A stretch of DNA of 53,972 nt, from contig DASXIR010000088.1 in NCBI GenBank assembly GCA_036497895.1, positions 1-53,972 on the forward strand, in the 5' to 3' direction. How positions within the stretch are numbered: the first letter of the stretch is position 1; every line of letters starts with the position of its first letter. Of the stretch, positions 1 through 53,972 are shown one piece after another. The DNA comes from Vicinamibacterales bacterium (GTDB lineage: Bacteria > Acidobacteriota > Vicinamibacteria > Vicinamibacterales > CAVVIG01). The translations under genes and the position numbers were made by a program. The notes beneath the pieces were generated by a model, which searched no databases, was not told the DNA's origin, and saw nothing but the letters and a program-made list of their open reading frames with translations.

Positions 1-141
1 CCGCAAGCCCTCGGCGTCGCGCACGGGCCTGGCGATTCGTTGCGCAGACGTTACATCGTCCGTCTCTTGCGCACCCTGACGGAGAGGGCACGCCGTGTCA
101 CGCCTGACACGGACGAGCATCGCTTGGCGCCGGCGAAGACA

Positions 142-840
142 TCACGCAGCCTGGCTGTTCTCGTCCCGTGTTTGCCGGGCGGCCTCGAGCTTTTCTGCAA
201 TGTGGAAGCGCTCCAGTTCGTCTTGCGCAAATGGGTACGGCGGATGCTCGCCACCGAAGACCAGTTGCTCGATCACATAAAACACGAGAGTCATGGCGAC
301 GATCGTGTACCCGATCGCGGCCAGCCATTCCCAGCCGCTGGCTAGGCCATGTTCTTGGATGTAGTAAACGTAGACCACACCCAACGGAAGCCAGCCAAAT
401 ACAGCCGTTGCAGCGCCAGGGCTATATAGAGATTTGATTTGATAGTTCACCAGGATGGCGTGCCCGATCACTTGGAGAATTGCCCCCACAATCATCGTTG
501 ACAAGCCAAGCCAGATCATGTCCGGGAAGAAGACCGGAAGAAGGTAGAACACATAGGCAAAAGCGACATTCGCTACCGCGGACGAAAGCTGGTTCAGCGG
601 CTTGAAATAGCGCGACATGGGTTCAAGGGGCATGAAGATCAAGTTCGCCACTGCTGGAAACCCACCTGGCCAGCTGTACTCCTCGAATTGATGCAGAAGA
701 ACCACGATGAAATTGAGAATGAGAATTCTCTGCAGGAATCCCAGGTCAGCCCAGGCGACTGCGAGGTAGATGCCCGCGACGGTCGCCGAGATCAGACCGA
801 CGTCGTGCCAATGCGACCTGAAGAGCTTAAACGGGGTCAT
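142..840 (-). CDS. HXXEE-domain integral membrane protein
   Basis: ORF 142..870 (-) is a multi-TM hydrophobic protein carrying HQFEE, the HxxEE-domain signature. I moved the start to the ATG at 840, which has AAGGAG 6 nt upstream on the minus strand. Confidence 0.6.
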   Translation of the reverse strand: MTPFKLFRSHWHDVGLISATVAGIYLAVAWADLGFLQRILILNFIVVLLHQFEEYSWPGGFPAVANLIFMPLEPMSRYFKPLNQLSSAVANVAFAYVFYLLPVFFPDMIWLGLSTMIVGAILQVIGHAILVNYQIKSLYSPGAATAVFGWLPLGVVYVYYIQEHGLASGWEWLAAIGYTIVAMTLVFYVIEQLVFGGEHPPYPFAQDELERFHIAEKLEAARQTRDENSQAA

Positions 841-896
841 TTGTTTCTCCTTTGTTGTCGAAGCCCTCACTTGTCCAGGCGAAAGCTCTTATGACC

Positions 897-3419
897 TCAA
901 CGCCGGGCGAGCAGCGCGGGCGTCGGCGCGCCTCGAGTGCGACCTGGTATGAACCGCCACGCGACAGACAACACACCGACAGACACGGCCGACGCCATGC
1001 CAGTGGAAGTTGGTAACGCAACTCTGACAAGATGTGCGATCGACGGCACCGAGATCATCGCCACCAGGCTGACGGCCGACGCGATCCACACCGTCCAGAA
1101 CACCGGCGTTCGCGGGAGGCGCGGCAGAGACCCCGGGAACGCGAGGCGCTCTGCAAACAGGAGTGTTTGGTAGCCGGCGAGGAGGGTGATCAGTGCCAGC
1201 GCGCGGGATTGTTGTTCACCGATGGCTTGTGCCTGCCACCAGTACATGGCGAACACGGCGGTGGCCAACAGCACGCCTGACGTCGACGATCGCACGACCG
1301 CTCCACGAGGCAACAACGACGCGGCCGGGTCGCGCGGTGGTCGCCTCATCACGGAAGCGGTTGCCCGCTCCGCCTGAAAGACCAGCGCCGATACCGGGTG
1401 CACGATCAACTCCAGCCAGACCAGATGGACCGGCAGCAGCACGAGGGGCATCCCGGCGAGCGGGGTGATGATCGCGAGCGCCACGATGGGTATGTGGAAT
1501 GCAATGAGGTAGAGAAACGCGCGCTGGACATTCTGCAGAATGTGCCGGCCTTCGCGGACCGTGGCCACCACGGAGGCGAAGTTGTCATCCAGGAGCACCA
1601 GATCGGCAATGGCGCGTGCGACATCGGTGCCGCGCTGGCCCATGGCGATGCCGATGTCCGCCCGACGCAACGCGGCCGCGTCGTTGACGCCGTCTCCCGT
1701 CATGGCCACGATGGCGCCCGTGCGCTTCAGCCCATCCACGATGAGGAACTTCTGTTCGGGACTGATGCGCGCAAAGATCGCGGCGCGGCGGATGCGCTGT
1801 TCACGTTCAGCTTCGCTGAGCGCGGTCAGCTCGTCTCCCGTGACAATGAGACCGTCGTCGTGAACAAGGCCCGCCGCATGCGCGACCGCGTGCGCGGTGA
1901 GGGCGTGATCGCCCGTGATCATGGTGACGCGGATGCCGGCTTCCTGACATTCACGGATGGCCGCGGGAACCTCTGGTCGCAGTGGATCTTGAAATCCGAG
2001 CAGACCGTATACGGCGAGGTCGCGTTCGTCCTCGTCACGCGTCAATCCGAGGCGGTCGGTACGTCTGCCGGCGACCGCCAACACGCGGAGCCCTCGCGAG
2101 GCGAGACGGTCGTTAGCCTCGAGCACTCGCGAGCGCATGGCGGGATCCATCCGGCTATGCGCCAACACGCCTTCGACGGCGCCTTTGGCGGCAATCAAGA
2201 ACAGGTCGTCGGCTGCCAGTGCGCGCCACACGTGCGACATGTGCTTCCCGATTGGATCGAAGTCGTAGTCGCGGACCAGCGTCCAGCGTGCGCCCACGGT
2301 TGCCAGCGAGACCTTGTGCTGCTCGGCATACGCGCCGATGGCCCGCTCCATCGCATCGACCGGATGTCGCTCGCACGCGAGGACCGCGGCCTCCAGGAAC
2401 TCACCATCCGAGAGCGCCGAGTCGAGCACGAGGTGTTCGGTCATTCGGAATTCGCCGCGCGTCAGCGTGCCCGTCTTGTCCGTGCAGATCACCGTCGTCG
2501 AACCTAGTGTCTCGACGCTCGCGAGCCGCCGAACCAATATCCCGTGCCTCGCCAGTCGCCACGCCCCGACGGACAGGAAGAGGGTGAGGACGATCGGAAA
2601 TTCCTCGGGGATGGCGGCCATCGCGAGACTGACCGCCCCCAGGAGCGACTCGGTCCACGAATCGCCGCGCGCCAGACTCAAAGGTACGAGTCCCACGGCC
2701 ACCAGGATCGCGACGCCGCCCAGACGGCGCGCGAGCTGCCCAGCGTAGCGCTGCAACGGACTCGCAGACGGGGCGGTGTGTGCCACCAGCGCCGCAATGC
2801 CGCCGTACTTGGTGCCCTGGCCGGTGGCGGTGACGCGGCCGAATCCGTGACCGGAGACGACCATCGATCCGGCAAAGAATCGCGCGTCCGGCGACGCGTC
2901 AGGGGCCTCCGAGGCGACACACTTTGATTGGGGTTCGGATTCACCCGTGAGCGACGACTCGTCGATGCTGAGATTCGCGCTCCACAGCGTCAGGCCGTCC
3001 GCGGCGACGGTGTGGCCTTCTCGCAGCACGAGCAGATCGCCCGGTACGAGCGCCTCAAGGGCGACGGCGTGCACGACGCCGTCGCGCACGACCTCTGCGA
3101 GCGGCGCCGCGGCCTGGGCCAGTTTGGCGAGCGCGGTACGTGATCGCGCTTCGAGGAGGACGTCCACGCCCAGCACGGGGATGAGCGCCAGCGCGAGCAC
3201 GACCGCATCCTGCGTGTCTCCGAGTACGACATAAATGACGGCCGCGATCACCAGCATCACAGCCATCGGGTCGAGCAGCAGTCGAAGCGCTTCGCGCAGC
3301 CATTCGAGGCGATCCCGCTCCACCCATCGGTTCGGACCGACCTCGGTCAAAAGGCGGGCGGCCTCGCGCTCAGACAACCCCAGCAAATCTGGCGGGATCG
3401 GCAGCTCCTGCGGATTCAT
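897..3419 (-). CDS. cation-translocating P-type ATPase (type II, Ca2+/Mg2+-like)
   Basis: ORF 897..3443 (-) has the DKTGTLT phosphorylation site, the TGDGVNDAAAL hinge and a PEEFP TM4 motif rather than a CPC heavy-metal motif. An N-terminal cation-ATPase-N segment (GLSEREAARLL) is present. The ATG at 3419 overlaps the upstream stop as TGATG. An alternative start lies at 3443. Confidence 0.9.
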   Translation of the reverse strand: MNPQELPIPPDLLGLSEREAARLLTEVGPNRWVERDRLEWLREALRLLLDPMAVMLVIAAVIYVVLGDTQDAVVLALALIPVLGVDVLLEARSRTALAKLAQAAAPLAEVVRDGVVHAVALEALVPGDLLVLREGHTVAADGLTLWSANLSIDESSLTGESEPQSKCVASEAPDASPDARFFAGSMVVSGHGFGRVTATGQGTKYGGIAALVAHTAPSASPLQRYAGQLARRLGGVAILVAVGLVPLSLARGDSWTESLLGAVSLAMAAIPEEFPIVLTLFLSVGAWRLARHGILVRRLASVETLGSTTVICTDKTGTLTRGEFRMTEHLVLDSALSDGEFLEAAVLACERHPVDAMERAIGAYAEQHKVSLATVGARWTLVRDYDFDPIGKHMSHVWRALAADDLFLIAAKGAVEGVLAHSRMDPAMRSRVLEANDRLASRGLRVLAVAGRRTDRLGLTRDEDERDLAVYGLLGFQDPLRPEVPAAIRECQEAGIRVTMITGDHALTAHAVAHAAGLVHDDGLIVTGDELTALSEAEREQRIRRAAIFARISPEQKFLIVDGLKRTGAIVAMTGDGVNDAAALRRADIGIAMGQRGTDVARAIADLVLLDDNFASVVATVREGRHILQNVQRAFLYLIAFHIPIVALAIITPLAGMPLVLLPVHLVWLELIVHPVSALVFQAERATASVMRRPPRDPAASLLPRGAVVRSSTSGVLLATAVFAMYWWQAQAIGEQQSRALALITLLAGYQTLLFAERLAFPGSLPRLPRTPVFWTVWIASAVSLVAMISVPSIAHLVRVALPTSTGMASAVSVGVLSVAWRFIPGRTRGAPTPALLARR

Positions 3420-4438
3420 CACATCGCCTGCTGCGTTGGCCACGATCTCTCCGATCGTTCAGAGCTCCCACGCGGGGTCAGGAGGGCGGCGGCGATGCCG
3501 ATCAGCACGGGACCCAGCAGCAGGCCCGACACACCGAAGGCCTGGACCCCGCCGAGTAATCCGATGAGGACGAACAGACCATTGAGCTTCGTGCCAGACC
3601 ACCCGTGTCTGTCTCTCAAGGCGATCACGACCAGTGCCATCTGTTCAGCGGCCGCAGCCGCGGCAATTTCGTCGGCGGGCGCTCCGCCGACGACGCGCAC
3701 GTCGGTGGCGACCCGTCGGCGAGCGGTCGTCGCGAGTCTATCGAGCCGCTGCTGCGCCTGGCTGACGCGAATGCGCTCGTGAGCGCTGACGGCGCCAGTC
3801 AGCCATGCAGGCGCCGCGACGGTGCTCACGACGTGCAGTAGTAGTAAGGACGCATTGAACCAGTGCGCGAGGGCCGCCTCAACCTCGATGTTCCCGGGCG
3901 ATTGGCTCTCGAGGTCCACCGCCGCGACGATGCGCTGTCCCGGCCAGAAGTCAGGGACTGGGGCCGCGGTCGCATCGCTCGGTCGAGGCACGGCCAGCAC
4001 TGGGACAGTGGTCCGCCGGAGGACGTTGAGCGCGGTCGATCCCAACAGGAGCCGATCAGCTCCGGTCAACCCACGCGTGCCGATCACCAGAAGGTCTGCG
4101 CTCGCCCGGCCCGCGATTCTGAGAATCTCGTTCGATGGTTGACCACCTCCAAGGCACGTGCGCGTCCGCGCAGATGGACGTCCGACCGTCTCGGTGACGA
4201 ATGCCTGCAGTTCCCTCTGACTGCATTCGGCGATGTGGCGGTCGTGTAGCGCGGCACCCGCGGCGGCGATCAGGAAGGGGCCGTTGACATACAGGACGGT
4301 GAGCGCGCCGTGCCCACGACGGGCAATCGCGTCGGCGTACCGCAACGCCAGTCGCGATTGTTCCGAGAAGTCGACCGGGCAGAGCACCGCTCGAAAGCCT
4401 CGCCACTCCTTACTCTGCGGGGCCGCCCTCGGTGTCAT
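3419..4438 (-). CDS. tandem universal stress protein (UspA family) with atypical hydrophobic C-terminal tail
   Basis: This lies within ORF 3419..4774 (-). It has two USP-like modules (AVLCPVDFSEQS...LLVIGTRGLTG...VPVLAV and IVAAVDLESQS...LLLLHVV). The start is set at the ATG at 4438 (MTPRAAP...), because the upstream 112 codons are Arg-rich and non-protein-like. The last ~45 aa are a Gly/Leu-rich hydrophobic segment. Confidence 0.65.
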   Translation of the reverse strand: MTPRAAPQSKEWRGFRAVLCPVDFSEQSRLALRYADAIARRGHGALTVLYVNGPFLIAAAGAALHDRHIAECSQRELQAFVTETVGRPSARTRTCLGGGQPSNEILRIAGRASADLLVIGTRGLTGADRLLLGSTALNVLRRTTVPVLAVPRPSDATAAPVPDFWPGQRIVAAVDLESQSPGNIEVEAALAHWFNASLLLLHVVSTVAAPAWLTGAVSAHERIRVSQAQQRLDRLATTARRRVATDVRVVGGAPADEIAAAAAAEQMALVVIALRDRHGWSGTKLNGLFVLIGLLGGVQAFGVSGLLLGPVLIGIAAALLTPRGSSERSERSWPTQQAM

Positions 4439-5055
4439 CTGTGGTGTCTCCGTATCGGCCGGCGTACGGGCTTGAAGCGAGATCGCCGGCGTCCTTCGAG
4501 TGGACTTAGTAACGCGTCCACCGCGCGCATCTCGAGTTGATCTCGCGCCCACATCGCATCGGTGATCGCGCGAACGACTCTGTTGTGGAGCGCCCGTTTT
4601 CGCGCCATGACACGTTGCCTCGCGGTCCAACGCCATCTGTGGCTTCAACAGGGTCGAACCGCACGCGTCGTGCCAATTGGGATCCCGTAGCCGCAGTGTG
4701 GAGTGCGGCCTTCTCTCTTGCGTTCCGCGGGTGATTTTTCGCGGTGACGACGAAAAACTCCCACCCTCGACCACGAGCTGTGGCGGGCGTGCGGCGCCTC
4801 CCTGAGAGTCATTGCCGGAATTTCGGCAGCGACACCAGCACGCTCGCAGTCACACAAGTCGTTCCGACATGGCGACTTTCCGTGTCAGTGGCGGAGAATT
4901 CGTTACCTCCGTCTTGATGTGGACGACACGGTCGTTCGGTTGATCCGGCAATCCGTTCAATGGAACTGGCAACGGCCCCTTACTCAGTGTGCATGTTGAG
5001 AATCGCCCGTCGGCGAACACTTGAAGGGGCACGGAACATGCTGCTATCTTGATCG

Positions 5056-5559
5056 ATGGCTCCAACCGCGCTGCCGATGCCTGCACGCCGGCCAAGCCGT
5101 CCGCTCACGGAGTTGATCGAGCGCGAAAGCCAGCGACGTCAGCGTCGACGGTTCGTCTGGTGGGGAGCAATCGCGCTCATTCCCGTTGTGGCTGCTGTTT
5201 TGTGGTTCGCACTGCGGCCGCGTCCAGTGCCATTCGCGGCACGATTTCGCGTGCAGCCTGTCGCCGAGGGTGATCTCGTGCGCGAGATTCGCGCGACCGG
5301 TCACGTCGAAGCCGTGACGACCGTGCAGGTGGGTGCCGAGATCTCCGGTCGCATCGCGACCGTCGACGTCGATTACAACGCGCGCGTCAGAAGCGGGCAG
5401 GTGCTGGCGCGGTTCGACCGCACGGCCCTGGCGGCGCAACTGGCGCAGACGGAGGCGATGCTCGCGGCGACGCCCGCCGCGCTCGAGCAGGCGCCACCGC
5501 GCGCGATCGTGATATCGCGGGCAAGACGGCACTCTTCACTCGAGCCCTCCAGAACATGA
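5056..5559 (+). pseudogene. truncated HlyD-family membrane-fusion (efflux adaptor) protein, N-terminal ~150 aa only
   Basis: A TM anchor is followed by the typical adaptor N-terminus (GDLVREIRATGHVEAVTTVQVGAEISGRIATVDVDYNARVRSGQVLARFD, then the start of the coiled coil). The reading frame ends at 167 aa, whereas family members are roughly 350-450 aa. No pump or ATPase partner follows. Confidence 0.55.
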
Positions 5560-5604
5560 AGATTCTCGCCGAGGGCGGCACGTTGCCGCCGCGTCAGGGA
5601 CGGG

Positions 5605-6303
5605 GTGCGAACCCGGGCCGTTGAGGTGCCGTCGTCGCTCGACGCACAGCTCCGGTTGTGGATCTATCGCCACTTTGTAGAGGTCTGTCGCGCGCCAAGC
5701 GTGATCGAGATCGCGAGTCGCTTTGGAATCACATCGAAAGAGGTCGAGGAGGTGCTCGGTCGTCTGGAGAAGGAAGCTGATGCCCTGGTCCTGATCCCAG
5801 GCACTCGCAACATCTGGATGGCCGAACCGTTCTCTGCGGTCCCCACCTCGTTCGTCGTGCGCTCCGGCAACCGCCAATGGTGGGGCAATTGCATTTGGGA
5901 TGGACTGGCCATCCTGGCTCTCCTCGGTCTTGACGGGACCGTGTCGACTGCGTGCCCGCAATCGGCTATGCCGCTGGCCGTAACGGTCGCTGATCGGACG
6001 TTGAAAGACGTTCAGGGCGTTGTCCACATTGCCGTTCCGGCAGCCGACTGGTGGTGCGACATTGGCTTCACTTGAGCCACGATGTCGCTCTTCCGGTCGG
6101 AAGAGGATGTCCACGCATGGTGCGAAGAACGTCAGAGGGCGGCGGGTGCGATCTTCGACGTCGCGACACTGTGGCGGCTGGCTGCTGTGTGGTACGACGA
6201 TCGCCTTGACCTCAACTGGAAGCGCCGGACGATCGGCGAGCGTCAAGCCATTCTTGACGCCGTCGGCCTCAGCGGCCCGTTTTGGCGCTTGACCTCGTCG
6301 TAG
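5605..6303 (+). CDS. MerB-like (alkylmercury lyase family) protein, read through an in-frame TGA at 6073-6075 (candidate selenocysteine)
   Basis: ORFs 5605..6075 and 6082..6303 share one frame and are separated only by TGA plus 2 codons. The joined product matches MerB blocks: NCIWDGLAILALLG (Cys96/Asp99 block), VSTAC (Cys117 block) and FT-TGA-ATMSLFRSEEDVHAW (Cys159/160-FFAS...W block). The start is uncertain (GTG 5605 or GTG 5623). Confidence 0.6.
6081..6111 (+). promoter_or_regulatory. putative bacterial SECIS-like hairpin downstream of the in-frame UGA
   Basis: The upper stem CUCUUCC (6088-6094) pairs with GGAAGAG (6099-6105) around the tetraloop GGUC (6095-6098). G6087 is bulged. The lower helix GAUGUC (6081-6086) pairs with GAUGUC (6106-6111) using two G-U pairs. 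The hairpin begins 5 nt after the UGA, and the loop starts 19 nt after it. Confidence 0.45.
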
Positions 6304-6327
6304 CGATTGACCAATGAGAGGATCAGC

Positions 6328-7572
6328 ATGTTCACAAAGACTGTCGTGTGTATCGCCGCCACGATCGCCGCGCTCTGCGCGTCGGCGTCAACGTTCGCGC
6401 AGTCTCCACCCGCAGCCGCGACGAGCCGTAGCGACGCGATCGTGCCATTCAAGATCCAGGTGCCGGATGCCGTGCTGCGGGATCTGAAAACGCGGCTGAA
6501 GAACACGCGCCTGGCGGAGCCGATTCCGAACACCGGCTGGGACTACGGGACAGACGCGACCTACCTGCGTTCGTTGGTCGATTACTGGCGCGACCGCTAC
6601 GACTGGCGCGCGCAGGAGCGCAAGCTCAACGAGTTGCCGCAGTTCAAGACGACGATCGACGGCCTCGAGATCCATTTCGTTCACATCAAGTCGAAGGAGC
6701 CCCACGCGCTTCCGCTCGCGATGACGCATGGATGGCCGGGGTCGTTCTTCGAATTCACGAAGGTTGTCGGACCGCTCACCGATCCTGTGAAATACGGCGG
6801 CCGCGCCGAAGACGCCTTCGACGTCGTGGCGATCTCGCTGCCCGGTTTTGGTTTTTCCGGCAAGCCGCAGGAGCGCGGTTACAGCCCGGAGAAGATGGGC
6901 GCGATCATCGCCACACTCATGGCTCGCCTCGGATATACGCGATACGGGCTGCAAGGCGGAGACTGGGGCGGCATCATCAGTCGCCTGGTCGCGATCGACG
7001 ATGCCCCGCATGTTGCGGGGTTGCACCTGAACTTCTGTCTCGCCGGGCCGCCGCCGGGAGGAGCGCCGATGGACGGCGTGCCTGCCGACGAGGTGCAGCG
7101 TTACCAGACGCGCGAGACCTACATGGCGAACGAGCGCGCCTATCAGCAGATTCAGGGCACCAAGCCGCAGACGCTCGGCTTCCTGCTGGACGATTCTCCG
7201 GCAGGCCTGGCGGCGTGGATCGTCGAGAAGTTTCACGCGTGGTGCGATTGCGGCGACAACATCGAGAGCCGCTTCAGCAAGGACGATCTGCTGACGGACG
7301 TGATGGTCTACTGGGTCACCCGCACGGGGTCATCGTCTACACGCATCTATTTTGAAAATCGCGTTGCCCGGCCAAACCCGGCGCGCGTCACCGTGCCTAC
7401 CGGGTGCGCGCTATTCCCGAAGGAGATTTCGGTGCCGCCCCGGAAGTGGGTGGAAGCGCGCTACAACCTGGTGCACTGGACGGTGATGCCGCGTGGCGGT
7501 CATTTCGCGGCGCTGGAGCAACCGGAACTACTGGTCGCCGACGTTCGCGACTTTTTCAAAGGACTGCGTTAG
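6328..7572 (+). CDS. epoxide hydrolase family protein (EHN N-terminal domain + alpha/beta hydrolase), signal peptide
   Basis: ORF 6307..7572. The ATG at 6328 follows GAGAGGA. The N-terminus is hydrophobic (MFTKTVVCIAATIAALCASAST). An EHN-type N-terminal domain and the HGWPGS motif are present. Confidence 0.85.
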   Translation: MFTKTVVCIAATIAALCASASTFAQSPPAAATSRSDAIVPFKIQVPDAVLRDLKTRLKNTRLAEPIPNTGWDYGTDATYLRSLVDYWRDRYDWRAQERKLNELPQFKTTIDGLEIHFVHIKSKEPHALPLAMTHGWPGSFFEFTKVVGPLTDPVKYGGRAEDAFDVVAISLPGFGFSGKPQERGYSPEKMGAIIATLMARLGYTRYGLQGGDWGGIISRLVAIDDAPHVAGLHLNFCLAGPPPGGAPMDGVPADEVQRYQTRETYMANERAYQQIQGTKPQTLGFLLDDSPAGLAAWIVEKFHAWCDCGDNIESRFSKDDLLTDVMVYWVTRTGSSSTRIYFENRVARPNPARVTVPTGCALFPKEISVPPRKWVEARYNLVHWTVMPRGGHFAALEQPELLVADVRDFFKGLR

Positions 7573-7619
7573 AAGAGCCCGCTCGCCGAGACTGTCGGCG
7601 GATTCGCGCAGCAGCTTCG

Positions 7620-7880
7620 TTAGGCATTGCTCAGCGTGTCGGATATCCGTAACTTGATGAAGGCCTGACGCGTGACACCGATGCGTCGGGCTTCTTGATC
7701 GATCGCGCGCAGCAGGTCGACGGGGAAGTCGACGTTGACACGCTGGACTTCGCGGCCCGGACGACGAGCCTTCGACCAATCGACATAGGGAGCCATGTTC
7801 CCGGTGGGATCGTCGACCTGTAGGTCGGCGAGGCGGTCGAACTCTTCAGCCGTGATCATCTTCGGCTGATCCTTCTTCAT
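7620..7880 (-). CDS. brnA: BrnA-family antitoxin (CopG/RHH-like)
   Basis: The C-terminus VNVDFPVDLLRAIDQEARRIGVTRQAFIKLRISDTL is typical of BrnA. ORF 7620..7940 overlaps brnT by 95 nt, so I chose the internal ATG at 7880. Another candidate start is 7859. Confidence 0.7.
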   Translation of the reverse strand: MKKDQPKMITAEEFDRLADLQVDDPTGNMAPYVDWSKARRPGREVQRVNVDFPVDLLRAIDQEARRIGVTRQAFIKLRISDTLSNA

Positions 7881-8133
7881 ACTGCGCTTTCTCGTCCGGG
7901 CGTGCACGGCGGACCGAGATGATGCGGATTGTTTCTTCATGGCGATATGTCACCGTCGCGGTCCACGTTATCCCGCCGATCTGACCCACGATCTGAAAAC
8001 GAGGCTCGTCGATCGACCGCCCTGGGCCTTCAATGCGGTCCGGGTCCAGCCATAAGGCCTGCGCCTCCACGAAATCGATGCCGTGTTTCGCTTTGTTCAC
8101 AGCAGACTTAGCGGCATCGAACTCAAACCGCAT
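7846..8133 (-). CDS. brnT: BrnT-family toxin (DUF497 ribonuclease)
   Basis: The sequence MRFEFDAAKSAVNKAKHGIDFVEAQALW...IRIISVRRARPDEKAQY matches the BrnT/DUF497 pattern. The gene lies upstream of its antitoxin and overlaps it. Confidence 0.8.
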   Translation of the reverse strand: MRFEFDAAKSAVNKAKHGIDFVEAQALWLDPDRIEGPGRSIDEPRFQIVGQIGGITWTATVTYRHEETIRIISVRRARPDEKAQYEEGSAEDDHG

Positions 8134-8134
8134 C

Positions 8135-8153
8135 TGGTATATAAACTATACCA
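8135..8153. promoter_or_regulatory. perfect inverted repeat TGGTATA-N5-TATACCA immediately upstream of brnT (possible operator)
   Basis: Read directly from the sequence: tggtata taaac tatacca. It sits in an AT-rich patch 2 nt from the brnT start codon. Confidence 0.3.
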
Positions 8154-8403
8154 TAATAGCGCGCCTTGATGGCTCCGTGCCGGCTTGGTCTTGATCCCAG
8201 CAATCGAAGCAGACGGTCAGCGGAGGATAAAAATGCACAGGCTCTATGCAAGCCGCCCGCGGAATGTCGAGGCAGATTTGCTGGGGATTCTAGACCCGCT
8301 GGGCGCCGCGAAACCGCCACCAAACAGACACCAGCTCTATCTAGAACCCTTCCAGATGGTGGCGGTCGCCGCGCTTACTCTCGATTAATCAGATGGTTAG
8401 GCG

Positions 8404-8480
8404 TGGTGGGCGCTAGAGGACTCGAACCTCTGACCTCGTGCGTGTGAAGCACGCGCTCTAACCAACTGAGCTAAGCGCCC
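8404..8480 (-). tRNA. tRNA-Val (anticodon CAC), CCA encoded
   Basis: The reverse complement is GGGCGCTTAGCTCAGTTGGTTAGAGCGCGTGCTTCACACGCACGAGGTCAGAGGTTCGAGTCCTCTAGCGCCCACCA. It folds as a cloverleaf with a 7-bp acceptor stem, anticodon loop TTCACAC and TTCGAGT T-loop. Confidence 0.9.
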
Positions 8481-8521
8481 GAGGGGACCGACTGCCGTCC
8501 GCGGGAGAGGAAATTGTACCG

Positions 8522-9361
8522 CTACTTGCGACCCTCGGGCAACCGCCGCTGCGCGGCGCCGTCGTAGTCGTGGTCCTTGGGATCGATCTGCCGCATCGGC
8601 TGCTGACGTGTCCGCTCTTCGTGAGCGTGCGCGATCAGGCCCGGAAGACGCGAGATCAGGAAAATCGCGTTGCCGAGTTCGTATGCGAATCCCAGGTCGG
8701 CGCAGATCGCGGCAATCGCGCCATCGACGTTGACCGGCAGTGGCCGATCGAATTGCTTGGCGTGCTGGTCGAGCGACCGCTCCGCGGCCCGGATCAGCCG
8801 CACGTGCTGACCTTCGAGCTCGAGCTCCATCGCCATCTGAAACAGACGCGCGGCGCGCGGATCGCGCTGATGAAAGCGATGTCCGAAACCCGGTGGCACT
8901 TCGTTCTGCTCGACGCACTCGGTGACGATCGCATCCGCGGCCTCCTGCAGGGTGCTGCCGGCTCGGACCTTGACCAGACCGCGATCGAGAAAGCGCATGC
9001 ACGACTCGATGTCGCCGCCGTGATGCGGACCGAACGCCAGGATCCCGGCCGCCACGCAGTCTTTCAACGGCGCGCCTGACGTCGCCACGTTCCGCGCCGC
9101 CAGCGTCGACGGCGGGGTGGCGCCATGATCGATCGTGGACACCAGCACTGCGTTCAGCATCCGGCCGATCGCCGGCGTCGGCAGCTCGCCCATCAACAGC
9201 AGATACACCGCCTCGGCGAAGCTGAGCCGGCCCATCATCTCGTCGAGCGGGTAGCCACGAATCAGAATCTTGTTCGGTGCGATGTCGGTCAGCGCCGATC
9301 GCCAACGCTCAGGCGGCGTGCGCGGTTCGGCGCGTCGTTCAGTCGTGGAACTCTTGGCCAT
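8522..9361 (-). CDS. citryl-CoA lyase / citrate synthase-like family protein
   Basis: 279 aa. It matches the short citrate-synthase-fold family (ILIRGYPLDEMMGRLSFAEAVYLLLMGELP, STIDHGATPPST, GPHHGGDIE). Confidence 0.75.
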   Translation of the reverse strand: MAKSSTTERRAEPRTPPERWRSALTDIAPNKILIRGYPLDEMMGRLSFAEAVYLLLMGELPTPAIGRMLNAVLVSTIDHGATPPSTLAARNVATSGAPLKDCVAAGILAFGPHHGGDIESCMRFLDRGLVKVRAGSTLQEAADAIVTECVEQNEVPPGFGHRFHQRDPRAARLFQMAMELELEGQHVRLIRAAERSLDQHAKQFDRPLPVNVDGAIAAICADLGFAYELGNAIFLISRLPGLIAHAHEERTRQQPMRQIDPKDHDYDGAAQRRLPEGRK

Positions 9362-9380
9362 AAAGCTGCGCCTGTGACGT

Positions 9381-10004
9381 TCAGAGCGTGCCGTAAAGAC
9401 GGTCGCCGAAGTCGCCGAGACCGGGCACGATGTATTTCTGCGGGTTCAACTCGACGTCCACGACCGGCGTGTAAATCCCGACCTCAGGATGATGCCGCTC
9501 GACCAGCGCCACTCCTTCCGGCGCGGCGACGATGCAGATCATCCGGATCACTTTCGCGCCGGCGCGGCCCAGCAGATCGAGCGCGGCGACCGCACTGCCG
9601 CCAGTCGCCAGCATGGGATCGATCATCAGGACGTAGCTGGCGTCGAGCCGCGGCGGCAGCTTCGAATAATACTGCGAGGCAACGGCGGTCATCTCGTCGC
9701 GCTGCAGCCCGATGTGCCCGACCCGCGCGCTCGGCACCAGCTCGAGCACCGCGTCCAGCATGCCGAGGCCCGCGCGCAGGACCGGCACCACCACCACATC
9801 CGGACCGACCCGTCGTCCGGGCGCCGGTCCAATCGGCGTGTGGACGGTCAGATCCTCGGTCGGAATGTCGCGCAGCGCTTCGGCGGCGAGCAGAACACTG
9901 ATGCGGGTGGCGGCGCGGCGGAACACTTCCGGCGATGTGGTCTTGTCGCGCAGCGACACCAGCGCGTCGTGCACCAGCGGATGGTCGACGATGTGGACGG
10001 GCAC
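9381..10004 (-). CDS. upp: uracil phosphoribosyltransferase
   Basis: VPVHIVDHPLVHDALVSLRD aligns with the E. coli Upp N-terminus (MKIVEVKHPLVKHKL), and a PRPP-binding loop (VLMIDPMLATGGS) is present. The start is set at the GTG at 10004. The longer ORF reaching 10238 would overlap the divergent gene. Confidence 0.85.
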   Translation of the reverse strand: MPVHIVDHPLVHDALVSLRDKTTSPEVFRRAATRISVLLAAEALRDIPTEDLTVHTPIGPAPGRRVGPDVVVVPVLRAGLGMLDAVLELVPSARVGHIGLQRDEMTAVASQYYSKLPPRLDASYVLMIDPMLATGGSAVAALDLLGRAGAKVIRMICIVAAPEGVALVERHHPEVGIYTPVVDVELNPQKYIVPGLGDFGDRLYGTL

Positions 10005-10068
10005 CGGGGAATCATACAAGAACAGGGGCCGGGAATCGGCGTCTGATTCGGGGATAGAATCGCACGCG

Positions 10069-11466
10069 ATGAACAGTGTTGTCGCTGTCGCGATTCTGGC
10101 TAGCTCGATTGCGCTCGCGGCGGCGCAGCCGTCGCGGCGCGCCGTCTCGCTGGTCGTGGTCGGACGCACCGTGATCACGGAGGACGCTTCGCACACGATG
10201 CTGTCGCCCGGCGCCGTCGCGATCAACGGAACCGACATCGTCGAAGTCGGCAGCCCGGCGACGATTTCGGCGAAGTATCAGGCGACGCAAACCATCGAGG
10301 CGCCTGACCAGATTGTCCTGCCGGGCTTGATCAACACCCACACGCACGCGCCGATGGTGATGTATCGGGGCCTGGCGGACGACCTCGCGCTGCTCGACTG
10401 GCTGCAGAAGTACATCTTCCCGGCTGAAGCCAAGACGGTGTCGCCGGAACTGGTTCGCGTCGGCACGCGGCTGGCCGCGCTCGAGATGATCGAATCCGGC
10501 ACCACGACGTATTGCGACATGTATTACTTCGAGGAAGAAATCGCGAGGGTGACGGTCGAAGCAGGGCTTCGGGGCGTGCTCGGCGAGACGATCATCCAGT
10601 TTCCTGTCGCCGACGCGAAGACGCCGGCGGACGCCCTGGCCCGCGCCGAACGTTTCATCAAAGAGTTCAGGGACAACGGCCTGGTCGTGCCGGCCGTCGC
10701 GCCACATGCGCTGTACACCAACGACACCGCGACTCTCAAGGCGTCGGCGGAGCTGGCGCGGAAGTACGGCGTGCCGATGGTGATTCATTTTGCCGAGACG
10801 GAAGACGAAGTCAAGATCGCGAGCGACCAATATCATCTGACGCCCACCGCTTATCTCGATTCGATCGGCGTGCTCGGTCCGAACACGATCGGCGCACACG
10901 GGGTGTGGGTGACCGATGCGGACATTGCGATCCTCAAGCGCGATGGTGTCGGCGTCGCGCACAACCCGGAAAGCAACATGAAGCTGGCGAGCGGCGCCGC
11001 GCCCGTCACCAAATATCTGGCCGCCGGCGTCAAGCTCGGACTCGGGACCGACGGCGCTGCCAGCAACAACGACCTCGACATGTTCGAAGCGATGCGTCAG
11101 GCCTCGTTCCTCGCCAAGCTCGCGACCCACGATCCGACCGCGGTGAAAGCCCAGGACGCGCTCGACATGGCGACGATCGGAGGTGCGCGTGTGCTCGGGA
11201 TGGAGAAGCGGATCGGGTCGCTCGAAGCGGGGAAGCGCGCCGACCTGATCCTGGTTTCGATGAGCGCGGCCCGGCAGACGCCAATGTACGATCCAGTGTC
11301 TCACCTGGTCTACGTGACCCGCGGCGACGATGTGCGAACGACCATCGTCGATGGCAGGATTCTGATGAAGGACCGGCAGGTGCGCACGCTCAACCGTGCG
11401 ACGGTCATTGCCGACGCGAATCAGCTGGCGGCGAAGGTCAGGGCCGCGATTGCGCCAGCCCGATGA
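10069..11466 (+). CDS. amidohydrolase family protein (chlorohydrolase/deaminase-like) with signal peptide
   Basis: This is the ATG at 10069 inside ORF 9712..11466. The N-terminus MNSVVAVAILASSIALAAAQP is signal-like. It has the metal-binding HTHAPM motif and conserved HFAET and GTDGAASNN blocks. Confidence 0.8.
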   Translation: MNSVVAVAILASSIALAAAQPSRRAVSLVVVGRTVITEDASHTMLSPGAVAINGTDIVEVGSPATISAKYQATQTIEAPDQIVLPGLINTHTHAPMVMYRGLADDLALLDWLQKYIFPAEAKTVSPELVRVGTRLAALEMIESGTTTYCDMYYFEEEIARVTVEAGLRGVLGETIIQFPVADAKTPADALARAERFIKEFRDNGLVVPAVAPHALYTNDTATLKASAELARKYGVPMVIHFAETEDEVKIASDQYHLTPTAYLDSIGVLGPNTIGAHGVWVTDADIAILKRDGVGVAHNPESNMKLASGAAPVTKYLAAGVKLGLGTDGAASNNDLDMFEAMRQASFLAKLATHDPTAVKAQDALDMATIGGARVLGMEKRIGSLEAGKRADLILVSMSAARQTPMYDPVSHLVYVTRGDDVRTTIVDGRILMKDRQVRTLNRATVIADANQLAAKVRAAIAPAR

Positions 11467-11477
11467 TCAGGCGCGCA

Positions 11478-12008
11478 TCAGGCGTCCAGCACGCCGATTT
11501 CCGGCAGGTTGCGATATTTTTCCGCGTAATCGAGGCCGTAGCCGACGACGAATTTGTCCTCGATGGTGAAGCCGACGTACTCGACCTTGACATCCACCTT
11601 CCGTCGCGTCGGCTTGCTCAAGAGACAAGCGGTCCGCAGCGACTTCGGGTGCCGCTTGAGGAGAATGTCCTGGAGATAGGTGAGCGTCAGGCCGGTGTCA
11701 ACGATGTCCTCGACGATGACGACGTTGCGCCCGTCGAGCGCAGTGTCGAGGTCCTTGAGCAGCCGCACTTCGCCGGAGGTGGTCGTTCCCTTGGCGTAGC
11801 TCGAGACGGCCATGAAGTCGAGCGACACGTGGCCCGGGATGTGTCGCACGAGATCGGACAGGAAGATGAACGCGCCCTTGAGCACTGCAATCACGTGCAG
11901 GTCGTCCGGGAAGTCGCGGCGAATCTCGAGCGCCATCTCCGCGACACGCTTTTGAATCTGCGCTTCCGAGAGTAGGATTTCAGAGAGACGCAGCTCGGGT
12001 TCGGGCAT
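11478..12008 (-). CDS. hpt: hypoxanthine phosphoribosyltransferase
   Basis: It has the PRPP motif VVIVEDIVDTGLT and typical Hpt blocks (VAVLKGAFIFLSDL, FVVGYGLDY). The ATG at 12008 gives 176 aa. The ORF track extends to a TTG at 12029. Confidence 0.9.
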   Translation of the reverse strand: MPEPELRLSEILLSEAQIQKRVAEMALEIRRDFPDDLHVIAVLKGAFIFLSDLVRHIPGHVSLDFMAVSSYAKGTTTSGEVRLLKDLDTALDGRNVVIVEDIVDTGLTLTYLQDILLKRHPKSLRTACLLSKPTRRKVDVKVEYVGFTIEDKFVVGYGLDYAEKYRNLPEIGVLDA

Positions 12009-12028
12009 AAGGGCGAAATCATACCGCA

Positions 12029-12661
12029 ATGAAACGATTTGACATCATCACCGAGAGCGACGCGCGCGTGCTGCCGCCCGGCCAGGTGGTGACGCTGGCC
12101 CGCGGCGGACACATCACGCCGCTGGCCATGGATACGCTGCGGGAGCGGCGGATTGCAGTGATCAACGAAGGCCGCGCGCCGGCTGACGCCACCGCCCTTG
12201 TTCCGGTCGCGGACATCCGCACCATCGCGATCGCCAGCGATCACACCGGCCGCGCGCTGCGTCAGATGCTGGTGGATCACCTGCGCGGACGCGGGCTGGC
12301 CGTGCAGGATCTCGGCATCGACAGCTCCGATTCGGTCGATTATCCGGACGCCGCCGCTTTGGTAGGCCGAAGCGTGGCCCGCCGTGAAGCGGACGCTGGG
12401 ATCGTCATCGACGGCGCGGGGATCGGCTCGGCCATTGCGGCCAACAAAATCGACGGGATCCGTGCGGTGATGGCCAGTTCGGAATTGATTGCGCGCTACT
12501 CGCGCGAACACAACGGAGCGAACGTCCTGGCCCTCGGCGCCGCACTGCTCACGCCGGAGGAAGCGCGTGCGATCGTGACGACCTGGATCACCACGGCCAT
12601 GAAGGAGCCGAGGTACATCGCCCGGCTGGCCAAGATTCGCGCGCTCGAGGATCGCGGATGA
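12029..12661 (+). CDS. rpiB: RpiB/LacA/LacB-family sugar-phosphate isomerase with ~60-aa N-terminal extension
   Basis: The core [20 protein letters not shown]...[17 protein letters not shown]...NGANVLALG is RpiB-like. It is preceded by the extension [44 protein letters not shown]. Confidence 0.8.
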
Positions 12662-13533
12662 CGCGCGACGAACTGAAACGTCTGATCGACACGATTGTCA
12701 GCGAGTTGGTGGCGGCCAAGGCCGGGCCGCGCCAGCGCTGCTCGTGCCATTCGGTGCTCGACGACTGTTGTCCCGACCGCCTGCGCGGCGTGCTGGACGC
12801 CGGCGCGACGCGCGTCGGCCTGCTCGCGACCGGCGGGGCGCCGGCCGGCGTCGCGTCGATGATCGATCACACGCTGCTGAAACCGGATGCGACGCGCGCA
12901 AACATCGAGGATTTGTGCCGCGAGGCCGCGCAGTTCAAGTTCGCCACCGTCTGCGTCAACCCGACCTGGGTCGCGCTGGCCGCGCGCCTGCTCGCGGGCA
13001 GCGGCGTCGGCGTCTGCTCGGTGGTCGGATTTCCGCTCGGGGCGACGACTGGCGACGTCAAGGGATACGAGACCCGGCGCGCGATTTTCGACGGCGCGCG
13101 CGAAATCGACATGGTGATCAACATCGGGGCGCTCAAGTCCGGCGATCTCGCGACCGTCGAACGCGACATCGCCTGTGTCACGACACCGTGTCGCGAAGCC
13201 GGTGCGCTGAGCAAGGTGATCATCGAGGCCGCGCTGCTGACCGACGATGAGAAGGTGACCGCCTGCACGCTGGCCAAGGCGGCCAGCGCGGACTACGTGA
13301 AGACGTCAACCGGCTTCGCCAGCGGTGGTGCGACCGCGGCAGACGTGGCGCTGATGCGGCGCGTGGTCGGCGCCGAAATGGGCGTGAAAGCCGCCGGCGG
13401 TGTGCGCGATCTCGAAGGAATGCAGGCGATGATCGCCGCCGGTGCCACGCGTGTCGGCGCGAGCGCCGGCGTCAAGATCGTCCAGCAGTCCCGTGGCGAG
13501 AAGTCGGACGCGTTCCTTCGAACCGGCTATTGA
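12658..13533 (+). CDS. deoC: deoxyribose-phosphate aldolase with ~65-aa N-terminal extension
   Basis: The core [11 protein letters not shown]...TVCVNP...VVGFPLGA...DMVINIG...VKTSTGF...VKAAGGVR is DeoC. The N-terminal extension contains an amphipathic helix and a CSCH...CCP cysteine cluster. A 4-nt overlap with rpiB is present. Confidence 0.85.
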
Positions 13534-13606
13534 CCCGTCTTTACTCTGAGTGCACAGCGGTTTACGATGGCTGTCGGGCAACGTATTGACCAGTCCGGTC
13601 AATTAG

Positions 13607-13894
13607 TTGGCCGTTGGAGGATCCGTGGCCGACCTGACTCGCGTGGAAATTCATCATCTGGCATTGCTCGGAGCGAAGGCGCGTCTCGAAGAACTGCGGC
13701 GCGAGCAGGCCGCCATCCTGAAGGCCTTTCCCGGTTTGTTGAGCGGGCGTAACGCGCATCAGATTGCGGCCGCCGTGCCCGAGGTGAAGCGACGCCGAAA
13801 GGCGATGTCGGCTGCAGCGCGCAAGGAAGTGTCGGCGCGGATGAAGAAATACTGGGCGGCGCGACGAAAAGAGACGGCCAAACCGGCGAAGTAG
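13607..13894 (+). CDS. small basic hypothetical protein (Lys/Arg-rich C-terminus)
   Basis: 95-aa ORF with plausible composition. The C-terminus is KRRRKAMSAAARKEVSARMKKYWAARRKE. I recognise no family, and the start is uncertain. Confidence 0.4.
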   Translation: MAVGGSVADLTRVEIHHLALLGAKARLEELRREQAAILKAFPGLLSGRNAHQIAAAVPEVKRRRKAMSAAARKEVSARMKKYWAARRKETAKPAK

Positions 13895-13998
13895 CCGGTG
13901 CGGCGCCCGCCGCCACAGCGGTGTGGCGTTTGTGTGAAAAGGTTGTCGCAGAGCCTGGGCGGCCCTTGAATCGGCGCCCAGACTCCTATAATCAAACC

Positions 13999-15156
13999 GT
14001 GAAGTGGATCAAGTGCCTCGCGGCGGGCCTCACGGTCGGGCTTGTCGTCGGGGTATTGCGTCTCTTCTCGGTCAGCAGCGCCGGCGTCGCCGCGCCGCTT
14101 CTCCTCCTCGTCGTCGTCGTGGTCGCGCGGCTGTGGGGAACAGTTCCAGCCCTGCTCGCGGCGGCTTCCGGCGCCGCCGCCTATTCGTATTACTTCCTTC
14201 CACCCGAAGGGTTCGGCATCGAGGACCCTGAGGACTGGATTGCCTTCGTGATCTTCATCATCACCGCGGTGATTGCCGGCGAACTGGCGTCCCGCGCCGA
14301 GCGCCGGGCCGCCGAAGCGCAGGCCGGCCGTCAGGAGATCGAACGTCTGTATCAGGAACTTCAGGCGGCGTTCGAACGGGCGAGCGAGGCGGAGGCGGCG
14401 CGGCGCAACGAACAGCTCAAGGCTGCGCTGCTCGACGCGCTCACGCATAACCTTCGCACGCCGCTGACCTCAATCAAGGCTGCGGTCACCGCTCTGCTGC
14501 ACCGCGGCATCTGGAGTCCGAAGTCCGAGCTGTCGATGGAGGGACGCGGCGAACTCCTGCAGGTGATTGACGAAGAGTCCGATCGCCTCAATCGTTTCAT
14601 CGAAGGGTTGTCGACCTCGGATCGAGCCGAGCCGACGCAGGTGTCGCAGTTTCGATCGGTGGACGTCGACACGGTGATTCGTTCGAGCCTGGCCCGTGCG
14701 GGCACGCTCACGCGCGACCATCGGGTGGCCCTCGAGATCGATGATGGGCTGCCGCCGCTCGGTGTCGATCCCGCCTCGGTCACCGAGGCGATTTACATCC
14801 TCGTCGACAACGCCAGCAAGTACTCGCCGGTGGGCACGACCATCAGCCTGAAAGCGACGCTGCACGACGACCGCCACGTCCGCATCATCGTCACGGATGA
14901 AGGTCCGGGTATTCCCAAGGCACTGCGCGAGCGGGTCTTCGAGAAGTTCTTTCGCGTCCCGACGCGCGAATCGCACGATCCCCGTCGCGGCGGCGTCGGT
15001 CTCGGGCTCCCGATCGGCCGCCGGCTGGTCGAGACGCAGGCCGGGCGGATCTGGATCGATACGCCGGCGTCTGGCCGCGGCACCGCCGTGATGATGACCC
15101 TGCCGATCGCGATCGAGACGTCGGAAGTGGAGAAGGCGGCGGTGGCGAGTCGGTAG
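13999..15156 (+). CDS. sensor histidine kinase, KdpD C-terminal-type (DUF4118 membrane domain + HisKA + HATPase_c), lacking the KdpD/Usp N-terminal sensor domains
   Basis: It has the H-box LLDALTHNLRTPLTSI, a DUF4118-like TM region, an N-box (VDNASKYSP) and G-boxes (DEGPGIP, GLGLPI). The GTG at 13999 lies 6 nt after a TATAAT (13987-13992). The ORF track starts at 13921. Confidence 0.8.
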   Translation: MKWIKCLAAGLTVGLVVGVLRLFSVSSAGVAAPLLLLVVVVVARLWGTVPALLAAASGAAAYSYYFLPPEGFGIEDPEDWIAFVIFIITAVIAGELASRAERRAAEAQAGRQEIERLYQELQAAFERASEAEAARRNEQLKAALLDALTHNLRTPLTSIKAAVTALLHRGIWSPKSELSMEGRGELLQVIDEESDRLNRFIEGLSTSDRAEPTQVSQFRSVDVDTVIRSSLARAGTLTRDHRVALEIDDGLPPLGVDPASVTEAIYILVDNASKYSPVGTTISLKATLHDDRHVRIIVTDEGPGIPKALRERVFEKFFRVPTRESHDPRRGGVGLGLPIGRRLVETQAGRIWIDTPASGRGTAVMMTLPIAIETSEVEKAAVASR

Positions 15157-15166
15157 TAGTTTGGTG

Positions 15167-15245
15167 GTGCGAGGTGCGTCGTGCGGTGTGCGAGGTGCTG
15201 GTGCGAAGTGCTTAAGTGCGGAGTGCTCAAGTGCGGAGTGCGGAA
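15167..15245. repeat. degenerate heptamer tandem array (GTGCKNN, about 12 units) between kinase and regulator genes
   Basis: Read directly as gtgcgag gtgcgtc gtgcggt gtgcgag gtgctg gtgcgaa gtgctta a gtgcgga gtgctca a gtgcgga gtgcgga. It includes the 11-mer GTGCGAGGTGC at 15167 and 15188, and AAGTGCGGAGTGC at 15214 and 15229. Confidence 0.5.
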
Positions 15246-15292
15246 TCTAAATCAGAATTGAGAAGAGAAATCCAGATAGATAGGAGAGCGGA

Positions 15293-15997
15293 ATGATGGC
15301 GACAGCAACAACCGACAAATCGCGAGTGCTGGTGGTGGACGATGAGCCGCAGATTACGAGGGTGCTGCGGACCGTGCTGAGCAGTCAGGGGTATCAGGTG
15401 CGCACTGCGGCGGAAGGTGAGGCGGCGCTGTCGAACTTCGCCGAGTTCCGACCCGAGCTGGTGATCACGGATCTCTACATGCCGCATATGGACGGCGTGG
15501 AATTGTGCAAGCGCATCCGTGCGATCTCGGCAGTGCCGATCATCGTGTTGTCGGTCAAGGGCGAGGAGCGGACAAAGGTGGAAGCGCTCGACTCGGGCGC
15601 CGACGACTACGTGACCAAGCCGTTTGGCATCGAGGAGCTGCTGGCGCGGGTTCGTGCGGCGCTGCGCAGGAGCGGCGGGGATTCGGAGATCGCGTCGTTC
15701 GAGGCGGGCGAGTTCCGCGTCGATCTCGAGGGCCGGCGGGTCCATGCGCGCGGCCAGGAAGTGCGTTTGACGCCGAAGGAATTCGATCTCTTCGTTTATA
15801 TGGCGCGCCACCCCAATCGCGTCATCACCCATCGCACGCTGCTCGAAGCCGTGTGGGGCGAGGCGTCGCAGGAGCAGCCGGAATACCTTCGGGTCTTCAT
15901 GGGACAGCTGCGCAAGAAGCTCGAGCCGGATCCATCCAACCCGCGCTACCTGGTGACGGAGCCGTGGGTCGGTTATCGCTTCAACCCGAACGGGTAG
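15293..15997 (+). CDS. kdpE: OmpR-family response regulator, KdpE-like
   Basis: It has a receiver domain (VLVVDDEPQI...VITDLYMP...KPF) and a winged helix whose end closely matches KdpE (YLRVFMGQLRKKLEPDPSNPRYLVTEPWVGYRF). GGAGAG lies upstream of the ATG. Confidence 0.9.
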   Translation: MMATATTDKSRVLVVDDEPQITRVLRTVLSSQGYQVRTAAEGEAALSNFAEFRPELVITDLYMPHMDGVELCKRIRAISAVPIIVLSVKGEERTKVEALDSGADDYVTKPFGIEELLARVRAALRRSGGDSEIASFEAGEFRVDLEGRRVHARGQEVRLTPKEFDLFVYMARHPNRVITHRTLLEAVWGEASQEQPEYLRVFMGQLRKKLEPDPSNPRYLVTEPWVGYRFNPNG

Positions 15998-16462
15998 TCA
16001 GCGAGGGTTCATCACCAGCTCGATCTGGTTGCCGTCGGGGTCCTTGACGAAGGCATAGTGCAAACCTTCCGCGGACACGCCCGGCGGCCGCATCAGCGTT
16101 CCGCCGCTGGACGTCGCGGAGGCGATCGCCTTGTCGAGATCGGGCACGTCGAGAATCAGCGAGGCCATCGCGCCGGCCGGCGCATCCTTCGGGCGAGTCG
16201 CGATGACGATCCCGGTCGTCGGCGACTTGCGCGCGAGCTCCGGCGTCGCGCCCGAGTTGAGGGCAATCTCCTTGAACGTCGCGGTGTTCGCGGGCCTTCG
16301 TGTTTCGGACATGCCGAAGGCCTTCTCGTAGAAGGCCGCCAGCCTCTCCGGGTCAGTCGCGAGTACGCGCACGCTGCGCACGTGGATCCCGTGCTCCTGC
16401 GCTGAGGCGCCGGCCGTCCACGCCAGCACCAACGCCGTCAGCGCCAATCCGGCAACACGCAT
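15998..16462 (-). CDS. VOC (glyoxalase/bleomycin-resistance) family protein with signal peptide
   Basis: 154 aa. The N-terminus is MRVAGLALTALVLAWTAGASAQ. The C-terminus FVKDPDGNQIELV is typical of the VOC fold. Its stop abuts the kdpE stop with no spacer. Confidence 0.7.
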   Translation of the reverse strand: MRVAGLALTALVLAWTAGASAQEHGIHVRSVRVLATDPERLAAFYEKAFGMSETRRPANTATFKEIALNSGATPELARKSPTTGIVIATRPKDAPAGAMASLILDVPDLDKAIASATSSGGTLMRPPGVSAEGLHYAFVKDPDGNQIELVMNPR

Positions 16463-16557
16463 CGTGAGCTCCTCCCGTGATGTCGCGCGCGGTCAGGCTC
16501 CGCGGCGCGGGCCGATTATGGCCGAAGTCTCGCGTCAAAGTGCTCTAGAATCGCCGC

Positions 16558-17697
16558 ATGACGATGAGAGCCCTGGTGGTTCCGACGGCGTTGCTCGCGG
16601 TGGCGACGGGCATGTCCACCCTTCTGGCGCAGAATCGCGCGGTGGTCTCGGGTCCGGTTGGACCCAGTCCGTATGACGTCATCCGCGGATGGCACAAGCC
16701 GTTCGCCCCTCCAGGATTTGCGTTCGGCGGCAACTCGGGTGTGTTTGCCGAGTCGCCCAACCGTATTTTCGTGGCGCAGCGCGGCGAAACCAGGCTTCCG
16801 GACCCGATCCCTCCGGCGTTTGCCGGCTTTGCCGGATCGATCGGGATCAACGTGCTCAATGCCACCGAACGGCGGGTCTGGCACGACTGCCTCTACACAC
16901 TCGACGGTGACGGCAACGTCAAGGAACGATGGACCCAGTGGGATTCCCTGTGCGAGGGCTCGAGTGGGCCTGGCCCCCATCGTCTGCGCATCAGTCCCTA
17001 CGATCCGGAACATCGGGTCTGGGTCGTCAACGAGACGTTCCATCAGATCTACGTCTTTTCCAACGACGGCAAGAAACTGCTGAAGACGCTCGGCGAGAAG
17101 AACGTCCCTGGCAAGGACGGCACCCATTTCGCCCGTCCGCAGGACGTCGCGTTTCTGCCGGACGGCCGCATCCTGATCGCGGACGGTCTCGACAACCATC
17201 GCGTGATGATCATGGATCGCGACGCGAACTACCTGGCTGAGTTCGGCGGTTTCGGCAAGGGGCCGGGACAGTTCAACGGCGTCCACGCGATCGCAGTGGG
17301 GCCGGGCGGGCTGATTTACGCGCTGGATCGGTCGGGTGGGCGCATCAACGTGTTCAAGACCACGCCGGATCCCAGGAAGGTGGACTTTGTTGAAGAGTGG
17401 GGCGGTTTTCAGCTGCCGCTCGACATCATCGTCAACCAGGACAGCGTGTGGGTGACCGATCTCGGCCCGCTGCGTTTCGTGAAACTCGATTTCAAGGGGA
17501 ACCATCTCTACACCTGGCTGGTTCCGAGCGACCTGCCGGACGGGTACCTCGAGGTCCACACCTTCACCGTGGATTCGAACGGCAACCTGTACGGAGGCGA
17601 CAACCAGTACGGCCGGACGCAGAAGTTCGTGCCGAAGCTTGGCGCGGACCCGGCGCTGCTCGTGCGGCCGCCCTGGACCACAGGGGCCGCCCGGTAG
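16558..17697 (+). CDS. NHL-repeat / six-bladed beta-propeller protein with signal peptide
   Basis: 379 aa. The signal-like N-terminus is MTMRALVVPTALLAVATGMSTLLAQ. Blade motifs repeat (RVWVVNETFHQIYVF, ILIADGLDNHRVMIMD, LIYALDRSGGRINVF, VWVTDLG). A TAGAAT lies 6 nt before the ATG. Confidence 0.7.
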   Translation: MTMRALVVPTALLAVATGMSTLLAQNRAVVSGPVGPSPYDVIRGWHKPFAPPGFAFGGNSGVFAESPNRIFVAQRGETRLPDPIPPAFAGFAGSIGINVLNATERRVWHDCLYTLDGDGNVKERWTQWDSLCEGSSGPGPHRLRISPYDPEHRVWVVNETFHQIYVFSNDGKKLLKTLGEKNVPGKDGTHFARPQDVAFLPDGRILIADGLDNHRVMIMDRDANYLAEFGGFGKGPGQFNGVHAIAVGPGGLIYALDRSGGRINVFKTTPDPRKVDFVEEWGGFQLPLDIIVNQDSVWVTDLGPLRFVKLDFKGNHLYTWLVPSDLPDGYLEVHTFTVDSNGNLYGGDNQYGRTQKFVPKLGADPALLVRPPWTTGAAR

Positions 17698-17781
17698 ATC
17701 GCGTCAGACTCGCCCCGCGTCATCCTTGCTGATTCGCGCCGGTCGTTGGCTATAATCCCACCGACGCACAAGGAGACTCAC

Positions 17782-18963
17782 ATGTCACAGGATTCTCGGT
17801 CTCTGGCCTGGACGCGGCGGGAAATGCTCAGCATGTTGGGCCTCGGCGCCTGCGCGACCGCGCTGCCGAAGCTGGCCGGGGCCGCGACGCCGACGTTTCC
17901 CAAGGGCGCAGTCATCCGGACGATTCTCAAGGATTACGCGCCTGAAGAACTGGCGGGCGGCGCGACCCTGTTTCACGAACACCTGACGTTCGCGCCGGAT
18001 TTCATGACCCGCTGGGTCGGTTACGCCGCCGAGACGAGGGCGGCGAACGGGCCGCCGCCAGGCGCGGCCGGCGGCGGCAGAGCCGGTGCTGCCGGCGCCG
18101 CGGGCGGGGCGGGCGCAGCTGGTCGCGGCGCAACGCCGCCTCCGGCGCCTCCCGGGCCATTCTTCATGCAGGACCTCGACCTGATGTCCGAGGAGATGAC
18201 CATCGCCAAGAGCGAGGGGATCGCCTGCGTGGTCGACGGCGGTCATCCCGACATGGGCCGCGACATCAACTTTCTTCGGCAACTCTCGACCAAGTCGGGG
18301 ATGCCGATCGTCGCCGGCGCCGGTTTCTACACGCAGCCGTTCTATCCGAAAGAGATCTCGACGATGAGCGAGGAGCAGATCGCTCAGGCGCTGATCAAGC
18401 AGGTCGAGACCGATCCAGTGGGTGTTTTCGGAGAAATCGGATCGTGGGACGATATCAGCGCAGACGAGCGCAAAGTGTTTCGCGCAATCGGCAAGGCGCA
18501 CCTGGCGACCAACCTGTCGATTTTCACGCACACCGGCATCCCTGGAAAGTCGGCGCTCGAGCAACTGGATCTGCTCGAAGACGCCGGCGTGAAGCCGAAC
18601 CGCATCGTCATCGGTCATCTCGGCAATCTGGTCGATGCGAACGTACAGGTGCAGAAGGCGATCTGCCGTCGCGGCGCGTTCATCGGCTTCGACCGTCAGG
18701 GCGGTCCCGGCGATGCGCAGCAGGTCCCGATGGTGATGGCGCTGATCGAGGCCGGATTCGCCGACCACCTGATGTTTTCCGCTGACATCTCGAACGCGGG
18801 GCAAATGAAGCGCAACGGCGGCCAGGGCTATGCGAAGACCTTGACCGTGTTCGTTCCGAAGCTGAAGGCAGCGGGCGCGAGCGACGAAGTGTTGCACGGC
18901 ATCATGGTCGACAATCCGCGAAGGTTTCTGGCGTTCGTGCCGAAGAAGCCGCGTAAGGCGTAG
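17782..18963 (+). CDS. phosphotriesterase (PTE/aryldialkylphosphatase) family hydrolase with twin-arginine signal
   Basis: The ATG at 17782 is preceded by AAGGAG (17770-17775). It has the Tat-like WTRREMLSMLGLGACATAL, the HxH metal motif (LFHEHL) and PTE blocks (IFTHTG, VIGHLG, MFSAD). A Gly/Ala/Pro-rich insertion follows the HxH strand. Confidence 0.8.
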   Translation: MSQDSRSLAWTRREMLSMLGLGACATALPKLAGAATPTFPKGAVIRTILKDYAPEELAGGATLFHEHLTFAPDFMTRWVGYAAETRAANGPPPGAAGGGRAGAAGAAGGAGAAGRGATPPPAPPGPFFMQDLDLMSEEMTIAKSEGIACVVDGGHPDMGRDINFLRQLSTKSGMPIVAGAGFYTQPFYPKEISTMSEEQIAQALIKQVETDPVGVFGEIGSWDDISADERKVFRAIGKAHLATNLSIFTHTGIPGKSALEQLDLLEDAGVKPNRIVIGHLGNLVDANVQVQKAICRRGAFIGFDRQGGPGDAQQVPMVMALIEAGFADHLMFSADISNAGQMKRNGGQGYAKTLTVFVPKLKAAGASDEVLHGIMVDNPRRFLAFVPKKPRKA

Positions 18964-18980
18964 GCTGCGAGACGGGTACG

Positions 18981-19373
18981 ATGAGGCTTGCGCTGCTGAT
19001 AGCGGCGGCTGTCGTAGCGGCGGAGCTTGCTCCGCCGGCGCAGGCTCACGTGCAAACGCCGAATCGCAATCCGGTAATGTACGCGCCGGCGTCGGTGGCG
19101 CGCGGGAAGAGCCTGTATCTCCAGAATTGCCAGTCGTGCCACGACGAGGACGGTCGCGCCCGCAGCGCCGCCGTGGCGATCGCCGCAGACCTCACCGATC
19201 CGTCGCGATGGAAGTTCGGCACCAGCGATGCGCAGTTGTTCAAGACCATCAAGAACGGCGCCGCCGAGGCGATGCCGCCGTTTGGCGTAGACCTCAAGGA
19301 CGAGCAGATCTGGGACGTCGTGAACTTCATCCGCAGCATCGGTCCTGCCGCCAACCGGCCGCCGCTGCAATGA
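18981..19373 (+). CDS. class I c-type cytochrome (monohaem) with signal peptide
   Basis: 130 aa. It has the CQSCH haem-binding motif, a distal AMPPF Met ligand region and a signal-like N-terminus. Confidence 0.8.
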   Translation: MRLALLIAAAVVAAELAPPAQAHVQTPNRNPVMYAPASVARGKSLYLQNCQSCHDEDGRARSAAVAIAADLTDPSRWKFGTSDAQLFKTIKNGAAEAMPPFGVDLKDEQIWDVVNFIRSIGPAANRPPLQ

Positions 19374-19391
19374 CCAGCCAGGGAGATTGAT

Positions 19392-21368
19392 GTGAGTGAA
19401 TCAACCAAGGCCGAGCGGTTGTCGCGGCGCAGGTTTCTGGCGAAGTCTGCAATTGGGGCAGGAGCGGCCGCTGCGCTCACGACCGGCGCTGCGTCGATTG
19501 CCGCCGGCGAGGCGGCGCCCGCCGACGCGAGCGACGCGGCTTCCAACATGCTGCCCATTCGCGTGGCAGATCAATTCACCAAGTCGATCAACGAAGCGCC
19601 AATCGCGTTCGAGTTCGGCGAGAAGGGGCTGACCGGCGCCGAAGTATTCGCCCGTGTCTGCAAGCGGGAAGGGCTGGCCGCTCTGTTCTGCTGTCCCGGC
19701 AACTACACGATGATCAACGCGATCTCCGCCACCGGCATTCCCGCCTACGGTGGTCGGGTCGAAGACATCATGTGCGCGGCCGCGGACGGGTTCTCGCGCG
19801 TCACCGGCGAGGTGGTTGCCACGTCCGGAACCGAAGGACCCGGCTTCGCGAACATGATCATGTCGATCGCCAGCGCGAATCGCGCCCACACGCCGCTGCT
19901 GGTCCTGGCGAGCAATATGGCGATGTCGAACGAAGACCGGGTCGGCGGCATCCAGCAGATGTATCAGCAGGCGACCACTGAGGGCATCCGCAAGTACGGC
20001 AAGCGCATCACGATTCCGAACCGCATCAACGAATACGCGCAAACCGCTTTTCGCGAGTTGAAGAGCGGCGTTCCCGGCGTCGTGCACCTCGACTTCCCGT
20101 CGGAAGTCCACGGCGCACGCTTCAAGGACCCGTCCGAGTTGAAGGACTACTGGGAGGTCGGGAAGTATCGCAGCGACTGCGTGGCGCACCCGTCCGCGAA
20201 GGACATCACCGCGGCGGTGGACCTGATTCAGAAGGCGGAGCGGCCGATGATCGTAGCCGGCCAGGGAGTCTTTCAGCACAAGGGTTGGGAAGCACTGAAG
20301 CGGACCGCCGAAAAGAACGACATCGCCGTGGTCGAGTCCGGACCGGTGCGCGGACATTTCGGCGACGACCATCGGCTGTCCGCGAACCTCGCCTCGGATG
20401 CGCTCGGCAGCGCCGACCTCGTGATCTTCGTCGGACAGTATCTGATGCCGAACGTCGGCGAGTACCGCTTCAACCCTGACGTGAAGGCGATCCGCGTCCA
20501 CCCGGTCGCTGAGGATCTCGGCCGCAACTGGCCGCTCGATCTCGGTCTCGTGTCCGACGAAAAAGCCGCGCTCGAAGCACTGGCGGACGCTTTGCCGAAG
20601 CGCCAGCGCGCGGCGTGGGTCGCCGAACTCGCGGCGGCGCGGAAGAAGTTCGAAGAGGTAAACGACGAGTACTACGCGCTCGGGCTCAAATACAGCCAGC
20701 AGACGGGTGTGGTGCATCCGGCGGTCATCGGCAAAGTGCTGGCCGATTTTCTCTACAAGGGCGATATCCCGAAAGAGCAAACGACGTTCGCCCAGGGTGG
20801 CTGGACTGGTGCGTCGTGGACGCGGCGATGGCTGCGCGCGTATCGACCGGGCCAGATGAACAACTGCCCATATCAGTACTACCCGATCGGTCCAGATGTG
20901 GGCCATCTGCTCGGCGCCGGCGCAGCGATGCAACTGGGCACCGGACCGCAGAAGGCATATCAGGGCGCGCCGGTGTTCGGTTTCACCGGCGATGCCGGCA
21001 TCGCCTACTCGGCGATGGAGTTCGACACGCTCACGAAATATAAGATCCCCGCGATCATGACCGTGTACAACAACAACGCGTGGGGCATGATCACGGCGGC
21101 GCAGGGACCACGATCGCATCACATGTATCTGTTCCAGGAAAACCTGCGCTACGACCGTGTCGCCGAGGCCCTGGGCGCACGTGGAGAGTACGTGACGACG
21201 CCCGAGCAGTACAAGGCCGCCCTTGGCCGTGCCTATCAGGCGGCGACGCGGGAAAAGGCCTCGACGCTGATCAACGTGCAATCAAGCCGCGAGTTCCTGT
21301 CGACCCAGGCGTTTCCTCCGGGTACACCGCGGAATCTCGAGCCCGGCATCACCGCCTACATGCACTGA
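19392..21368 (+). CDS. thiamine-diphosphate-dependent enzyme (acetolactate synthase/benzoylformate decarboxylase-like fold) with twin-arginine signal peptide
   Basis: 658 aa. It has the SRRRFLAKSAIGAGAAAAL Tat motif, an N-terminal Pyr domain (TEGPGFANM...TPLLVLASN) and the ThDP-binding motif GDAGIAYSAMEFDT...TVYNNNAWG. Confidence 0.85.
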   Translation: MSESTKAERLSRRRFLAKSAIGAGAAAALTTGAASIAAGEAAPADASDAASNMLPIRVADQFTKSINEAPIAFEFGEKGLTGAEVFARVCKREGLAALFCCPGNYTMINAISATGIPAYGGRVEDIMCAAADGFSRVTGEVVATSGTEGPGFANMIMSIASANRAHTPLLVLASNMAMSNEDRVGGIQQMYQQATTEGIRKYGKRITIPNRINEYAQTAFRELKSGVPGVVHLDFPSEVHGARFKDPSELKDYWEVGKYRSDCVAHPSAKDITAAVDLIQKAERPMIVAGQGVFQHKGWEALKRTAEKNDIAVVESGPVRGHFGDDHRLSANLASDALGSADLVIFVGQYLMPNVGEYRFNPDVKAIRVHPVAEDLGRNWPLDLGLVSDEKAALEALADALPKRQRAAWVAELAAARKKFEEVNDEYYALGLKYSQQTGVVHPAVIGKVLADFLYKGDIPKEQTTFAQGGWTGASWTRRWLRAYRPGQMNNCPYQYYPIGPDVGHLLGAGAAMQLGTGPQKAYQGAPVFGFTGDAGIAYSAMEFDTLTKYKIPAIMTVYNNNAWGMITAAQGPRSHHMYLFQENLRYDRVAEALGARGEYVTTPEQYKAALGRAYQAATREKASTLINVQSSREFLSTQAFPPGTPRNLEPGITAYMH

Positions 21369-21371
21369 CGC

Positions 21372-21857
21372 GTGGCAAAGCCGGACGAGACAGCGCTCGT
21401 GCTTGCGGCCTTTCAGCACTATGCCGCCCGCGGCAGCTTCCGCAGCCTGACGGCCGAGGGCGTCGGCGCCAGGACTGAACTGCGTTTCACCTGGCTGCGC
21501 GACGTCGCGTGCCGCGTTGTCTTCGACGCGACCAGCCGCACGCTGACGTTCGTCGAGCTGCTGCCGGCGATCGGCCGCGGATCGCCGATGGACCGGGCCC
21601 TTCGCGCCTTCGTGAAGCGTCACACCAGTCCCGACGTGCCGGTGCATCGTCGCGTCGATCCGAGGCGCGTCAAGGTGACGGTCGTCAATCGCGGCGGCGC
21701 CGCATCGATCGCCTTTGCGTTCAAGACCAGGGAGGTCGGCTACGCAGTTCAGAAGGCCGTCCACCTCGTCCACGACGTCCTTCAGGACTTCCTGAACGAC
21801 GGACGGTACCTGGAGTACTGCGTCGATCACTTCAATCTGAATCCGGAGATGGCGTGA
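21372..21857 (+). CDS. hypothetical protein (no signal peptide), translationally linked to the ThDP enzyme gene
   Basis: 161-aa ORF with protein-like composition. It starts 3 nt after the upstream stop, and its stop overlaps the next start as GTGA. I recognise no family. Confidence 0.5.
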   Translation: MAKPDETALVLAAFQHYAARGSFRSLTAEGVGARTELRFTWLRDVACRVVFDATSRTLTFVELLPAIGRGSPMDRALRAFVKRHTSPDVPVHRRVDPRRVKVTVVNRGGAASIAFAFKTREVGYAVQKAVHLVHDVLQDFLNDGRYLEYCVDHFNLNPEMA

Positions 21858-22324
21858 GCCGCTTTCGCTGGACCAGCGCGCACGGGAGCATCCTGGTGCT
21901 GACGGCGGTGCTGGTCGCGAATCTGGCACATGCCCAGCCGCCGTCCGCTGCACGTCGCTCGTTGAGTGATGGCCTCTATACGTCGATACAGGCGGATCGC
22001 GGGCAGGTTGCCTACACGGCGCATTGCGCCGAGTGCCACATGGCCGATCTCGGTGGCCACGAGTACGCGGGTCCGCTGGCAGGTGAGGGGTTCCAGTTGA
22101 AGTGGCAGGATGCGAGCCTCTCTGAGTTTCTTGGACGAATTCGGAGCATGCCGCTCGGACGGCCCGGCACACTCACGACCCAGGAGTACCTGGACATCCT
22201 CGCGTATGCGCTGCAGAAGAACGGTTACCCGGAGGGCTCCAGCGAGTTGACGCTGCCGCTGGTGACCCAATGGCCGCTGGTGCGAATTGAACGCGTGCGA
22301 CGAACAACTGGCGTCGCGCCTTAG
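21854..22324 (+). CDS. c-type cytochrome (monohaem) with signal peptide
   Basis: This is the GTG at 21854 within the frame of ORF 21509..22324. It has the signal-like VSRFRWTSAHGSILVLTAVLVANLAHA, a CAECH haem motif and a SMPLG distal-ligand region. Confidence 0.7.
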   Translation: MSRFRWTSAHGSILVLTAVLVANLAHAQPPSAARRSLSDGLYTSIQADRGQVAYTAHCAECHMADLGGHEYAGPLAGEGFQLKWQDASLSEFLGRIRSMPLGRPGTLTTQEYLDILAYALQKNGYPEGSSELTLPLVTQWPLVRIERVRRTTGVAP

Positions 22325-22335
22325 ACGAGGCTGAC

Positions 22336-23223
22336 ATGAGACTTCACGTGCGTGTGCTGGCGGCGACAATCGCGGCGGCGTGGATGTTGTCGGCGATCGG
22401 TCGGGCCGAGGCGCCTCAGAATGCCCCGGGCGCGAAGAAGCTGCTGTTTCTGACCCACGCGGCGCTCTACAAACATTCGAGCCTCGAGCCGGCGGAAACC
22501 GCGGTCACGGCCTGGGGCAAGACGGCTGGGTTCGACGTGACCACGCTCCAGGGCTACAAGCAGGAATCACGCAGCCTCGATCTGTCGTTTCTGACGCCCG
22601 AATACCTGAACTCGTTCGACGGCCTGATGCTGATGACCAACGGCAACCTGCCGCTGACGCCCGCGCAGCGGCAGGCGATCGTGGACTTCGTCAAGAGCGG
22701 CAAAGCGCTGATTGGCGTCCACTGCGCCACGCTCACGCTGTACGACTACCCCGAGTTTGGCGAAGTGCTTGGCGGCTACTACCTGCGGTCGCTGGTGCCG
22801 ACCGACATGATCGCCAAAGGCAAGATCGGCGTGTTGAAAGTGGAGGATACCAACCACCCGGCGACGCGCATGCTCGGCCCGAGCTGGCCGCTCAACGAGG
22901 AGTTCTACGAGTTTGGCCACGCTGTGTGGGACGCCGGCAAGCCAACCGAAAATGTGTCCGCGGTCGGCCGTCTGCACATCCAGATGCCGTTCACGCGCGA
23001 TCGCGTGCACGTCCTCCTCAGCCTCGATACCGACAAGACCGATCTGTCGGATCTTCCGAACGTTCCCAAGGGTGACTATCCGCAGTCCTGGACGCACACG
23101 TCCGGACGGGGCCGGACGTTCTACACGACGCTCGGACACCGCGACGACATCTGGGCGCACGACGCCGTCTTCAAGGCCCACGTCACCGGCGGCATCCGGT
23201 GGGCGCTGGGCCTGGAGAACTGA
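22336..23223 (+). CDS. ThuA-domain protein with signal peptide
   Basis: 295 aa. The signal peptide is followed by ThuA blocks (LLFLTHAALYKHSS, GVHCAT, WTHTSGRGRTFYTTLGHRDDIW). Confidence 0.8.
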   Translation: MRLHVRVLAATIAAAWMLSAIGRAEAPQNAPGAKKLLFLTHAALYKHSSLEPAETAVTAWGKTAGFDVTTLQGYKQESRSLDLSFLTPEYLNSFDGLMLMTNGNLPLTPAQRQAIVDFVKSGKALIGVHCATLTLYDYPEFGEVLGGYYLRSLVPTDMIAKGKIGVLKVEDTNHPATRMLGPSWPLNEEFYEFGHAVWDAGKPTENVSAVGRLHIQMPFTRDRVHVLLSLDTDKTDLSDLPNVPKGDYPQSWTHTSGRGRTFYTTLGHRDDIWAHDAVFKAHVTGGIRWALGLEN

Positions 23224-23334
23224 ATGTCGTCCCGCGTTTCAGAAGCATCTGAACATGCCGGTCGGAGGACGGGGTGGCGCTGCCGCACCGGCGCGGACCG
23301 AAGCCAACTGCCGCGTCGAACGAGGTCCGGACAA

Positions 23335-23547
23335 ATGAACCAGAGCGAGACGCCACTTGCCGACACCCGCGGTCACCTGACGGATCACTATGGCCCGCGT
23401 GTCGCGGAGCTGGATCCCTGGATCGCGAAGCTGCGCGCGGAAGGCGTGCGCTTTCTGGGCGATCCGTATAAGGTCGGCAGCTACCGGGCGGTGATGATCG
23501 AAGGCCCGAGCCGCGAGGCGATCGAGCTGATCGAGATCGCGCCGTAG
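23335..23547 (+). CDS. single-module VOC/glyoxalase-like fragment (possibly a gene remnant)
   Basis: 70 aa. DHYGPRVAELDPWIAKLRAEGVRFLGDPYKVGSYRAVMIEGPSREAIELIE resembles one beta-alpha-beta-beta-beta VOC module. A full domain needs two. Confidence 0.4.
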   Translation: MNQSETPLADTRGHLTDHYGPRVAELDPWIAKLRAEGVRFLGDPYKVGSYRAVMIEGPSREAIELIEIAP

Positions 23548-23640
23548 CTTACGCCCAGTCTCCCCAGGTTCCCCGCAAGTGGTTCGGGGCTGTATCAATT
23601 TGAACAGCGGTCGCCCGGCGCTGAGAGCTAGGCTCCGGGG

Positions 23641-23901
23641 ATGACCAATCAGATGACCAACCAGGCTGATCGACCGAAGCTGGTAGTGGGCCGTACGCGG
23701 GCCGACGGCTTGATGGCCCACGCCCACATGACGTCGCCGTTGCAGACCAAGATCGTTTCGGCCAGACGGCTATTCGACGAGGCCGAGCACCTGATGAATA
23801 AGCCCGGTGCCGCGACCTCGGTGTATTGCCGCGCGATCGACGAGAAGATCACGTGGGCCAACTCCATTCTGACGATCGTCGATGAGGCATTGGACGACTA
23901 G
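23641..23901 (+). CDS. hypothetical protein
   Basis: 86-aa ORF in a lower-GC patch next to tRNA-Gly. It begins with a duplicated 12-nt unit (ATGACCAATCAG ATGACCAACCAG). I recognise no family. Confidence 0.25.
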   Translation: MTNQMTNQADRPKLVVGRTRADGLMAHAHMTSPLQTKIVSARRLFDEAEHLMNKPGAATSVYCRAIDEKITWANSILTIVDEALDD

Positions 23902-23949
23902 GAGAGCCGCGTTCGATGACGCGTCGAGAGAGAAGATTGATCGAAAAGG

Positions 23950-24023
23950 TGGAGCGGGCTACGGGGATCGAACCCGTGTCCGAGGCTTGGGAAGCCTCTG
24001 TACTACCATTGTACTAAGCCCGC
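23950..24023 (-). tRNA. tRNA-Gly (anticodon CCC), CCA encoded
   Basis: The reverse complement is GCGGGCTTAGTACAATGGTAGTACAGAGGCTTCCCAAGCCTCGGACACGGGTTCGATCCCCGTAGCCCGCTCCA. It folds as a cloverleaf with anticodon loop TTCCCAA. Confidence 0.9.
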
Positions 24024-24111
24024 GAATCGAAGCATTGCCGCCCTCGACGAAACCGGCGGCGGTCCGACCTGGCGATCTTAACTCACCGCCTCACTGGATC
24101 TCCAGCAGGGG

Positions 24112-25473
24112 CTATCCTCGAATGATGGCCAGGACTTCGTCCCGCTTTGCGGCCATCATCGCCGCCGTCGTCGCCTCGAGGTTGAGACGGAGCAGCGGCT
24201 CGGTATTCGACGGCCGCACGTTGAAGTGCCAGTCCGGGTAGTCCACCGAGAGGCCGTCGAGCTCGTACTGATTCCCGTCCGCGTACTTGGCCGACAAGGC
24301 CTCGAGCCGCGCCGGCACCACGTCCATGTTCGCCAGCTTGGTGTTGATTTCGCCAGAGATGAAATACCGCTCTGACAGCGGTTGCAACAACTGTTGCAGG
24401 CTCTGGCCCTTCTTCGACATCAACTCGAGCATCAGCAACGCCGGGATGAAGCCGTTGTCGGCGTAAAAATTGTCCCGGAAATAATAATGCCCGGTAACCT
24501 CACCGCCGAAGATCGCGTCGGACTCGCGCATCCGCCGCTTGATGAACGCATGCCCGACCCGGTTCATCAACGCGGTCCCATCGTAGCGGGCGACGATGTC
24601 GCGGACGGCGTAGCTGGCGCGCAGGTCGTAGATGATGGTCGAGCCGGGATGGCGCAGCAGAAACGCCTCCGCCAGCAGCGCGGTGACGAAATCACCCGAG
24701 ACGAATTCGCCGTTGCCGGTGATGAAGAAACAGCGATCGGCGTCGCCGTCCCAGGCGATGCCGATGTCGGCCTTCTCCGCGACCACGCGCTCGACGATGT
24801 GCCGCCGATTTTCTTCGATCAGCGGATTGGCTTCGTGGTTGGGGAAGTTGCCGTCCACGTCGAAGCACATGCGAGTGGTCAGACAGGGAAGGCGATCGAA
24901 CAGCTTCGGCGCCACCAGCCCGGCCATGCCGCTGCCGGCGTCGAGCACCACCTTGAACGGCTTGACGATCGACGGATCGATGAACGACATCACGTGCTCG
25001 ACGTACGGCTCGAGGACGTTCTTCGTCGTCACCTGTCCCCGGCGCGCGGCCGGCGCCGGAATCCGGTCGTTGGCGATCATCTCGCGGATCTCCGACAGAC
25101 CGGCGTCGCCACTGAGCGGCAGCGCTTCCTGCCGGACCATCTTCAGCCCGTTGTACTGCTTCGGATTGTGCGACGCGGTGACCTGTACGCCGCCTTCGAG
25201 ATGATCGGCCGCGACCGCGTAGTAAAGCATGTCGGTCGCCATCATGCCGTAGTCGATGACGTCGGCGCCCTGCGACGTGGCGCCCTCGATGAAGGCCGCC
25301 GCCAGCGCCGGAGAGGAAAGGCGCATGTCGCGTCCGACGCCAATCCTGCCGGCCTTGAGGTAGACGACGAAGGCTGCGCCGATGGCGCGAGCCGACGCCT
25401 CGTTGAACTCGCCCGGGTAAACCGCGCGGACGTCGTAGGCCTTGAAGATGTCTGGGTTGATGGTCACGGACAT
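24112..25473 (-). CDS. phosphomannomutase/phosphoglucomutase (alpha-D-phosphohexomutase)
   Basis: 453 aa. It has the active-site TASHNP, the Mg loop DGDADR and a sugar-binding GGEVTGH-like block. Confidence 0.9.
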   Translation of the reverse strand: MSVTINPDIFKAYDVRAVYPGEFNEASARAIGAAFVVYLKAGRIGVGRDMRLSSPALAAAFIEGATSQGADVIDYGMMATDMLYYAVAADHLEGGVQVTASHNPKQYNGLKMVRQEALPLSGDAGLSEIREMIANDRIPAPAARRGQVTTKNVLEPYVEHVMSFIDPSIVKPFKVVLDAGSGMAGLVAPKLFDRLPCLTTRMCFDVDGNFPNHEANPLIEENRRHIVERVVAEKADIGIAWDGDADRCFFITGNGEFVSGDFVTALLAEAFLLRHPGSTIIYDLRASYAVRDIVARYDGTALMNRVGHAFIKRRMRESDAIFGGEVTGHYYFRDNFYADNGFIPALLMLELMSKKGQSLQQLLQPLSERYFISGEINTKLANMDVVPARLEALSAKYADGNQYELDGLSVDYPDWHFNVRPSNTEPLLRLNLEATTAAMMAAKRDEVLAIIRG

Positions 25474-25482
25474 GGGTGATCG

Positions 25483-26556
25483 CTAGAGCCGGCTGAAATC
25501 GCTGACCACGGACTTGTCGCCGAGCACGACGCCGGCCTCGACGATCGCGTTGCGTCCGATGTGGGCGTGACGGCCGAGAATCGAGTCGCGAACGATCGCG
25601 TCCTGGCTGACGCGGGTATTCGCCCAGACGATCGAGCGCTCGATGACGGCGTGTTCCTCGATGTGACAGTGACGTCCGACCACGGCATACGCGCCGATGC
25701 GCGCGCCGGCCTTGACGACCACACCCTCGTCGATGAAGCACGGGCCCTCGATGACCGCGCCGTCTTCGATTCGGGCATCCGGCGACACCCAGTGGGCATG
25801 CGGGGTGGTGGCGAACGGTGGAATCCCTGCGCCACGATGGCCGACATACCTTGCGTCCATGATGTCGCGGTGGACCTGCATGTATTTGTCCGGCGTGCCG
25901 ATGTCGATCCAGTAGCCGCGGTAGACATACGCGAGGAAGGTTTCGCGGCGCTCGATCAGCGACGGAAAGAAACTGCGTTCGATCGACCACGGCGTATCCT
26001 TGGGAATCCGATCGAAGGTGTCGGGTTCGAGGATGTAGATGCCCGCGTTGATGGTGTCGCAGGTGATCTCGTCGGGGTTCGGCTTTTCGAGAAAGCGCTG
26101 GATGTTGCCGCTTGCGTCGGTCTCGACCAGTCCGTAGGCGGTCGGATTCTCGACCGGCGTCAGCACGATCGTGGCCCTGGCCTTGCGTTCGCGATGGAGC
26201 GCGATGACCGCCGCGAGATCGACTTCCGTCAGCACGTCGCCGTTGAACACGACCACCGATTCGCGCAGCGACTCGCCGGCGTAGCGGACCGCACCCGCGG
26301 TGCCGAGCGGCGCCGGTTCGACCACGTAGCGGATGCCGAGGCCGCTGTCGGCGCCGTCGCCGAAGATCTCTTCAATACGCCTCGGCTGGTAGTTCAGACT
26401 GAGGATGACCTCGTCGATCTCCGGCACCCGCTTGAGCAGATCGAGCTGATAGTGCAGAAACGGCCGATCGAAAATCGGAACGATTGGCTTGGGAGTGTGA
26501 ATGGTCAGCGGGCGCAGGCGCGTGCCTTTGCCTCCTGCGAGCAGAATCGCCTTCAT
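25483..26556 (-). CDS. mannose-1-phosphate guanylyltransferase-type NDP-sugar pyrophosphorylase (NTP-transferase + left-handed beta-helix)
   Basis: The start is the ATG at 26556 (MKAILLAGGKGTRLRPLT). Hexapeptide repeats occupy the C-terminal third. The upstream 64 codons of ORF 25483..26748 overlap divergent pgsA and were rejected. Confidence 0.85.
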   Translation of the reverse strand: MKAILLAGGKGTRLRPLTIHTPKPIVPIFDRPFLHYQLDLLKRVPEIDEVILSLNYQPRRIEEIFGDGADSGLGIRYVVEPAPLGTAGAVRYAGESLRESVVVFNGDVLTEVDLAAVIALHRERKARATIVLTPVENPTAYGLVETDASGNIQRFLEKPNPDEITCDTINAGIYILEPDTFDRIPKDTPWSIERSFFPSLIERRETFLAYVYRGYWIDIGTPDKYMQVHRDIMDARYVGHRGAGIPPFATTPHAHWVSPDARIEDGAVIEGPCFIDEGVVVKAGARIGAYAVVGRHCHIEEHAVIERSIVWANTRVSQDAIVRDSILGRHAHIGRNAIVEAGVVLGDKSVVSDFSRL

Positions 26557-26599
26557 CGCAACTACCGATGTTATCATGTGACCATCCGGTTGTTCCCTC

Positions 26600-27241
26600 A
26601 TGAACCTCCCGAACTCGATCACCATCTCGCGCATCTTTCTCGTGCCGCTGCTGGTGGTGGTGCTGTTGACGAAGTTCGAAGGTCGACAGATTCTCGGTGT
26701 CTCGAAGGAAATTGTCGGGGCCGCGATCTTCGCGCTGGCGTCGCTCACCGACTGGGCCTACGGCTACCTGGCGCGGCGCCGCAAACAGATCACACCACTC
26801 GGTCAGGTCATCGATCCGCTGGCGGACAAACTGCTGATCTCAGCGGCGCTGATTTCCCTGGTCCAGCTCGATCTGGCGCAATCGTGGATGGTCGCGGTGA
26901 TCATCGGCCGCGAGTTCGCGGTCACGACGCTGCGTAGTCTGGCCTATGCGCGCGGCGTGATCATGCCGGCCTCGTCGATGGGGAAGATCAAGATGGTGGC
27001 GCAGATCGTCGCGATTCTGGCGCTGATTCTCTCGCACGGCCAGATCGGCGCCGCGCTCTACCTGCCGCGCACGCTGTACGTGATCGGCCAGGCGGGGCTG
27101 TGGGTCGTGGTGGTGACGTCGCTGGTCTCGGCCAGCGACTATTTCCGCCGGTTCAACCACATTCTCAGCCCGCGCGTCGCCGACTTTCGCGCGCCGCGCG
27201 AGCCGCAGACCGACCGGAAGACCAATCGACGAGCCGGCTGA
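26600..27241 (+). CDS. pgsA: CDP-diacylglycerol--glycerol-3-phosphate 3-phosphatidyltransferase
   Basis: The N-terminus is MNLPNSITISRIFLVPLL. The CDP-alcohol phosphatidyltransferase motif region is TDWAYGYLARRRKQITPLGQVIDPLADKLL. Note Tyr where the second Asp is expected. Confidence 0.85.
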   Translation: MNLPNSITISRIFLVPLLVVVLLTKFEGRQILGVSKEIVGAAIFALASLTDWAYGYLARRRKQITPLGQVIDPLADKLLISAALISLVQLDLAQSWMVAVIIGREFAVTTLRSLAYARGVIMPASSMGKIKMVAQIVAILALILSHGQIGAALYLPRTLYVIGQAGLWVVVVTSLVSASDYFRRFNHILSPRVADFRAPREPQTDRKTNRRAG

Positions 27242-27252
27242 CTACCGCGGCT

Positions 27253-27303
27253 ATCTACTTCGACGGCACTACTTTCGCGGTACTACTTCCGCGGTACTAC
27301 GTA
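27253..27303. repeat. about 3.6 tandem copies of a 14-nt unit (consensus TACTACTTCCGCGG)
   Basis: Read directly: atctacttcgacgg / cactactttcgcgg / tactacttccgcgg / tactacgta. It spans the convergent 3' ends of pgsA and the secreted-protein gene, and the last copies encode its C-terminus ...VVPRK. Confidence 0.5.
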
Positions 27304-28029
27304 GTCGCCGACGAAGATCGCGTCGCGCGATCGCGTGATGCGGGCGAGCGCCGTGGTGGTGCCGGTCGAGACGACCACCGCCTCGCCGATGCTGGTCAGC
27401 GGCAGCCCTTGTCCGACGTTTCGATAGACCGCAAAGCGCGAACCCGCTGCGACGCCCTGTTCGGTGCCGCGATCGATCAGCGCGAAGTCGCCCGCCCCGA
27501 CGATCGATCGACGCTCGCTGCCGATCACAATCTTTCCCATCGCCCCGAAGTCAGGGTCGCCGGCATCGTCCGCATGGTCGGATCCTGACGGCGCCGCAGG
27601 GGGTACGAAGGCTTCGAGATAGTCCCGACGCAGGATTGCTCCGCACAGGTGTTCGATGCTCGCAATCGCAGTCGTTTCGTTGACTGCGACGATGGTGACC
27701 CAGGCAGACGTGACCGCCGTGCCATCCGGGATCCCGCCGAACTCATTGGCGCGACGGACGTAGAAGCGCTCGCCGATCTGGACGTCCGCGCCGGTGCCCC
27801 CGTCGATCACCAGCAGATCGCCGGTGCCGTAGAGGACGCGGTCCATGGTGTCCTGCGCCCCGAGGACGTGGAGCTTGGCAGCCATCCCCGCATTGTTCGT
27901 CGGCGGAGCACAGGCAATCGCCTGTTCGAGTTGGGTAAGCCGCGGCGCGGTCTGTGCCGACGCGACAGCGGCGCTGGCAAGCACGGACGTGAGCGCGGTA
28001 ACGACGATGACGGATCTCTGGCCTCGCAC
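27283..28029 (-). CDS. secreted hypothetical protein with two internally similar beta-rich modules
   Basis: The GTG at 28029 is preceded by AGGAGG 5 nt upstream. The signal-like N-terminus is VIVVTALTSVLASAAVASAQ. Two modules follow the pattern G(T)GDLLVIDGGTGADVQIGERFYV and GAGDFALIDRGTEQGVAAGSRFAV, each ending in ...GDYV/...RDYL. It lies directly downstream of bamD. Confidence 0.55.
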   Translation of the reverse strand: MRGQRSVIVVTALTSVLASAAVASAQTAPRLTQLEQAIACAPPTNNAGMAAKLHVLGAQDTMDRVLYGTGDLLVIDGGTGADVQIGERFYVRRANEFGGIPDGTAVTSAWVTIVAVNETTAIASIEHLCGAILRRDYLEAFVPPAAPSGSDHADDAGDPDFGAMGKIVIGSERRSIVGAGDFALIDRGTEQGVAAGSRFAVYRNVGQGLPLTSIGEAVVVSTGTTTALARITRSRDAIFVGDYVVPRK

Positions 28030-28030
28030 G

Positions 28031-28858
28031 CTAACCTCCTGACGGTTTGACCGGTGCCGGGGGAGCGGCAGATTTGAGCTCGACGATCTTTTTCTGGGCC
28101 AGGACGAGATAGTCACTCTTCTCGAATTCCTCGACCAGTTTTTCGAGATACGGCAGGGCCTCGGCCTCGCGCCGGACCTTGGTGAGCGAATCGGCCAGAC
28201 AGTAGTAAACGGCGTCGCGTCCCGAGAAGCTGGGATCGTCCTTGAGCACCGACTTGAAGCGGTCGATCGCGCCGGGATACCACTTCTGCTGCTTGTAATA
28301 GAAGTAGCCGACGAGGTAGCTCGCCTGACTCAGGCGATCGCGCGCTTCGCGCAGCTTGGCCTGGACCTCGGGCATCAGCTTGCTGGTCGGATACCGGGCG
28401 ACGAAGGTATCGAATTCCTTGATCGCGTCGCGGGTCTCGGTCTGGTCGCGCGCCGCGGCGCGCATCTGCTTGAAATGCGCCATCCCGATCTTGTACTGGG
28501 CGTAGTCGGCGCGCGGGTTGGTCGGATAGAACGACAGGAACTCGCGGAACTCGTTGATCGCGAGGACCAGGCCCTCCGAACTGCCTTCGCCCATGTAGGT
28601 GTCACCGATGCCGAGCTTGGCGTCCGGCCGATACGTGCTCTGGGTGTAGGTTTCGGTGACCTGCTTGAAGAATTCCCGCGCCGTCAGGTACTTCTTCGCC
28701 TTGAGTGCGTCGGTGCCCTTGTCGAACAGATACTTGTCCGGCTCGCTCGTGCCCGCCGGCACCATGGTGCGAGGCGCGGAGGCGCACGCGGCCGTCAGGG
28801 CCAGCAGGGCCACGGCCAAGAACAGACGTCCACGAGCGCCAATTCCTTCGACGTTCAC
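28031..28858 (-). CDS. bamD: outer membrane protein assembly factor BamD (TPR lipoprotein)
   Basis: The GTG at 28858 overlaps the upstream stop as GTGA. It has the lipobox LALTAAC and BamD/YfiO-like TPR blocks (YLFDKGTDALKAKKYLTAREFF, YPTNPRADYAQYKIGMAHF, YYKQQKWYPGAIDRF). Confidence 0.8.
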   Translation of the reverse strand: MNVEGIGARGRLFLAVALLALTAACASAPRTMVPAGTSEPDKYLFDKGTDALKAKKYLTAREFFKQVTETYTQSTYRPDAKLGIGDTYMGEGSSEGLVLAINEFREFLSFYPTNPRADYAQYKIGMAHFKQMRAAARDQTETRDAIKEFDTFVARYPTSKLMPEVQAKLREARDRLSQASYLVGYFYYKQQKWYPGAIDRFKSVLKDDPSFSGRDAVYYCLADSLTKVRREAEALPYLEKLVEEFEKSDYLVLAQKKIVELKSAAPPAPVKPSGG

Positions 28859-29793
28859 AATATGCTCATCAACCACTGATACTCGGCCGTCAGCCCTTCT
28901 TCGAGTCCGACCGTCGGCGTAAATCCCAAATCCTGGCGTGCCAGCGATGTATCCGCGAACGTATGGCGCATGTCGCCCTTCTGTTCCGGATTCGCGGTCA
29001 GAATCGGCGGACGGTTCGCCACGCGCCCGATCAGCTCGAGCACGTGGTTGACGGTGACTCTCGACCCGCCGCCAATATTGTACACGCGGCCAATCGTGCC
29101 CCTGGTCGCCGCCGCAATGGTCGCGCCGACCGCGTCGCCGACAAACGTGAAATCGCGCGTCTGCTCGCCGTCCCCGAAGACGGCGATCGGCTCTCCAAGA
29201 ATGGTCGCACGAAGGAAGCGGTGAAAGCCCATGTCCGGGCGCTGTCGTGGACCGTAAACAGTGAAATACCGTAAAGAAACGGTCGGAACTTCGTAGTTGA
29301 CTGCGTACAGGTGACACAACTGCTCAGCGGCAAGCTTCGAGACACCGTACGGCGAGACCGGCTGCGGCAACGCGTCCTCGCGCATCGGCATCGGCACGTG
29401 ATCGCCGTAGACGGACGAGCTCGATGCGTACACGAAGCGCTCGATGGTTGTTTTCGTGCACGCTTCGAGCAGAACCTGCGTCGCTTCGATGTTGTTCGTC
29501 GTGTAGATCTCGAAGTCGCGTCCCCAGCTCTTGCGCACGCCGGCTTGCGCCGCGAGATGAAATACGTGCGATCGATCAGCGAGCAGCGCCGCGAGATCGG
29601 CGTCCTGGATACGCGACTCGATGAACCGGAAGTTTTTCTGGCTGGCCAGTCCACTGAGGTTGCGTTCCTTGATCGGCCGCGGGTAGTAGTCGGTGAAGCT
29701 GTCGATTCCCACGACGTCCGCGCCCTCGGCGACCAGCCGTTCTGCCAGCGTCGATCCGATGAATCCGGCGGCCCCGGTGACTAGTGCCTTCAC
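28855..29793 (-). CDS. NAD-dependent epimerase/dehydratase (extended SDR; UDP-sugar epimerase/decarboxylase-like)
   Basis: The GTG at 29793 overlaps the upstream stop as GTGA. It has the Rossmann motif VTGAAGFIGS and the catalytic YGVSK. The upstream part of ORF 28855..30405 overlaps two real genes and was rejected. Confidence 0.85.
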   Translation of the reverse strand: MKALVTGAAGFIGSTLAERLVAEGADVVGIDSFTDYYPRPIKERNLSGLASQKNFRFIESRIQDADLAALLADRSHVFHLAAQAGVRKSWGRDFEIYTTNNIEATQVLLEACTKTTIERFVYASSSSVYGDHVPMPMREDALPQPVSPYGVSKLAAEQLCHLYAVNYEVPTVSLRYFTVYGPRQRPDMGFHRFLRATILGEPIAVFGDGEQTRDFTFVGDAVGATIAAATRGTIGRVYNIGGGSRVTVNHVLELIGRVANRPPILTANPEQKGDMRHTFADTSLARQDLGFTPTVGLEEGLTAEYQWLMSIL

Positions 29794-30200
29794 GACAGCA
29801 GGGCCCGGACGCGATCGGGCAGCCGGCATGGCCGACCGGTGCGATCGAGGCTGGCGTGCTCGGTGCTGCCGGTAGCGAGAATCATGACGTCCGAAGATCG
29901 GACGACCTCGTAGGTGAACTGCAGGCGAACGGGAGAAAGCATGGTTCCTGTGGTCCTGATTTCGATGTCGTCGTCGTATTTTGCCGATTCGCGGTAGGCG
30001 CAATGCGCGTCGATCACCGGCAGCGCGAAGCCGTCCGCTTCCATTTCGCGATAGCTCCAGCCGGTGGTGCGCAGCAGGTCGGTACGGCCGACCTCGAACC
30101 AGACGAAGTAGTTGGCGTAGTACACCACGCCCATGTTGTCGGTTTCGGCGTAGCGTACGCGAATCCGCGACACGGATCGGGCGGGCTGTGCCGGAATCAT
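29790..30200 (-). CDS. acyl-CoA thioesterase, YbgC/4HBT (hotdog) family
   Basis: 136 aa. RVRYAETDNMGVVYYANYFVWFEVGRTDLLR is the typical YbgC N-terminal catalytic Asp region. Confidence 0.85.
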   Translation of the reverse strand: MIPAQPARSVSRIRVRYAETDNMGVVYYANYFVWFEVGRTDLLRTTGWSYREMEADGFALPVIDAHCAYRESAKYDDDIEIRTTGTMLSPVRLQFTYEVVRSSDVMILATGSTEHASLDRTGRPCRLPDRVRALLS

Positions 30201-30883
30201 CGAGCGGTTGGCGAGGGGACCGCCGCCACCGCCGCCGCCCTGAGTTCCCGGGCAGCGCGCTCCGGATCCGCACTGTGAAAGATCGCCGAGCCGGCGACGA
30301 TGATGCTGGCCCCGGCCGCGACGACCCGGCCGACGGTCCGCACATCGATGCCGCCGTCGATCTCGATTGGAGCGGCGATGTTGCCCGACCGATCGAGGAC
30401 CGCACGGACGTCGCGGATCTTAGACTCGCTATGCGCGATGAAAGTCTGGCCGCCGAAGCCCGGGTTGACCGACATCACGAGCACGAAATCGACATCGGCG
30501 GCGATGTCCTGAATCATGATCGCCGGTGTCGCCGGGTTCAGCACCACTCCCGCCTGGACGCCGAGCGCCTTGATCGCGTGCACGGTACGGTGCAGGTGAC
30601 GGACCGCTTCGACGTGGACCGAGATCATCGCTGCGCCGGCTTCCGCGAATGCCTCGATGTAGCGGTCCGGTTCCTCAATCATCAGGTGCACGTCCATTGG
30701 CACCGTGACGACGCGCTGCAGGGATTTCATGACCGGCGGACCGATGGTGATGTTGGGGACGAAATGCCCGTCCATCACGTCGACATGAATCAGATCGGCG
30801 CCGCCGCGCTCGACGGCAGCCACCGCATCGCCCAACGCCGCGAAGTCGGCCGACAGAATGGATGGGGCCAGACGGATCGTCAT
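30197..30883 (-). CDS. rpe: ribulose-phosphate 3-epimerase
   Basis: 228 aa. It has the blocks LAPSILSADFA, HVDVMDGHFVPN, MSVNPGFGGQ and EIDGGI. Confidence 0.95.
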   Translation of the reverse strand: MTIRLAPSILSADFAALGDAVAAVERGGADLIHVDVMDGHFVPNITIGPPVMKSLQRVVTVPMDVHLMIEEPDRYIEAFAEAGAAMISVHVEAVRHLHRTVHAIKALGVQAGVVLNPATPAIMIQDIAADVDFVLVMSVNPGFGGQTFIAHSESKIRDVRAVLDRSGNIAAPIEIDGGIDVRTVGRVVAAGASIIVAGSAIFHSADPERAARELRAAAVAAVPSPTAR

Positions 30884-31605
30884 CGGCTGGTCTCGAGCGA
30901 CACGGGTTCGCCTGGGCCAATCTGGAATCCCGCCTGTGGGCTCTGCCGGATCACGATGCCGGCCGCTACGCCCGGATATGGGTTCGAGCCCACGACCGCG
31001 ACTCGGAATCCATGAGCCCGCAGAATCTCGGCGGCGCGGTCGCCGTTCACGCCGATCAGATCCGGCATCAGGTAGCTGGCGCCGCGCTCGCCGCGATTGA
31101 CGAGGAGGGCGACCTGGCCGGCCGCGCTCTTGGCCGGAGGCGTCTGCGCGACGACGATGTCGGGCGCGAAATTCTGGGAACGGATCTCTGACAGGCCGGT
31201 CAGCGTGAGACCGTCCTGTGACACGCGAAGCTGCGCGGTCCGCTCGGTTTCGCCCACCAGGCGCGGGATGGTCGAGGAGCGGGCTCCGGCGCTCAGCCAG
31301 ACACGGAGGCTGCGCTGGCGCCGCGCGGTCGATCCGGCGGCAGGTTCCTGCGCGAGCACGCGACCGGCCGCGATCTTCGGATCGGTACGTCGGCTGTCGT
31401 CGACTTTCAATGCCAGTCCCAGTTCGGTGGCGAGGGCCGCGGCTTCGTTCGCGGTGCGGTTGGTGAGATCGGGCACCTGCACCTCGCGGGTGCGGAGGGC
31501 GATGCGCATGGACGCTGCTGCAAACAGCACGTAGGTGCCGGCCAGTGCGGCAACGAGCGCGACGATTTTTCCCGCGCTCCAGACGCGCGTACCCAGATCC
31601 ATCAA
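30880..31605 (-). CDS. membrane-anchored protein with three PASTA domains and no kinase or PBP domain
   Basis: It has a short N-terminus, one TM helix (IVALVAALAGTYVLFAAA) and three PASTA-like repeats (VQVPDLTNRTANEAA..., STIPRLVGETERTAQ..., YLMPDLIGVNGDRAAEIL...). Confidence 0.75.
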   Translation of the reverse strand: MMDLGTRVWSAGKIVALVAALAGTYVLFAAASMRIALRTREVQVPDLTNRTANEAAALATELGLALKVDDSRRTDPKIAAGRVLAQEPAAGSTARRQRSLRVWLSAGARSSTIPRLVGETERTAQLRVSQDGLTLTGLSEIRSQNFAPDIVVAQTPPAKSAAGQVALLVNRGERGASYLMPDLIGVNGDRAAEILRAHGFRVAVVGSNPYPGVAAGIVIRQSPQAGFQIGPGEPVSLETSR

Positions 31606-31617
31606 CGCTGGATCGTA

Positions 31618-32979
31618 CTACAAGACGCGGCGCTCGAATACCGCGCCGAAGAAGGCGTCGAGCGCATCGCGATGTGGCGCCGTTTTCAGGTGGCCGCGCT
31701 CGTCGACAAGCGAACGAGGCACGCCAGGCGCCGAACTGCGAACGTCGATAGGCGCGAAGGCTGGTGTGGTCGCGAGAAATGCGTCGATCACGCCTTCGTT
31801 CTCGTCAGGTTCGCTCGAGCATGTCGCGTACACCAGCCGTCCACCCGGCGTGACCGCCTCCGCCGCGTTCTGCAGCATCGTCAATGCCGCCGCGGCGAGC
31901 ACCGGAAGATCGGATTCGGTACGGCGCCACTTGATGTCGGGATCGCGCCTGAGCGTTCCCAGCCCCGAGCACGGCGCATCGACGAAGACGAGGTCGAACG
32001 GCGAGGAGAACGGGAGCGAGTGGAGCAGGTCCGACTGCACGATCCGGATGTTGGGGGCGCCACTGTTGACGACCGTCCGCCGCAGCAGATCGACCCGCCG
32101 TTCACGTACGTCGCACGCGACGAGCATTGCGGAATCGTCCATCGCCGCGGCGATGGCGGTGGCCTTGCCGCCGGGGGAGGCGCAGGCGTCGAGCACGCGA
32201 GCCCCGGGCGCAGCGCCCGCCAGAAGCGCGACCAGCTGCGACGCCTCGTCCTGAACGACAAAGGCACCGGCCTCGGCGCCGCCGCCCCGAAGTGGATGCC
32301 CCGACACCACCGTGAGTCCGTCGGGAGCAAAGGCGGCTGGGCTGACGACGACCCCGTCTTCGGCAAGCCGCTCGGTCAGTTCCTCACGCGTGAACCGCAG
32401 GCGGTTGGCCCGGAGCGTGACCACTGCCGGCGTATTGTTGTAGCGGAGCCACCGTTCGGTCGCATCGAAGCCGAGGCGATCGTACCAGCGGGCCACGAGC
32501 CAGCGCGGGTGCGACAGCGCGATGCTGAAATAGTCGAGCACGGCGTCGCGATCGTGCTCACTCTCGGGCCGCGGCGGCAGCGGCAACGCTTTTCGATTTC
32601 GCGACACACTCCGAAGAATCGCATTGACGAAGCCGGTCGCGCTCCGCTTGCCCGCCCTTCTCGTCAACTCCACCGCATCGTCGACCACCGCCGACGCCGG
32701 TACGCGAGTCAAATGCAGCAACTGGTACGTGCTGAGGCGAAGGATCTCGACGACTTCCCGGTCCAGCCGATCGATTGCACGCCTGGAGAACGCGACGATG
32801 AGGTGATCCAGGGCTGCGCGCCAACGCAGCGTTCCCGTCGCGATTTCTGCGACCAGCCCGCGATCGCGGTCGTCGGGCAGTGAAGGACGGGAGGCGGCGA
32901 GCGCGGTCGGCAGGTCGACGTTTCCGGCCGAGACCGCGACCAGGATATCGAACGCCGCGATCCGGGCCGGTGCGATCAT
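31618..32979 (-). CDS. rsmB: 16S rRNA (cytosine967-C5)-methyltransferase
   Basis: 453 aa. It has a NusB-like N-terminal domain, a SAM-binding block (VLDACASPGGKAT) and the catalytic DAPCSG and TCS motifs. Confidence 0.9.
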   Translation of the reverse strand: MIAPARIAAFDILVAVSAGNVDLPTALAASRPSLPDDRDRGLVAEIATGTLRWRAALDHLIVAFSRRAIDRLDREVVEILRLSTYQLLHLTRVPASAVVDDAVELTRRAGKRSATGFVNAILRSVSRNRKALPLPPRPESEHDRDAVLDYFSIALSHPRWLVARWYDRLGFDATERWLRYNNTPAVVTLRANRLRFTREELTERLAEDGVVVSPAAFAPDGLTVVSGHPLRGGGAEAGAFVVQDEASQLVALLAGAAPGARVLDACASPGGKATAIAAAMDDSAMLVACDVRERRVDLLRRTVVNSGAPNIRIVQSDLLHSLPFSSPFDLVFVDAPCSGLGTLRRDPDIKWRRTESDLPVLAAAALTMLQNAAEAVTPGGRLVYATCSSEPDENEGVIDAFLATTPAFAPIDVRSSAPGVPRSLVDERGHLKTAPHRDALDAFFGAVFERRVL

Positions 32980-33938
32980 GGAAGCGGCGAAAAGGTGTCG
33001 CCCGCCGCCAGCGCATGACCGGCGAGAAATTCCCTCGTGGTCATCGGCCGTTTGCCCTCCGCCTGGACTTGCGTCAGCGCGATCGTACCGCTGCCAGTCG
33101 CGACGATCAGGCGGTCGCCGGCCGCCTCGATTACCGTGCCTGCGGTTGGACGCGCGTCCGGTGTGCGGTCAGGCTCGACCGTTGACGCGATCAAAATCAG
33201 CCGTTTGCCGTGCACGTAAGTGAAAGCGTGCGGCCAGGGATGCAGACCGCGAATCAGGTTGTGCACCCGCAAGGCCGGCCAGTTCCAATCGATCGCACCA
33301 TCGGCTCTCGAGAGCCGCTTCGCGTATGTCGCCGCGGCCGCGTCCTGCTCGACTTCGACGACCTGACCATTGGCGATCTGATCGACGACCGCCGTGAGCA
33401 GGCCAGCGCCGACGCGGGCCAGATCGCGCTCGACTGCGTCACTGGTGGCGTCCTCCGGAATGACGACGGTCTCCTGGGCCATCATCGGGCCGGCGTCGAG
33501 CGCCTTGACGACGCGCATGATCGTGACACCTGTGAGTGGCTCGCCATCAATCACGGCGCGGTGCACCGGTGCGGCGCCCCGGTACTTGGGCAGCAGGGAC
33601 GCGTGCACGTTGATCATCCCGAGCCTGGGCGTGGCGAGGACGGCGTCGGTGAGGATTTTCCCGTACGCCGCGACTACGCCCAGATCGGCGTTCCAGGCGG
33701 CGAGGCGTGCCAGAAAGGCGGCATCCTTCATGGCGTCGGGTTGCAGCACCGGAAGCGCGGCCGCGACCGCCCGGGCTTTGACCGGAGCATCGGAGACTCT
33801 CTGTCCGCGGCCGCGCGGGCGATCGGGCTGCGTCACGACGCCGACGACGGTGTGCGGCGTCGCGCCGAGCAGCGCGTCGAGCGACGGGACCGCGAACGCG
33901 GGCGTACCGAAGAAAACGATGCGGAGCGCGGTCACCAT
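32976..33938 (-). CDS. fmt: methionyl-tRNA formyltransferase
   Basis: 320 aa. It has IVFFGTPAFAVPSL, NVHASLLPKYRGAAP and a C-terminal Fmt domain. A 4-nt overlap with rsmB is present. Confidence 0.95.
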   Translation of the reverse strand: MVTALRIVFFGTPAFAVPSLDALLGATPHTVVGVVTQPDRPRGRGQRVSDAPVKARAVAAALPVLQPDAMKDAAFLARLAAWNADLGVVAAYGKILTDAVLATPRLGMINVHASLLPKYRGAAPVHRAVIDGEPLTGVTIMRVVKALDAGPMMAQETVVIPEDATSDAVERDLARVGAGLLTAVVDQIANGQVVEVEQDAAAATYAKRLSRADGAIDWNWPALRVHNLIRGLHPWPHAFTYVHGKRLILIASTVEPDRTPDARPTAGTVIEAAGDRLIVATGSGTIALTQVQAEGKRPMTTREFLAGHALAAGDTFSPLP

Positions 33939-34441
33939 TTGCCGGCGCGCGTCAGCTTGCGAATCTTGCGGACGATCAGGTCGCGCTTGATGCCGCGAAG
34001 GCGATCGACGAACAGCGTGCCGTCGAGATGATCCATCTCGTGTTGGAACGCGCGGGCCAGCAAGGCCGAGCCTTCAACTTGATGGTCGGCGCCGCTGCGA
34101 TCGAGGCCTTTGACGACAGCGCGCGTCGGCCTGACCACGGTCGCGTTGAAGCCAGGGACGCTCAGGCACCCCTCCTCTTCGAGCTGGACGCCTTCACGCT
34201 CGATGAATTCGGGGTTGATCATGACAATCAGTCCCGAGGGGTCGCGGCCGAGCGACACGTCGACGACGAAGATTCGAAGCGCTACGCCGACCTGGGTTGC
34301 GGCCAGGCCGACACCTGGTGCGGCATACATGGTTTCGATCATGTCGTCTACGAGCGTGACGATGTCGGCGCTGATTGCGTCCACCGGTTGGGCGCGTTCG
34401 TGAAGCGTGGTGTCGCCGTATTTGAGAATGGGTCGAATCAT
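33932..34441 (-). CDS. def: peptide deformylase
   Basis: 169 aa. All three motifs are present: GVGLAATQ, EGCLS and HEMDHL. Confidence 0.95.
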   Translation of the reverse strand: MIRPILKYGDTTLHERAQPVDAISADIVTLVDDMIETMYAAPGVGLAATQVGVALRIFVVDVSLGRDPSGLIVMINPEFIEREGVQLEEEGCLSVPGFNATVVRPTRAVVKGLDRSGADHQVEGSALLARAFQHEMDHLDGTLFVDRLRGIKRDLIVRKIRKLTRAGKW

Positions 34442-34521
34442 GTATTGTCGAACTGCAGGCCCACAGCAAACACAGAACCGCGGACCGCGGCGAAGTAACT
34501 CCTGACTGACTATCGTTGCGA

Positions 34522-35727
34522 TCAGGGTCGGACGAAGCGATCGGCTGTTCTGGCGCGGAACGCTTCCCAGTTGCGCACCAGCTCGTCGACCGAATCTCCG
34601 CCGAACTTTTCGATTACCGCTTCCGCAAGCACGAACGCCACCATCGCCTCGCCGACAACGGCTGCGGCCGGGACCGCGCAGACATCGCTGCGTTCGATCG
34701 CGGCCGGGCTGACGGTCATCGTCGTCAGATCGACCGAGCGGAGCGGCTTCATCAAGGTCGAGATCGGCTTCATGTATCCGGTGACGCGAAGATCCTCGCC
34801 GTTGGTGACGCCGCCTTCGAGGCCGCCGGCGTTGTTCGTCGGCCGTGCGATCGGCATCGTGCGACCGCCAGGGGAGCCGGCGGGAAGAATCTCGTCATGG
34901 ACGCGCGAGCCGGGAATGGTCGCGACGCCCGGCCCACGGCCAATGCCAACCGCCTTGATTGCCGGGATCGACATCAGCGCCTGTGCAAGCCGTCCGTCAA
35001 GTTTGCGGTCCCACTGCACGTAGCTGCCGAGCCCCGGCGGCACTCCACGCGCGATGATCTCGAAGCTGCCGCCCATCGTGTCGCCGGCATCGCGGGCGCG
35101 ATCGATCTCGGCGATCATCTGCTGTTCGACGCCGGTGTCGGCGCAGTGCAGCGGCGAATCGATCGCAATCGCCCGCGCCGTTTCGAAGGTGATCGCCAGC
35201 GGGTCGGCGATCGACACCCCGCCAATCGTCGTCACGTGGCTGACGATCTCGGTCCCGACACGGCACAACAGCTGGCGCGCGATCGCGCCAACCGCCACGC
35301 GGGCCGCGGTTTCGCGCGCGCTCGCCCGTTCGAGAACGTTGCGCATGTCGTCGAGGCCGTACTTCACGAAGCCGGCGAGGTCGGCGTGTCCCGGCCGTGG
35401 TCGCGTGACGGGCGCCCGGTCGGCGCCGGAGGCGGCCACCGGCATCTCGGGCTCCGAGTGCATCGTGCGCTGCCAGTTTTCCCAGTCCTTGTTGGGGATG
35501 AGCAGTGCGATTGGCGCGCCGGTGGTGACGCCGTGCCGGACACCGCTCAGCGGCTCGGCGCGGTCGGACTCGATCGCCATCCGTCGTCCGCGACCGTAGC
35601 CGGTCTGGCGCCGGCGGAGTTCGGCGGTCATGGCGTCGATGTCGATCGTGAGACCAGCCGGAACGCCTTCGACGAGGGCGATGAGCGCTTTTCCATGCGA
35701 CTCGCCGGCTGTGAGAAATCGCAGCAT
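34522..35727 (-). CDS. aroC: chorismate synthase
   Basis: 401 aa. It has the MLRFLTAGESHG N-terminus plus the RPGHAD and GGRSSARET-like (ERASARETAARV) blocks. Confidence 0.95.
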   Translation of the reverse strand: MLRFLTAGESHGKALIALVEGVPAGLTIDIDAMTAELRRRQTGYGRGRRMAIESDRAEPLSGVRHGVTTGAPIALLIPNKDWENWQRTMHSEPEMPVAASGADRAPVTRPRPGHADLAGFVKYGLDDMRNVLERASARETAARVAVGAIARQLLCRVGTEIVSHVTTIGGVSIADPLAITFETARAIAIDSPLHCADTGVEQQMIAEIDRARDAGDTMGGSFEIIARGVPPGLGSYVQWDRKLDGRLAQALMSIPAIKAVGIGRGPGVATIPGSRVHDEILPAGSPGGRTMPIARPTNNAGGLEGGVTNGEDLRVTGYMKPISTLMKPLRSVDLTTMTVSPAAIERSDVCAVPAAAVVGEAMVAFVLAEAVIEKFGGDSVDELVRNWEAFRARTADRFVRP

Positions 35728-35846
35728 GCGTTTTTATTCTATCCGAAAAAATTGCCGCTTCCGGCGGCGCCCATAGCCTGATCGTGCTCGTGCGAGGCAC
35801 GGGCCGCCTTCTTGCACCACGTCGTCACCTAGCACAGGAGGACGCC

Positions 35847-38800
35847 GTGCATCTTGTGGCGGATCGATTCGCAGTGGACGACAACCGCCGGGCGATCGAC
35901 CTGGCGACCGGCAGAGCAGTGACGCTCGTGATCACGACCGCCGGCGGCGTGGCCGAGCAGCTGCGCTGGAGCGCACGATGCGATGTCTTGTGGAGACTCC
36001 GCCATCGCGCACTGGCGCCGCTGGTTGACTACGGCCCGATCGGCGAATCGTCGCGTTTCGAGGCGTGGTCGTCGAACGGCGCGTGGCAGGGAGCTCCCGC
36101 CGCGGCGGTTGTGGCCTTCGACGAAGTGCGTCGCGTGTTCGGGGCGGTAGGCTTATCGCTGGGCGGCTCGCCGGCGTCGGTCAGGACCGGAAATCGCGGG
36201 GAGGTACGGTTGCTACCCGATCCGGAGACCGGCTACCCGTCCGAGGTGAGCGAACCGATCGACGAGCTTTCTCTGCGTCAGCGAGGCATGGCAGTCATCG
36301 ACCGGGCGGTGGTGGCTGCGATCGCCGAGATGTTCGAAGGTCCGCCCAATCATCGCCTGCACGCCACAGCGTTGTGGGGGTCCCGCGGATCGGGAAAGGG
36401 CCTGGCGGTGCGCGAACTGGCGCGCCTGGCGAGACTGCGCGGGTTCGTTCCGGTTACGGCGCGGTTCGTGACCTCGCGGTTCGCGCGGCTCTGGTCGGAT
36501 CGCAGTTTGTTCGTGATCGAAGACGGACCGCCGCAGGACGCGTGGCCGGCGATCCTGCACGCCACGCTGTCGGTGTCGCAGCCGCACGCAGTACTGGTTG
36601 TCGGCCTCGAAGAAGCAGCCGGCATACACGGCGTCGGACTCGATCGCATCCCGCCGGACGATCTCGTCGAGGCGCTTCGCCCCGCGACGCTCGGTCCGCG
36701 AGCCGAACGCACGGCTAGTCGCGTTGCCGAGCGATCACGCGGTCTCCCGGGCGCGTTTGCCAGTTTGCTGGGCATCGAGCTTTCGAACGCGTCGGATTCA
36801 AAGAAATCCCGGCAGTCGCAGGCGGTCATGGCCGCAGAGCACCCGGCGCTCTATGGCATCGGAGGAAATGCCGGCGACGGCGTGGAGACGCCGGCCCTCG
36901 GCGCTTCACCCAATCGTGGTCGGGGGTGGGCGTCGCCGGGCGAGTTGACGATGTTGCGCAGGCGGATGGATGGCGCGATGACCCAGATTGCTGCCGGAAG
37001 GCACGCCCCGGGCATGCGGCAACTGCGCCACTGCATCGGCGCGCTCGCGAGGCGCGACGATTGGACGGAGGCGTGCCGGGGAGCGATCGAGTTGGGTTGG
37101 ACGCTCTTACGTCGTGGCCGGACCCGCGAGGCTCAGAACGCGATCGAGAATGCCCGGATCTACGCCAGCCACAGCGACTCCTCGAAATTGCTGTTGGAGG
37201 TCGCGCTGCTCAGTGGCGAAGCGTGGATCGACTCGGCACGACTCGACGAGGCGGAACGGGTGCTTGGGACGGAGCTCGTGTCGGCGCGAGCGGCACGCGA
37301 TCACGAATGCGCCGCGCGCGCCGGTGTGTCGCTGGCCCGATGCCTGTTCTGGCGAGGCCGGTACGCCGACGCGGATGTGGCGCTGAGCGCGATTGGCGAC
37401 AAGGATGCGGTGGCGATACGGTCGCGTCACGCGCGTCAGGCGGCACGGATCGCGATCGGCCTGCGCGACGTCGGCAGGGCGATGACCCTGATCACCGGCG
37501 CATGCGAGCAGGCACGCGCGATCGCCGATCCGGCGCTCGTCGCCGCCGCCTCGTGCACGGCCGCGTTCGTGCACCTCGCGGTCGGCGACCTCGACGCCGC
37601 CGCTCGCGACGTCGATGAATGCCGCACCGCCGCCCGAGCCGCCCACGATCCGCTGCGCGCGGTCCGTGCCGTTTTGTTGTTGTGCGAAATCGAGCGACGG
37701 CGCGGATCGCCTTCGGCGGTCGCGGCGCAAGTGCGACGCCTTGTCCGGATTGGCCAAACACTGCCGCCAATTCTGAGAGCCCGTGCGGATCTCGCCGGCC
37801 TGGTAATGTCAGGCGACCCGAATCCGGTCGGCCTCGTCCAGCGCCGCGCCGCGGCCACTGGCCTCGACGCACTTTCGCTCCTCGTCTCAGCACCGCCGCG
37901 TCTGGATCTGACGCGCACGGCCGATCCGATCGCAGACGATATCGTTGGCGTGCTGCGTGCCTGCCAGACCGCTGAAGACGAGGTCACGGTGCTGAAGGAT
38001 GTCTGCGCGCTGGTCCGCGCCCAGATGCGAGCGGCCTCGGTCGCCTTCGTCGTTCCGAACGACGGGCGAGCCGGCATCCTGACCTGCGACGGCTCGCGTC
38101 TGGACATCGAGATCGGCATGCGTGCGCTGGCGGCCGGCGTCACCTTGCCGCCGCACCGCCACGACGACCGGATCGACGCGGCGGCACCGGTCCACTATGG
38201 CGGCGCATTCATCGGGGCGCTGTGCGCCCGCTGGACCCTGGGCTCGACCGAAGACCTCTCGCGCGCGCCGATTGTCCTGACCACGAGTGCGGCAGCCGCG
38301 GCGCCCATCCTGTCGGCGGCGCTGGCCCGCCGCGAGCAGGCAAGCGCGGCGCCGAGCGAGCTTCTGGGCGTGACGCCGTCCATGAACGAACTCCGCTCCA
38401 GTGTCGAGCGCGCCGGCGCGGCGCCGTTTGCCGTCCTCGTCGATGGCGAAAGCGGCAGCGGCAAGGAACTGGTGGCGCGTGCCATTCATCGTGCCGGTCC
38501 GCGGCGCGATCGTCCGTTCTGCACGCTCAACTGCGCGGCGCTGCCCGATGACTTGGTCGAGGCTGAACTGTTTGGTCATGCGCGCGGCGCATTCACCGGC
38601 GCCATTGCCGATCGCCCGGGCGTGTTCGAGGAAGCCAACGGCGGCACGCTCTTCCTTGACGAAATCGGCGAACTCTCGCCACGCGCGCAGGCCAAAATCC
38701 TCCGCGTCATCCAGGAGGGAGAACTGCGCCGCGTCGGCGAGAACGTCACGCGTCGCGTGGACGTCCGGATCGTCGCCGCCACCAATCGCGATCTGCCCGC

Positions 38801-39281
38801 GGAAGTCGTGGCCGGACGGTTTCGCCTCGACCTGCTGTACCGCCTCGACGTGGTCCGTGTACGCGTGCCGCCACTGCGGGAGCGTCGCGAGGACATCCCG
38901 GTATTGGCGGATCACTTCTGGCGCGAATCGACCCGGCGCCTGGGCAGCCGCGCCAGCCTTGGCTCGGCAACGATGGCGGCGCTCGCACGTTATGATTGGC
39001 CGGGAAATGTGCGGGAGTTGCAGAACGTGCTGGCGGCGCTGACCGTTCGGAGCCCCAAGCGCGGCGTCGTGCCGCCTGAAGCGCTGCCGGCTTCATTCAC
39101 CGACGTTCAGAGGCGCGAAACCTGGCGCCTGGACGAGGCACGCAGGACGTTCGAATCACGATTCATCCGGGCTGCGCTGGTCCGGAGCGGGGGGCATCGC
39201 GGGCGGGCCGCCGCCGAACTCGGCGTCACGCGACAAGGTCTGACCAAACTGATCACCCGGCTCGGGATTGGCGCCGAATGA
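35847..39281 (+). CDS. sigma-54-dependent transcriptional activator with ~800-aa N-terminal extension (Walker-A-like module + TPR-like repeats + GAF-like region)
   Basis: The GTG at 35847 is preceded by AGGAGG 5 nt upstream. The C-terminal third has [15 protein letters not shown] (Walker A), [14 protein letters not shown] (Walker B), an Arg-finger region and a Fis-type HTH ([16 protein letters not shown]). A second P-loop-like GSRGSGKG lies at 36378-36401. Confidence 0.85.
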
Positions 39282-40198
39282 CTCGCTTCCTCGTGCGGCG
39301 GCTGCTGCTGACGATCCCGGTCCTCCTCGGTGTGGCCACGCTCGTCTTTTCGCTGATTCACCTGGTGCCCGGCGATCCGGTCCAGGCGATGCTGGGAGAC
39401 AGCGCGTCTCCGCAGGACATCAGCGAGTTGCGAGGTCGCCTGGGTCTGGACCGTCCGCTCTACGTGCAGTACGGTGCGTTCCTGAAGGGTTTGTCCCGGG
39501 GCGACCTTGGTGCGTCGCTTCGTACGAACCAGCCGGTGACGGCTTCGATTGTCGAGCGCCTGCCCGCGACCTTCGAGCTGGCGTTCGCGGCGATGGCACT
39601 GGCGACGTTGATGGCGATTCCACTCGGGATCCTGGCGGCGGCCCGCGCCGGCACGCAAGTGGACCACGCGGCGACCACGCTGGCGCTGGTCGGCATCTCG
39701 ATTCCGAATTTCTGGCTGGGCCCGCTGCTGGCGATTGTTTTCTCGATCACGCTCGGATGGCTGCCGGTCTCCGGCCGCGGCACCCTGGCGCATCTGGTGT
39801 TGCCGGCGGTGACGCTTGGTGCGCCGCTCGCCGCGGTGCTCGCCAGGATGACGAGGGCGAGCGTCATCGAGGAACTGCGCGAGCTGTATGTGCTGGCCGC
39901 CCGCGCTCGGGGCGTCTCGCGCGTCGGCGCGATTGTCGGTCACGCGTTCCGCAACAGCCTCATCCCGATCGTCACGGTGCTCGGCCTTCAGTTCGGCGCC
40001 GTTCTCACCGGTGCCGTGATCACCGAGACGATCTTTGCCTGGCCCGGCGTGGGACGGCTATTGATTCAGTCGATCAACTTCCGCGACTATCCGCTGGTCG
40101 AAGGCTGCATCCTGTTGATTGCCGTTACCTACGTCGGGATGAATCTGCTGACCGATCTGGCCTACGGCCTGCTCGATCCCCGGATCCGGTACCGCTGA
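39278..40198 (+). CDS. ABC transporter permease (peptide/nickel, DppB/OppB-like)
   Basis: 306 aa. It has the [10 protein letters not shown]...HLVPGDP N-terminus and the EAA loop region (EELRELYVLAARARG). A 4-nt overlap with the activator gene is present. Confidence 0.9.
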   Translation: MTRFLVRRLLLTIPVLLGVATLVFSLIHLVPGDPVQAMLGDSASPQDISELRGRLGLDRPLYVQYGAFLKGLSRGDLGASLRTNQPVTASIVERLPATFELAFAAMALATLMAIPLGILAAARAGTQVDHAATTLALVGISIPNFWLGPLLAIVFSITLGWLPVSGRGTLAHLVLPAVTLGAPLAAVLARMTRASVIEELRELYVLAARARGVSRVGAIVGHAFRNSLIPIVTVLGLQFGAVLTGAVITETIFAWPGVGRLLIQSINFRDYPLVEGCILLIAVTYVGMNLLTDLAYGLLDPRIRYR

Positions 40199-40199
40199 C

Positions 40200-40997
40200 G
40201 TGCTGAAGATTGGCGCCGCGATCGTCGTCGCCGCGGCGCTGGCCGCGATCGTTGGACCGTCACTGACCCCGTTCGATCCGGCGGCACAGGATCTCGCGCT
40301 GCGGCTGGCGGGCCCGAGCGCCGCGCACTGGTTCGGTCTCGACGAACTCGGTCGCGACATCCTCGCGCGGGTGCTGGCCGGCGCTCGCATTTCCTTTCTG
40401 GTCGGGCTCACGGTGGTCTCGGTCTCGGCGTCAGTCGGCACGCTGCTCGGCGCCGTCGCCGGTTATTTTGGCGGTGTCACCGACGATGTGATCAGCCGGA
40501 TCATCGATGTGCTGTTGGCGTTTCCGGGGCTGCTGCTGGCGATTGCCCTGGTCGCGGTGCTGGGTCCGAGCCTGGGCAACGTGTTGTTCGCGCTGACGGT
40601 GATTGGCTGGGTCGGGTACGCGCGGCTGGTTCGCGGCCAGGTGCTGCGCGCGCGCGAATTCGAATACGTTCAGGCCGCGCGTGCGGCGGGCGCGGGCACG
40701 CCCCGCATTCTCTGGCGGCATGTGATTCCCAGCGCGATTCCCGCCGTGGTCGTGCAGGGCACGCTCGGCATGGCCGGCGCAATCATCGGTGAGGCGGCGC
40801 TCAGTTTTCTCGGATTGGGCGTCCAGCCGCCGACACCGAGTTGGGGCACGATGCTGAATGGCGGCCGTGCCCATCTGCTGGACGCTCCTCACCTGACCGT
40901 CGTGCCCGGCCTCGCCATCGCGGTTCTTGTGCTCGGATTCAATTTTCTCGGCGACGGTCTCCGCGACGCGACCGATCCCAAACGCGCCGGCCGCTGA
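40200..40997 (+). CDS. ABC transporter permease (peptide/nickel, DppC/OppC-like)
   Basis: 265 aa. It has HWFGLDELGRDILARV and an EAA loop (EFEYVQAARAAGAG). It starts 1 nt after the upstream stop. Confidence 0.9.
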   Translation: MLKIGAAIVVAAALAAIVGPSLTPFDPAAQDLALRLAGPSAAHWFGLDELGRDILARVLAGARISFLVGLTVVSVSASVGTLLGAVAGYFGGVTDDVISRIIDVLLAFPGLLLAIALVAVLGPSLGNVLFALTVIGWVGYARLVRGQVLRAREFEYVQAARAAGAGTPRILWRHVIPSAIPAVVVQGTLGMAGAIIGEAALSFLGLGVQPPTPSWGTMLNGGRAHLLDAPHLTVVPGLAIAVLVLGFNFLGDGLRDATDPKRAGR

Positions 40998-41012
40998 GAC
41001 GGATCGCGGCGG

Positions 41013-42395
41013 CTAACGGATTCTGCGTGCCAGGACGGCGAGCTGGGCGTTCTTCGGATCGCGGTCGAGGCCGCGGGCGATCGTTGCCTGCGCACCTGTC
41101 CGATCACCGTTGCGAAATTGCGCGTCGGCGAGCGAGGCCAGCAGCAATGGGTCGTTCGGGCTGGCTGCCGTGGCCTGCGTCAACCACTCGACCGCGGTCG
41201 GCACGTCGTTCAGGCGAAGCGACAGCGCCGCGATCTGCACGGCGCGGGAGACCGCGTTCGTGTCCGGCCGGATAAGTGTCCCGTACGCGATTAATGCGTT
41301 GCGCGCCGGCGTCAGGTGATTCTGTTTCTCGGCGACCGCAGCGTAGAGCAGAAACGCCGAAGGCTCGACCGGGAATCGCGTGATCGCCTGCTCGAGCGCG
41401 CGCTCGCCATCCGCGACTGCGCCCTCATCGAGCAGCGCACGGGCGTATAGCGTGAGCAGATCGCTCGGCGCGGCCGGGCTGGACGCCGCGCGTTCGAGCG
41501 CCTCCCTCGCCTTACTCAGAAACGCGGCATCGTCGCGCGGACGCTCGAGCCAGATTTGACCGAGGGCACGATAGATGAGTGGGTCGTTGTGGTGGCGCTC
41601 GAGCGCGCTGCCGAGGGTCAGGACGGCGAGATCCCAGTGGCCGGCCTGCGCGTGTGCCATCGCCACCGCGACCTGACGCTCGACCCGGGCCGGATCGAGC
41701 GCCGCCAGCACTTGAAGTTGTTCGATCTGGTCGGTCCGACGACCGTGAGCACCGTACAAATCGGCGAGTTCGTCGCGGGCGGCGACGAGGCCGGGGGCGA
41801 GGGCCAGCGCCCGCTCGAAGGCGCGCATGGCTTCGGTGGGGCGTCCCTTTTCACGCAGACACATGCCCAGAAGATAGTGCGCGTCCGCCTGCCGCTCGTC
41901 GAGGCGTACGGTCCGCGAGACCGCATCCAGTGCGGCGTCCACATCGCCGTCGCGATAGCGGGCGAGGCCCAGTTTGTGACTGATCCGCGCCGAGCGATCG
42001 TCGAGGGCGATGGCCCGTTCGAAAGCGTCGGCGGCCCGTCCGTAGCGGTCGAGTTGATAATTGACATCGCCCAGCGCTTCGAGCGGCGCGATGGCGGCAG
42101 GGTCAAGGGCGGCCGCCTTCCTGAAGTCGCGGGCGGCGGCGTCGAGGTCGCCGCGATCGCCTCGTCGCCGGTACGTCTGGCCTCGGCGCAGATAGGCGAG
42201 CATCGAATCCGGATGAAGCTCGATGGCGCCGCTGTAGGCCTCGATCGCGGCAAAGCTCTGGTCGTCGCGCAGGGCGTTGTCGCCGCGGGTCAGGGCGGCA
42301 CGGTAGTCCCGCTGGCGTGCGGTGGCTTGATAGAGCAGCGCCGCGCCAGCCGCCGTCAGTAGCAGGACTGTTACGAACGCGATAGCTCGGGTCAC
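41013..42395 (-). CDS. tetratricopeptide-repeat protein with N-terminal membrane anchor
   Basis: 460 aa. An N-terminal TM helix (AIAFVTVLLLTAAGAALL) is followed by many 34-aa TPR-like units (A..Y..A..L.P...A...LG). Confidence 0.75.
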   Translation of the reverse strand: MTRAIAFVTVLLLTAAGAALLYQATARQRDYRAALTRGDNALRDDQSFAAIEAYSGAIELHPDSMLAYLRRGQTYRRRGDRGDLDAAARDFRKAAALDPAAIAPLEALGDVNYQLDRYGRAADAFERAIALDDRSARISHKLGLARYRDGDVDAALDAVSRTVRLDERQADAHYLLGMCLREKGRPTEAMRAFERALALAPGLVAARDELADLYGAHGRRTDQIEQLQVLAALDPARVERQVAVAMAHAQAGHWDLAVLTLGSALERHHNDPLIYRALGQIWLERPRDDAAFLSKAREALERAASSPAAPSDLLTLYARALLDEGAVADGERALEQAITRFPVEPSAFLLYAAVAEKQNHLTPARNALIAYGTLIRPDTNAVSRAVQIAALSLRLNDVPTAVEWLTQATAASPNDPLLLASLADAQFRNGDRTGAQATIARGLDRDPKNAQLAVLARRIR

Positions 42396-42488
42396 GATGG
42401 TCCTATCCTACCAGCCGCCCAGCCGGGGCTCGGACCGGTGGCCGGGCGACCTGACCGGCGGCCTCCCTGGGGGCGCGGGCCGGACCGA

Positions 42489-42516
42489 GGAACTTTCGCG
42501 CACGATCGGGGTCTAA
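42489..42516 (+). promoter_or_regulatory. putative ECF-type promoter (GGAACTT-N15-GTCTAA)
   Basis: Read directly: GGAACTT tcgcgcacgatcggg GTCTAA. It ends 9 nt before the first candidate start of the ECF sigma gene and resembles autoregulated ECF promoters. Confidence 0.35.
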
Positions 42517-42525
42517 CTTGTTATA

Positions 42526-43143
42526 GTGGAAGCCTCTGTGAAGCAGGAGCGGGTTGCCAGTTGGTCCGACGTCGACGGCCGTGAGGCCGGCCTGGTGCAG
42601 CGGTGCGCTGCCGGCGACGAGGCTGCCTGCGCGGACCTGGTCACCGAACATCAACGGATGGTCGTCCAGCTGGCGATGAACCTGCTTGGCGATCGCGAGG
42701 AAGCGCTCGACCTTTCGCAGGAAGTCTTCCTCCGGGTCTTCCGAACCATTCATCGCTTCCGCGGCCAGTCGAGCCTGCGTACTTGGATTTACCGAATCGC
42801 GGTGAACCAGGCACGGAACCGGCACCGCTTCTGGCGGCGTCGGCATCGCGCCGACCAGGTGCCGCTCGAGCAGCACATCGCCGCGCACGGCGACTTCCCA
42901 TCGTGCCGGCAGGAAACTCCCGACCGCATGTTCGCGCAGAAGCAGCTCGCCGCGAAGCTGCAGGAAGCGCTCGATCATCTGCCGTTCGATCAGCGCACCG
43001 CGATCATCCTCCGCGAGATCGACGGGTTGAGCTACGACGAAATTGCGTTCTCGCTGGGGGTTGCGGTCGGCACGGTCAAGTCGCGCCTGACTCGCGCCCG
43101 TCAATCATTGCGTCTCGAGCTGCGCGACGAGAGGTTTGCGTGA
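42526..43143 (+). CDS. ECF (sigma-70 family group IV) RNA polymerase sigma factor
   Basis: It has region 2 (DLSQEVFLRVFRTIHRFRGQSSLRTWIYRIAVNQ) and region 4 (REIDGLSYDEIAFSLGVAVGTVKSRLTRAR). The start is uncertain between GTG 42526 and GTG 42538. Confidence 0.85.
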   Translation: MEASVKQERVASWSDVDGREAGLVQRCAAGDEAACADLVTEHQRMVVQLAMNLLGDREEALDLSQEVFLRVFRTIHRFRGQSSLRTWIYRIAVNQARNRHRFWRRRHRADQVPLEQHIAAHGDFPSCRQETPDRMFAQKQLAAKLQEALDHLPFDQRTAIILREIDGLSYDEIAFSLGVAVGTVKSRLTRARQSLRLELRDERFA

Positions 43144-43988
43144 AGGCCGCCTCCTGCGCGACCATTCGCCGGCGGCTCCAGGCGTTCCACGACGACGAAC
43201 TGCCGATCGCCGACCAGATTGCGGTCGTCGCGCATGTCAAGGACTGCGCATCGTGCGCGGCCGACCTGGCGGATCTGAACGACGTCAGCGGCGCGCTGCA
43301 GGGCCTGGTGGCGCAGCGTCTGGCGCTCACACACGAAGAAGCCGCGGTTTTCAACACCACCGTAGTCAGCCGTCTGACGGCCGAAAACGGCGCTTCGCTG
43401 ATGACCCACGTCCGGGAGCTGTTCGACGACATGCACGTCGTCTACGCGGCGCTCGGTGCTGCCGGCGCGGCAATCGCGTGCGTGACGATCATGCTGGGGA
43501 TGATGCGTTTCGCGACTGCCGAGCGCCCTGACTCGCTCGCCGCGATTGTCAACGTGCTGGCCACGCCGCTCGAATGCGAATCGGGCAACGAAGCCGGCGA
43601 TGTGTCCGGCTGCCGGGCTCGCTGGGAAGAACGGTGGACGGAACGCTTCCAGCGCGCGAACGAATCGGCGGAGCAGGACGCAGTGTTCACGCTCGAAGCC
43701 GTGGTGACGCATCAGGGCCATCTGGCGAACCTCGGCGTGTTGAAATCGGCCCGGCATCGGCACGCCACCGATCAGGTCAAGTTGATTGAGGGCCTGCTCG
43801 AGGTCGTGGCGCGCGCGCGGCTCGACTACCCGGCGGTCTCGCAGGCGCCTGCGACATCCAGCATGCTGTGGCTGGTCGAGCGTGCCACGGTGCGCGCCAG
43901 CAAGCAGCCGGCGCCGGCCCTCGACGCGCCGCTCCCGGCGAAGAAGCGGGCCGCGAACTCGAACGGCCGCTCGACCATCAGCGCATAA
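43140..43988 (+). CDS. anti-sigma factor (zf-HC2 N-terminus, one TM, ~150-aa extracytoplasmic domain)
   Basis: The GTG at 43140 overlaps the sigma stop as GTGA. It has the zf-HC2 pattern C...H-x3-C-x2-C (CATIRRRLQAFHDDE...HVKDCASCAADL) and the TM helix VVYAALGAAGAAIACVTIMLGMM. Confidence 0.7.
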   Translation: MKAASCATIRRRLQAFHDDELPIADQIAVVAHVKDCASCAADLADLNDVSGALQGLVAQRLALTHEEAAVFNTTVVSRLTAENGASLMTHVRELFDDMHVVYAALGAAGAAIACVTIMLGMMRFATAERPDSLAAIVNVLATPLECESGNEAGDVSGCRARWEERWTERFQRANESAEQDAVFTLEAVVTHQGHLANLGVLKSARHRHATDQVKLIEGLLEVVARARLDYPAVSQAPATSSMLWLVERATVRASKQPAPALDAPLPAKKRAANSNGRSTISA

Positions 43989-44059
43989 GCTTCTTAACAA
44001 TTTCCTTTCGGCGCGATCCTACTCGTGGCTTACCATCCGCGTGTGAGTGGTACGAAGCC

Positions 44060-44362
44060 GTGACCGCTGGTCAACTGCTGGTAATCATCTCGGTGGGGCT
44101 GTGGGTCGCGGCTGGTATTGCGTTTGCCATTCAGATGGTTCAGGGCGGCTGGCGCAATCGCCGCGAGTGGACTTGGGGCGCTCGCCTGCGGCTGATCTGC
44201 TTTACGGAGGGGCTCGGCGTTTCCCTGCACTACCTGCTCTCCCGGTTTACCGGCACGCCCTACAGCCTGAAGCAGTCGTTGATGACCGGCGCTATCGTAG
44301 CGGTGAGCTTGCTGGCGAGTACAAAGCCTTTCGAGTCGAAGGCTCGCCGATCCGACGTCTGA
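44060..44362 (+). CDS. small membrane protein (hypothetical)
   Basis: This is the GTG at 44060 within ORF 43868..44362. It has 2-3 hydrophobic helices (LLVIISVGLWVAAGIAFAI, LICFTEGLGVSLHYLL, GAIVAVSLLA). I recognise no family. Confidence 0.35.
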   Translation: MTAGQLLVIISVGLWVAAGIAFAIQMVQGGWRNRREWTWGARLRLICFTEGLGVSLHYLLSRFTGTPYSLKQSLMTGAIVAVSLLASTKPFESKARRSDV

Positions 44363-44384
44363 GGCGCTCGCCTTCCCGCGACAG

Positions 44385-46613
44385 CTAGCGTCGTGACGAG
44401 GGTGCGCTGACCTGCGCAGTCGCGACGTTGTTCATCGAATCGCTCGCCCTCAGGGTGAGGCCGCGCTCGCCGATCTCGCCGTCGATCGCCAGCTCGTAGT
44501 GCTCCTGCCGCGAATCGGCGATCCCGTCCACCGGAAACACCCCGCGCCAGCGTTGTCCGTCCTGCGAGAATTCCACGCGCTGGATGGGGGAGTGATCATC
44601 GCGGACGTCGAAGGTCACCAGCGTCTGCCCGCGCTCGACGCGGACCGCGCCCACGCTGATGGTCGGTGGCGTGTTGTCGATGTCGAATGCGACGCTGTCC
44701 ATCTCGCCGGTCAGCGCAAGGCCAGCCGGGTTGGACGGTGCGTCAGACGCAATCACCCGTACGAAGTAGGTGCCGTTCGGCACCGTCGTCGTGTCCCACA
44801 CCAGGATCGTGTCGGGCGTCGCCTTGCGCAGCGTCTTCCAGCTCGTCTCGCCTTCGCGGCGGTACAGGACGTCGTAGACCAGGTCGTCATCGTTCTCGTC
44901 ATCGGCTTTCCAGATGAGGGTCTCGAGTCCCTTCTGGTAGGCGCGCCGCCCGAGGCCGGTCGATACGCCCGGAGTCTGGCTGGCGGAGGCCGCGAGTTTC
45001 CGCTCCGGTGTTGACTGATCTTCGAACCCTGCGAGCTCCGGGTCGCCGGTCGAGAATGGCTTCTGGAAGACGATGCCGGGAGGATGCACGGTGATGGAGC
45101 GTACTTGCGGCCGCAGGTTGCGCTGCAGGTATGCGGCGCTCACCGAGGTAATCACCGGGCTCTCGCCTTTGCCGCTCATCACCACCCGCCATTGGAGGTA
45201 GCGGGCCTTGGGGCTGGTGATGGCCGAAGCATCAGCGTTGGCGTAGGCCGACGACCACGGGCTCCAGGTGTCGTCTGGCGTTTCGGTGTTGCCCGCGCGC
45301 GTGGAGACCTCGACCTTGCCACCCGTCGGAGTCGTACCATGCCAGTTGATGGCGCCCCAGGCCGCGACCATTTGCGCGTCGCGTGCTTCGGACTCGTATG
45401 TTCCGCGCGGTGCGCGCTCGGACGAGAGACGGAAGACTTTGCCCGGATTCGCGGTCGCGTAATACACGCGGCCGCCACGATCGCGGTAGATCGCGGTGAC
45501 CTGTTGCGCGCTCGCCCGTGAAAGCAGCGTGGGCCGCAGCGGTTCGCCTTCGAGGCGGTAAAGCTTGCCCTTGTTGCCGGTTCCGACGATCAGCGCGTTC
45601 TGATCGAACGCGATGTCGTAAGGCGTGTCGTCGCGCGATTCCCAGACCTCGTCCCAGACGCCGTCGCTCGAGATGCGGTAGATCGCACCTTTTGGTTGGC
45701 GGTGATCGTCCCTCGCTGCGCTGGCCGAACTGCCGCCGACATCCACAATCGACATCGAGGTGATTTCAGCTGAGACCGTCGCCACCGGCACCCGTACCGT
45801 CTCAGCGGCCGGCTGATCGATCTGCGTGACGCTGGCGCCCCCGCCCGACCCGGTCCGTCCGGCGATCGCCGTGGCGTAGAGCGTGCCCTTGTCGTCGAAG
45901 CGCAGCGCGTGAATTTCCTGGAACGGCGAATCGAGCAGCACGAACGCCTTGCCGGCGGGATCGATGCGGAGCACCCGGCCCGGTGTGCCGGTGCCGACCA
46001 GGAGATTGCCGGCCTTGTCGAACGCGAGCGCCGAGGCATGCGTCGCGTTGGTCTTGTAGAACGTGGCGCCTTTGCCATCCGGCGCAATCTTGTAGATCAC
46101 GCCCTTCTCGCCGGTGGCCGCGAACAGATTGCCGTTGGCGTCGGTCGCCAGTGCCCAGATGTACTTTTCGTCCGGACTGAAGAAGGTGGTCGCCGTGCCG
46201 TTGCGATCGACCTTGTAGATGCGGCCGTCCGGCGACGTGCCGACGTAAAGACCGCCGTTCGGCGCAGGCGCCAGGGCGTGCGCCTCCAGTTCCGAGCTGT
46301 CGAAGAACAGCGAGCCCTTGCCCTGTGGGTCGATGCGGAAGACCTTGCCTTCGTTGCCGGTGCCCACGAACAGCGTGCCGTCGGGCTGGGCCACCATCGA
46401 CCAGAGAAACGGCGCCGACGTTTCATAGACGAGCTCGGTCGCCGGCCCCAGCGTGAGCCGCCCCTGACTGTCCACGGAGAGGTTGTCGATGTCGCCCTTG
46501 AGAAAGTCGGCCTGGGTCGCCGTCTGAAAGAACCTGGGCGATGACGCTTCGAGCAGGAGGGGCGTCGTCGCGAGTAGCGCTGCCGCCAGTAAGCGGAGCC
46601 TTGAATTCAACAT
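44385..46613 (-). CDS. secreted beta-propeller protein with C-terminal Ig-like region (hypothetical)
   Basis: 742 aa. The signal peptide is MLNSRLRLLAAALLATTPLLLEA. About 40-aa blade repeats recur (DGTLFVGTGNEGKVFRID, NGGLYVGTSPDGRIYKVD, NGNLFAATGEKGVIYKIA, AGNLLVGTGTPGRVLRID...). It lies 28 nt downstream of the S55 peptidase gene. Confidence 0.7.
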   Translation of the reverse strand: MLNSRLRLLAAALLATTPLLLEASSPRFFQTATQADFLKGDIDNLSVDSQGRLTLGPATELVYETSAPFLWSMVAQPDGTLFVGTGNEGKVFRIDPQGKGSLFFDSSELEAHALAPAPNGGLYVGTSPDGRIYKVDRNGTATTFFSPDEKYIWALATDANGNLFAATGEKGVIYKIAPDGKGATFYKTNATHASALAFDKAGNLLVGTGTPGRVLRIDPAGKAFVLLDSPFQEIHALRFDDKGTLYATAIAGRTGSGGGASVTQIDQPAAETVRVPVATVSAEITSMSIVDVGGSSASAARDDHRQPKGAIYRISSDGVWDEVWESRDDTPYDIAFDQNALIVGTGNKGKLYRLEGEPLRPTLLSRASAQQVTAIYRDRGGRVYYATANPGKVFRLSSERAPRGTYESEARDAQMVAAWGAINWHGTTPTGGKVEVSTRAGNTETPDDTWSPWSSAYANADASAITSPKARYLQWRVVMSGKGESPVITSVSAAYLQRNLRPQVRSITVHPPGIVFQKPFSTGDPELAGFEDQSTPERKLAASASQTPGVSTGLGRRAYQKGLETLIWKADDENDDDLVYDVLYRREGETSWKTLRKATPDTILVWDTTTVPNGTYFVRVIASDAPSNPAGLALTGEMDSVAFDIDNTPPTISVGAVRVERGQTLVTFDVRDDHSPIQRVEFSQDGQRWRGVFPVDGIADSRQEHYELAIDGEIGERGLTLRASDSMNNVATAQVSAPSSRR

Positions 46614-46641
46614 ATCGATGACAGTGGGAAAGACGCGGGCG

Positions 46642-48507
46642 TCAGTTCTGCGACACCGTCAGCGTCAGGGTGCGCGAACCGGAAACAGCGTGCTCGGTGG
46701 GAAGTTCCCATTCACCGATCGTGGCGCTGTGAATCGGATTGAAACTGCCGCCACTACGGTCGCCTTCGAGCACGCCCAGCACCGAGGGCGGCAGCGACGA
46801 CAGCAGCTCGCCGTTGACGACGGCCCCGGCTTCCGAACTGAGCAGCCGCACGTAGAGCGTGTTGTTGCGGCGGCCCTTGTTGAGCGACTTGATCATCTGG
46901 TCGACGGTGCGTGCCTGGGGCGTGCGCGCCTCGCGCTGCTCCGACAGACTGAGCCTCGCGCCGTCGGACACCTGGATTGACAACGACCCGCTGGCGTTGG
47001 ACGGAATCTCGATCGGCAGCGTGCGAACGATGTCCTCGCCGCGATAGGTGCGGAAGAGCACCTTCAACGGGATGGTGCGGCCGGCGCGCGGACGCGGATC
47101 GTCCAGCCAGACTCGCTCGAGCGTCGCCGTCATCGGCGTCTCGGTCGTGGCGATCGTAATGTTGATGCCGTCGACATCGACCTTTTCGTAGTCGTTGCCC
47201 ATCAGGTAGGTCACCGGCGCGACCACGTAGGCGGCGGCATTCATCGAGCCTTGATCGCCCGAGAACAGGTTGTTGAAGGCAATTGGATCGTGCTTCGCGA
47301 CTCTCGCGCTGCCTCGCACCATGAAACTGGCGGCGCCGAACTGCCGCTCGTAGGATCCGATCGTATTCAGGATGCTCGCGTAGGTCATCAGCGGTCCGAA
47401 CAGCTGATCGTTAACGACGTCAAAATGGAACGTATGCGACGGGGCGCGCGGCGACTCGAGCGCAATCGTCAGCGGAATGGTGCGAGGCCCGGCGCCCAGC
47501 CGGCCGGCAATCGCGGTGGCGCGGTCCTGGGTGAAGGTGCCGATAATGTCGCCCGTGCTCGACAGCTTCATCGACGAGAACAGGCTCGGCAGAATCGTGT
47601 AAACGTATGCCCGGGTCATCGGAAATTCGGTCGGCCCCAGGTTGTACATCGGGTGGCCGAACGCGTAGACCCGGTCGCCGTCGATGTGCGTCACCGTGCC
47701 GGTACCGCCAAACTGCAGGTCGCCACCAACCAGCATGACGCCGATCGCGTCCCCCGGCTTGAGCGGACCGTCGAACGGCTTCTCGCCCTTGCGGAAGCCG
47801 CCAGCGCCGCTTCCGGAGGGAACGAAGCCCTGATCCTGGAACGCTCCGCCGAACACGTCTGCGACCTCCGGCTCGAAGCCGGACATGACGAGCGGCGTCG
47901 CGATCGGGCGAAGCAGCGTGCTCAGCTGGCTGCCAGCGAGACCCGCGACGCTGGTGATGCCGTCCATGCGGACATCATCGGGGCGATCGGCAAAAGGACG
48001 ATTCCAGTTCAGGGCCTTGCGAAACGCAGTGGTGAGTGCCTCGCGGGTGAGCGGATACTCGATGTGGACGCGTGCGCCTGGCGCCCGCACATCCGTCAGC
48101 ATGGTCGAGTCGGTCATCTCGGCGATCGGCGTAATGCCGGCGATCGGCTCTTTCGAGAAGCTGCCGAGCGCGTAAGACACCGCGCCAATCAGCTTGCCGT
48201 CGATGTAGACGGGACTTCCGCTCATGCCGGCGATCACGCCGGTGTTGGCGAGCGGTCCACCTTCGAGCTTGGCGAGAATGAGGTTGCGGTGCGTGCCGAT
48301 CACGTTCTCGAGCACGCCGATGATGTTGGCTTTGAATTCCTCGACGTGTGTCCCGTCGAAGACCGTTCGGCCGATGCCGACCATGCCCGGCCGAATCTGA
48401 TCGATGTTCATCTGCGAGGTCGCGCCGGTCAGCGTCGCGCCGGACAGAAGCGCCGACACCCCGATCACCACCGCTGTAAGCGTGACTGCGAGCCGACGGA
48501 CTAGCAT
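46642..48507 (-). CDS. SpoIVB-like peptidase S55 family protein with signal peptide
   Basis: The ATG at 48507 (MLVRRLAVTLTAVVIGVSALLS) lies within ORF 46642..48798. The S55 core is IGVLENVIGTHRNLILAKLEGGPLANTGVIAGMSGSPVYIDGKLIGAVSYA. Confidence 0.75.
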   Translation of the reverse strand: MLVRRLAVTLTAVVIGVSALLSGATLTGATSQMNIDQIRPGMVGIGRTVFDGTHVEEFKANIIGVLENVIGTHRNLILAKLEGGPLANTGVIAGMSGSPVYIDGKLIGAVSYALGSFSKEPIAGITPIAEMTDSTMLTDVRAPGARVHIEYPLTREALTTAFRKALNWNRPFADRPDDVRMDGITSVAGLAGSQLSTLLRPIATPLVMSGFEPEVADVFGGAFQDQGFVPSGSGAGGFRKGEKPFDGPLKPGDAIGVMLVGGDLQFGGTGTVTHIDGDRVYAFGHPMYNLGPTEFPMTRAYVYTILPSLFSSMKLSSTGDIIGTFTQDRATAIAGRLGAGPRTIPLTIALESPRAPSHTFHFDVVNDQLFGPLMTYASILNTIGSYERQFGAASFMVRGSARVAKHDPIAFNNLFSGDQGSMNAAAYVVAPVTYLMGNDYEKVDVDGINITIATTETPMTATLERVWLDDPRPRAGRTIPLKVLFRTYRGEDIVRTLPIEIPSNASGSLSIQVSDGARLSLSEQREARTPQARTVDQMIKSLNKGRRNNTLYVRLLSSEAGAVVNGELLSSLPPSVLGVLEGDRSGGSFNPIHSATIGEWELPTEHAVSGSRTLTLTVSQN

Positions 48508-48519
48508 GGATTTAATTCC

Positions 48520-48548
48520 GTTATACGGGAGAAGTGCTTGCTGGTCAA
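48520..48548 (-). promoter_or_regulatory. putative sigma-70 promoter for the S55 peptidase gene (TTGACC-N17-TATAAC)
   Basis: On the minus strand the sequence reads TTGACC agcaagcacttctcccg TATAAC ggaattaaatc ATG. The -10 element ends 11 nt before the start codon. Confidence 0.35.
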
Positions 48549-48567
48549 GGAGAAATGGCCGATCGTG

Positions 48568-48597
48568 TTGACAGCAATCACTACGGTTTGCTATCGT
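48568..48597 (+). promoter_or_regulatory. putative sigma-70 promoter for the aro-trp leader (TTGACA-N18-TATCGT)
   Basis: Read directly: TTGACA (48568-48573), an 18-nt spacer, then TATCGT (48592-48597). The leader ATG is 12 nt downstream. Confidence 0.4.
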
Positions 48598-48609
48598 CTG
48601 ACCCATCTG

Positions 48610-48720
48610 ATGCCGCAGTCGTTCACCCTCACATTCGTCGCCCGCCAGACCGCGCCCGTGTGCGCATCGGCGGGTTGGTGGTATTGGGGCACGACTGAAG
48701 AGGCATCCGCCTTGGCCTGA
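48610..48720 (+). CDS. putative aro/trp operon leader peptide (36 aa, contains Trp-Trp-Tyr-Trp)
   Basis: The peptide is MPQSFTLTFVARQTAPVCASAGWWYWGTTEEASALA. The codons TGG TGG TAT TGG lie at 48676-48687. The stop at 48718-48720 is 14 nt past the 5' arm of the antiterminator. It is the internal ATG of ORF 48538..48720. Confidence 0.5.
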   Translation: MPQSFTLTFVARQTAPVCASAGWWYWGTTEEASALA

Positions 48721-48756
48721 ACTGCCACTGCGCGAACGATTTTCGAGCCTCTTCAG
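48695..48756 (+). promoter_or_regulatory. antiterminator helix of the aro-trp attenuator
   Basis: CTGAAGAGGC (48695-48704) is perfectly complementary to GCCTCTTCAG (48747-48756). This pairing excludes the terminator helix. Confidence 0.55.
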
Positions 48757-48781
48757 CCAACCGGTTGAAGAGGCTTTTTTT
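48746..48781 (+). terminator. intrinsic terminator (attenuator) upstream of aroD/E-trpEGDC
   Basis: AGCCTCTTCA (48746-48755) pairs with TGAAGAGGCT (48766-48775) in a 10-bp perfect stem. The loop is gccaaccggt, with extra CC/GG pairs possible. A run of T follows (48775-48781). Confidence 0.65.
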
Positions 48782-48785
48782 ATTT

Positions 48786-50258
48786 GTGTCCAAACCACTG
48801 GTCTGCGTAACGGTCACCGGCGCCACGACGATGGAACTGCGCCAGAAGCGCGATGCCATCGCCGATGCCGATCTCGTCGAATTACGGCTCGATTCGGTCC
48901 GCGATCCTAACGTCGCCGGCGCCCTCGAGGGCCGGCGGCTGCCGGTGATCGTGACCTGCCGGCCGGCCTGGGAAGGCGGCGGCTTCACAGGATCGGAAGA
49001 GGACCGTCGGCGAATCCTCAGTGATGCGCTGGAACTCGGCGCCGACTACGTCGACATCGAGTGGCGCGCGCGCTTCGACGATCTGATCGAGCGATCAGGA
49101 GGGCGCCGCATCGTGCTCTCGAGTCACGATTTCTACGGGGTGCCGGCCGATCTGCTGGCGCGCGTTCGCGCGATGCGCTCGACCGGCGCACAGATCGTCA
49201 AGATCGCCGTCACCTTGGAGAGCCTGCGCGACGCGCTGACCCTGCACGATCTGGGCGCGCAGGGCGGGACGCCGAGCGCACTGATTCTCATCGGCATGGG
49301 CGAGTACGGTCTCACGACCCGCATCCTCGCCGGCCGGTTCGGATCGATCTGGACCTACGCGGGCGGCATCGGGTCGGTGGGACAGCTGACGCCCCAGACA
49401 CTCTTGCGCGACTACCACTTCCGCAATATCACCGCTGCGACACAAATCTACGGCATCGTCGGTGGCACGGTCGGACATTCGGTGTCGCCGGCCATGCACA
49501 ACGCGGCATTTCGAGCCGCGAGGCTCGACGCGGTTTACGTCCCGTTTCCTGCCGTCAGCGCGGCCGACTTCGCGGCGTTCGGCCGGGCCATCGGCATCAA
49601 TGGCGCCAGCATCACGATTCCCCACAAGGTGTCGATGTTCGATCAGGTTGACGAAGTGGACGCGGTGGCGCGCCGCATCGGCGCGATCAACACCGTCAGC
49701 GTGAACAACGATCGCTGGGTCGGCGCCAACACCGACGCCAGCGGATTCCTGCGGCCACTCCAGGAGCGTCTGTCTCTGAAAAACATGCGGGTGTCGGTGC
49801 TGGGCGCCGGTGGCGCGGCGAGGGCGGTGCTGGTGGCGCTGGCCTCGAGCGGCTGCTCGGTTCGCGTCCACGCCCGCGATCGCTTCCAGGCGCAAGACAT
49901 CGCGGTCCTGACGCCGGTGACGATTGGGCCGTGGCCGCCCGATCGCGGCAGCTGGGACCTGCTGATCAACTGCACGCCGATCGGCATGTACCCCCGCGTT
50001 GACGCGACGCCGATTCCCCGCGAACACCTGACGGGAAAGTACGTCTACGACCTGGTCTACAACCCTCCGGTCACGCGGCTCCTGCGCGAGGCCGAAGAGA
50101 TGGGCTGCCAGACGATCGGCGGCCTCGAGATGCTCGTCGCCCAGGCTGACGAACAGTTCCAGTGGTGGACCGGCACCAAGCCACCGATCGGTGTCATGAG
50201 AAATGCCGCGCTTCAGCGGCTGGCGGAGTTTACAGGCGATGAAAATCACCTCGTTTGA
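48786..50258 (+). CDS. bifunctional 3-dehydroquinate dehydratase (type I) / shikimate 5-dehydrogenase fusion (AroD-AroE)
   Basis: The N-terminal half is a type I DHQase (VCVTVTG, VELRLD, SSHDF, IVKIAV Schiff-base Lys region). The C-terminal half is AroE (YGIVGGTVGHSVSPAMHN, SITIPHK, NTD, GAGGAARAV). The GTG at 48786 is chosen because the TTG at 48765 lies inside the terminator stem. Confidence 0.85.
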   Translation: MSKPLVCVTVTGATTMELRQKRDAIADADLVELRLDSVRDPNVAGALEGRRLPVIVTCRPAWEGGGFTGSEEDRRRILSDALELGADYVDIEWRARFDDLIERSGGRRIVLSSHDFYGVPADLLARVRAMRSTGAQIVKIAVTLESLRDALTLHDLGAQGGTPSALILIGMGEYGLTTRILAGRFGSIWTYAGGIGSVGQLTPQTLLRDYHFRNITAATQIYGIVGGTVGHSVSPAMHNAAFRAARLDAVYVPFPAVSAADFAAFGRAIGINGASITIPHKVSMFDQVDEVDAVARRIGAINTVSVNNDRWVGANTDASGFLRPLQERLSLKNMRVSVLGAGGAARAVLVALASSGCSVRVHARDRFQAQDIAVLTPVTIGPWPPDRGSWDLLINCTPIGMYPRVDATPIPREHLTGKYVYDLVYNPPVTRLLREAEEMGCQTIGGLEMLVAQADEQFQWWTGTKPPIGVMRNAALQRLAEFTGDENHLV

Positions 50259-51711
50259 AGAATTCAAGGAACTGGCGCGGCGCGGCACCTTCGTGCCGGT
50301 GTGCAAGGAGATCGTGGCCGATCTGCTGACGCCGGTCTCGGCGTTCCTGAAAATCGCCGAGCACGCGGATTACGCGTTCCTGCTCGAAAGCGTCGAAGGC
50401 GGCGAACACGTCGGCCGGTATTCGTTTCTCGGCAAGGATCCGTTCCTCATCCTGCGCTCGCGCGACGGCAAGACCACGATCGATCGCGGCGGCAGCACGA
50501 CGGAGATCGAGAAACCGTTCGTCGACACCTTGCGGGGACTGATGGCCGACTTCCGGTCGCCATTTGTCCCGGGCCTGCCGCGTTTCACCGGTGGGGCAGT
50601 GGGCTATCTCGGTTACGGCGCGTCCTCGTGGTTCGAGCCGGTGTTGGGCGATCTGGGCTCGGCCCCAGACAACGCGGATACCGCCGGCTTCATGCTGTTC
50701 GACACGGTGCTGGCGTTCGACCATGTCCAGCATCGCATCCTCATCATCGCCAACGCGCGGATCACGGCCGACGACGACCTTGAATCGCTGTACCAGTTTG
50801 CCTGCGCCAAGATTCAGTTCCTGGAACGGGAGCTGGAACGGAACCTGTCGCACAGCCGCCGCGACGCCGCCGCCCCGCTGGCGTTCACCTCGAACCACAC
50901 CCAGGAGCGGTTCGAAGAGCAGGTACGTGCCGCCAAAGAACACATCGCCGCCGGCGACATTTATCAGGTGGTGTTGTCGCAGCGTTTCGAGGCCGAGGTC
51001 GCAGCCGATCCGTTCACGGTGTATCGCGCGCTGCGTCACGTGAATCCGTCGCCGTACATGTATTTCATCCGCATGGGCGGCGTGTCGGTCGTCGGTTCCT
51101 CTCCCGAGATGCTGGTACGGGTCGAAGGCTCGCGGGTCGAGACCCACCCGATTGCCGGCACCAGACGCCGGGGACGAACCGACGAAGAGGACATGCGGCT
51201 GGCCGAGGAGTTGAAGCGGAACGAGAAAGAGCGAGCCGAGCACGTGATGCTGGTCGACCTGGGACGCAACGACGTCGGGCGGGTCTGTGCGTACGGCTCG
51301 GTGCGGGTGCCGCAGTTCATGGGGCTCGAGCGTTTTTCTCACGTCATGCACCTCACCTCGATAGTCGAAGGCAAGCTGGCCGACGATCGCGATCGGCTCG
51401 ATGCGCTGGTGTCGTGCTTTCCGGCCGGCACCGTTTCCGGCGCGCCCAAGGTCAGGGCGATGCAAATCATCCGCGACCTCGAGCCGTCGGGTCGCGGTCT
51501 GTATGCGGGAGCGGTCGGCTACCTCGATTTCGCCGGCAACCTCGACTTCTGCATCGCCATCCGGACCGTGATCATGTCGAAGGGCATGGCCTACGTGCAG
51601 GCGGGCGCCGGCATCGTCATGGATTCGAACCCGGCAGCGGAGTTCGAAGAAACGCGGGACAAGGCGACGGCGCTGCTGCGAGCGCTCGATCTCGCGCAGG
51701 CCGGTCTGTGA
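50239..51711 (+). CDS. trpE: anthranilate synthase component I
   Basis: The ATG at 50239 begins MKITSFEEFKELA. It has the LLESVEGG Trp-feedback motif region and the chorismate-binding domain (GAVGYLDFAGNLDFCIAIRT, QAGAGIV). Confidence 0.95.
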   Translation: MKITSFEEFKELARRGTFVPVCKEIVADLLTPVSAFLKIAEHADYAFLLESVEGGEHVGRYSFLGKDPFLILRSRDGKTTIDRGGSTTEIEKPFVDTLRGLMADFRSPFVPGLPRFTGGAVGYLGYGASSWFEPVLGDLGSAPDNADTAGFMLFDTVLAFDHVQHRILIIANARITADDDLESLYQFACAKIQFLERELERNLSHSRRDAAAPLAFTSNHTQERFEEQVRAAKEHIAAGDIYQVVLSQRFEAEVAADPFTVYRALRHVNPSPYMYFIRMGGVSVVGSSPEMLVRVEGSRVETHPIAGTRRRGRTDEEDMRLAEELKRNEKERAEHVMLVDLGRNDVGRVCAYGSVRVPQFMGLERFSHVMHLTSIVEGKLADDRDRLDALVSCFPAGTVSGAPKVRAMQIIRDLEPSGRGLYAGAVGYLDFAGNLDFCIAIRTVIMSKGMAYVQAGAGIVMDSNPAAEFEETRDKATALLRALDLAQAGL

Positions 51712-51718
51712 AGTCTCC

Positions 51719-52291
<573 letters not shown>

Positions 52292-52293
52292 GC

Positions 52294-53331
52294 ATGTTTC
52301 AAGAGCTTCTCGAAAAGCTGACGCGTCACGAAGACCTGACCAGCGGCGAGGCCGCGGCCGCGATGTCGGAGATCATGGAAGGCCGCGCCGCGCCGGCGCA
52401 CCTGTCGGCGCTGCTGGTCGGTCTGGCAATGAAAGGCGAGCGGCCGCTCGAGATCGTCGGGCTTGCGCAGACCATGCGGGCGCACGCGGTTCGCGTGTCG
52501 AAACGCTACGACGACCTGCTCGATACCTGCGGCACCGGTGGCGACCGCTCAGGAACGCTCAACATCTCCTCGTGCGCGGCGCTGGTGGTTGCGGCCTGCG
52601 GTGTGCGGGTCGCCAAACACGGCAATCGATCGGCGTCGAGCCGGACCGGCGGCGCGGACGTCTACGAAGCGCTGGGCGTTCGCATCACCGCCGCGCCCGG
52701 CGTGGTCGAACGATGCCTGGCCGAAGCGGGAATCGGCTTTTTCTTCGCGCCGACGTTTCATCCGTCAATGCGTCATGCCGGGCCGGTACGCCGCGAACTC
52801 GGAATCCGCACCGCTTTCAACCTGCTCGGACCGTTGACGAATCCAGCGGGGGCCACGCGCCAACTGGTCGGGGTGTCGCGACCGGAATATACCGAGCTGA
52901 TGGCGCGCGCGCTGATGCTGCTGGGCACGACCCGCGCGTGGGTGGTCCATGGCGCCGACGGCATCGACGAGCTGACCACCACCGGATACACAAAGATCTC
53001 CGAGTGCCGCGACGGCGTGGTCAACACCTTTTACCTGCATCCCGCCGATGTCGGCCTGGTGAAGGCGCATGCCGGCTCGCTTCAGGGCGGCGACGCGCAC
53101 GAGAACGCCCGGATCATCGAGCGCATTCTGGCAGGCGAGCGTGGCGCGCCGCGGGACGTGGTGCTGCTCAACGCCGGAGCGGCGCTGTTCATCGCCGGGG
53201 CGGCCGCGTCGGTCAGCGACGGAATCGTGAAGGCGTCCCGGGCGATCGATCGCGGCGACGCGAAGCGGACACTGGCGAAGCTCGTTTCGATTTCGACGGC
53301 CGAAGAGTTTACGGCGGGAGCGGCGCAGTGA
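52294..53331 (+). CDS. trpD: anthranilate phosphoribosyltransferase
   Basis: The ATG at 52294 lies within the frame of ORF 51952..53331. It has the blocks DTCGTGGD, KHGNRS and NLLGPLTNPA. Confidence 0.95.
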   Translation: MFQELLEKLTRHEDLTSGEAAAAMSEIMEGRAAPAHLSALLVGLAMKGERPLEIVGLAQTMRAHAVRVSKRYDDLLDTCGTGGDRSGTLNISSCAALVVAACGVRVAKHGNRSASSRTGGADVYEALGVRITAAPGVVERCLAEAGIGFFFAPTFHPSMRHAGPVRRELGIRTAFNLLGPLTNPAGATRQLVGVSRPEYTELMARALMLLGTTRAWVVHGADGIDELTTTGYTKISECRDGVVNTFYLHPADVGLVKAHAGSLQGGDAHENARIIERILAGERGAPRDVVLLNAGAALFIAGAAASVSDGIVKASRAIDRGDAKRTLAKLVSISTAEEFTAGAAQ

Positions 53332-53972
53332 CGAGCCGGCGCGCGGCCGCTGCCAGCGAAACGCCTGATCCGGAAGCAAGGCCGGCCGACCTGCTTGCGA
53401 CCATCGTCGCCGCGACCAGGCGGATCGTTGAAGTACGCCAGGCGGAGCAGTCGTTGGCAGTTCTGGAGGCGCGGGCCGCGGCGATGCCGTCCCGCGCCGG
53501 CCGTTTTGTCAGCGCGTTGTCGCGGGCCGATCGCGTCAATGTCATCGCGGAATGCAAACGGCGATCGCCGTCGAAAGGCGTGCTCAGGCAGGACTACGAT
53601 CCGGTGGCGATTGCGACCGGTTATGCGGCGGCCGGTGCGGCAGCGATCTCGGTGCTGACCGAGCCGGCGTTCTTCGACGGTGCTCTCGAGCATCTGGCGG
53701 CGGTCCGCGCCGCGGTCGAGACACCGCTGCTTCGCAAGGACTTCATCGTGTCGGAGTACCAACTGTGCGAGGCAAAGGTGGCAGGCGCTGACGCCGCGCT
53801 GCTGATCGTGGCGGCTCTGCCGCTGGAGGCACTGACGCGTCTGCACCGATTCGCCAGCGCGATCGGCCTCGACGTGCTGGTCGAAGTGCACGACGCCGGA
53901 GAACTGGCGCTCGCGCTTCAGATCGGTGCGCGCGTCGTGGGCGTCAACAACCGGAACCTGAAAACCCTCAGC
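53328..53972 (+). CDS. trpC: indole-3-glycerol phosphate synthase (5' part; runs off the window)
   Basis: The GTG at 53328 overlaps the trpD stop as GTGA. My manual translation gives ...VIAECKRRSPSKGVL...ISVLTEPAFFDG...LLRKDFIVSEYQ...GADAALLIVAAL. The frame stays open to the window end. It is not in the ORF track because no stop is present. Confidence 0.9.
   Translation, partial: MTSRRAAAASETPDPEARPADLLATIVAATRRIVEVRQAEQSLAVLEARAAAMPSRAGRFVSALSRADRVNVIAECKRRSPSKGVLRQDYDPVAIATGYAAAGAAAISVLTEPAFFDGALEHLAAVRAAVETPLLRKDFIVSEYQLCEAKVAGADAALLIVAALPLEALTRLHRFASAIGLDVLVEVHDAGELALALQIGARVVGVNNRNLKTLS

Follow-up and report, generated by a model that had tools for sequence, protein, structure and literature searches.

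At positions 5605–6303 of the window, the whole 53,972-nucleotide stretch of contig DASXIR010000088.1 (Vicinamibacterales bacterium) analysed here, we found one gene for a 232-residue enzyme of MerB fold with a conserved in-frame TGA (Table 1), and the UGA, codon 157, is very probably read as selenocysteine (Sec) under the direction of a SECIS element. A preliminary description of this DNA had proposed a candidate selenoprotein with UGA at a catalytic cysteine, and every test suggested there that was run supports the proposal. As described there, ORFs 5605..6075 (156 aa) and 6082..6303 (73 aa) lie in the same frame, with only the TGA at 6073–6075 and the codons GCC and ACG between them. With Cys put at the TGA, the read-through product of the window matched Pfam PF03243 (MerB) at E=8.9e-29 and 100.5 bits against a gathering cutoff of 27, which bore out the family assignment already made by eye; a single match covered residues 76–197 and profile positions 1–125 of 126, with residue 157 inside it. 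Residues 19–57 gave weak matches to wHTH families of Pfam (LexA_DNA_bind, GntR). The locus, TGA included, was found again at 99.7–99.9% identity in two independent metagenome samples, and on these contigs the JGI gene calls divided the gene into products of 149 and 73 aa, a split of the kind that had been predicted for gene callers. In 80 further genomes, tblastn matches spanned residues ~10–230 of the query.

Table 1. Features of the MerB-like locus, in coordinates of the window
Feature	Position	Strand	Remarks
MerB-like CDS, putative selenoprotein	5605..6303	+	232 codons, then terminal TAG 6301-6303
Start of the MerB-like CDS	GTG 5605, alternative GTG 5626	+	GTG 5626 is the choice of the JGI gene call (149 aa)
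N-terminal helical, winged-helix-like domain (residues ~1-75)	5605..5830	+	Typical of MerB proteins
Cys96 (TGC 5890-5892) and Asp99 (GAT 5899-5901), motif N-C-I-W-D	5890..5901	+	MerB catalytic Cys and proton-donor Asp
Cys117 codon (TGC)	5953..5955	+	Counterpart of MerB Cys117, a buried structural residue
Proposed Sec157 codon, in-frame TGA	6073..6075	+	Position of MerB catalytic Cys159
C-terminal 75 codons 3' of the proposed Sec codon	6076..6300	+	Part of the MerB fold plus helical extension
Bacterial SECIS-type hairpin within the CDS	6081..6111	+	Folding, covariation, synonymous constraint
SECIS lower stem	6081-6086 with 6106-6111	+	Bulged G6087
SECIS upper stem	6088-6094 with 6099-6105	+	CUCUUCC-GGUC-GGAAGAG (6088-6105), 7 bp
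SECIS apical loop GGUC	6095-6098	+	Begins 19 nt after the UGA

The catalytic residues of MerB are retained upstream of the TGA. With phmmer against the PDB, NCIWD of the window protein aligned with WCALD of MerB, which contains its Cys96 and Asp99, and N95, C96, W98 and D99 were invariant in 81/81 sequences (counts of 81 include the window and 80 relatives, the best 80 loci of at least 231 species-level genomes with a relative). VSTAC of the window aligned with VSSHC of MerB; its last residue, Cys117, is Cys in 80/81 sequences, window included, and position 120 is Cys in 71/81 (C-P-x-C), with Ser120 in the window. The TGA had been placed on the Cys159/Cys160 pair of MerB, and the alignments settled it on the former: phmmer put the TGA column on the catalytic Cys of MerB2 and on Cys159 of MerB, and the same register was obtained with a profile of Cys-containing homologues (matching MerB2 5c17 and MerB 1s6l and 3f2g), which is unbiased by the Cys substitution because it was built from genuine Cys proteins.

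The relatives, all from metagenome-assembled genomes, carried TGA at this column in 80/80 species-level loci, each with exactly one in-frame stop, and they belong to at least five phyla (Actinomycetota, Acidobacteriota, Chloroflexota, Calditrichota and KSB1). At their ends, these 80 genes terminate with TGA in 52 cases, TAG in 18 and TAA in 10; at this terminal-stop frequency the chance of TGA in all 80 would be 0.65^80, or ~1e-15, if sequence relatedness is ignored. A reassigned genetic code is excluded, because TGA is the ordinary stop of 52/80 of these very genes. Among homologue clusters, ~115/120 stop at ...WW.DIGFT. At least 10 full-length homologues, more distant at 30–45% identity, have Cys at the TGA column, encoded by TGC in 4/4 of those whose DNA was read; the orthologue check proposed in the preliminary description thus returned both TGA and Cys. 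The comparison shows a Sec/Cys pair at the catalytic position of MerB. The residue before U was Thr in 63 sequences, Ala in 10, Ser in 5, Asn in 3 and Cys in none of the 81, and that after U, at the MerB Cys160 position, was Ala, Arg or Lys, never Cys. The earlier suggestion of a C-x5-U selenenylsulfide did not hold, as Cys151 occurred in 1/81 sequences, the window alone, and the other 80 mostly have Asp, Glu, Lys or Arg there.

For the fold, we modelled a Cys-form homologue (P0178), which is 38% identical to the window protein, with fragments added for alignment depth. The AlphaFold model (pLDDT 96.3) was one globular domain across the Sec position, and the segment matching the C-terminal part had pLDDT >95 within this single fold. 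Its N-terminus comprises three helices followed by a beta-hairpin, and the model aligned with MerB2 and MerB over the full length. Its only significant PDB matches were MerB2 of Bacillus megaterium MB1 (PDB 5c17), which is closest by fold (TM 0.64/0.70, E=1e-10, 26% identity to the Cys-form model), and canonical MerB of plasmid R831b (PDB 1s6l, 3f0p; Foldseek TM 0.55–0.65, E ~1e-9, ~16–18% identity). By sequence, too, MerB2 comes nearest among solved structures (E=1e-5 with a single sequence, 5.4e-20 with a profile). The modelling of this homologue thereby demonstrates the MerB three-dimensional fold as the predicted fold of the window family.

A hairpin with the upper stem and loop at 6088–6105 begins 12 nt 3' of the UGA. 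Its 10-nt core, TTCCGGTCGG, lies 16 nt after the UGA, is nearly invariant in the 81 sequences and occurs in exact form once in the window; copies with one mismatch at 20094 and 23256 had neither an in-frame TGA nor a stem and were rejected. Because the hairpin overlaps the strongly conserved residues L-F-R-S-E-E, part of its nucleotide conservation is protein-driven, and the evidence for a SECIS comes from synonymous sites and from a Cys-form control of only four sequences. Synonymous entropy was 0–0.17 bits at Phe163, Arg164 and Ser165, compared with 1.5–2.0 bits at other conserved columns of four- or sixfold degeneracy; Ser165 is TCG in 81/81 sequences and Arg164 is CGG in 97%. In the four Cys forms examined, neither the hairpin nor the GGUC loop was found, and the peptide F-R-S/T/D-E was kept through other codons. 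Pairing occupied 87% of cells in the hairpin versus 37–57% in slid controls, and the pair 18:31 showed a compensatory change, CG in 66 sequences and GC in 11. Published criteria for bacterial SECIS (bSECIS) elements give a loop of 3–9 nt with G in its first two positions, an upper stem of 4–16 bp, a UGA-loop distance of 16–37 nt and an MFE of at most -7.5 kcal/mol (PMC13188914, Fig. 2 legend). All four features were present in 75/81 sequences, so that the SECIS check asked for in the preliminary description returned a canonical bacterial hairpin after the UGA; the window copy has a 4-nt GGUC loop, a 7-bp upper stem, 19-nt spacing and an MFE of -18.8 kcal/mol, calculated on a 48-nt stretch (z = -2.05).

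Like the E. coli fdhF SECIS and the bSECISearch consensus, the element lies within the coding sequence directly 3' of the UGA, and it shares with that consensus a small apical loop opening with G-G/U, here GGUC. A GGUC loop is likewise present in the minimal fdhF element, where it lies ~11 nt past the UGA. The fdhF upper stem contains a bulged U, whereas the window copy has no counterpart of it; its bulged nucleotide is a G, placed where the lower stem meets the upper. Compared with known bacterial SECIS elements, the present one is unusually invariant across phyla and at the same time encodes a conserved peptide, F-R-S-E. Taken together, the comparisons demonstrate, at the level of predicted RNA structure, a SECIS-type element tied to the TGA.

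We looked for Sec machinery around the locus. A search of the 54-kb window and of the flanks of all 80 loci returned no tRNA-Sec; selA, selB and selD were not among the ~25 window genes scanned with Pfam, whose functions were housekeeping only, and an Rfam scan of the window at gathering thresholds returned two tRNAs only. Genes of the sel machinery need not be linked to the genes of their clients, so the absence of tRNA-Sec near the locus is uninformative. The same absences can be read in favour of recoding by something other than Sec, in which the hairpin would aid decoding of UGA by a near-cognate tRNA (Trp, Cys or Arg), or in which the UGA would be a regulated terminator and the 156-residue protein the main product. 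One relative (L083), which has TGG (Trp) at the TGA column and an intact hairpin, points the same way. However, this Trp form is a single 1-kb contig against more than 80 TGA forms, and the catalytic position in homologues is Cys, not Trp. Moreover, in 75/81 sequences the loop sequence, stem length, spacing and energy of the hairpin all agree with the SelB-type bSECIS consensus, and a MerB fold cut at residue 156 would miss a catalytic residue and part of the core. We therefore regard non-Sec recoding as improbable and, from the conserved codon and its hairpin, infer with high confidence that Sec is actually inserted at codon 157.

The sequence beyond the TGA was open for 72–135 codons in the 80 loci, 73–81 in most. 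Differences at the three codon positions were 0.38/0.33/0.55 downstream of the TGA, compared with 0.34/0.31/0.55 in the upstream core, and the C-terminal part carries the motif TM.LFRSEE.V..W ... GL.GPFW. These patterns support the view that this part is translated in frame and evolves like coding sequence. A rival reading is that of two genes, a 156-residue N-terminal part and a 73-residue C-terminal part started at ATG 6082, whose products assemble as a split MerB. Gene callers annotate two ORFs, ATG is the third codon after the TGA in 72/81 sequences, and of the 150 top-ranking representatives that match the C-terminal domain, 115 are short proteins called on their own. However, the third codon is ATC or ATT in the other 9/81, which have no ATG, GTG or TTG within 6 codons after the TGA, and an SD-like motif was present in only 20/81. 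In all loci the two parts share one frame and are interrupted by precisely one TGA, never by TAA or TAG; protein-level conservation extends to both codons that lead from the TGA to the Met, with Thr, Ser or Asn at position 159. The stop would also fall on the catalytic Cys column, leaving that residue out of both pieces. A split gene is thus very improbable, still less favoured than non-Sec recoding, and one gene with a probable internal Sec codon best accounts for the locus. As for plain decay of a merB-like gene, a lone in-frame stop in one sequence would be compatible with a recent nonsense mutation, but this reading is already refuted and hardly credible, given the TGA in 80/80 species across phyla, the lack of any other stop or frameshift in the 80 loci (the decay check named in the preliminary description), the coding constraint downstream, the invariant catalytic residues and the persistence of the window locus with its TGA at 99.7–99.9% identity in other samples.

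The preliminary description knew of no established selenoproteins in the MerB family, and in this it has to be amended. SaoL, a MerB-like organometallic lyase selenoprotein (NF040728), was described in 2022 (Haft & Gwadz, bioRxiv 10.1101/2022.07.06.499078) and is also present in selenoproteome reviews; it marks the nine-gene SAO (selenocysteine-assisted organometallic) locus of strict anaerobes such as Clostridioides, Brachyspira and deltaproteobacteria (10.1101/2022.07.06.499078). SaoL and the window family share the PF03243 fold, UGA/Sec at the Cys159 position and the equivalents of Cys96 and Asp99; both have Cys-containing homologues, and databases routinely truncate both at the UGA. The window gene might on these grounds be taken for an ordinary SaoL member of an SAO locus, and NF040728 does match the window protein weakly (E=2.8e-4), but at 20.9 bits against a cutoff of 140, with T-U (also A/S/N-U) instead of the C-U of SaoL, with ~75 instead of ~50 residues from Sec to the C-terminus, and in Actinomycetota, Acidobacteriota and Chloroflexota genomes rather than the anaerobes described for SaoL, among unrelated housekeeping genes, with neither the SAO neighbourhood nor any transporter among the scanned neighbours of the window and its relatives, which makes such membership scarcely believable.

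Canonical MerB belongs to the same Pfam family, has Cys96, Asp99 and Cys117 at the same numbering and likewise begins with a helical domain. It differs in having Cys159 and Cys160, where the window family has Sec followed by Ala, Arg or Lys, in lacking the extra C-terminal helical segment, and in its linkage to mer genes; no linkage to merA, merR, merT or merP was seen in the window family. Low NCBIfam scores were obtained for the window protein with the MerB equivalog and exception models NF009710 and NF033555 (38.5 bits against a cutoff of 193 and 30.8 bits against 200), and no NCBIfam model matched it at its cutoff. MerB2 has a single catalytic Cys in G-T-C-K, resembling F-T-U-A/K of the window family, in which this residue is Sec instead. 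Position 99 is Ser in MerB2, an enzyme of low activity (PMC10114901), whereas Asp99 is kept in 81/81 sequences of the window family. Judged by these alignments and profile scores, the window family is a clade distinct from both canonical MerB and SaoL. The signature of functional MerB (Cys96, Asp99 and Cys159, plus Cys117; Pitts & Summers 2002; Christakis et al. 2021, PMC8261052) is present in part: Cys96 and Asp99 in 81/81 sequences, while Cys159 is absent and the column is TGA in 81/81. Sec there would be chemically analogous to Cys without being Cys, and screens based on the signature would reject the family.

Gene neighbourhoods were not conserved across the family; the largest neighbour cluster covered 15/81 loci. 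Picking neighbour ORFs by GC3 often took an antisense shadow ORF of the MerB-like gene itself. In a separate scan for high-GC3 frames interrupted by TGA, shadow frames gave many false positives and the MerB-like gene was missed at the threshold used; that scan was discarded. Neighbours identified in sub-clades were rpsD, a DHDPS-family gene, an acyltransferase and an ADP-ribosylglycohydrolase, and those in the window were genes for an epoxide hydrolase, a Usp protein and a P-type ATPase. Since no mer genes or other metal-handling genes were conserved beside the gene, the context gives no support to a substrate assignment.

We propose the following mechanism. The hairpin 12 nt 3' of the UGA, with its upper stem of 7–9 bp and GGUC loop, would act as a bacterial SECIS and bring SelB, loaded with GTP and Sec-tRNA(Sec), to a ribosome stalled on the UGA; after insertion of Sec, translation would run on through the remaining 75 codons. 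The active site would be the catalytic triad of MerB with Se in place of one S, formed by Cys96, Asp99 and Sec157, the Cys159 equivalent. By analogy with MerB, Cys96 and Sec157 may bind the metal atom of an organometal, for which an organomercurial such as methylmercury is the most plausible candidate, and Asp99 may protonate the carbon, upon which the hydrocarbon would leave and the metal stay between S and Se. We give even chances to such organometal lyase chemistry, in which the substrate is putative and assigned by this analogy. Given the very high affinity of selenolates for Hg(II), it may be asked how the enzyme would let go of its product without MerA, and we counted this against the lyase reading.

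In databases, the family appears as an 'organomercurial lyase' or 'hypothetical protein' of 146–160 residues and a separate fragment of ~70 residues, and the read-through version was not among the matches from 5.8 billion proteins. The gene is cut in two in this way in more than 100 protein clusters and in at least 80, probably ~230, species-level genomes; relatives were present in at least 231 species-level genomes, mainly of soil Actinomycetota, Acidobacteriota and Chloroflexota. The main merB census demanded Cys159 and listed no MerB in Acidobacteria (PMC8261052), and filters of this kind discard the window family. It is conceivable, though doubtful, that the family is a hitherto undescribed kind of selenoenzyme, apart from mer operons, whose MerB-type Cys-Asp-Sec active site lets many soil Actinomycetota, Acidobacteriota and Chloroflexota cleave or capture methylmercury or other organometals with high affinity, and that this ability and the underlying Sec decoding escape present merB and selenoproteome surveys because the genes are cut off at the UGA. 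Should methylmercury be cleaved by these enzymes, soils would have a greater demethylation potential than is currently estimated. A Se/S pair at the metal-binding site should hold Hg(II) very tightly, which puts in question whether the enzymes would turn over or sequester the metal without MerA. Selenoproteins are rarely retained in aerobic bacteria (review, PMC13188914). The near-invariant SECIS core could serve as a probe for further members, and the gene would conveniently flag Sec decoding in Actinomycetota, Acidobacteriota and Chloroflexota, the phyla in whose soil members it is mainly found.

Two ORFs in one reading frame, with nothing but a TGA and the codons GCC ACG between them, make up the merB-like gene, exactly the geometry claimed in the preliminary description. 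With Cys set at the TGA, the 232-residue read-through product matched PF03243 (MerB) with E=8.9e-29 and 100.5 bits (cutoff 27), and it scored under the NCBIfam cutoffs for canonical MerB; since this single match covers residues 76–197, it spans the TGA. A phmmer search against PDB sequences returned only MerB2 (5c17, E=1e-5) and MerB (1s6l and variants, E ~2e-3), and placed N-C-I-W-D opposite W-C-A-L-D (Cys96/Asp99 in MerB numbering) and the TGA column opposite the MerB2 catalytic Cys and MerB Cys159. Because the Cys substitution could bias this alignment, we repeated it with a profile made mostly of real Cys-containing homologues and obtained the same register at the TGA column. The likeness to MerB and the placement of the TGA on a catalytic Cys, both first suggested from the sequence alone, were thus borne out.

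Coordinates of the merB-like gene, its hairpin and other features of the window
Feature	Position	Strand	Remarks
ORF directly upstream of the merB-like gene	5056-5559	+	167 residues
merB-like gene, first ORF	5605..6075	+	156 aa, GTG start
Codon 120	5962-5964	+	Ser
In-frame TGA	6073-6075	+	
Lower stem extending the hairpin	6081-6086 with 6106-6111	+	
merB-like gene, second ORF	6082..6303	+	73 aa, in frame with the first ORF
Hairpin CUCUUCC-GGUC-GGAAGAG	6088-6105	+	starts 12 nt past UGA
BrnT-like toxin and overlapping putative BrnA-type antitoxin ORF	7620-8133	-	95 aa and 106 aa
Sigma-54-dependent activator	35784-39281	+	1165 aa

Searching 5.8 billion proteins, we obtained 181 clusters of homologues. 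The top 120 consisted almost entirely of proteins 146–160 residues long that covered 62–64% of the query, and ~115 of the 120 terminated at the common motif ...WW(R/D)DIGFT. When one genome per GTDB species was scanned, 231 genomes carried a relative, and the tblastn matches in the best 80 ran from residue ~10 to 230, crossing the stop. Each of these 80 loci had exactly one in-frame stop, always at the same column and TGA in 80/80. The terminal stops of the same genes were TGA (52), TAG (18) and TAA (10), and the chance of 80/80 TGA at the terminal-stop frequency is ~1e-15, kinship of the sequences being ignored. Since TGA is the true terminator in 65% of these genes, the genetic code is not reassigned. 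All 80 carriers are MAGs, assigned by record titles to Actinomycetota (47), Acidobacteriota (17), Chloroflexota (11), Calditrichota (1) and KSB1 (1), with 3 unclassified. The window locus, including its TGA, was found again in two other metagenome samples at 99.7–99.9% identity. One Actinomycetota MAG (JACDCJ01, MGR_bin305) has two copies on separate contigs (L007 and L010), both with TGA and with near-identical SECIS sequences. In a further locus, L083:255-950 (JGI 3300064045, protein P0138), the Sec column reads TGG (Trp) and the SECIS hairpin, CTCTTCCGGTCGGAGGAG, is still perfect; either the TGA mutated to TGG very recently or the TGG is an artefact of sequencing.

We also searched the C-terminal 75 residues against 1.84 billion cluster representatives and examined the best 150 matches. 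Short fragments, mostly beginning at Met just past the TGA, accounted for 115 of them and are split-off halves of the gene; 17 had at least 195 residues, and nearly all of these were full-length family members. Cys occupied the TGA column in at least ten full-length proteins (e.g. ...T-C-A-T-x-L-L-F-R-S-E...), with TGC as its codon in 4/4 Cys forms whose DNA was read. The comparison of this column across homologues, proposed in the preliminary description, therefore yielded both TGA in orthologues and Cys in full-length proteins. Three Cys forms of 331–386 aa (P0149, P0217 and P0264) are MerB-like fusion proteins with an N-terminal extension of ~150 residues, acetyltransferase-like in appearance. 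P0252 (235 aa, full length) retains the L-F-R-S-E region but has no Cys96 equivalent and carries Ala at the Cys/Sec column. It probably represents a paralogue without catalytic activity, and the joint loss of the two residues is expected if they cooperate.

The sequence data indicate that the part downstream of the TGA is translated within the same protein. The frame stays open for 72–135 codons after the TGA, mostly 73–81, in the 80 loci, and mean pairwise differences at codon positions 1/2/3 were 0.38/0.33/0.55 for residues 170–229 and 0.34/0.31/0.55 for the upstream core, near-equal values that give the same coding signature on both sides. ATG, GTG and TTG were all absent within six codons past the TGA in 9 of the 81 sequences and a Shine-Dalgarno-like motif of any kind was present in only 20, so separate initiation of a second gene is not conserved. 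The AlphaFold model of a full-length Cys form, P0178, which shares 38% identity with the window protein, had a mean pLDDT of 96.3 and a single globular fold running across the Sec/Cys position, and its only significant PDB neighbours were MerB2 (TM 0.64/0.70, E=1e-10) and MerB.

Immediately downstream of the UGA, the nucleotides of the hairpin are conserved beyond the protein's needs. The core, TTCCGGTCGG, is nearly invariant among the 81 sequences, and its exact form occurs once within the 54-kb window. Synonymous codon entropy was 0, 0.17 and 0 bits at Phe163, Arg164 and Ser165, compared with 1.5–2.0 bits at equally conserved Ser/Arg/Leu/Pro/Ala columns elsewhere in the gene; Ser165 was TCG in 81/81 and Arg164 CGG in 97%, and third-position differences were 0.15 in the hairpin core versus 0.55. 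The 48-nt stretch folded at -18.8 kcal/mol (z = -2.05). Standard pairs filled 87.4% of cells on the proposed structure but 37–57% when partners were slid 1–3 columns; two-sided changes were found in 6/12 pairs, and the covariation score lay above all 500 shuffles. At pair 18:31 (C-G n=66, G-C n=11, unpaired n=1), the change in Terriglobia combines a synonymous Leu CTC-to-CTG with a Glu-to-Gln (GAG to CAG) replacement. Published bSECIS criteria comprise a loop of 3–9 nt, a stem of 4–16 bp, G within the first two loop positions, 16–37 nt from the UGA, and MFE <= -7.5 kcal/mol (PMC13188914). The element conformed to all four in 75/81 sequences, in agreement with the SECIS element sought downstream of the TGA; the loop was GGUC in 73/81 and the spacing 19 nt in 74/81. 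As a control, four Cys forms retain F-R-(S/T/D)-E at the peptide level but use codons CGC or AGG and AGC or others, lack the GGUC loop in all four genes, and fold much more weakly over the equivalent stretch (-3 to -10 kcal/mol).

In MerB, Cys96 and Cys159 serve as ligands for the mercury of R-Hg+, Asp99 supplies the proton cleaving the Hg-C bond, and Hg(II) stays on the two thiolates until hand-off to MerA (PMC10114901). Cys96 and Asp99 were present in 81/81 sequences and Cys117 in 80/81. The simplest reading would be MerB chemistry in which a selenolate occupies position 159, and by this analogy a lyase function is plausible, with about even chances. The copy in the window looks both intact and typical, its oddities being Cys151, unique among the 81, and Ser rather than Cys at position 120. 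A C117-P-x-C120 motif, found in 71/81 Sec-type members, might form a second metal-handling or redox site; to our knowledge, only the buried Cys117 is known in this region of canonical MerB.

Among the neighbours of the window and relatives, we found neither a mer operon around the gene nor any family-wide conserved neighbour, so the substrate could be an organomercurial or another organometal. By analogy with MerB, Hg(II) release from an S/Se site without MerA would be a problem, and the role may be scavenging with low turnover. Sub-clade neighbours include rpsD, a DHDPS-family gene, an acyltransferase and an ADP-ribosylglycohydrolase. Eight loci of one Actinomycetota sub-clade (L009, L011, L013, L020, L030, L031, L034 and L049) lie near rpsD with a tRNA-Pro(CGG) gene 3.5–6 kb upstream of the merB-like gene, whose place in the chromosome is thus conserved locally. 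In the window, the neighbouring genes encode a P-type ATPase, a Usp protein and an epoxide hydrolase, together with a BrnT/BrnA pair. This pair has the epoxide hydrolase gene on one side and tRNA-Val on the other, and its toxin is PF04365 on an identical JGI contig. The ORF directly upstream resembles the N-terminus of an HlyD-type membrane-fusion efflux adaptor, with a TM helix and then a lipoyl-like motif; it ends prematurely, gave no Pfam match above cutoff, and may be a gene remnant. The sigma-54-dependent activator has an extra N-terminal AAA_16-type region and adjoins ABC permease genes. No tRNA-Sec was found in the 54-kb window or in the relatives' flanks, and no selA, selB or selD among the scanned window genes.

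A selenoprotein of the MerB family, of which the preliminary description was unaware, is already known: SaoL (NF040728), described in 2022, which has a C-U motif and belongs to a nine-gene SAO locus of strict anaerobes. It is included in selenoproteome reviews of 2022 and 2026, the latter listing it in a table as the sole entry for the MerB fold. The present protein is not SaoL: it scored 20.9 bits against a cutoff of 140, the residue preceding Sec in the 81 sequences is Thr, Ala, Ser or Asn, with Cys in none, no SAO context surrounds the genes, and the host phyla differ. The sequence data strongly support a selenoprotein. We found no description of the Sec-type clade in the open-access full-text literature on selenoproteins and MerB/organomercurial lyases, although other literature may differ, and the gene is still recorded in truncated form at NCBI, JGI and ENA, as had been predicted of gene callers. 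It probably represents a second clade of MerB-family selenoproteins, apparently one not described before; it matters because it is spread broadly among soil phyla and escapes present surveys of merB and of selenoproteins.

Follow-up and report, generated by a model that had tools for sequence, protein, structure and literature searches.

A candidate bacterial SECIS hairpin in a MerB-family coding region, downstream of an in-frame UGA at the position of the MerB catalytic cysteine

The stretch of DNA analysed here (53,972 nucleotides from a Vicinamibacterales bacterium, hereafter the window) contains a reading frame that is interrupted by an in-frame TGA and followed, within a few nucleotides, by a hairpin with a GGUC tetraloop. 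A sequence-only reading had proposed that this hairpin is a SECIS element, which raises the question of whether the UGA ends the protein or encodes selenocysteine and, in the latter case, what kind of protein would be made. The evidence presented below makes it very probable that the hairpin is a bacterial SECIS element within a MerB-family coding region and that the UGA is read as selenocysteine at a MerB-like catalytic site. Support for the proposal comes from the position of the UGA at Cys159 of MerB, from homologues with a Cys codon, which lack the hairpin, and from the agreement of the hairpin with all four features by which bacterial SECIS elements are recognized.

Results

A MerB-family reading frame extends through the UGA

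The predicted selenoprotein gene occupies positions 5605-6303 of the forward strand (232 codons), with the UGA (6073-6075) as codon 157 and a TAG at 6301-6303 as the true stop. Its start codon is either GTG 5605 or GTG 5626, the latter being implied by the nearest database protein (P0001; 149 amino acids, 99% identical). Both the ORF that ends at the TGA (5605-6075) and its continuation (6076-6303) are in frame with the TGA. When the read-through translation was compared with the Pfam MerB profile (PF03243), profile positions 1-125 of 126 were aligned in a match that spans the UGA (E-value 8.9e-29), and the score of 100.5 bits, against a gathering cut-off of 27, places the protein in the MerB family.

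The 75 codons that follow the UGA (6076-6300), which would be translated only if the UGA is decoded, are conserved across phyla, as are the motifs xTMLLFRSEEHV..W and WY.DRL within them. This C-terminal segment is matched by 474 database proteins, most of which are ORF fragments of 70-73 amino acids that were called separately. The top 120 database homologues of the read-through query each cover only 50-67% of it; they are 131-195 amino acids long, with one exception of 321 amino acids that has a long N-terminal extension. In addition, all 23 aligned homologues with an intact active-site region have ...IG[FH]T as their C-terminal end.

TGA is present at this codon in all 80 genome-derived relatives, which belong to the Actinomycetota, Acidobacteriota, Chloroflexota and other groups, as well as in the window itself. 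Among 80 metagenome loci, 78 have TGA, one has TGC and the site is unread in one, although the scan that retrieved these loci was seeded with Cys forms. Of the 160 loci examined, 158 therefore have the gene with a UGA. Wherever the codon is a stop it is TGA (159/159 sequences), never TAA or TAG, and a conserved frame of approximately 73 codons lies downstream of the TGA in the relatives. A reassignment of the genetic code was also considered and was rejected, since TGA serves as the ordinary stop codon for 23 of the 36 other ORFs in the window.

According to sequence alignment and profile alignment to PDB entries, the UGA (predicted Sec157) is at the position of the catalytic Cys159 of MerB and of the equivalent Cys of MerB2; the family profile matched PDB entry 5c17 with an E-value of 2.4e-20 and the MerB entries at about 1e-10. 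Counterparts of the other two catalytic residues of MerB are encoded at 5890-5901 (Cys96-Ile-Trp-Asp99, read from the sequence as part of an NCIWD motif). This motif, with Cys96 and Asp99, is invariant in the homologues; the two residues align with C96 and D99 of MerB 1s6l, and position 159 is occupied by the UGA or, in some homologues, by Cys.

The downstream hairpin resembles known bacterial SECIS elements

On re-reading the sequence, we recovered the hairpin at every coordinate that the sequence-only reading had assigned to it, and RNAfold returned exactly this structure. The hairpin (6081-6111) starts 5 nt after the UGA with a lower helix of 6 bp, including two G-U pairs (GAUGUC, 6081-6086, with GAUGUC, 6106-6111). 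A bulged G on the 5' side (6087) separates this helix from an upper helix of 7 bp (CUCUUCC, 6088-6094, with GGAAGAG, 6099-6105), and the apical GGUC tetraloop (6095-6098), which is made of an Arg CGG and a Ser TCG codon, begins 19 nt after the UGA. The minimum free energy (MFE) was -18.8 kcal/mol over 48 nt (80% of the ensemble) and -17.0 kcal/mol over 42 nt (94% of the ensemble), and the upper stem-loop alone gave -9.3 kcal/mol.

The hairpin had been expected to fold better than shuffled sequence, and it does, but for the window's own sequence the signal is modest (z about -2). The 48-nt fold had a z-score of -2.05, with 10 of 200 shuffles as good, and the 42-nt fold one of -2.48 (3/200), while the upper stem-loop alone was not equalled by any of 200 shuffles (z -3.09). 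Moreover, the MFE structure in a 111-nt context is a different fold that recruits upstream coding RNA, and in this context the loop can pair upstream (6044-6051 with 6093-6100). Our judgement that the hairpin is more than a chance structure is founded on the comparison with 157 orthologues described below.

The hairpin agrees with the bSECISearch consensus as given in PMC13188914 (Fig. 2 legend). The consensus comprises an upper stem of 4-16 bp capped by an apical loop of 3-9 nt (here 7 bp and 4 nt), a G at one or both of the first two loop positions in a G[G|U] pattern (here GG), a distance of 16-37 nt from the UGA to the loop (here 19 nt) and an MFE of -7.5 kcal/mol or lower, a limit passed by the 48-nt fold, the 42-nt fold and the core alone. 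The stem-loop is also suitably placed, being inside the ORF, directly 3' of the in-frame UGA and within the MerB domain. Compared with the consensus bacterial SECIS element we found no structural difference; the core, UUCCGGUCGGAA, is here unusually invariant across phyla.

The sequence-only reading had likened the hairpin to the SECIS element of Escherichia coli fdhF, and its description of that element was accurate: E. coli genomes contain the 42-nt sequence, UGACACGGCCCAUCGGUUGCAGGUCUGCACCAAUCGGUCGGU, with 100% identity under fdhF, and the GGUC loop of this element does begin 18 nt after the UGA, compared with 19 nt here (nt 22 and nt 23, respectively, counting the U of UGA as 1). Both elements are located in a coding region directly after an in-frame UGA (UGA140 in fdhF), both have a lower helix that extends back towards the UGA, and the apical GGUC loop, with its G and U at a set distance from the UGA, is common to the two. 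The conserved upper element begins 12 nt downstream of the UGA here and 11 nt downstream in the fdhF minimal element, and over 42 nt the fold is more stable here (-17.0 versus -14.2 kcal/mol). The two elements differ in the upper helix, which in fdhF consists of 4 bp resting on a bulged U and here of 7 bp of another sequence (CUCUUCC/GGAAGAG), and in the unpaired 5' base, which is a G located 7 bp below the loop here and a U located 4 bp below it in fdhF. The suggested likeness of the 5' bulges holds in part: a bulged base (G6087) is present, but it is not a conserved bulged U, and among the orthologues it shifts between alignment columns 13 and 15, being mostly at column 13 rather than column 15. 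By analogy, the element would work like that of fdhF without being a copy of it.

A hairpin at this location might also act without selenocysteine, either by stimulating near-cognate read-through of the UGA or as part of a split gene that is re-initiated at AUG 6082 and whose C-terminal piece assembles with the 156-amino-acid N-terminal piece. Downstream structures can in general boost read-through. In addition, an ATG is found 6 nt after the UGA in most orthologues (columns 10-12), and the 70-73-amino-acid C-terminal piece is called as an ORF of its own by gene callers. However, column 12 is not a G in about 20% of the orthologues (ATC, ATT and ATA, all Ile), so that no start codon exists there, and a break at the active-site residue would remove that very residue. 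Both variants are further opposed by the exclusive use of TGA in all 159 sequences, by the exact alignment of this codon with a catalytic Cys, which is encoded by TGC in homologues, and by a loop and a spacing that copy the SelB-binding fdhF element. We therefore regard decoding or bypass of the UGA without selenocysteine as very unlikely.

The hairpin is retained with the UGA and absent from Cys-codon homologues

Among the 158 TGA-retaining relatives, the hairpin was kept and was not broken by synonymous changes, as the SECIS proposal had anticipated. The spacing between UGA and loop is 19 nt in all 157 orthologues, which align without gaps, and in 156 of the 157 distinct sequences five or more uninterrupted base pairs close the loop at this fixed distance. 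The loop is GGTC in 142 of the 157. Since the other 15 have different loops (GUGC, GGGA, GUGA, AGUC and GGGC, some of them without a U at the fdhF-equivalent place), GGUC is not absolutely required; the loop begins with G in all orthologues but one (AGUC, in which G is second). A sub-clade with a hexaloop exists in the family, the natural hexaloops being CGUGAC, CGGGAC and CGUGCA. RNAalifold retained columns 18-22/27-31 in its consensus, and pairs 16-22/27-33 are 69-100% paired among 150 sequences. Conservation across the family is limited to the upper helix and the loop, and this conserved core (6088-6105), delimited from RNAalifold, from pairing in the orthologues and from its own fold, is the proposed SelB-binding element.

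The GGUC hairpin is absent from five Cys-codon (TGC) homologues (L081, L161, L164, L165 and L166), and in Cys-codon homologues the FRSEE peptide has drifted to FRDDE, FPSAD, FDSES, FDSEA and FETEG. The distribution is that of a SECIS element, which is kept in UGA orthologues and lost in Cys-codon homologues, with the Cys forms represented by a sample of only five. Two variants with TGG (Trp) at the codon (L162 and L163) still have a perfect hairpin; both have a C-terminal deletion and appear to have changed recently from TGA to TGG.

Retention of a perfect hairpin in the TGG variants, like the ability of the loop to pair with upstream coding RNA, would be compatible with a conserved RNA element that has another job (mRNA stabilization, an RNase site, pausing for folding or the binding of a regulator) and that lies beside the UGA by coincidence. 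Such a coincidence is nevertheless extremely unlikely given that the hairpin is present in all TGA forms and absent from the five TGC forms, that 157 sequences have it at exactly the same distance from the UGA, that in loop sequence, stem length and spacing it conforms to the SECIS model and that the TGG variants appear to have arisen only recently from TGA forms.

Codon choice and covariation within the hairpin

Synonymous-site expectations were derived from codon usage in the same genes. Ser is encoded by TCG in 81 of 81 cases (24.9 expected), Arg by CGG in 77 of 79 (23.3 expected) and Phe by TTC in 79 of 79 (61.5 expected), and Glu is encoded by GAA in 59 of 80 cases (24.1 expected) in genes that are GC-rich. 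Compensatory changes, for which the sequence-only reading had suggested a search among the orthologues, were found on both sides of three helix pairs, some of them changing the amino acid. For example, pair 18-31 is C-G in 134 sequences and G-C in 15, Leu CTC being changed to CTG together with a change of Glu GAG to Gln CAG. Pair 19-30 occurs as U-A, U-G and C-G, and pair 21-28 is C-G, with U-G in L147 and U-A in L152 (Phe TTC to TTT together with Glu to Lys). The sequences with changes on both sides fall mostly in one or a few clades and so represent few independent events. Nevertheless, 83.6% of the cells are paired, versus 38-55% when the 3' partner was slid, and the observed covariation score was reached by none of 500 shuffles. 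The RNA, and not the enzyme, seems to determine the FRSEE peptide.

The idea that the hairpin is a by-product of the self-complementary codons of a conserved LFRSEE peptide, in a truncated or decaying MerB pseudogene, could appeal to the F and S that canonical MerB also has at these positions (HFFAS) and to a window fold only about 2 SD better than shuffles, but it deserves next to no credence, being largely refuted by codon choice that is constrained far beyond the needs of the peptide, by a peptide that shifts with the pairing partner (Glu to Gln, Glu to Lys and Phe to Leu) and drifts in the Cys-codon homologues, and by 158 sequences from several phyla in which the same TGA is kept and the frame that follows it is intact and conserved.

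A search with covariance models had also been suggested. A model (R1) built from 150 orthologous elements and searched against the window with filters off recovered the element itself at 54.4 bits (E-value 2.9e-11), a match that is by construction because the window's own sequence is one of the 150 model rows. The same search revealed no significant second copy of the hairpin in the window (next match, E-value 0.32). Rfam gave no match at the gathering threshold over the whole window and none at E-values up to 10 on 5900-6300, and the element is therefore filed under no Rfam family.

Discussion

Proposed decoding of the UGA

On the model of E. coli fdhF, a ribosome nearing the UGA (6073-6075) would melt the upstream RNA and the lower helix, while the upper helix (6088-6094/6099-6105) and the GGUC loop would stay just outside the mRNA entrance. 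The C-terminal domain of SelB, carrying GTP and Sec-tRNA(Sec), would bind the loop and bring the tRNA to the A site, competing with release factor 2. As a result, the UGA would be read as selenocysteine and translation would run 75 codons further to the TAG at 6301. The product of approximately 230 amino acids would presumably be a selenium-containing carbon-metal bond lyase, in which Sec157, Cys96 and Asp99 form a MerB-type active site. A Pfam scan identified none of selA, selB and selD among 20 ORFs of the window, and tRNA scans of the 54-kb window and of the regions flanking 120 related loci found no tRNA-Sec, a result that counts against the SECIS reading.

Relationship to canonical MerB and to SaoL

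With canonical MerB and MerB2 (PDB 1s6l, 3f0p and 5c17), the window protein has in common the Pfam MerB domain, Cys96 and Asp99, and the third catalytic position, which is a UGA (predicted Sec) here and Cys in MerB and MerB2. Its scores are far below the cut-offs of the NCBIfam MerB equivalogs NF009710 (38.5 versus 193) and NF033555 (30.8 versus 200), and none of the mer operon genes merA, merR, merT and merP was found in the annotated parts of the window. The neighbours of the gene encode a P-type ATPase, a Usp protein and an epoxide hydrolase. A comparison of the 158 loci gave nothing convincing by way of a conserved neighbourhood, the top cluster being a spurious antisense ORF and the next one occurring at only 29 loci.

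SaoL (NF040728) is a MerB-like organometallic lyase selenoprotein of anaerobes, with its Sec at the position of MerB Cys159; it occurs exclusively in anaerobic hosts, chiefly Firmicutes but also some spirochaetes and Deltaproteobacteria (Haft & Gwadz, bioRxiv 10.1101/2022.07.06.499078). Both SaoL and the window gene belong to the MerB fold family with Sec (here predicted) at the Cys159 position, and in both cases truncation at the UGA is routine in databases, 50 residues before the C-terminus in SaoL and about 75 here. In contrast, the motif is Thr-Sec (GFT-U) here and Cys-Sec in SaoL, and the nine-gene SAO neighbourhood of SaoL is absent around the window gene. The hosts, MAGs of Actinomycetota, Acidobacteriota and Chloroflexota together with metagenome contigs, are likewise unlike the anaerobic hosts of SaoL. 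The window protein scored 20.9 bits against the SaoL cut-off of 140, and in the SaoL comparison the best E-value among 20 members was 1.4e-17. NCBIfam cut-offs thus place the protein outside both the MerB equivalogs and SaoL.

Our scans found relatives encoded in 228 species-level genomes and at least 557 metagenome contigs, and public gene calls end at the UGA (e.g., 'MAG TPA: organomercurial lyase', 156 amino acids). These genes appear to represent a separate, abundant and mis-annotated Sec-MerB clade. The SaoL type is the only MerB-like selenoprotein given in reviews from 2022 and 2026, and MerB is unmentioned in the main texts of GOS 2008 and Peng 2016 and in those of deep-Sep and BSepDB. 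We suggest, with a confidence just short of even, that the genes constitute a large, hitherto undescribed clade of MerB-like lyases that contain selenocysteine. This clade would be recognizable by its GFT-U-xTMLLFRSEEH motif and by a near-invariant UUCCGGUCGGAA SECIS core, would be distinct from both SaoL and canonical MerB, would be hosted by Actinomycetota, Acidobacteriota and Chloroflexota (largely soil lineages) and would comprise vastly more Sec forms than Cys forms.

Implications

In soil bacteria, annotation presents hundreds of copies of this gene as truncated, systematically as a shortened 'organomercurial lyase' plus a 70-amino-acid hypothetical protein, and none of the predicted proteins includes the catalytic residue. 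Because the gene calls stop at the UGA, surveys that require MerB Cys159 would discard these genes. The family also offers an unusually clean natural data set on the tolerances of a predicted SelB-binding hairpin. A MerB-type site with selenocysteine at the position that contacts the metal should differ in both reactivity and metal preference, and since the gene lies outside a mer operon, the substrate may not be an organomercurial. If the suggestion of a Sec-MerB clade is correct, it would suggest that carbon-metal bond chemistry dependent on selenium is widespread in soils, with methylmercury or another organometal as its target.

Structure and folding of the hairpin downstream of the UGA

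The in-frame TGA at 6073-6075 (+ strand) is followed on the same strand by a hairpin whose helices, bulge, loop and spacing are those described in the sequence-only reading. Both the sequence and RNAfold place a lower helix of 6 bp, including two G-U pairs, between GAUGUC (6081-6086) and GAUGUC (6106-6111), a bulged G at 6087, a 7-bp upper helix between CUCUUCC (6088-6094) and GGAAGAG (6099-6105), and a GGUC loop (6095-6098) that begins 19 nt past the UGA. This hairpin is the minimum free energy (MFE) structure of both the 48-nt (-18.8 kcal/mol, 80% of the ensemble) and the 42-nt sequence (-17.0 kcal/mol, 94%). Its folding energy, expected to be better than that of shuffled sequence, is so by a modest margin for the window sequence alone, with z scores of -2.05 for 48 nt (10 of 200 shuffles equally good), -2.48 for 42 nt and -3.09 for the upper stem-loop by itself (0 of 200). 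Adding 33 nt upstream (111-nt context) gives a different MFE structure, in which CCGACUGG (6044-6051), the upstream Ala-Asp-Trp codons, pairs with CCGGUCGG (6093-6100), the SECIS apex. As modeled, this pairing would sequester the loop until ribosome passage, and its upstream partner would already be melted by a translating ribosome. By itself, the fold of this single sequence is no proof of the SECIS case.

The E. coli fdhF element given in the sequence-only reading proved accurate: over 5,400 E. coli genomes carry the 42 nt at 100% identity, under fdhF. The fdhF element folds with its GGUC loop at nt 22-25, compared with nt 23-26 here, and its conserved upper element begins 11 rather than 12 nt past the UGA. 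The two hairpins are unlike in helix sequence and in the bulge. The Moorella thermoacetica fdhA SECIS, which has been co-crystallised with SelB, likewise presents a CCGGUC-type apical sequence. No Rfam family matches the hairpin. The consensus bacterial SECIS model calls for a loop of 3-9 nt with G at loop position 1 or 2, a stem of 4-16 bp, 16-37 nt between UGA and loop and an MFE no higher than -7.5 kcal/mol (PMC13188914), and the window hairpin agrees with it on 4/4 counts. The SECIS is a textbook example of its kind.

Conservation of the hairpin at the RNA level

The 48 nt that start at the UGA align without gaps across 150 distinct sequences, and the RNAalifold consensus comprises columns 18-22 paired with 27-31 plus the loop. 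The hairpin is retained in orthologues that have the TGA: the loop is closed by 5 bp or more of unbroken helix in 156 of 157 distinct orthologues, and the loop is GGUC in 142 of 157. The core hairpin (upper helix and loop) lies within the MFE structure of 134/157 when only downstream RNA is folded and, less often, of 121/157 when upstream RNA is included (context -36 to +60). Because the peptide LFRSEE encodes the helix, synonymous sites were tested against codon usage in the same genes, from which expected counts were derived. Synonymous choices are nearly fixed, with TCG used for Ser in 81/81 cases (24.9 expected) and CGG for Arg in 77/79 (23.3 expected), and GAA is used for the first Glu in 59/80 (24.1 expected) and TTC for Phe in 79/79 (61.5 expected).

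Compensatory changes, which the sequence-only reading had proposed to seek in both helices, occur in the upper one. At pair 18-31, 134 sequences have C-G and 15 have G-C, the latter where CTC has become CTG (both Leu) and GAG (Glu) has become CAG (Gln); pair 19-30 is U-A, U-G or C-G, the C-G form combining Phe to Leu with GAA to GAG; and pair 21-28 is C-G, with U-G in the related locus L147 and U-A in L152 (TTC to TTT plus Glu to Lys). The lower helix is conserved loosely, with A10-U38, U11-G37 and G12-C36 formed by the Met and His/Val codons, and the unpaired 5' base, which most sequences have at column 13, is G6087 (column 15) in the window. Across the 13 pairs of the structure, 83.6% of cells are paired, compared with 38-55% when the 3' partner is slid, and 0 of 500 shuffles reached the observed covariation score. 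Independent events are few, since a single Terriglobia clade supplies most of the G-C variants of pair 18-31.

The UGA falls on the catalytic cysteine of a MerB-like protein

ORFs 5605-6075 and 6082-6303 share one reading frame, and reading through the UGA gives a 232-aa product whose match to Pfam MerB (PF03243) spans profile positions 1-125 of 126 (E 8.9e-29). In alignments to solved structures, the UGA coincides with the catalytic Cys159 of MerB (1s6l, 3f0p) and the equivalent Cys of MerB2 (5c17), and the NCIWD motif with MerB Cys96 and Asp99; a profile from 20 family members agrees on this placement (E 2.4e-20 to 5c17 and ~1e-10 to MerB entries). Since NCBIfam scores fall far below the cut-offs for MerB equivalogs (38.5 vs 193 and 30.8 vs 200) and for SaoL (20.9 vs 140), the protein belongs to the MerB superfamily and is neither a MerB equivalog nor SaoL. 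An epoxide hydrolase, a P-type ATPase and a Usp protein are encoded nearby; neither mer operon nor SAO genes were found beside the gene, and no conserved neighbourhood was found across the loci. The upstream stretch at 4775-5604, whose sole ORF (5056-5559, 167 aa) has weak coding-type GC3 and no Pfam match, may be non-coding or what is left of a gene.

The best 120 database homologues each cover just 50-67% of the read-through protein and are 131-195 aa long, except for one of 321 aa with a long N-terminal extension, and the C-terminus is IG[FH]T in 23/23 aligned homologues with an intact active-site region. A 145-aa homologue (P0114) has the N-terminal part (ending GNCIWG) fused straight to the C-terminal WYDDRL, without the entire active-site region, owing either to a deletion within the gene or to faulty assembly. 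Scanning a single genome for each species yielded 228 relatives, and the site codon is TGA in all 80 loci kept, which span Actinomycetota, Acidimicrobiia, Gaiellaceae, Terriglobia and other Acidobacteriota, Chloroflexota, Calditrichia and KSB1. When metagenomes were scanned with Cys-type proteins as seeds, the loci comprised 78 confirmed TGA forms, one TGC form and one with the site unread. The conserved frame continues past the UGA as x-T-M-L-L-F-R-S-E-E-H-V..W...WY.DRL..W.R.T..E...F...GLTG.FW. Searches with the C-terminal 75 residues matched mostly ORF fragments of 70-73 aa that start at the Met three codons past the UGA and are the second half of mis-called genes; a minority of matches are full-length proteins, mostly with Cys at the site. 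The same query had 15 matches (residues 21-43) to a 1013-aa tandem-repeat protein (P0122; repeat ...RSWRLNPVWYDDCTNAKS...) that looks unrelated to MerB. The UGA is conserved and no accident. Of the 36 other ORFs in the window, 23 have TGA as their ordinary stop, and reassignment of the genetic code was therefore rejected.

Cys, Trp and hexaloop variants

The GGUC hairpin is absent from all five TGC (Cys) forms examined (related loci L081, L161, L164, L165 and L166), whose peptide reads FRDDE, FPSAD, FDSES, FDSEA or FETEG. Small as this control is (n = 5), it suggests that the RNA, and not the enzyme, is what holds the Sec forms strictly to FRSEE. The nearest relatives of one Cys-form protein, P0145, are mostly truncated calls of ~128 aa covering 62% of the query (P0275-P0389; Solirubrobacter and others), so Cys forms are rare islands within Sec-dominated clades; these relatives look like a second sub-clade that contains Sec, shorter at the N-terminus. 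In two TGG (Trp) forms (L162 and L163, both 601-1203, with the site ~136 codons into the gene) the CTCTTCC-GGTC-GGAAGAG hairpin is still perfect, and ~10 codons are deleted immediately past FRSEEH. Both probably derive from TGA forms by a recent change to TGG, and they may be inactive.

Another sub-clade, with the peptide GFT*STMLLFR[D/A]EEH, keeps the UGA and, in the 48 nt past it, the CUCUUC/GAAGAG helix, and a hexaloop CG[U/G]G[A/C]N (CGUGAC, CGGGAC, CGUGCA and similar) replaces C-GGUC-G (loci L118, L120, L121, L125, L128, L131, L135, L137, L145, L146, L158 and L160). Since the helix is kept while the loop changes, the helix is more constrained than the exact loop, and the sub-clade offers a natural experiment on the tolerance of the cognate SelB.

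Proposed mechanism of UGA decoding

The conserved UGA, the conserved hairpin, the synonymous constraint, the Cys-form control and the full agreement with the consensus model support the proposal that the hairpin is a SECIS, and we regard the observation as confirmed and this interpretation as supported with high confidence. By analogy with E. coli fdhF, the mechanism is most likely canonical SelB-dependent Sec insertion. SelB carrying GTP and Sec-tRNA(Sec) would bind the apical loop on the upper helix, the lower helix having been unwound by the ribosome as the UGA enters the A site; Sec would then be inserted and translation would run on to the TAG at 6301-6303, yielding a predicted MerB-type lyase with the active site Cys96/Asp99/Sec157. 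Neither sel genes nor tRNA-Sec turned up when 20 window ORFs and the tRNAs of the window were scanned, and the flanks of 120 loci likewise gave no tRNA-Sec. In a Gaiellaceae MAG locus (L039:2053-2128, - strand), ARAGORN reported a tRNA whose anticodon has four bases (ggct), under the label 'tRNA-???'. The tRNA-Val at 8404-8480 of the window adjoins what is probably a BrnT/BrnA type II toxin-antitoxin pair (7620-8133), made up of a BrnT ribonuclease toxin ORF (7846-8133, - strand; PF04365, E 1.5e-21) and an overlapping 106-aa ORF with no Pfam match (7620-7940, - strand).

Relation to known selenoproteins

A MerB-like selenoprotein is already known, SaoL, which has a Cys-Sec motif and is encoded in the nine-gene SAO locus of anaerobes (Haft & Gwadz, 10.1101/2022.07.06.499078); the 2022 and 2026 selenoproteome reviews list no other MerB-type protein. 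The window clade, which is very abundant, differs from SaoL in having Thr-Sec in place of Cys-Sec, in its HMM score far under the SaoL cut-off, in its gene neighbourhood and in its hosts. No earlier description of the Thr-Sec MerB-like clade was found in the literature searched, one relevant paper lying outside it, and the clade has a fair chance of being a subfamily of selenoproteins not described before. The finding bears mainly on annotation and on the selenium and organometal biology of soils, and the family is a natural mutational data set on SelB-SECIS recognition.

Follow-up and report, generated by a model that had tools for sequence, protein, structure and literature searches.

[quoted passage not shown] Among the described systems, the closest in operon logic to the locus presented here are torCAD, which encodes the cytochrome c TorC, the Tat-exported cofactor enzyme TorA and the chaperone TorD, and the flavocytochrome c dehydrogenases. 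The elements shared with torCAD are a Tat enzyme that receives its cofactor before leaving the cytoplasm, a c-type cytochrome of its own and a small binding partner of the enzyme that carries no signal peptide. In torCAD and the flavocytochromes c the cofactor is molybdopterin or flavin, whereas at the present locus it is thiamine diphosphate (ThDP). To our knowledge, lists of Tat substrate cofactors do not include ThDP, and all characterised ThDP enzymes of the POX/ALS/BFD superfamily are cytoplasmic, bound to the cytoplasmic face of the membrane or located in organelles. Within this superfamily, POX and PoxB (pyruvate:quinone oxidoreductase; formerly "pyruvate dehydrogenase (cytochrome)") oxidise hydroxyalkyl-ThDP and pass the electrons to an external acceptor, and this is the analogy behind the mechanism proposed below. 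Both require FAD and are cytoplasmic or peripherally attached to the inner membrane face. A further group, BAL/formolase, HACL/HACS and OXC (2UZ1, 4QQ8, 8VZA-8VZK, 6XN8, 7PT1, 2Q27), is flavin-free and has a three-domain ThDP fold with a C-terminal tail that probably serves as active-site lid.

The locus lies in a window of 53,972 nucleotides, the whole stretch of DNA that was analysed, from a Vicinamibacterales bacterium (contig DASXIR010000088.1). Its central gene encodes a three-domain ThDP enzyme with a twin-arginine signal, flanked by a cytochrome c gene and by a gene for a small protein, termed helper in the following (Table 1). The reading which we favour, and which we regard as fairly probable, is that this gene encodes a periplasmic, flavin-free ThDP enzyme acting as a unit with the upstream cytochrome c and the downstream helper. 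Such a unit suggests that an oxidising enzyme system of an undescribed type operates outside the cytoplasm. A full-text literature search for Tat or periplasm together with ThDP or acetolactate synthase found no paper on an enzyme of this kind.

Table 1. Features of the ThDP enzyme locus (positions within the window).
Feature	Position	Strand	Details
NHL-repeat six-bladed beta-propeller, Sec signal (accessory)	16558..17697	+	379 aa; Pfam NHL, DUF5128
Phosphotriesterase (PTE)/lactonase-family protein, own Tat-like signal (accessory)	17746..18963	+	Pfam PTE 9e-50; signal WTRREMLSMLGLGA
Dedicated mono-haem class-I cytochrome c, predicted periplasmic	18981..19373	+	130 aa; CxxCH at residue 50; Sec signal MRLALLIAAAVVAAELAPPAQA
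ThDP enzyme, three-domain, predicted Tat-exported, uncharacterised clade	19392..21368	+	658 aa; Pfam TPP_N/M/C
Twin-arginine signal peptide of the ThDP enzyme	19392..19514	+	about residues 1-41; SRRRFLAK, Ala/Gly h-region, AxA-like sites
Helper, no signal peptide, no Pfam family	21372..21857	+	161 aa; start 3 nt past the ThDP enzyme stop
Second mono-haem cytochrome c, Sec signal (accessory)	21854..22324	+	156 aa; CxxCH at residue 58; Pfam Cytochrome_CBB3
ThuA-like protein, Sec signal (accessory)	22336..23223	+	295 aa; Pfam ThuA 3e-35

The reading frame of the ThDP enzyme is open from a GTG start codon at 19392, which is preceded by an AGGGAG Shine-Dalgarno sequence 6 nt upstream. Its product exceeds the Pfam cut-offs for TPP_enzyme_N, _M and _C (72.6, 77.8 and 67.6 bits, respectively), and its AF2 model reached a pLDDT of 84.9. 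The cofactor-activating Glu is E124, which aligns with the corresponding Glu of E. coli Oxc, PoxB and IlvI, and the ThDP/Mg2+ motif GDG-x(24-27)-NN is present in the form (G/S/T)-D534-A-G...N560-N561-N/D. Among 120 sequences of the family E124, D534, N560 and N561 are invariant or nearly so, and the SGTEGPG block and GDAG...NNN are intact and invariant across the family. Judged from these residues the ThDP/Mg site is intact, which bears out the initial annotation, where an apparently intact ThDP fold with the catalytic Glu, TEGPG and GDAG...NNN had been noticed. The same residue analysis yielded FCCPGNY, TEGPG, YQQ and a terminal His as invariant motifs that are the clade's own and set it apart from BAL, HACL and OXC.

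The twin-arginine motif S-R-R-R-F-L-A-K comprises residues 11-18, encoded by positions 19422-19445 exactly as first annotated, and is followed by the Ala/Gly-rich h-region and AxA-like sites that had been described with it. Of 121 homologues from the database, which are all about 650 aa long and 55-99% identical, 115 have an RR motif within the first 45 residues; in the remaining six the gene call is truncated or the leader is longer. Both arginines of the motif, R12 and R13, are invariant in the family alignment. As potential objections to export, the initial annotation had named a true start downstream of the RR motif, at a Met at about residue 53, and orthologues without the signal. Because the motif is conserved so widely the internal Met53 can be excluded as the true start. 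In the AF2 model residues 1-53 are disordered (pLDDT <50), and the genome encodes two TatC proteins. Tat export of the ThDP enzyme, as initially proposed, is thus well supported by comparative evidence, namely the family-wide signal and the presence of TatC.

None of the NCBIfam equivalogs passes its cut-off for the ThDP enzyme, with Oxc reaching 145 bits against a cut-off of 557 and HACL 135 against 600. The top Foldseek matches were BAL, HACS and OXC (E 1e-33 to 3e-37, TMt 0.79-0.85), led by BAL 2uz1 (E 3e-37, TMt 0.85), and the best PDB sequence matches found with HMMER belong to the same lyase group (1e-41 to 1e-30), formolase being also among them. The three-domain fold, the probable C-terminal lid and, in our reading, the lack of flavin are common to this group and the Tat enzyme. 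However, the identity is just 20-26%, and the Tat signal and the pairing with a cytochrome c and a helper are features of the Tat enzyme and not of the group. The catalytic residues of P. fluorescens BAL are His29 and Gln113; N104-Y105 of the Tat family presumably occupies the motif position of BAL A28-H29. In a phylogenetic tree, whose references were E. coli enzymes and the genome's own ALS only, the Tat clade is separate on a long stem (SH-aLRT 100), while its placement relative to BAL, HACL, Xsc and POX comes from HMM and fold scores alone. At least 542 relatives of the enzyme were found in a metagenome scan.

The initial annotation had implied an analogy to POX/PoxB and had suggested inspecting the FAD-binding residues. 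This analogy fails with respect to flavin: neither the FAD-loop insert nor the Arg motifs for nucleotide binding are present, and the closest relatives are lyases that do without flavin. An alignment of nine Tat members with PoxB, Gcl and IlvI of E. coli shows that the Arg of SG-R-PG is replaced by Val227, the GxRFxxR/GARLNW loop reads GQY--MP and the FAD-loop insert GMxGxxG, which comprises 7-9 residues in the three E. coli enzymes, was not found. In ApbHACL/S, the arginines R260 and R400 bind acyl-CoA, and R156 and R276 bind ADP (PMC11271303). The equivalent of R156 is Val227 in all Tat members, that of R276 is Tyr350 or a gap and R260 falls in a gap. The ThDP enzyme therefore appears to be free of flavin, ADP and CoA, with the evidence on the flavin site being one paper and a comparison with four aligned E. 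coli enzymes rather than a liganded structure. Lacking both the FAD loop and the arginines that bind nucleotide and CoA in its relatives, the enzyme is apparently neither pyruvate-oxidase-like nor CoA-dependent.

The partner cytochrome c passes the Pfam models Cytochrome_CBB3 (59 bits) and Cytochrom_C (42.9 bits), and the Met of its AMPPF motif is likely the haem ligand. Cytochrome homologues adjoin the ThDP gene in 23 of 26 loci of a first set. Among 33 metagenome loci with enough flanking sequence, which had been found by a search with the ThDP enzyme alignment, 30 contain both partners, three contain neither and not a single one contains only one of them. Even in two loci with shuffled gene order (L001, L017) the three genes are still together, and in all 26 loci centred on the helper a ThDP homologue is adjoining. 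It is therefore well supported that the functional unit consists of three genes, encoding the cytochrome c, the ThDP enzyme and the helper. Cytochrome and helper are both missing beside the ThDP gene in about one tenth of the loci (L003, L004, L025, L108, L117, L132), which is why the ThDP enzyme may also work without an adjoining partner. At least one of the genomes concerned contains a second, complete pair elsewhere. Of the two c-type cytochromes to which the initial annotation had drawn attention, both are indeed present, but membership of the conserved unit is limited to the one encoded upstream, as the second one occurs beside the ThDP unit only in close relatives (L006, L021). The functional link to cytochrome c that had been suggested gains from the upstream gene being co-inherited in most loci despite varied gene order, while the third partner, encoded only 3 nt downstream of the ThDP gene, had been overlooked.

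This third partner, the helper, is encoded by a gene whose stop codon overlaps the start of the next gene (GTGA). The helper family comprises 259 clusters at 50% identity and was found in 22 of 401 sampled Acidobacteriota species. No Pfam family could be identified in 85 helper homologues. The AF2 model (pLDDT 95) suggests an alpha-beta fold like that of type III secretion (T3SS) chaperones and YbjN. Class I T3SS chaperones and YbjN proteins (Spa15, SigE, VecA, InvB, SicP, SycH; AmyR) have a similar alpha-beta-beta-beta-alpha-beta-beta-alpha arrangement, and the 27 best structural matches (Z 8.3-6.0) include about a dozen T3SS chaperones as well as YbjN-family proteins. The VIA Z-scores of 8.3-6.8 against Spa15, SigE, VecA, InvB, SicP and others are, however, at the level of the tool's best background (7-8), the identity amounts to 4-11% and Foldseek gave no match for the helper at E <= 0.001. 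Unlike T3SS chaperones, the helper is encoded in loci without T3SS context, and it is predicted to act on an enzyme domain that is already folded, not on the extended N-terminus of an effector.

A complex of helper and enzyme was predicted with an ipSAE of 0.76, whereas the best of three controls scored 0.00. Scores at this mark were obtained for 58 of 80 solved complexes and for 2 of 110 mismatched pairs. At least 91% of the contacts agree between the prediction runs (partner pLDDT at least 87), and the predicted contacts lie on near-invariant residues of both families. In these predicted models, the helper clamps the enzyme at its middle domain and its C-terminal tail. In contrast to the torCAD-type case, it would thus sit on the mature enzyme domain and not on the signal peptide. 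TorD/DmsD/NarJ and NapD proteins are not among the listed structural matches of the helper, which shows no sequence or fold likeness to TorD, DmsD or NapD and whose predicted fold appears instead more like that of T3SS chaperones. This non-membership makes it less probable that the helper is a TorD-family protein, but not that it works like TorD. An identity as AHAS small subunit (IlvH/IlvN, ACT domain) was rejected, as hhalign against E. coli IlvH gave a probability of 0.1%. Fused or signal-bearing forms of the helper were likewise dismissed, with the longer database matches being frameshifted or mis-started gene calls without any extra Pfam domain.

In the mechanism that we propose, the ThDP enzyme would fold, dimerise and take up ThDP-Mg2+ in the cytoplasm, as the periplasm would not provide a supply of ThDP. 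Via its conserved residues Y17, R20, G21, P90 and H92-R93-R94, the helper would contact the middle domain on its acidic face as well as the C-terminal lid. It could be a chaperone for Tat proofreading or capping, which is left behind, or a signal-less hitch-hiker subunit that is carried out. In the periplasm, a ThDP-bound carbanion/enamine would be formed from a small carbonyl compound, which could be a 2-oxo acid (decarboxylation) or an aldehyde or alpha-hydroxyketone (addition or cleavage). Because there is no flavin site, this intermediate would have to be oxidised directly by the dedicated cytochrome c, in two one-electron steps, unlike in POX and PoxB. The resulting acyl-ThDP would then be hydrolysed to the acid and the electrons passed on to a terminal oxidase. 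That electrons are transferred to the cytochrome c at all is inferred, and we know of no precedent in the ThDP superfamily for direct electron transfer from an enamine to haem. At least two chemistries would be compatible with the data, oxidative decarboxylation and the oxidation or cleavage of aldehydes or alpha-hydroxyketones.

Several other explanations have to be weighed against this mechanism. The enzyme might never be released into the periplasm, either because its N-terminus is a relic and the protein is cytoplasmic or because an uncleaved Tat signal serves as membrane anchor. The Ala/Gly-rich h-region without an obvious cleavage site and the missing signal peptide of the helper would fit with this idea. 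Yet, RR motif and h-region are kept down to 55% identity with both arginines invariant, the Tat clade has lost the arginines with which its cytoplasmic relatives bind CoA and ADP, and the partner cytochrome c, having a Sec signal, requires haem attachment in the periplasm. Even an anchored form would face the periplasm. We consider retention very improbable. A flavin-dependent oxidative decarboxylase of the POX/PoxB type, in which an FAD of the middle domain relays the electrons of hydroxyethyl-ThDP to the cytochrome c, comes nearest to the initial annotation and would have the advantage that POX and PoxB are known ThDP enzymes passing electrons to an external acceptor. The three-domain architecture is common to all of them, and there is weak similarity in sequence to POX (E about 1e-18) and PoxB (1e-12). 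Nevertheless, the insert, the SG-R-PG Arg and the GxRFxxR-type loop are all missing in the Tat clade, the FAD enzymes cluster together away from it (SH-aLRT 97) and the NCBIfam pyruvate-oxidase models give only 106-116 bits against cut-offs of 638-742, which leaves a flavin enzyme with hardly any probability.

A redox function as such is questioned by the fact that the nearest solved relatives, BAL, HACL and OXC, catalyse non-redox reactions. The protein could accordingly be a periplasmic, non-redox BAL-like lyase or carboligase acting on alpha-hydroxyketones, 3-keto sugars or diketones, with the cytochrome c serving another dehydrogenase of the pathway. The top fold and sequence matches (BAL 2uz1, HACS, OXC, formolase) and the lack of a flavin site are in line with this, as are recurrent neighbours, namely PQQ-type propellers/dehydrogenases, 3-keto-disaccharide hydrolase, ThuA and xylose-isomerase-like TIM barrels, which make or handle keto compounds. 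However, any given dehydrogenase is found in a minority of the loci, whereas gain or loss of the small cytochrome c goes along with that of the helper, and its gene is positioned directly beside the ThDP gene in the great majority of the metagenome loci and stays with the other two genes where their order is shuffled. A lyase without redox function thus appears rather unlikely, though well worth considering.

If the oxidising system that we favour exists, electrons from small carbonyls such as 2-oxo acids and aldehydes would reach respiration without uptake of the compounds and by a new route, ThDP would represent a new cofactor class for Tat biology and a new ThDP electron-transfer chemistry would use neither flavin nor an iron-sulfur cluster. 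Only tentatively, and with rather more doubt than confidence, we go further and suggest that the protein is the first periplasmic ThDP enzyme, with ThDP as Tat cofactor, that it is a flavin-free ThDP:cytochrome c oxidoreductase and that the helper represents a new class of Tat chaperones. In this joint proposal, the oxidation of the enamine may involve conserved aromatic residues and the two adjacent, invariant cysteines of FCCPGNY, and the helper would cover the C-terminal lid together with what is left of the nucleotide site, so that the enzyme would stay silent in the cytoplasm until export. As the family is widespread, given its metagenome relatives and the distribution of the helper in Acidobacteriota, it could contribute to soil carbon turnover. 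The flavin-free and CoA-free active site, akin to those of formolase and HACS, might also be of interest for biocatalysis.

Beyond the three-gene unit no gene is conserved across the loci, so that the gene context does not fix a substrate. In the window, the NHL gene is the first of the same-strand cluster, and the true start of the PTE gene is probably the ATG at residue 13. The PTE and NHL genes adjoin the unit only in three close relatives (L005, L006, L021) and the ThuA gene only in two of them (L006, L021), while in L018 the latter is located 6 kb away on the opposite strand. Together, the accessory neighbours (ThuA, the lactonase-like PTE and the NHL protein here; PQQ propellers, 3-keto-disaccharide hydrolase and TonB-type receptors elsewhere) give a hint of periplasmic oxidation products of sugars, polyols or alcohols. 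A scan for promoters and terminators between positions 15900 and 24300 revealed nothing beyond shuffled expectation. GlcF- and GlcD-like genes are found near the unit in some Vicinamibacterales loci, separated from it by unrelated genes, which looks like local synteny. Downstream of the cluster in the window, sugar-nucleotide genes are located on the opposite strand.

The initial annotation had read the product of the ThDP enzyme frame as a ThDP enzyme with a twin-arginine signal, and both parts of this reading are borne out. All three ThDP-enzyme Pfam domains exceed their cut-offs in the product, and SRRRFLAK (residues 11–18, coded by 19422–19445) is followed by a hydrophobic Ala/Gly-rich stretch and AxA-like sites. 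AGGGAG is located 6 bases 5′ of the GTG start. Among 121 database homologues (55–99% identity, 640–680 aa in nearly all), 115 carry an RR motif inside their first 45 residues, the other six being truncated gene calls or having longer leaders, and R12 and R13 are invariant in an alignment of 49 sequences. As the motif is conserved among homologues, the internal Met53, which had been considered as a start downstream of RR, is rejected, with this comparative test being decisive. In the AF2 model of the enzyme (mean pLDDT 84.9) residues 1–53 are disordered and the structure is confident from about residue 60. The window's genome contains two full-length TatC genes.

Searches of the window proteins by tblastn against 26 related loci from Vicinamibacterales, Bryobacterales, Terriglobia and Acidiferrales revealed two constant neighbours of the ThDP gene in most loci, a cytochrome c and a small ORF, here called the helper; the gene order is permuted in L001 and L017. 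According to a profile search the helper is present in 22 of 401 Acidobacteriota species genomes (13 of 228 genera), and a ThDP homologue directly adjoins it in 26 of 26 matches. A metagenome scan yielded at least 542 relatives of the enzyme. Thirty-three metagenome loci have flanks of 1.2 kb or more on each side; 30 of them contain both partners, three contain neither and none contains only one. The genome of an "orphan" ThDP copy (L025) holds a second enzyme–helper pair elsewhere. Within the 26 loci, NHL and PTE genes are found beside the unit in L005, L006 and L021 alone, which are the closest relatives, and a second cytochrome c and ThuA only in L006 and L021; all four were treated as accessory. 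The ThDP genes of four MFD long-read MAGs (L018, L020, L021, L022) lie in two to four pieces in differing frames, most likely owing to assembly indel errors and not to pseudogenization.

Features of the ThDP enzyme unit and of related or neighbouring genes (window coordinates unless a contig of the window's genome, G000, or a related locus, L, is named)
Feature	Position	Strand	Remarks
Partner cytochrome c	18981-19373	+	130 aa
ThDP enzyme ORF	19392-21368	+	658 codons open, GTG start at 19392
FCCPGN (residues 99-104, part of FCCPGNY)	19689-19706		
Terminal His codon	21363-21365		
Helper ORF	21372-21857	+	161 aa
PTE/lactonase-family protein	17746-18963	+	own Tat-like signal WTRREMLSMLGLGA
107-aa ORF after ThuA	23224-23547	+	weak match to C-terminal half of glyoxalase-fold domain only
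TatC gene 1	G000:C17:16297-16932		full-length
TatC gene 2	G000:C262:9407-10042		full-length
450-530-aa CxxCH protein	L004:10927-12531	-	also L057, L068 (two copies), L078, L115, L122, L132, L136 (two copies)

The ThDP enzyme does not reach any NCBIfam equivalog (top score 184 bits, cut-off 587), and the Xsc, Oxc, HACL, Gcl, POX and ALS models gave only 105–170 bits against cut-offs of 450–990. [quoted passage not shown] The sole other TPP_N match in the genome is an ALS-like protein. In a tree including this protein and E. coli Oxc, PoxB, Gcl, IlvI and MenD, 22 family members form one clade (stem 1.85 changes per site, SH-aLRT 100), separate from the FAD group PoxB/Gcl/IlvI/ALS (SH-aLRT 97) and from Oxc. 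Judged from these sequences, the tree with its small reference set marks the family as distinct but names no sister group. With its predicted compartment and its partners, the family would be new among ThDP enzymes; the literature searched contained no description of one that is periplasmic or dependent on Tat.

The cofactor-activating E124 and the ThDP/Mg motif D534...N560-N561 are invariant across 120 sequences. The initial annotation had proposed an inspection of the FAD-binding residues, and when nine family members were aligned with E. coli Oxc, PoxB, Gcl and IlvI, the middle domain differed in three respects: Val227 replaces the Arg of the SG-R-PG motif in all nine, a shorter GQY--MP stands in place of the GARLNW/GxRFxxR loop, and the 7–9-residue GMxGxxG insert of FAD enzymes is absent. 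The ADP ligands of HACL/S are R156 and R276, and its acyl-CoA ligands R260 and R400 (PMC11271303). In HMMER alignments the family has Val227 for R156, Tyr350 or a gap for R276 and a gap for R260, R400 being not alignable. The middle domain thus probably binds neither FAD nor ADP and the enzyme probably does not use CoA thioesters, which would fit a compartment without nucleotides or CoA.

Positions that are specific to the family and invariant or nearly so over 120 sequences include four cysteines, namely C90, the vicinal C100-C101 (in FCCPGNY) and C128, which sits one helical turn past E124. Also in this set are Q192-Q193, T147-E148, which replaces the usual S/T of SGPG, and N104-Y105, at a motif position where PDC, BFD and BAL have catalytic residues. 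The C-terminus reads ...PGxxAxxH, with His as final residue in 120 of 120 homologues. In PQQ methanol dehydrogenase, whose electron acceptor is a cytochrome c, there is a Cys103-Cys104 disulfide, and the family's vicinal Cys-Cys, putatively beside the cofactor, recalls it as a candidate likeness.

The helper has no signal peptide, and none of 85 homologues matches a Pfam family; the helper family comprises 259 clusters at 50% identity. Foldseek yielded nothing significant for its AF2 model (pLDDT 95), and an exhaustive structural comparison was headed by about a dozen class I type III secretion chaperones and YbjN-family proteins with near-background scores (Z 8.3–6.0). An assignment as AHAS small subunit was rejected. 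Co-folding of full-length enzyme and helper gave an ipSAE of 0.76 (best of three controls 0.00), with at least 91% of contacts agreeing between runs and a partner pLDDT of at least 87; in a benchmark the ipSAE mark was attained by 58 of 80 solved complexes and 2 of 110 mismatched pairs. These models support binding of the helper to the enzyme. Predicted enzyme contacts lie in the middle domain (283-284, 339-342, 355-363, 381, 412), at 566-569 and in the C-terminal tail (638-649), with none in the signal peptide; those of the helper are Y17, R20, G21, residue 42 (beside near-invariant W41), P90, H92, R93 and helix 127-148. They coincide with near-invariant residues of both families and pair an acidic enzyme face (E283, D342, E357, D363, E412) with a basic helper face. 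As the contacted stretches flank, in the alignment, the glycine-rich and GQY--MP loops that substitute for the relatives' nucleotide site, the modelled helper appears to sit over a vestigial nucleotide site and lid. It might be either a proofreading or capping chaperone retained in the cytoplasm or a hitch-hiking exported subunit.

The mechanism proposed here builds on the intact ThDP site, the conserved Tat signal and the co-inheritance of a Sec-exported cytochrome c and the helper. The enzyme would take up its cofactor and bind the helper in the cytoplasm, exit via Tat and, in the periplasm, convert a 2-oxo acid, aldehyde or hydroxyketone into a ThDP carbanion/enamine; the cytochrome c would oxidise this intermediate by taking up two electrons, one at a time, and hydrolysis of the acyl-ThDP would follow. 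As the main alternative, the enzyme could be a BAL-like lyase without redox activity, the adjacent cytochrome being the partner of a different dehydrogenase, and all close solved relatives of the enzyme are indeed non-redox. However, cytochrome and helper are gained and lost jointly and both immediately adjoin the ThDP gene, which argues against this alternative.

Further neighbours recur in a non-universal, lineage-clustered manner: PQQ-type propellers including a full PQQ dehydrogenase, 3-keto-disaccharide hydrolases, TonB-type outer-membrane proteins, xylose-isomerase-like TIM barrels and DHDPS-family enzymes. In the window itself they are ThuA, a Tat-signal PTE-family lactonase-like protein and an NHL propeller. 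Together, these neighbours hint, weakly and no more specifically, at an oxidation of sugars, polyols or alcohols in the periplasm. The PQQ-type beta-propellers are of two kinds, one of 525 aa with weak PQQ/'acido-empty-quinoprotein' matches and a full 668-aa PQQ dehydrogenase; propellers, hydrolases, TonB-type proteins and TIM barrels recur in L012, L019, L023, L113, L137, L152 and other Bryobacterales-type loci and in L025, L117, L119, L120 and L126. Nine diverse loci encode, no more than 5 kb away from the ThDP gene, a Sec-signal CxxCH protein of about 450–530 aa that matches nothing in Pfam, NCBIfam or the PDB by sequence; two of these loci are without small cytochrome c and helper. The protein's N-terminal CxxCH lies in F-T-K-D-V/I-A-P-I-L...C-x-x-C-H-R-P-G and its C-terminal domain is His-rich. 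GlcF-like (CCG + 4Fe-4S) and FAD-linked oxidase (GlcD/E-like) genes occur 2–9 kb from the unit in four Vicinamibacterales loci (L017, L062, L064, L066), and as unrelated genes intervene this probably reflects local synteny and not a functional link. In the PTE/lactonase-family protein the HxH metal motif is followed by some 40 inserted residues rich in Gly, Ala and Pro, and translation probably begins at codon 13 (ATG) of the ORF as listed. The 107-aa ORF has an odd, Arg-rich N-terminus with only residues 38–107 conserved in L006 and L021, and may be mis-started or a remnant.

Follow-up and report, generated by a model that had tools for sequence, protein, structure and literature searches.

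A putative ribosome-mediated Trp/Tyr attenuator preceding the aroDE-trp operon of Vicinamibacterales

The stretch of DNA analysed here (53,972 nt; hereafter "the window", whose coordinates are used throughout) carries near its right end a tryptophan operon headed by an aroD-aroE fusion gene, and directly 5′ of this operon lie a promoter, a short open reading frame (ORF) with clustered Trp codons, three copies of a 10-nt element (A, B and C) and a run of T residues. A first-pass annotation, made from the sequence alone, proposed that these parts control the operon by transcription attenuation of the kind known from the enterobacterial trpL and pheL leaders. Does the region work in this manner, or are its parts better explained in some other way? 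The conserved promoter, reading frame and Trp run and the covariation of both alternative helices support the proposed logic in silico, and the element is very probably a trpL-type, ribosome-mediated transcription attenuator. The leader region occupies a 278-nt spacer between aroDE and a divergent peptidase-S55-like gene (46,642–48,507, minus strand). The host is a soil acidobacterium of the order Vicinamibacterales; the closest AroDE proteins are named Acidobacteria and Vicinamibacterales, and when one genome per species was scanned, most of the matches were Vicinamibacterales metagenome-assembled genomes. The annotation's impression that the organism is not a proteobacterium was thus right.

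Reading of the sequence between bp 48,300 and 49,100 finds all of the elements that the annotation had named, in the places it had given them. The promoter (48,568–48,597, plus strand, as are all features of the leader and operon) consists of a −35 hexamer TTGACA (48,568–48,573), an 18-nt spacer and an extended −10 element TGcTATCGT (48,589–48,597), in which the TATCGT hexamer lies at 48,592–48,597 and the preceding TG at 48,589–48,590; it is the only sigma-70-like site found between 44 and 54 kb of the window. The leader ORF (48,610–48,720) runs from an ATG at 48,610 to a TGA at 48,718–48,720 and has 36 codons plus the stop (MPQSFTLTFVARQTAPVCASAGWWYWGTTEEASALA). Its codons 23–26 (48,676–48,687) are TGG TGG TAT TGG, which specify Trp-Trp-Tyr-Trp and are the putative regulatory codons. 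The ATG is only 12 nt 3′ of the −10 hexamer and has no Shine-Dalgarno sequence; because such a sequence cannot fit between the −10 element and the start codon, the leader mRNA should be leaderless or nearly so, as had been remarked at first reading. The trpG and trpD genes of the window also lack Shine-Dalgarno sequences, and therefore initiation that is independent of this sequence may be common in the source genome.

Element A (CTGAAGAGGC, 48,695–48,704), the 5′ arm of the putative antiterminator, lies within the leader ORF as reported; it begins 7 nt past the last Trp codon and ends 13 nt (not 14 nt, as first counted) ahead of the stop codon. Element B (GCCTCTTCAG, 48,747–48,756) is contained in the 5′ arm of the terminator (48,745–48,758), an arm that is common to the antiterminator and the terminator, and element C (TGAAGAGGCT, 48,766–48,775) is contained in the terminator 3′ arm (48,763–48,776), which with the tract of seven T residues (48,775–48,781) makes up the segment 48,763–48,781. 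The B:C structure is an intrinsic terminator as the annotation had stated, but its stem is 14 bp long (48,745–48,758 paired with 48,763–48,776) rather than 10 bp, with a 4-nt loop and a predicted energy of −23.9 kcal/mol. In the window the A:B antiterminator has 10 bp and a duplex energy of −20.3 kcal/mol. Since both helices use arm B, they are mutually exclusive, and folding of the two RNA lengths gives one and then the other: the minimum free energy fold of RNA 48,600–48,760, in which C has not yet been made, pairs A with B, and the full leader (48,600–48,790) folds into the B:C terminator with A bound to the 5′ end of the ORF (−81.5 kcal/mol; z = −4.2 relative to shuffled sequences). The exact 10-mer occurs nowhere in the 54-kb window other than at A, B and C, and the arrangement recurs 5′ of aroDE in 107 loci, so the pattern is beyond chance.

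The partner of A in the full-leader fold is a segment at the 5′ end of the leader ORF (48,609–48,622), which pairs with the A region (48,691–48,706); the duplex energy is −19.3 kcal/mol in the window, close to that of A:B. This pairing is better than in shuffled sequences in the window's own clade only (mean z = −0.54 over 57 loci), and it hints at an anti-antiterminator that would be a local feature of that clade. A conserved anti-antiterminator resembling the 1:2 helix of Escherichia coli was looked for in the relatives and none was found. Pairing of the UGGUGG codons with a CCAC sequence 3′ of the stop codon was considered as a counterpart of E. coli segments 1 and 2 and rejected (mean z = −0.22); it is not conserved, CCAC being present in 25 of 57 spacers compared with an expected 30%.

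The operon reported as aroD/E-trpEGDC is present as aroDE-trpE-trpG-trpD-trpC, the last gene being cut by the end of the window. The aroDE gene (48,786–50,258; Pfam DHquinase_I, Shikimate_dh_N and SDH_C) encodes a fusion of type I 3-dehydroquinase and shikimate dehydrogenase; its GTG start lies 5 nt past the U-tract, and there are homologues with its length of 490 amino acids. It is followed by trpE (anthranilate synthase component I, 50,239–51,711; identified by Pfam, with the start placed by tblastn against the related locus L082), trpG (glutamine amidotransferase, 51,719–52,291; Pfam GATase), trpD (anthranilate phosphoribosyltransferase, 52,294–53,331; Pfam Glycos_transf_3, start also placed by tblastn against L082) and trpC (indole-3-glycerol-phosphate synthase, 53,328–53,972). 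The tblastn match of trpC begins at 53,385 and its frame is open to the window end; the gene probably starts at a GTGA that overlaps the trpD stop codon. The statement that a common-pathway fusion gene is controlled together with the trp genes also holds.

Related loci with a leader ORF and a terminator number 107, with a metagenome scan contributing about 50 examples; 104 distinct leaders were aligned. These loci share the arrangement of promoter, short ORF, Trp run, A, and B:C terminator directly 5′ of aroDE, and nearly every Vicinamibacterales locus with sufficient upstream DNA has a short ORF with a Trp run and then a T run immediately before aroDE. Alignment of orthologous upstream regions, the check that the annotation had suggested, finds that the Trp/Tyr codons are kept, that compensatory changes are present in A, B and C, and that the peptide frame is conserved. 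Among the 98 loci in which the promoter was scored, 71 have TTGACA, 74 an 18-nt spacer and 78 the TG before the −10 element. The most upstream in-frame start codon (ATG in 62, GTG in 24 and TTG in 12) is clustered at 9–16 nt past the −10 element (median 12 nt, interquartile range 10–15), which bears out the near-leaderless character of the ORF. The Trp frame is open from promoter to Trp run in 92 of the 98 loci, and the two alternative frames are open in 68 and 36. Each locus has exactly one terminator site, with no others within the 10–21 kb loci, and extra copies of the element were found neither elsewhere in the window nor in those loci.

The leader peptides have a median length of 36 amino acids and are not conserved outside the Trp run and the part encoded by A. 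Typical Trp-run motifs are WWYW, WRWYW, WWWYW, YWWWY and WWWW; YQWRY (locus L025) and RRWRYAF (locus L042) are two apparent exceptions. The cluster contains three Trp codons in 77 loci, two in 15, four in 12 and one in 3; thus 104 of the 107 leaders have two to four clustered Trp codons, and Trp makes up 1.0% of the remaining peptide. A Tyr codon lies in or beside the Trp cluster in 96 of the 107 (Tyr is 1.6% of the remaining peptide), so that the mixed Trp/Tyr codons noticed in the window are general in the family; Phe is present in 17. The leader Tyr codons vary synonymously, TAT being used 96 times and TAC 42 times, and this preference is the reverse of that in the aroDE, trpE, trpG and trpD genes of the window (TAT 8 times, TAC 25 times); leaders favour the codon that these four genes use less often. 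Outside the order the leader was not found at loci with an aroDE fusion in Planctomycetota, Thermodesulfobacteriota, archaea and other Acidobacteria, and three acidobacterial loci outside Vicinamibacterales that have aroDE-trpE (L061, L062 and L077) have no such leader. The stretch TGGTGGTGG at locus L058, considered as a leader, is probably a frame coincidence.

Both alternative helices are maintained among the relatives. Across 104 sequences A:B positions are paired in 90.9% of cases, compared with 38–56% when the partner is slid, and the number of alignment cells in which both partners have changed is 23, compared with 9.2 ± 2.5 in shuffles (none of 500 shuffles reaches 23). For B:C the corresponding values are 96% paired and 73 double-change cells, compared with 20.7 ± 5.0 in shuffles. 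In a 57-sequence alignment 92% of A:B cells are paired (40–56% when slid) and 93% of B:C cells. The B core is GCCTCTTCAG in 69 of the 104 sequences and nearly invariant; the core is so invariant that the support for A:B is mostly conservation and G·U-neutral changes, with few full compensatory switches. The compensatory changes of A:B and B:C fall at the same B positions, and three-way covariation is seen in several forms. B is GCCCCCUCA[A/G] where A is ..GAGGGGGC and C is UUGAGGGGGC, and loci L115 and L117 have B GCCCCCTCA[A/G] with A ..GAGGGGGC and C TTGAGGGGGC. B is GCCUCUCCAG where A is CUGGAGAGGC and C is UUGGGGAGGC, and locus L114 has B GCCTCTCCAG with A CTGGAGAGGC and C TTGGGGAGGC (L018 is similar). 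B is GCCCCUUCAG where A is UUGGAGGGGC and C is UUGAAGGGGC, and L042 has B GCCCCTTCAG with A TTGGAGGGGC and C TTGAAGGGGC. Elements A and C vary mainly by A-to-G changes, which retain a G·U pair; such drift looks like the neutral first step of a three-way change, in which B would then go from U to C.

A site that forms at least 9 of 10 pairs with B is present in 80 of 104 loci, whereas the best site in shuffled sequence averages 7.5 pairs, and nearly all of these B-complementary sites lie 16–32 nt past the first Trp codon. In loci L043, L045 and L124 element A is in a different frame and the stop codon falls within it, and in L050 and L085 the stop codon is also within A. Since A is kept at these (at least five) loci despite the internal stop or the other frame, it appears to be selected as RNA and not as peptide.

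The operons of the relatives extend well beyond the genes seen in the window. [quoted passage not shown] The same eleven genes are present in the more distant L086, L096, L097, L105, L118 and L125. In the ten relatives with contigs that extend beyond trpA, the operon runs past trpC; seven have tyrA and the genes for chorismate mutase and DAHP synthase as well as trpF, trpB and trpA. The operons of L164, L165 and L166 are without the mutase, L167 is without a called DAHP synthase, and that of L123 ends after trpA. The controlled unit in the relatives is a larger aromatic supraoperon, and this combination of Trp, common-pathway and tyrA genes makes sense of a leader with both Trp and Tyr codons. 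The idea that the leader Tyr codon tracks tyrA was fitted by L123, with its WWWW leader and its operon ending after trpA, and was rejected since the Trp-only leaders of L164, L165 and L166 precede DAHP synthase and tyrA genes.

How a translating ribosome might choose between the two helices was considered by folding with a 28-nt ribosome mask, the RNA being truncated before C for the antiterminator. With the ribosomal A site at the first or second Trp or at the Tyr codon and C absent, B pairs with A, in agreement with the original statement that a stalled ribosome leaves A free to take B; with the A site at the third Trp codon, 3 nt of A are covered and the B:A pairing is lost. When the RNA includes C, every masked state settles into the terminator at equilibrium, so that equilibrium folding with ribosome masks was rejected as a discriminator of the two states, and under this model the decision between A:B and B:C must be kinetic, as in classical attenuators. 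The earlier proposal was that a ribosome at the stop codon masks A. In the window such a ribosome covers only the last 2–5 nt of A, and a simple masking model still permits A:B; full cover of A is found only in lineages with the stop codon in or beside A. The proposal is better read kinetically: the ribosome would enclose A during the synthesis of B and C, and the local B:C hairpin would form first. In the relatives the gap between the last Trp codon and A is 7–22 nt, and the stop codon lies between 9 nt inside A and 19 nt past it (40 nt in one case); the most frequent distance from A to the stop codon is 13 nt, the same as in the window.

From the arrangement of these parts we infer where transcription starts, that the leader ORF is translated and that ribosomes stall on it, when each step takes place and how the system responds in vivo, as follows. 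Transcription would begin a few bases 5′ of the leader ATG, and a ribosome would translate the 36-codon leader as RNA polymerase moves on. When charged tRNA-Trp is scarce, the ribosome would stall at codons 23–26 (and scarcity of charged tRNA-Tyr may stall it likewise), leaving A (48,695–48,704) exposed just ahead of it; A would pair with B once B has been made, and with B taken the B:C terminator would not form and polymerase would read through into aroDE-trpEGDC and, in the relatives, on into trpFBA and the chorismate mutase, DAHP synthase and tyrA genes. When Trp is plentiful, the ribosome would pass over A to the stop codon during the synthesis of B and C, the local 14-bp B:C hairpin with its U7 tract would form, and transcription would end near bp 48,781. 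Sensing of Tyr by the leader is a plausible hypothesis, with two cautions: the Trp-only leaders of L164, L165 and L166 precede tyrA, and the Tyr codon of the Corynebacterium glutamicum aroR leader confers no response to Tyr. A wider version of this scheme, in which the leader would read the charging of two tRNAs and so, at one decision point, set the expression of almost the entire aromatic pathway (the seven trp genes, aroDE, tyrA and the genes for DAHP synthase and chorismate mutase) and in which the released leader RNA of about 175 nt, with its near-invariant core, would in addition act in trans like rhizobial rnTrpL, is speculative and seems rather doubtful as a whole.

Could the same parts serve a different kind of control? 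The B:C hairpin might act mainly on translation, blocking initiation of aroDE until stalling in the leader ORF frees it, with termination secondary. The 3′ arm of B:C does contain a GAGG and comes to within 10 nt of the aroDE GTG, the window U-tract stops 5 nt before that start, there is no other Shine-Dalgarno-like sequence, several relatives have the T run within 5–15 nt of the start, and there is a precedent in the Cys short ORFs of mycobacteria (bioRxiv 10.1101/834739). The spacing in the family as a whole is harder to reconcile with it, since anywhere from 62 to 206 nt separate the leader stop codon from the start of aroDE and many terminators lie 30–150 nt 5′ of the start; moreover, the U-tract past the stem is conserved, and a purely translational hairpin would not need it. 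Mainly translational control is thus improbable. It is less probable still that antitermination is decided by a factor acting in trans (a TRAP-like protein, a small ligand, or uncharged tRNA as in a T-box) and that the leader ORF is a bystander. The 10-nt core is near-invariant across relatives with AroDE only about 50% identical to that of the window, which could reflect a binding site. However, a factor alone does not explain why the ORF, the position of its start and the Trp run are kept while the remaining peptide varies, and the known kinds of site are missing. The T-box model (RF00230) encodes a specifier loop, the T-box sequence and a stem I architecture, and a TRAP target consists of about 9–11 (G/U)AG triplets, 2–3 nt apart and overlapping the antiterminator. 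Neither the T-box nor the Trp_leader (RF00513) covariance model has a match in the leader at E values up to 10, and the place of a T-box is taken by the putatively translated ORF with its conserved frame; more generally, an Rfam scan finds no leader family at the gathering threshold in the whole window and none at E values up to 10 between 48,400 and 48,900. A TRAP-type array is absent from the leader, which has just three isolated triplets of the (G/U)AG type, all GAG (longest chain 1).

Equally remote is the explanation that the locus is chiefly a gene for a small RNA or small protein that acts in trans, like rnTrpL/peTrpL of Sinorhizobium (PMC6614838, PMC7298713), and that control of the operon is a side effect or an extra role. 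A strong promoter and a terminator of its own would suit such a gene, and the invariant core might function as a seed, but the leader is always directly 5′ of aroDE on the same strand, a second promoter for the operon was not detected, and the peptide is not conserved beyond the Trp run and the part that A encodes. Rfam small RNA matches to the region were rejected as being at chance level and driven by the terminator. Ribosome-mediated attenuation, for which all of the sequence parts, their conservation and the covariation of both alternative helices are in hand, accounts for the region best.

Literature searches that paired Acidobacteria or Vicinamibacter with trp attenuation or leader peptides turned up nothing of relevance; a 2010 survey had predicted attenuators in Acidobacteria, almost all of them unannotated (PMC2965389). 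The leaders described here apparently form a new family of sequences, spread across the order, that represents a well-known mechanism and had not been described in Vicinamibacterales before; the mechanism is a textbook one, and the gain is therefore in distribution and detail and not in principle. Classic ribosome-mediated attenuation would be extended to Acidobacteriota, and genome annotators would have a defined RNA motif and small ORF, with about 100 aligned examples from which an Rfam-type model could be built. Vicinamibacterales is an abundant soil order, and its members are indicated to place the entry steps of the aromatic pathway, together with its Trp and Tyr branches, under one promoter and leader. 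The alignment is also a natural data set on the co-evolution of three mutually pairing segments, in which changes from A to G in A and C pass through G·U pairs and a change from U to C in B follows.

Each of the features singled out in the first-pass annotation has a precedent elsewhere. A close parallel in mechanism is the trpL leader of E. coli and other enterobacteria (RF00513), in which likewise a promoter-near short ORF contains tandem Trp codons, the first structural gene is preceded by an intrinsic terminator and an antiterminator shares one terminator arm, and which also controls trpE and the genes after it. The Vicinamibacterales leaders differ from it in having no sequence or structure homology with it, in the position of the Trp codons, which are 5′ of the antiterminator arm and outside any conserved segment 1, in having no conserved 1:2 helix that could be found, in a stop codon that comes after A rather than before segment 2, in an mRNA that should be leaderless or nearly so, and in an operon that adds aroDE and, in the relatives, the chorismate mutase, DAHP synthase and tyrA genes. 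Mycobacteria have leaderless short ORFs with a sensory role (10.1101/834739), and leaderless WWW leaders with a terminator lie 5′ of trpE in Streptomyces lividans (trpL1, MFAHSTRNWWWTAHPAAH, Rho-independent terminator; PMC8079986) and C. glutamicum (trpL; PMC11802643). Compared with these actinobacterial trp leaders, those of Vicinamibacterales are from another phylum and unrelated in sequence, and they have a longer peptide, Tyr beside the Trp run and a much larger operon. Aromatic supraoperons in which trp genes, aro genes and tyrA form one unit are known from several phyla, in Bacillus subtilis, Desulfovibrio vulgaris and Nostoc (PMC1173090); the Vicinamibacterales order (aroDE, trpEGDCFBA, chorismate mutase, DAHP synthase, tyrA, with no pheA or hisC) is different from these, and the B. 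subtilis supraoperon uses TRAP, for which the Vicinamibacterales leader has no site. Finally, mixed aromatic codons in the attenuator of a common-pathway gene are also found in the aroR leader of C. glutamicum (Phe-Tyr-Phe), which lies 5′ of the aroF operon (DAHP synthase) and on whose transcription Tyr supply is without effect (PMC11802643); its codons are F-Y-F and the C. glutamicum trp genes are served by a leader of their own, whereas in Vicinamibacterales one W/Y leader stands before both gene sets.

In the window, the GTG start of aroDE (the fused type I 3-dehydroquinase and shikimate dehydrogenase gene) lies 5 nt past the U-tract of the leader terminator and has no Shine-Dalgarno sequence (48,781–48,788), and the start regions of trpG (51,694–51,721) and trpD (52,269–52,296) likewise lack one. 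Since all three starts share this property, the sequence suggests that Shine-Dalgarno-independent initiation is common in this genome. The related locus L167, a distant relative whose AroDE protein is 53% identical to that of L043, carries a W leader (peptide MSDRLWWWGDTSIGVS*; L167 9740–10,000), but neither a terminator hairpin nor a U-tract is recognizable there; this leader could be a translational variant.

Lineages differ in how the operon ends. In L123 (17,070–21,386) trpA is the last gene, and beyond it come a CoA-transferase gene and one for a short-chain fatty-acid transporter; in L164, L165, and L166 (18,100–21,400), the operon is without the CM_2 chorismate mutase but retains DAHP synthase and tyrA, and CoA-transferase genes again lie downstream. 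In two long-read MAG contigs trpE is split into two called ORFs (L081 11,454–12,927 and L164 11,476–12,952); these are probably assembly frameshifts rather than pseudogenes. Although these operons are GC-rich elsewhere, short A/T-rich tandem repeats (units ATTTCAG, CTGAAATCCAAT, and GCTGA[AG]A) fill some of the spacers between genes. In L081 they separate the DAHP synthase gene from tyrA (19,587–19,703), and in L014–L017 and L065 they sit between the leader terminator and aroDE.

The only matches above the Rfam gathering threshold within the window are two tRNA genes on the minus strand (8407–8480 and 23,953–24,023). A SpoIVB-like S55 peptidase gene and a β-propeller protein gene (Reg_prop/Vgb_lyase) are divergently oriented on the minus strand of the window (44,385–48,507); they occupy the same positions in L082, L083, and L164–L167 and are conserved across the order. 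Farther upstream, most of these loci have an ECF sigma factor and zf-HC2 anti-sigma pair. The Vicinamibacterales-type leader and operon are also present in MAG records named Bifidobacterium breve, Bifidobacteriaceae, and Acidimicrobiia (L010, L049, and L063), labels that probably reflect mis-binning or mislabeling.
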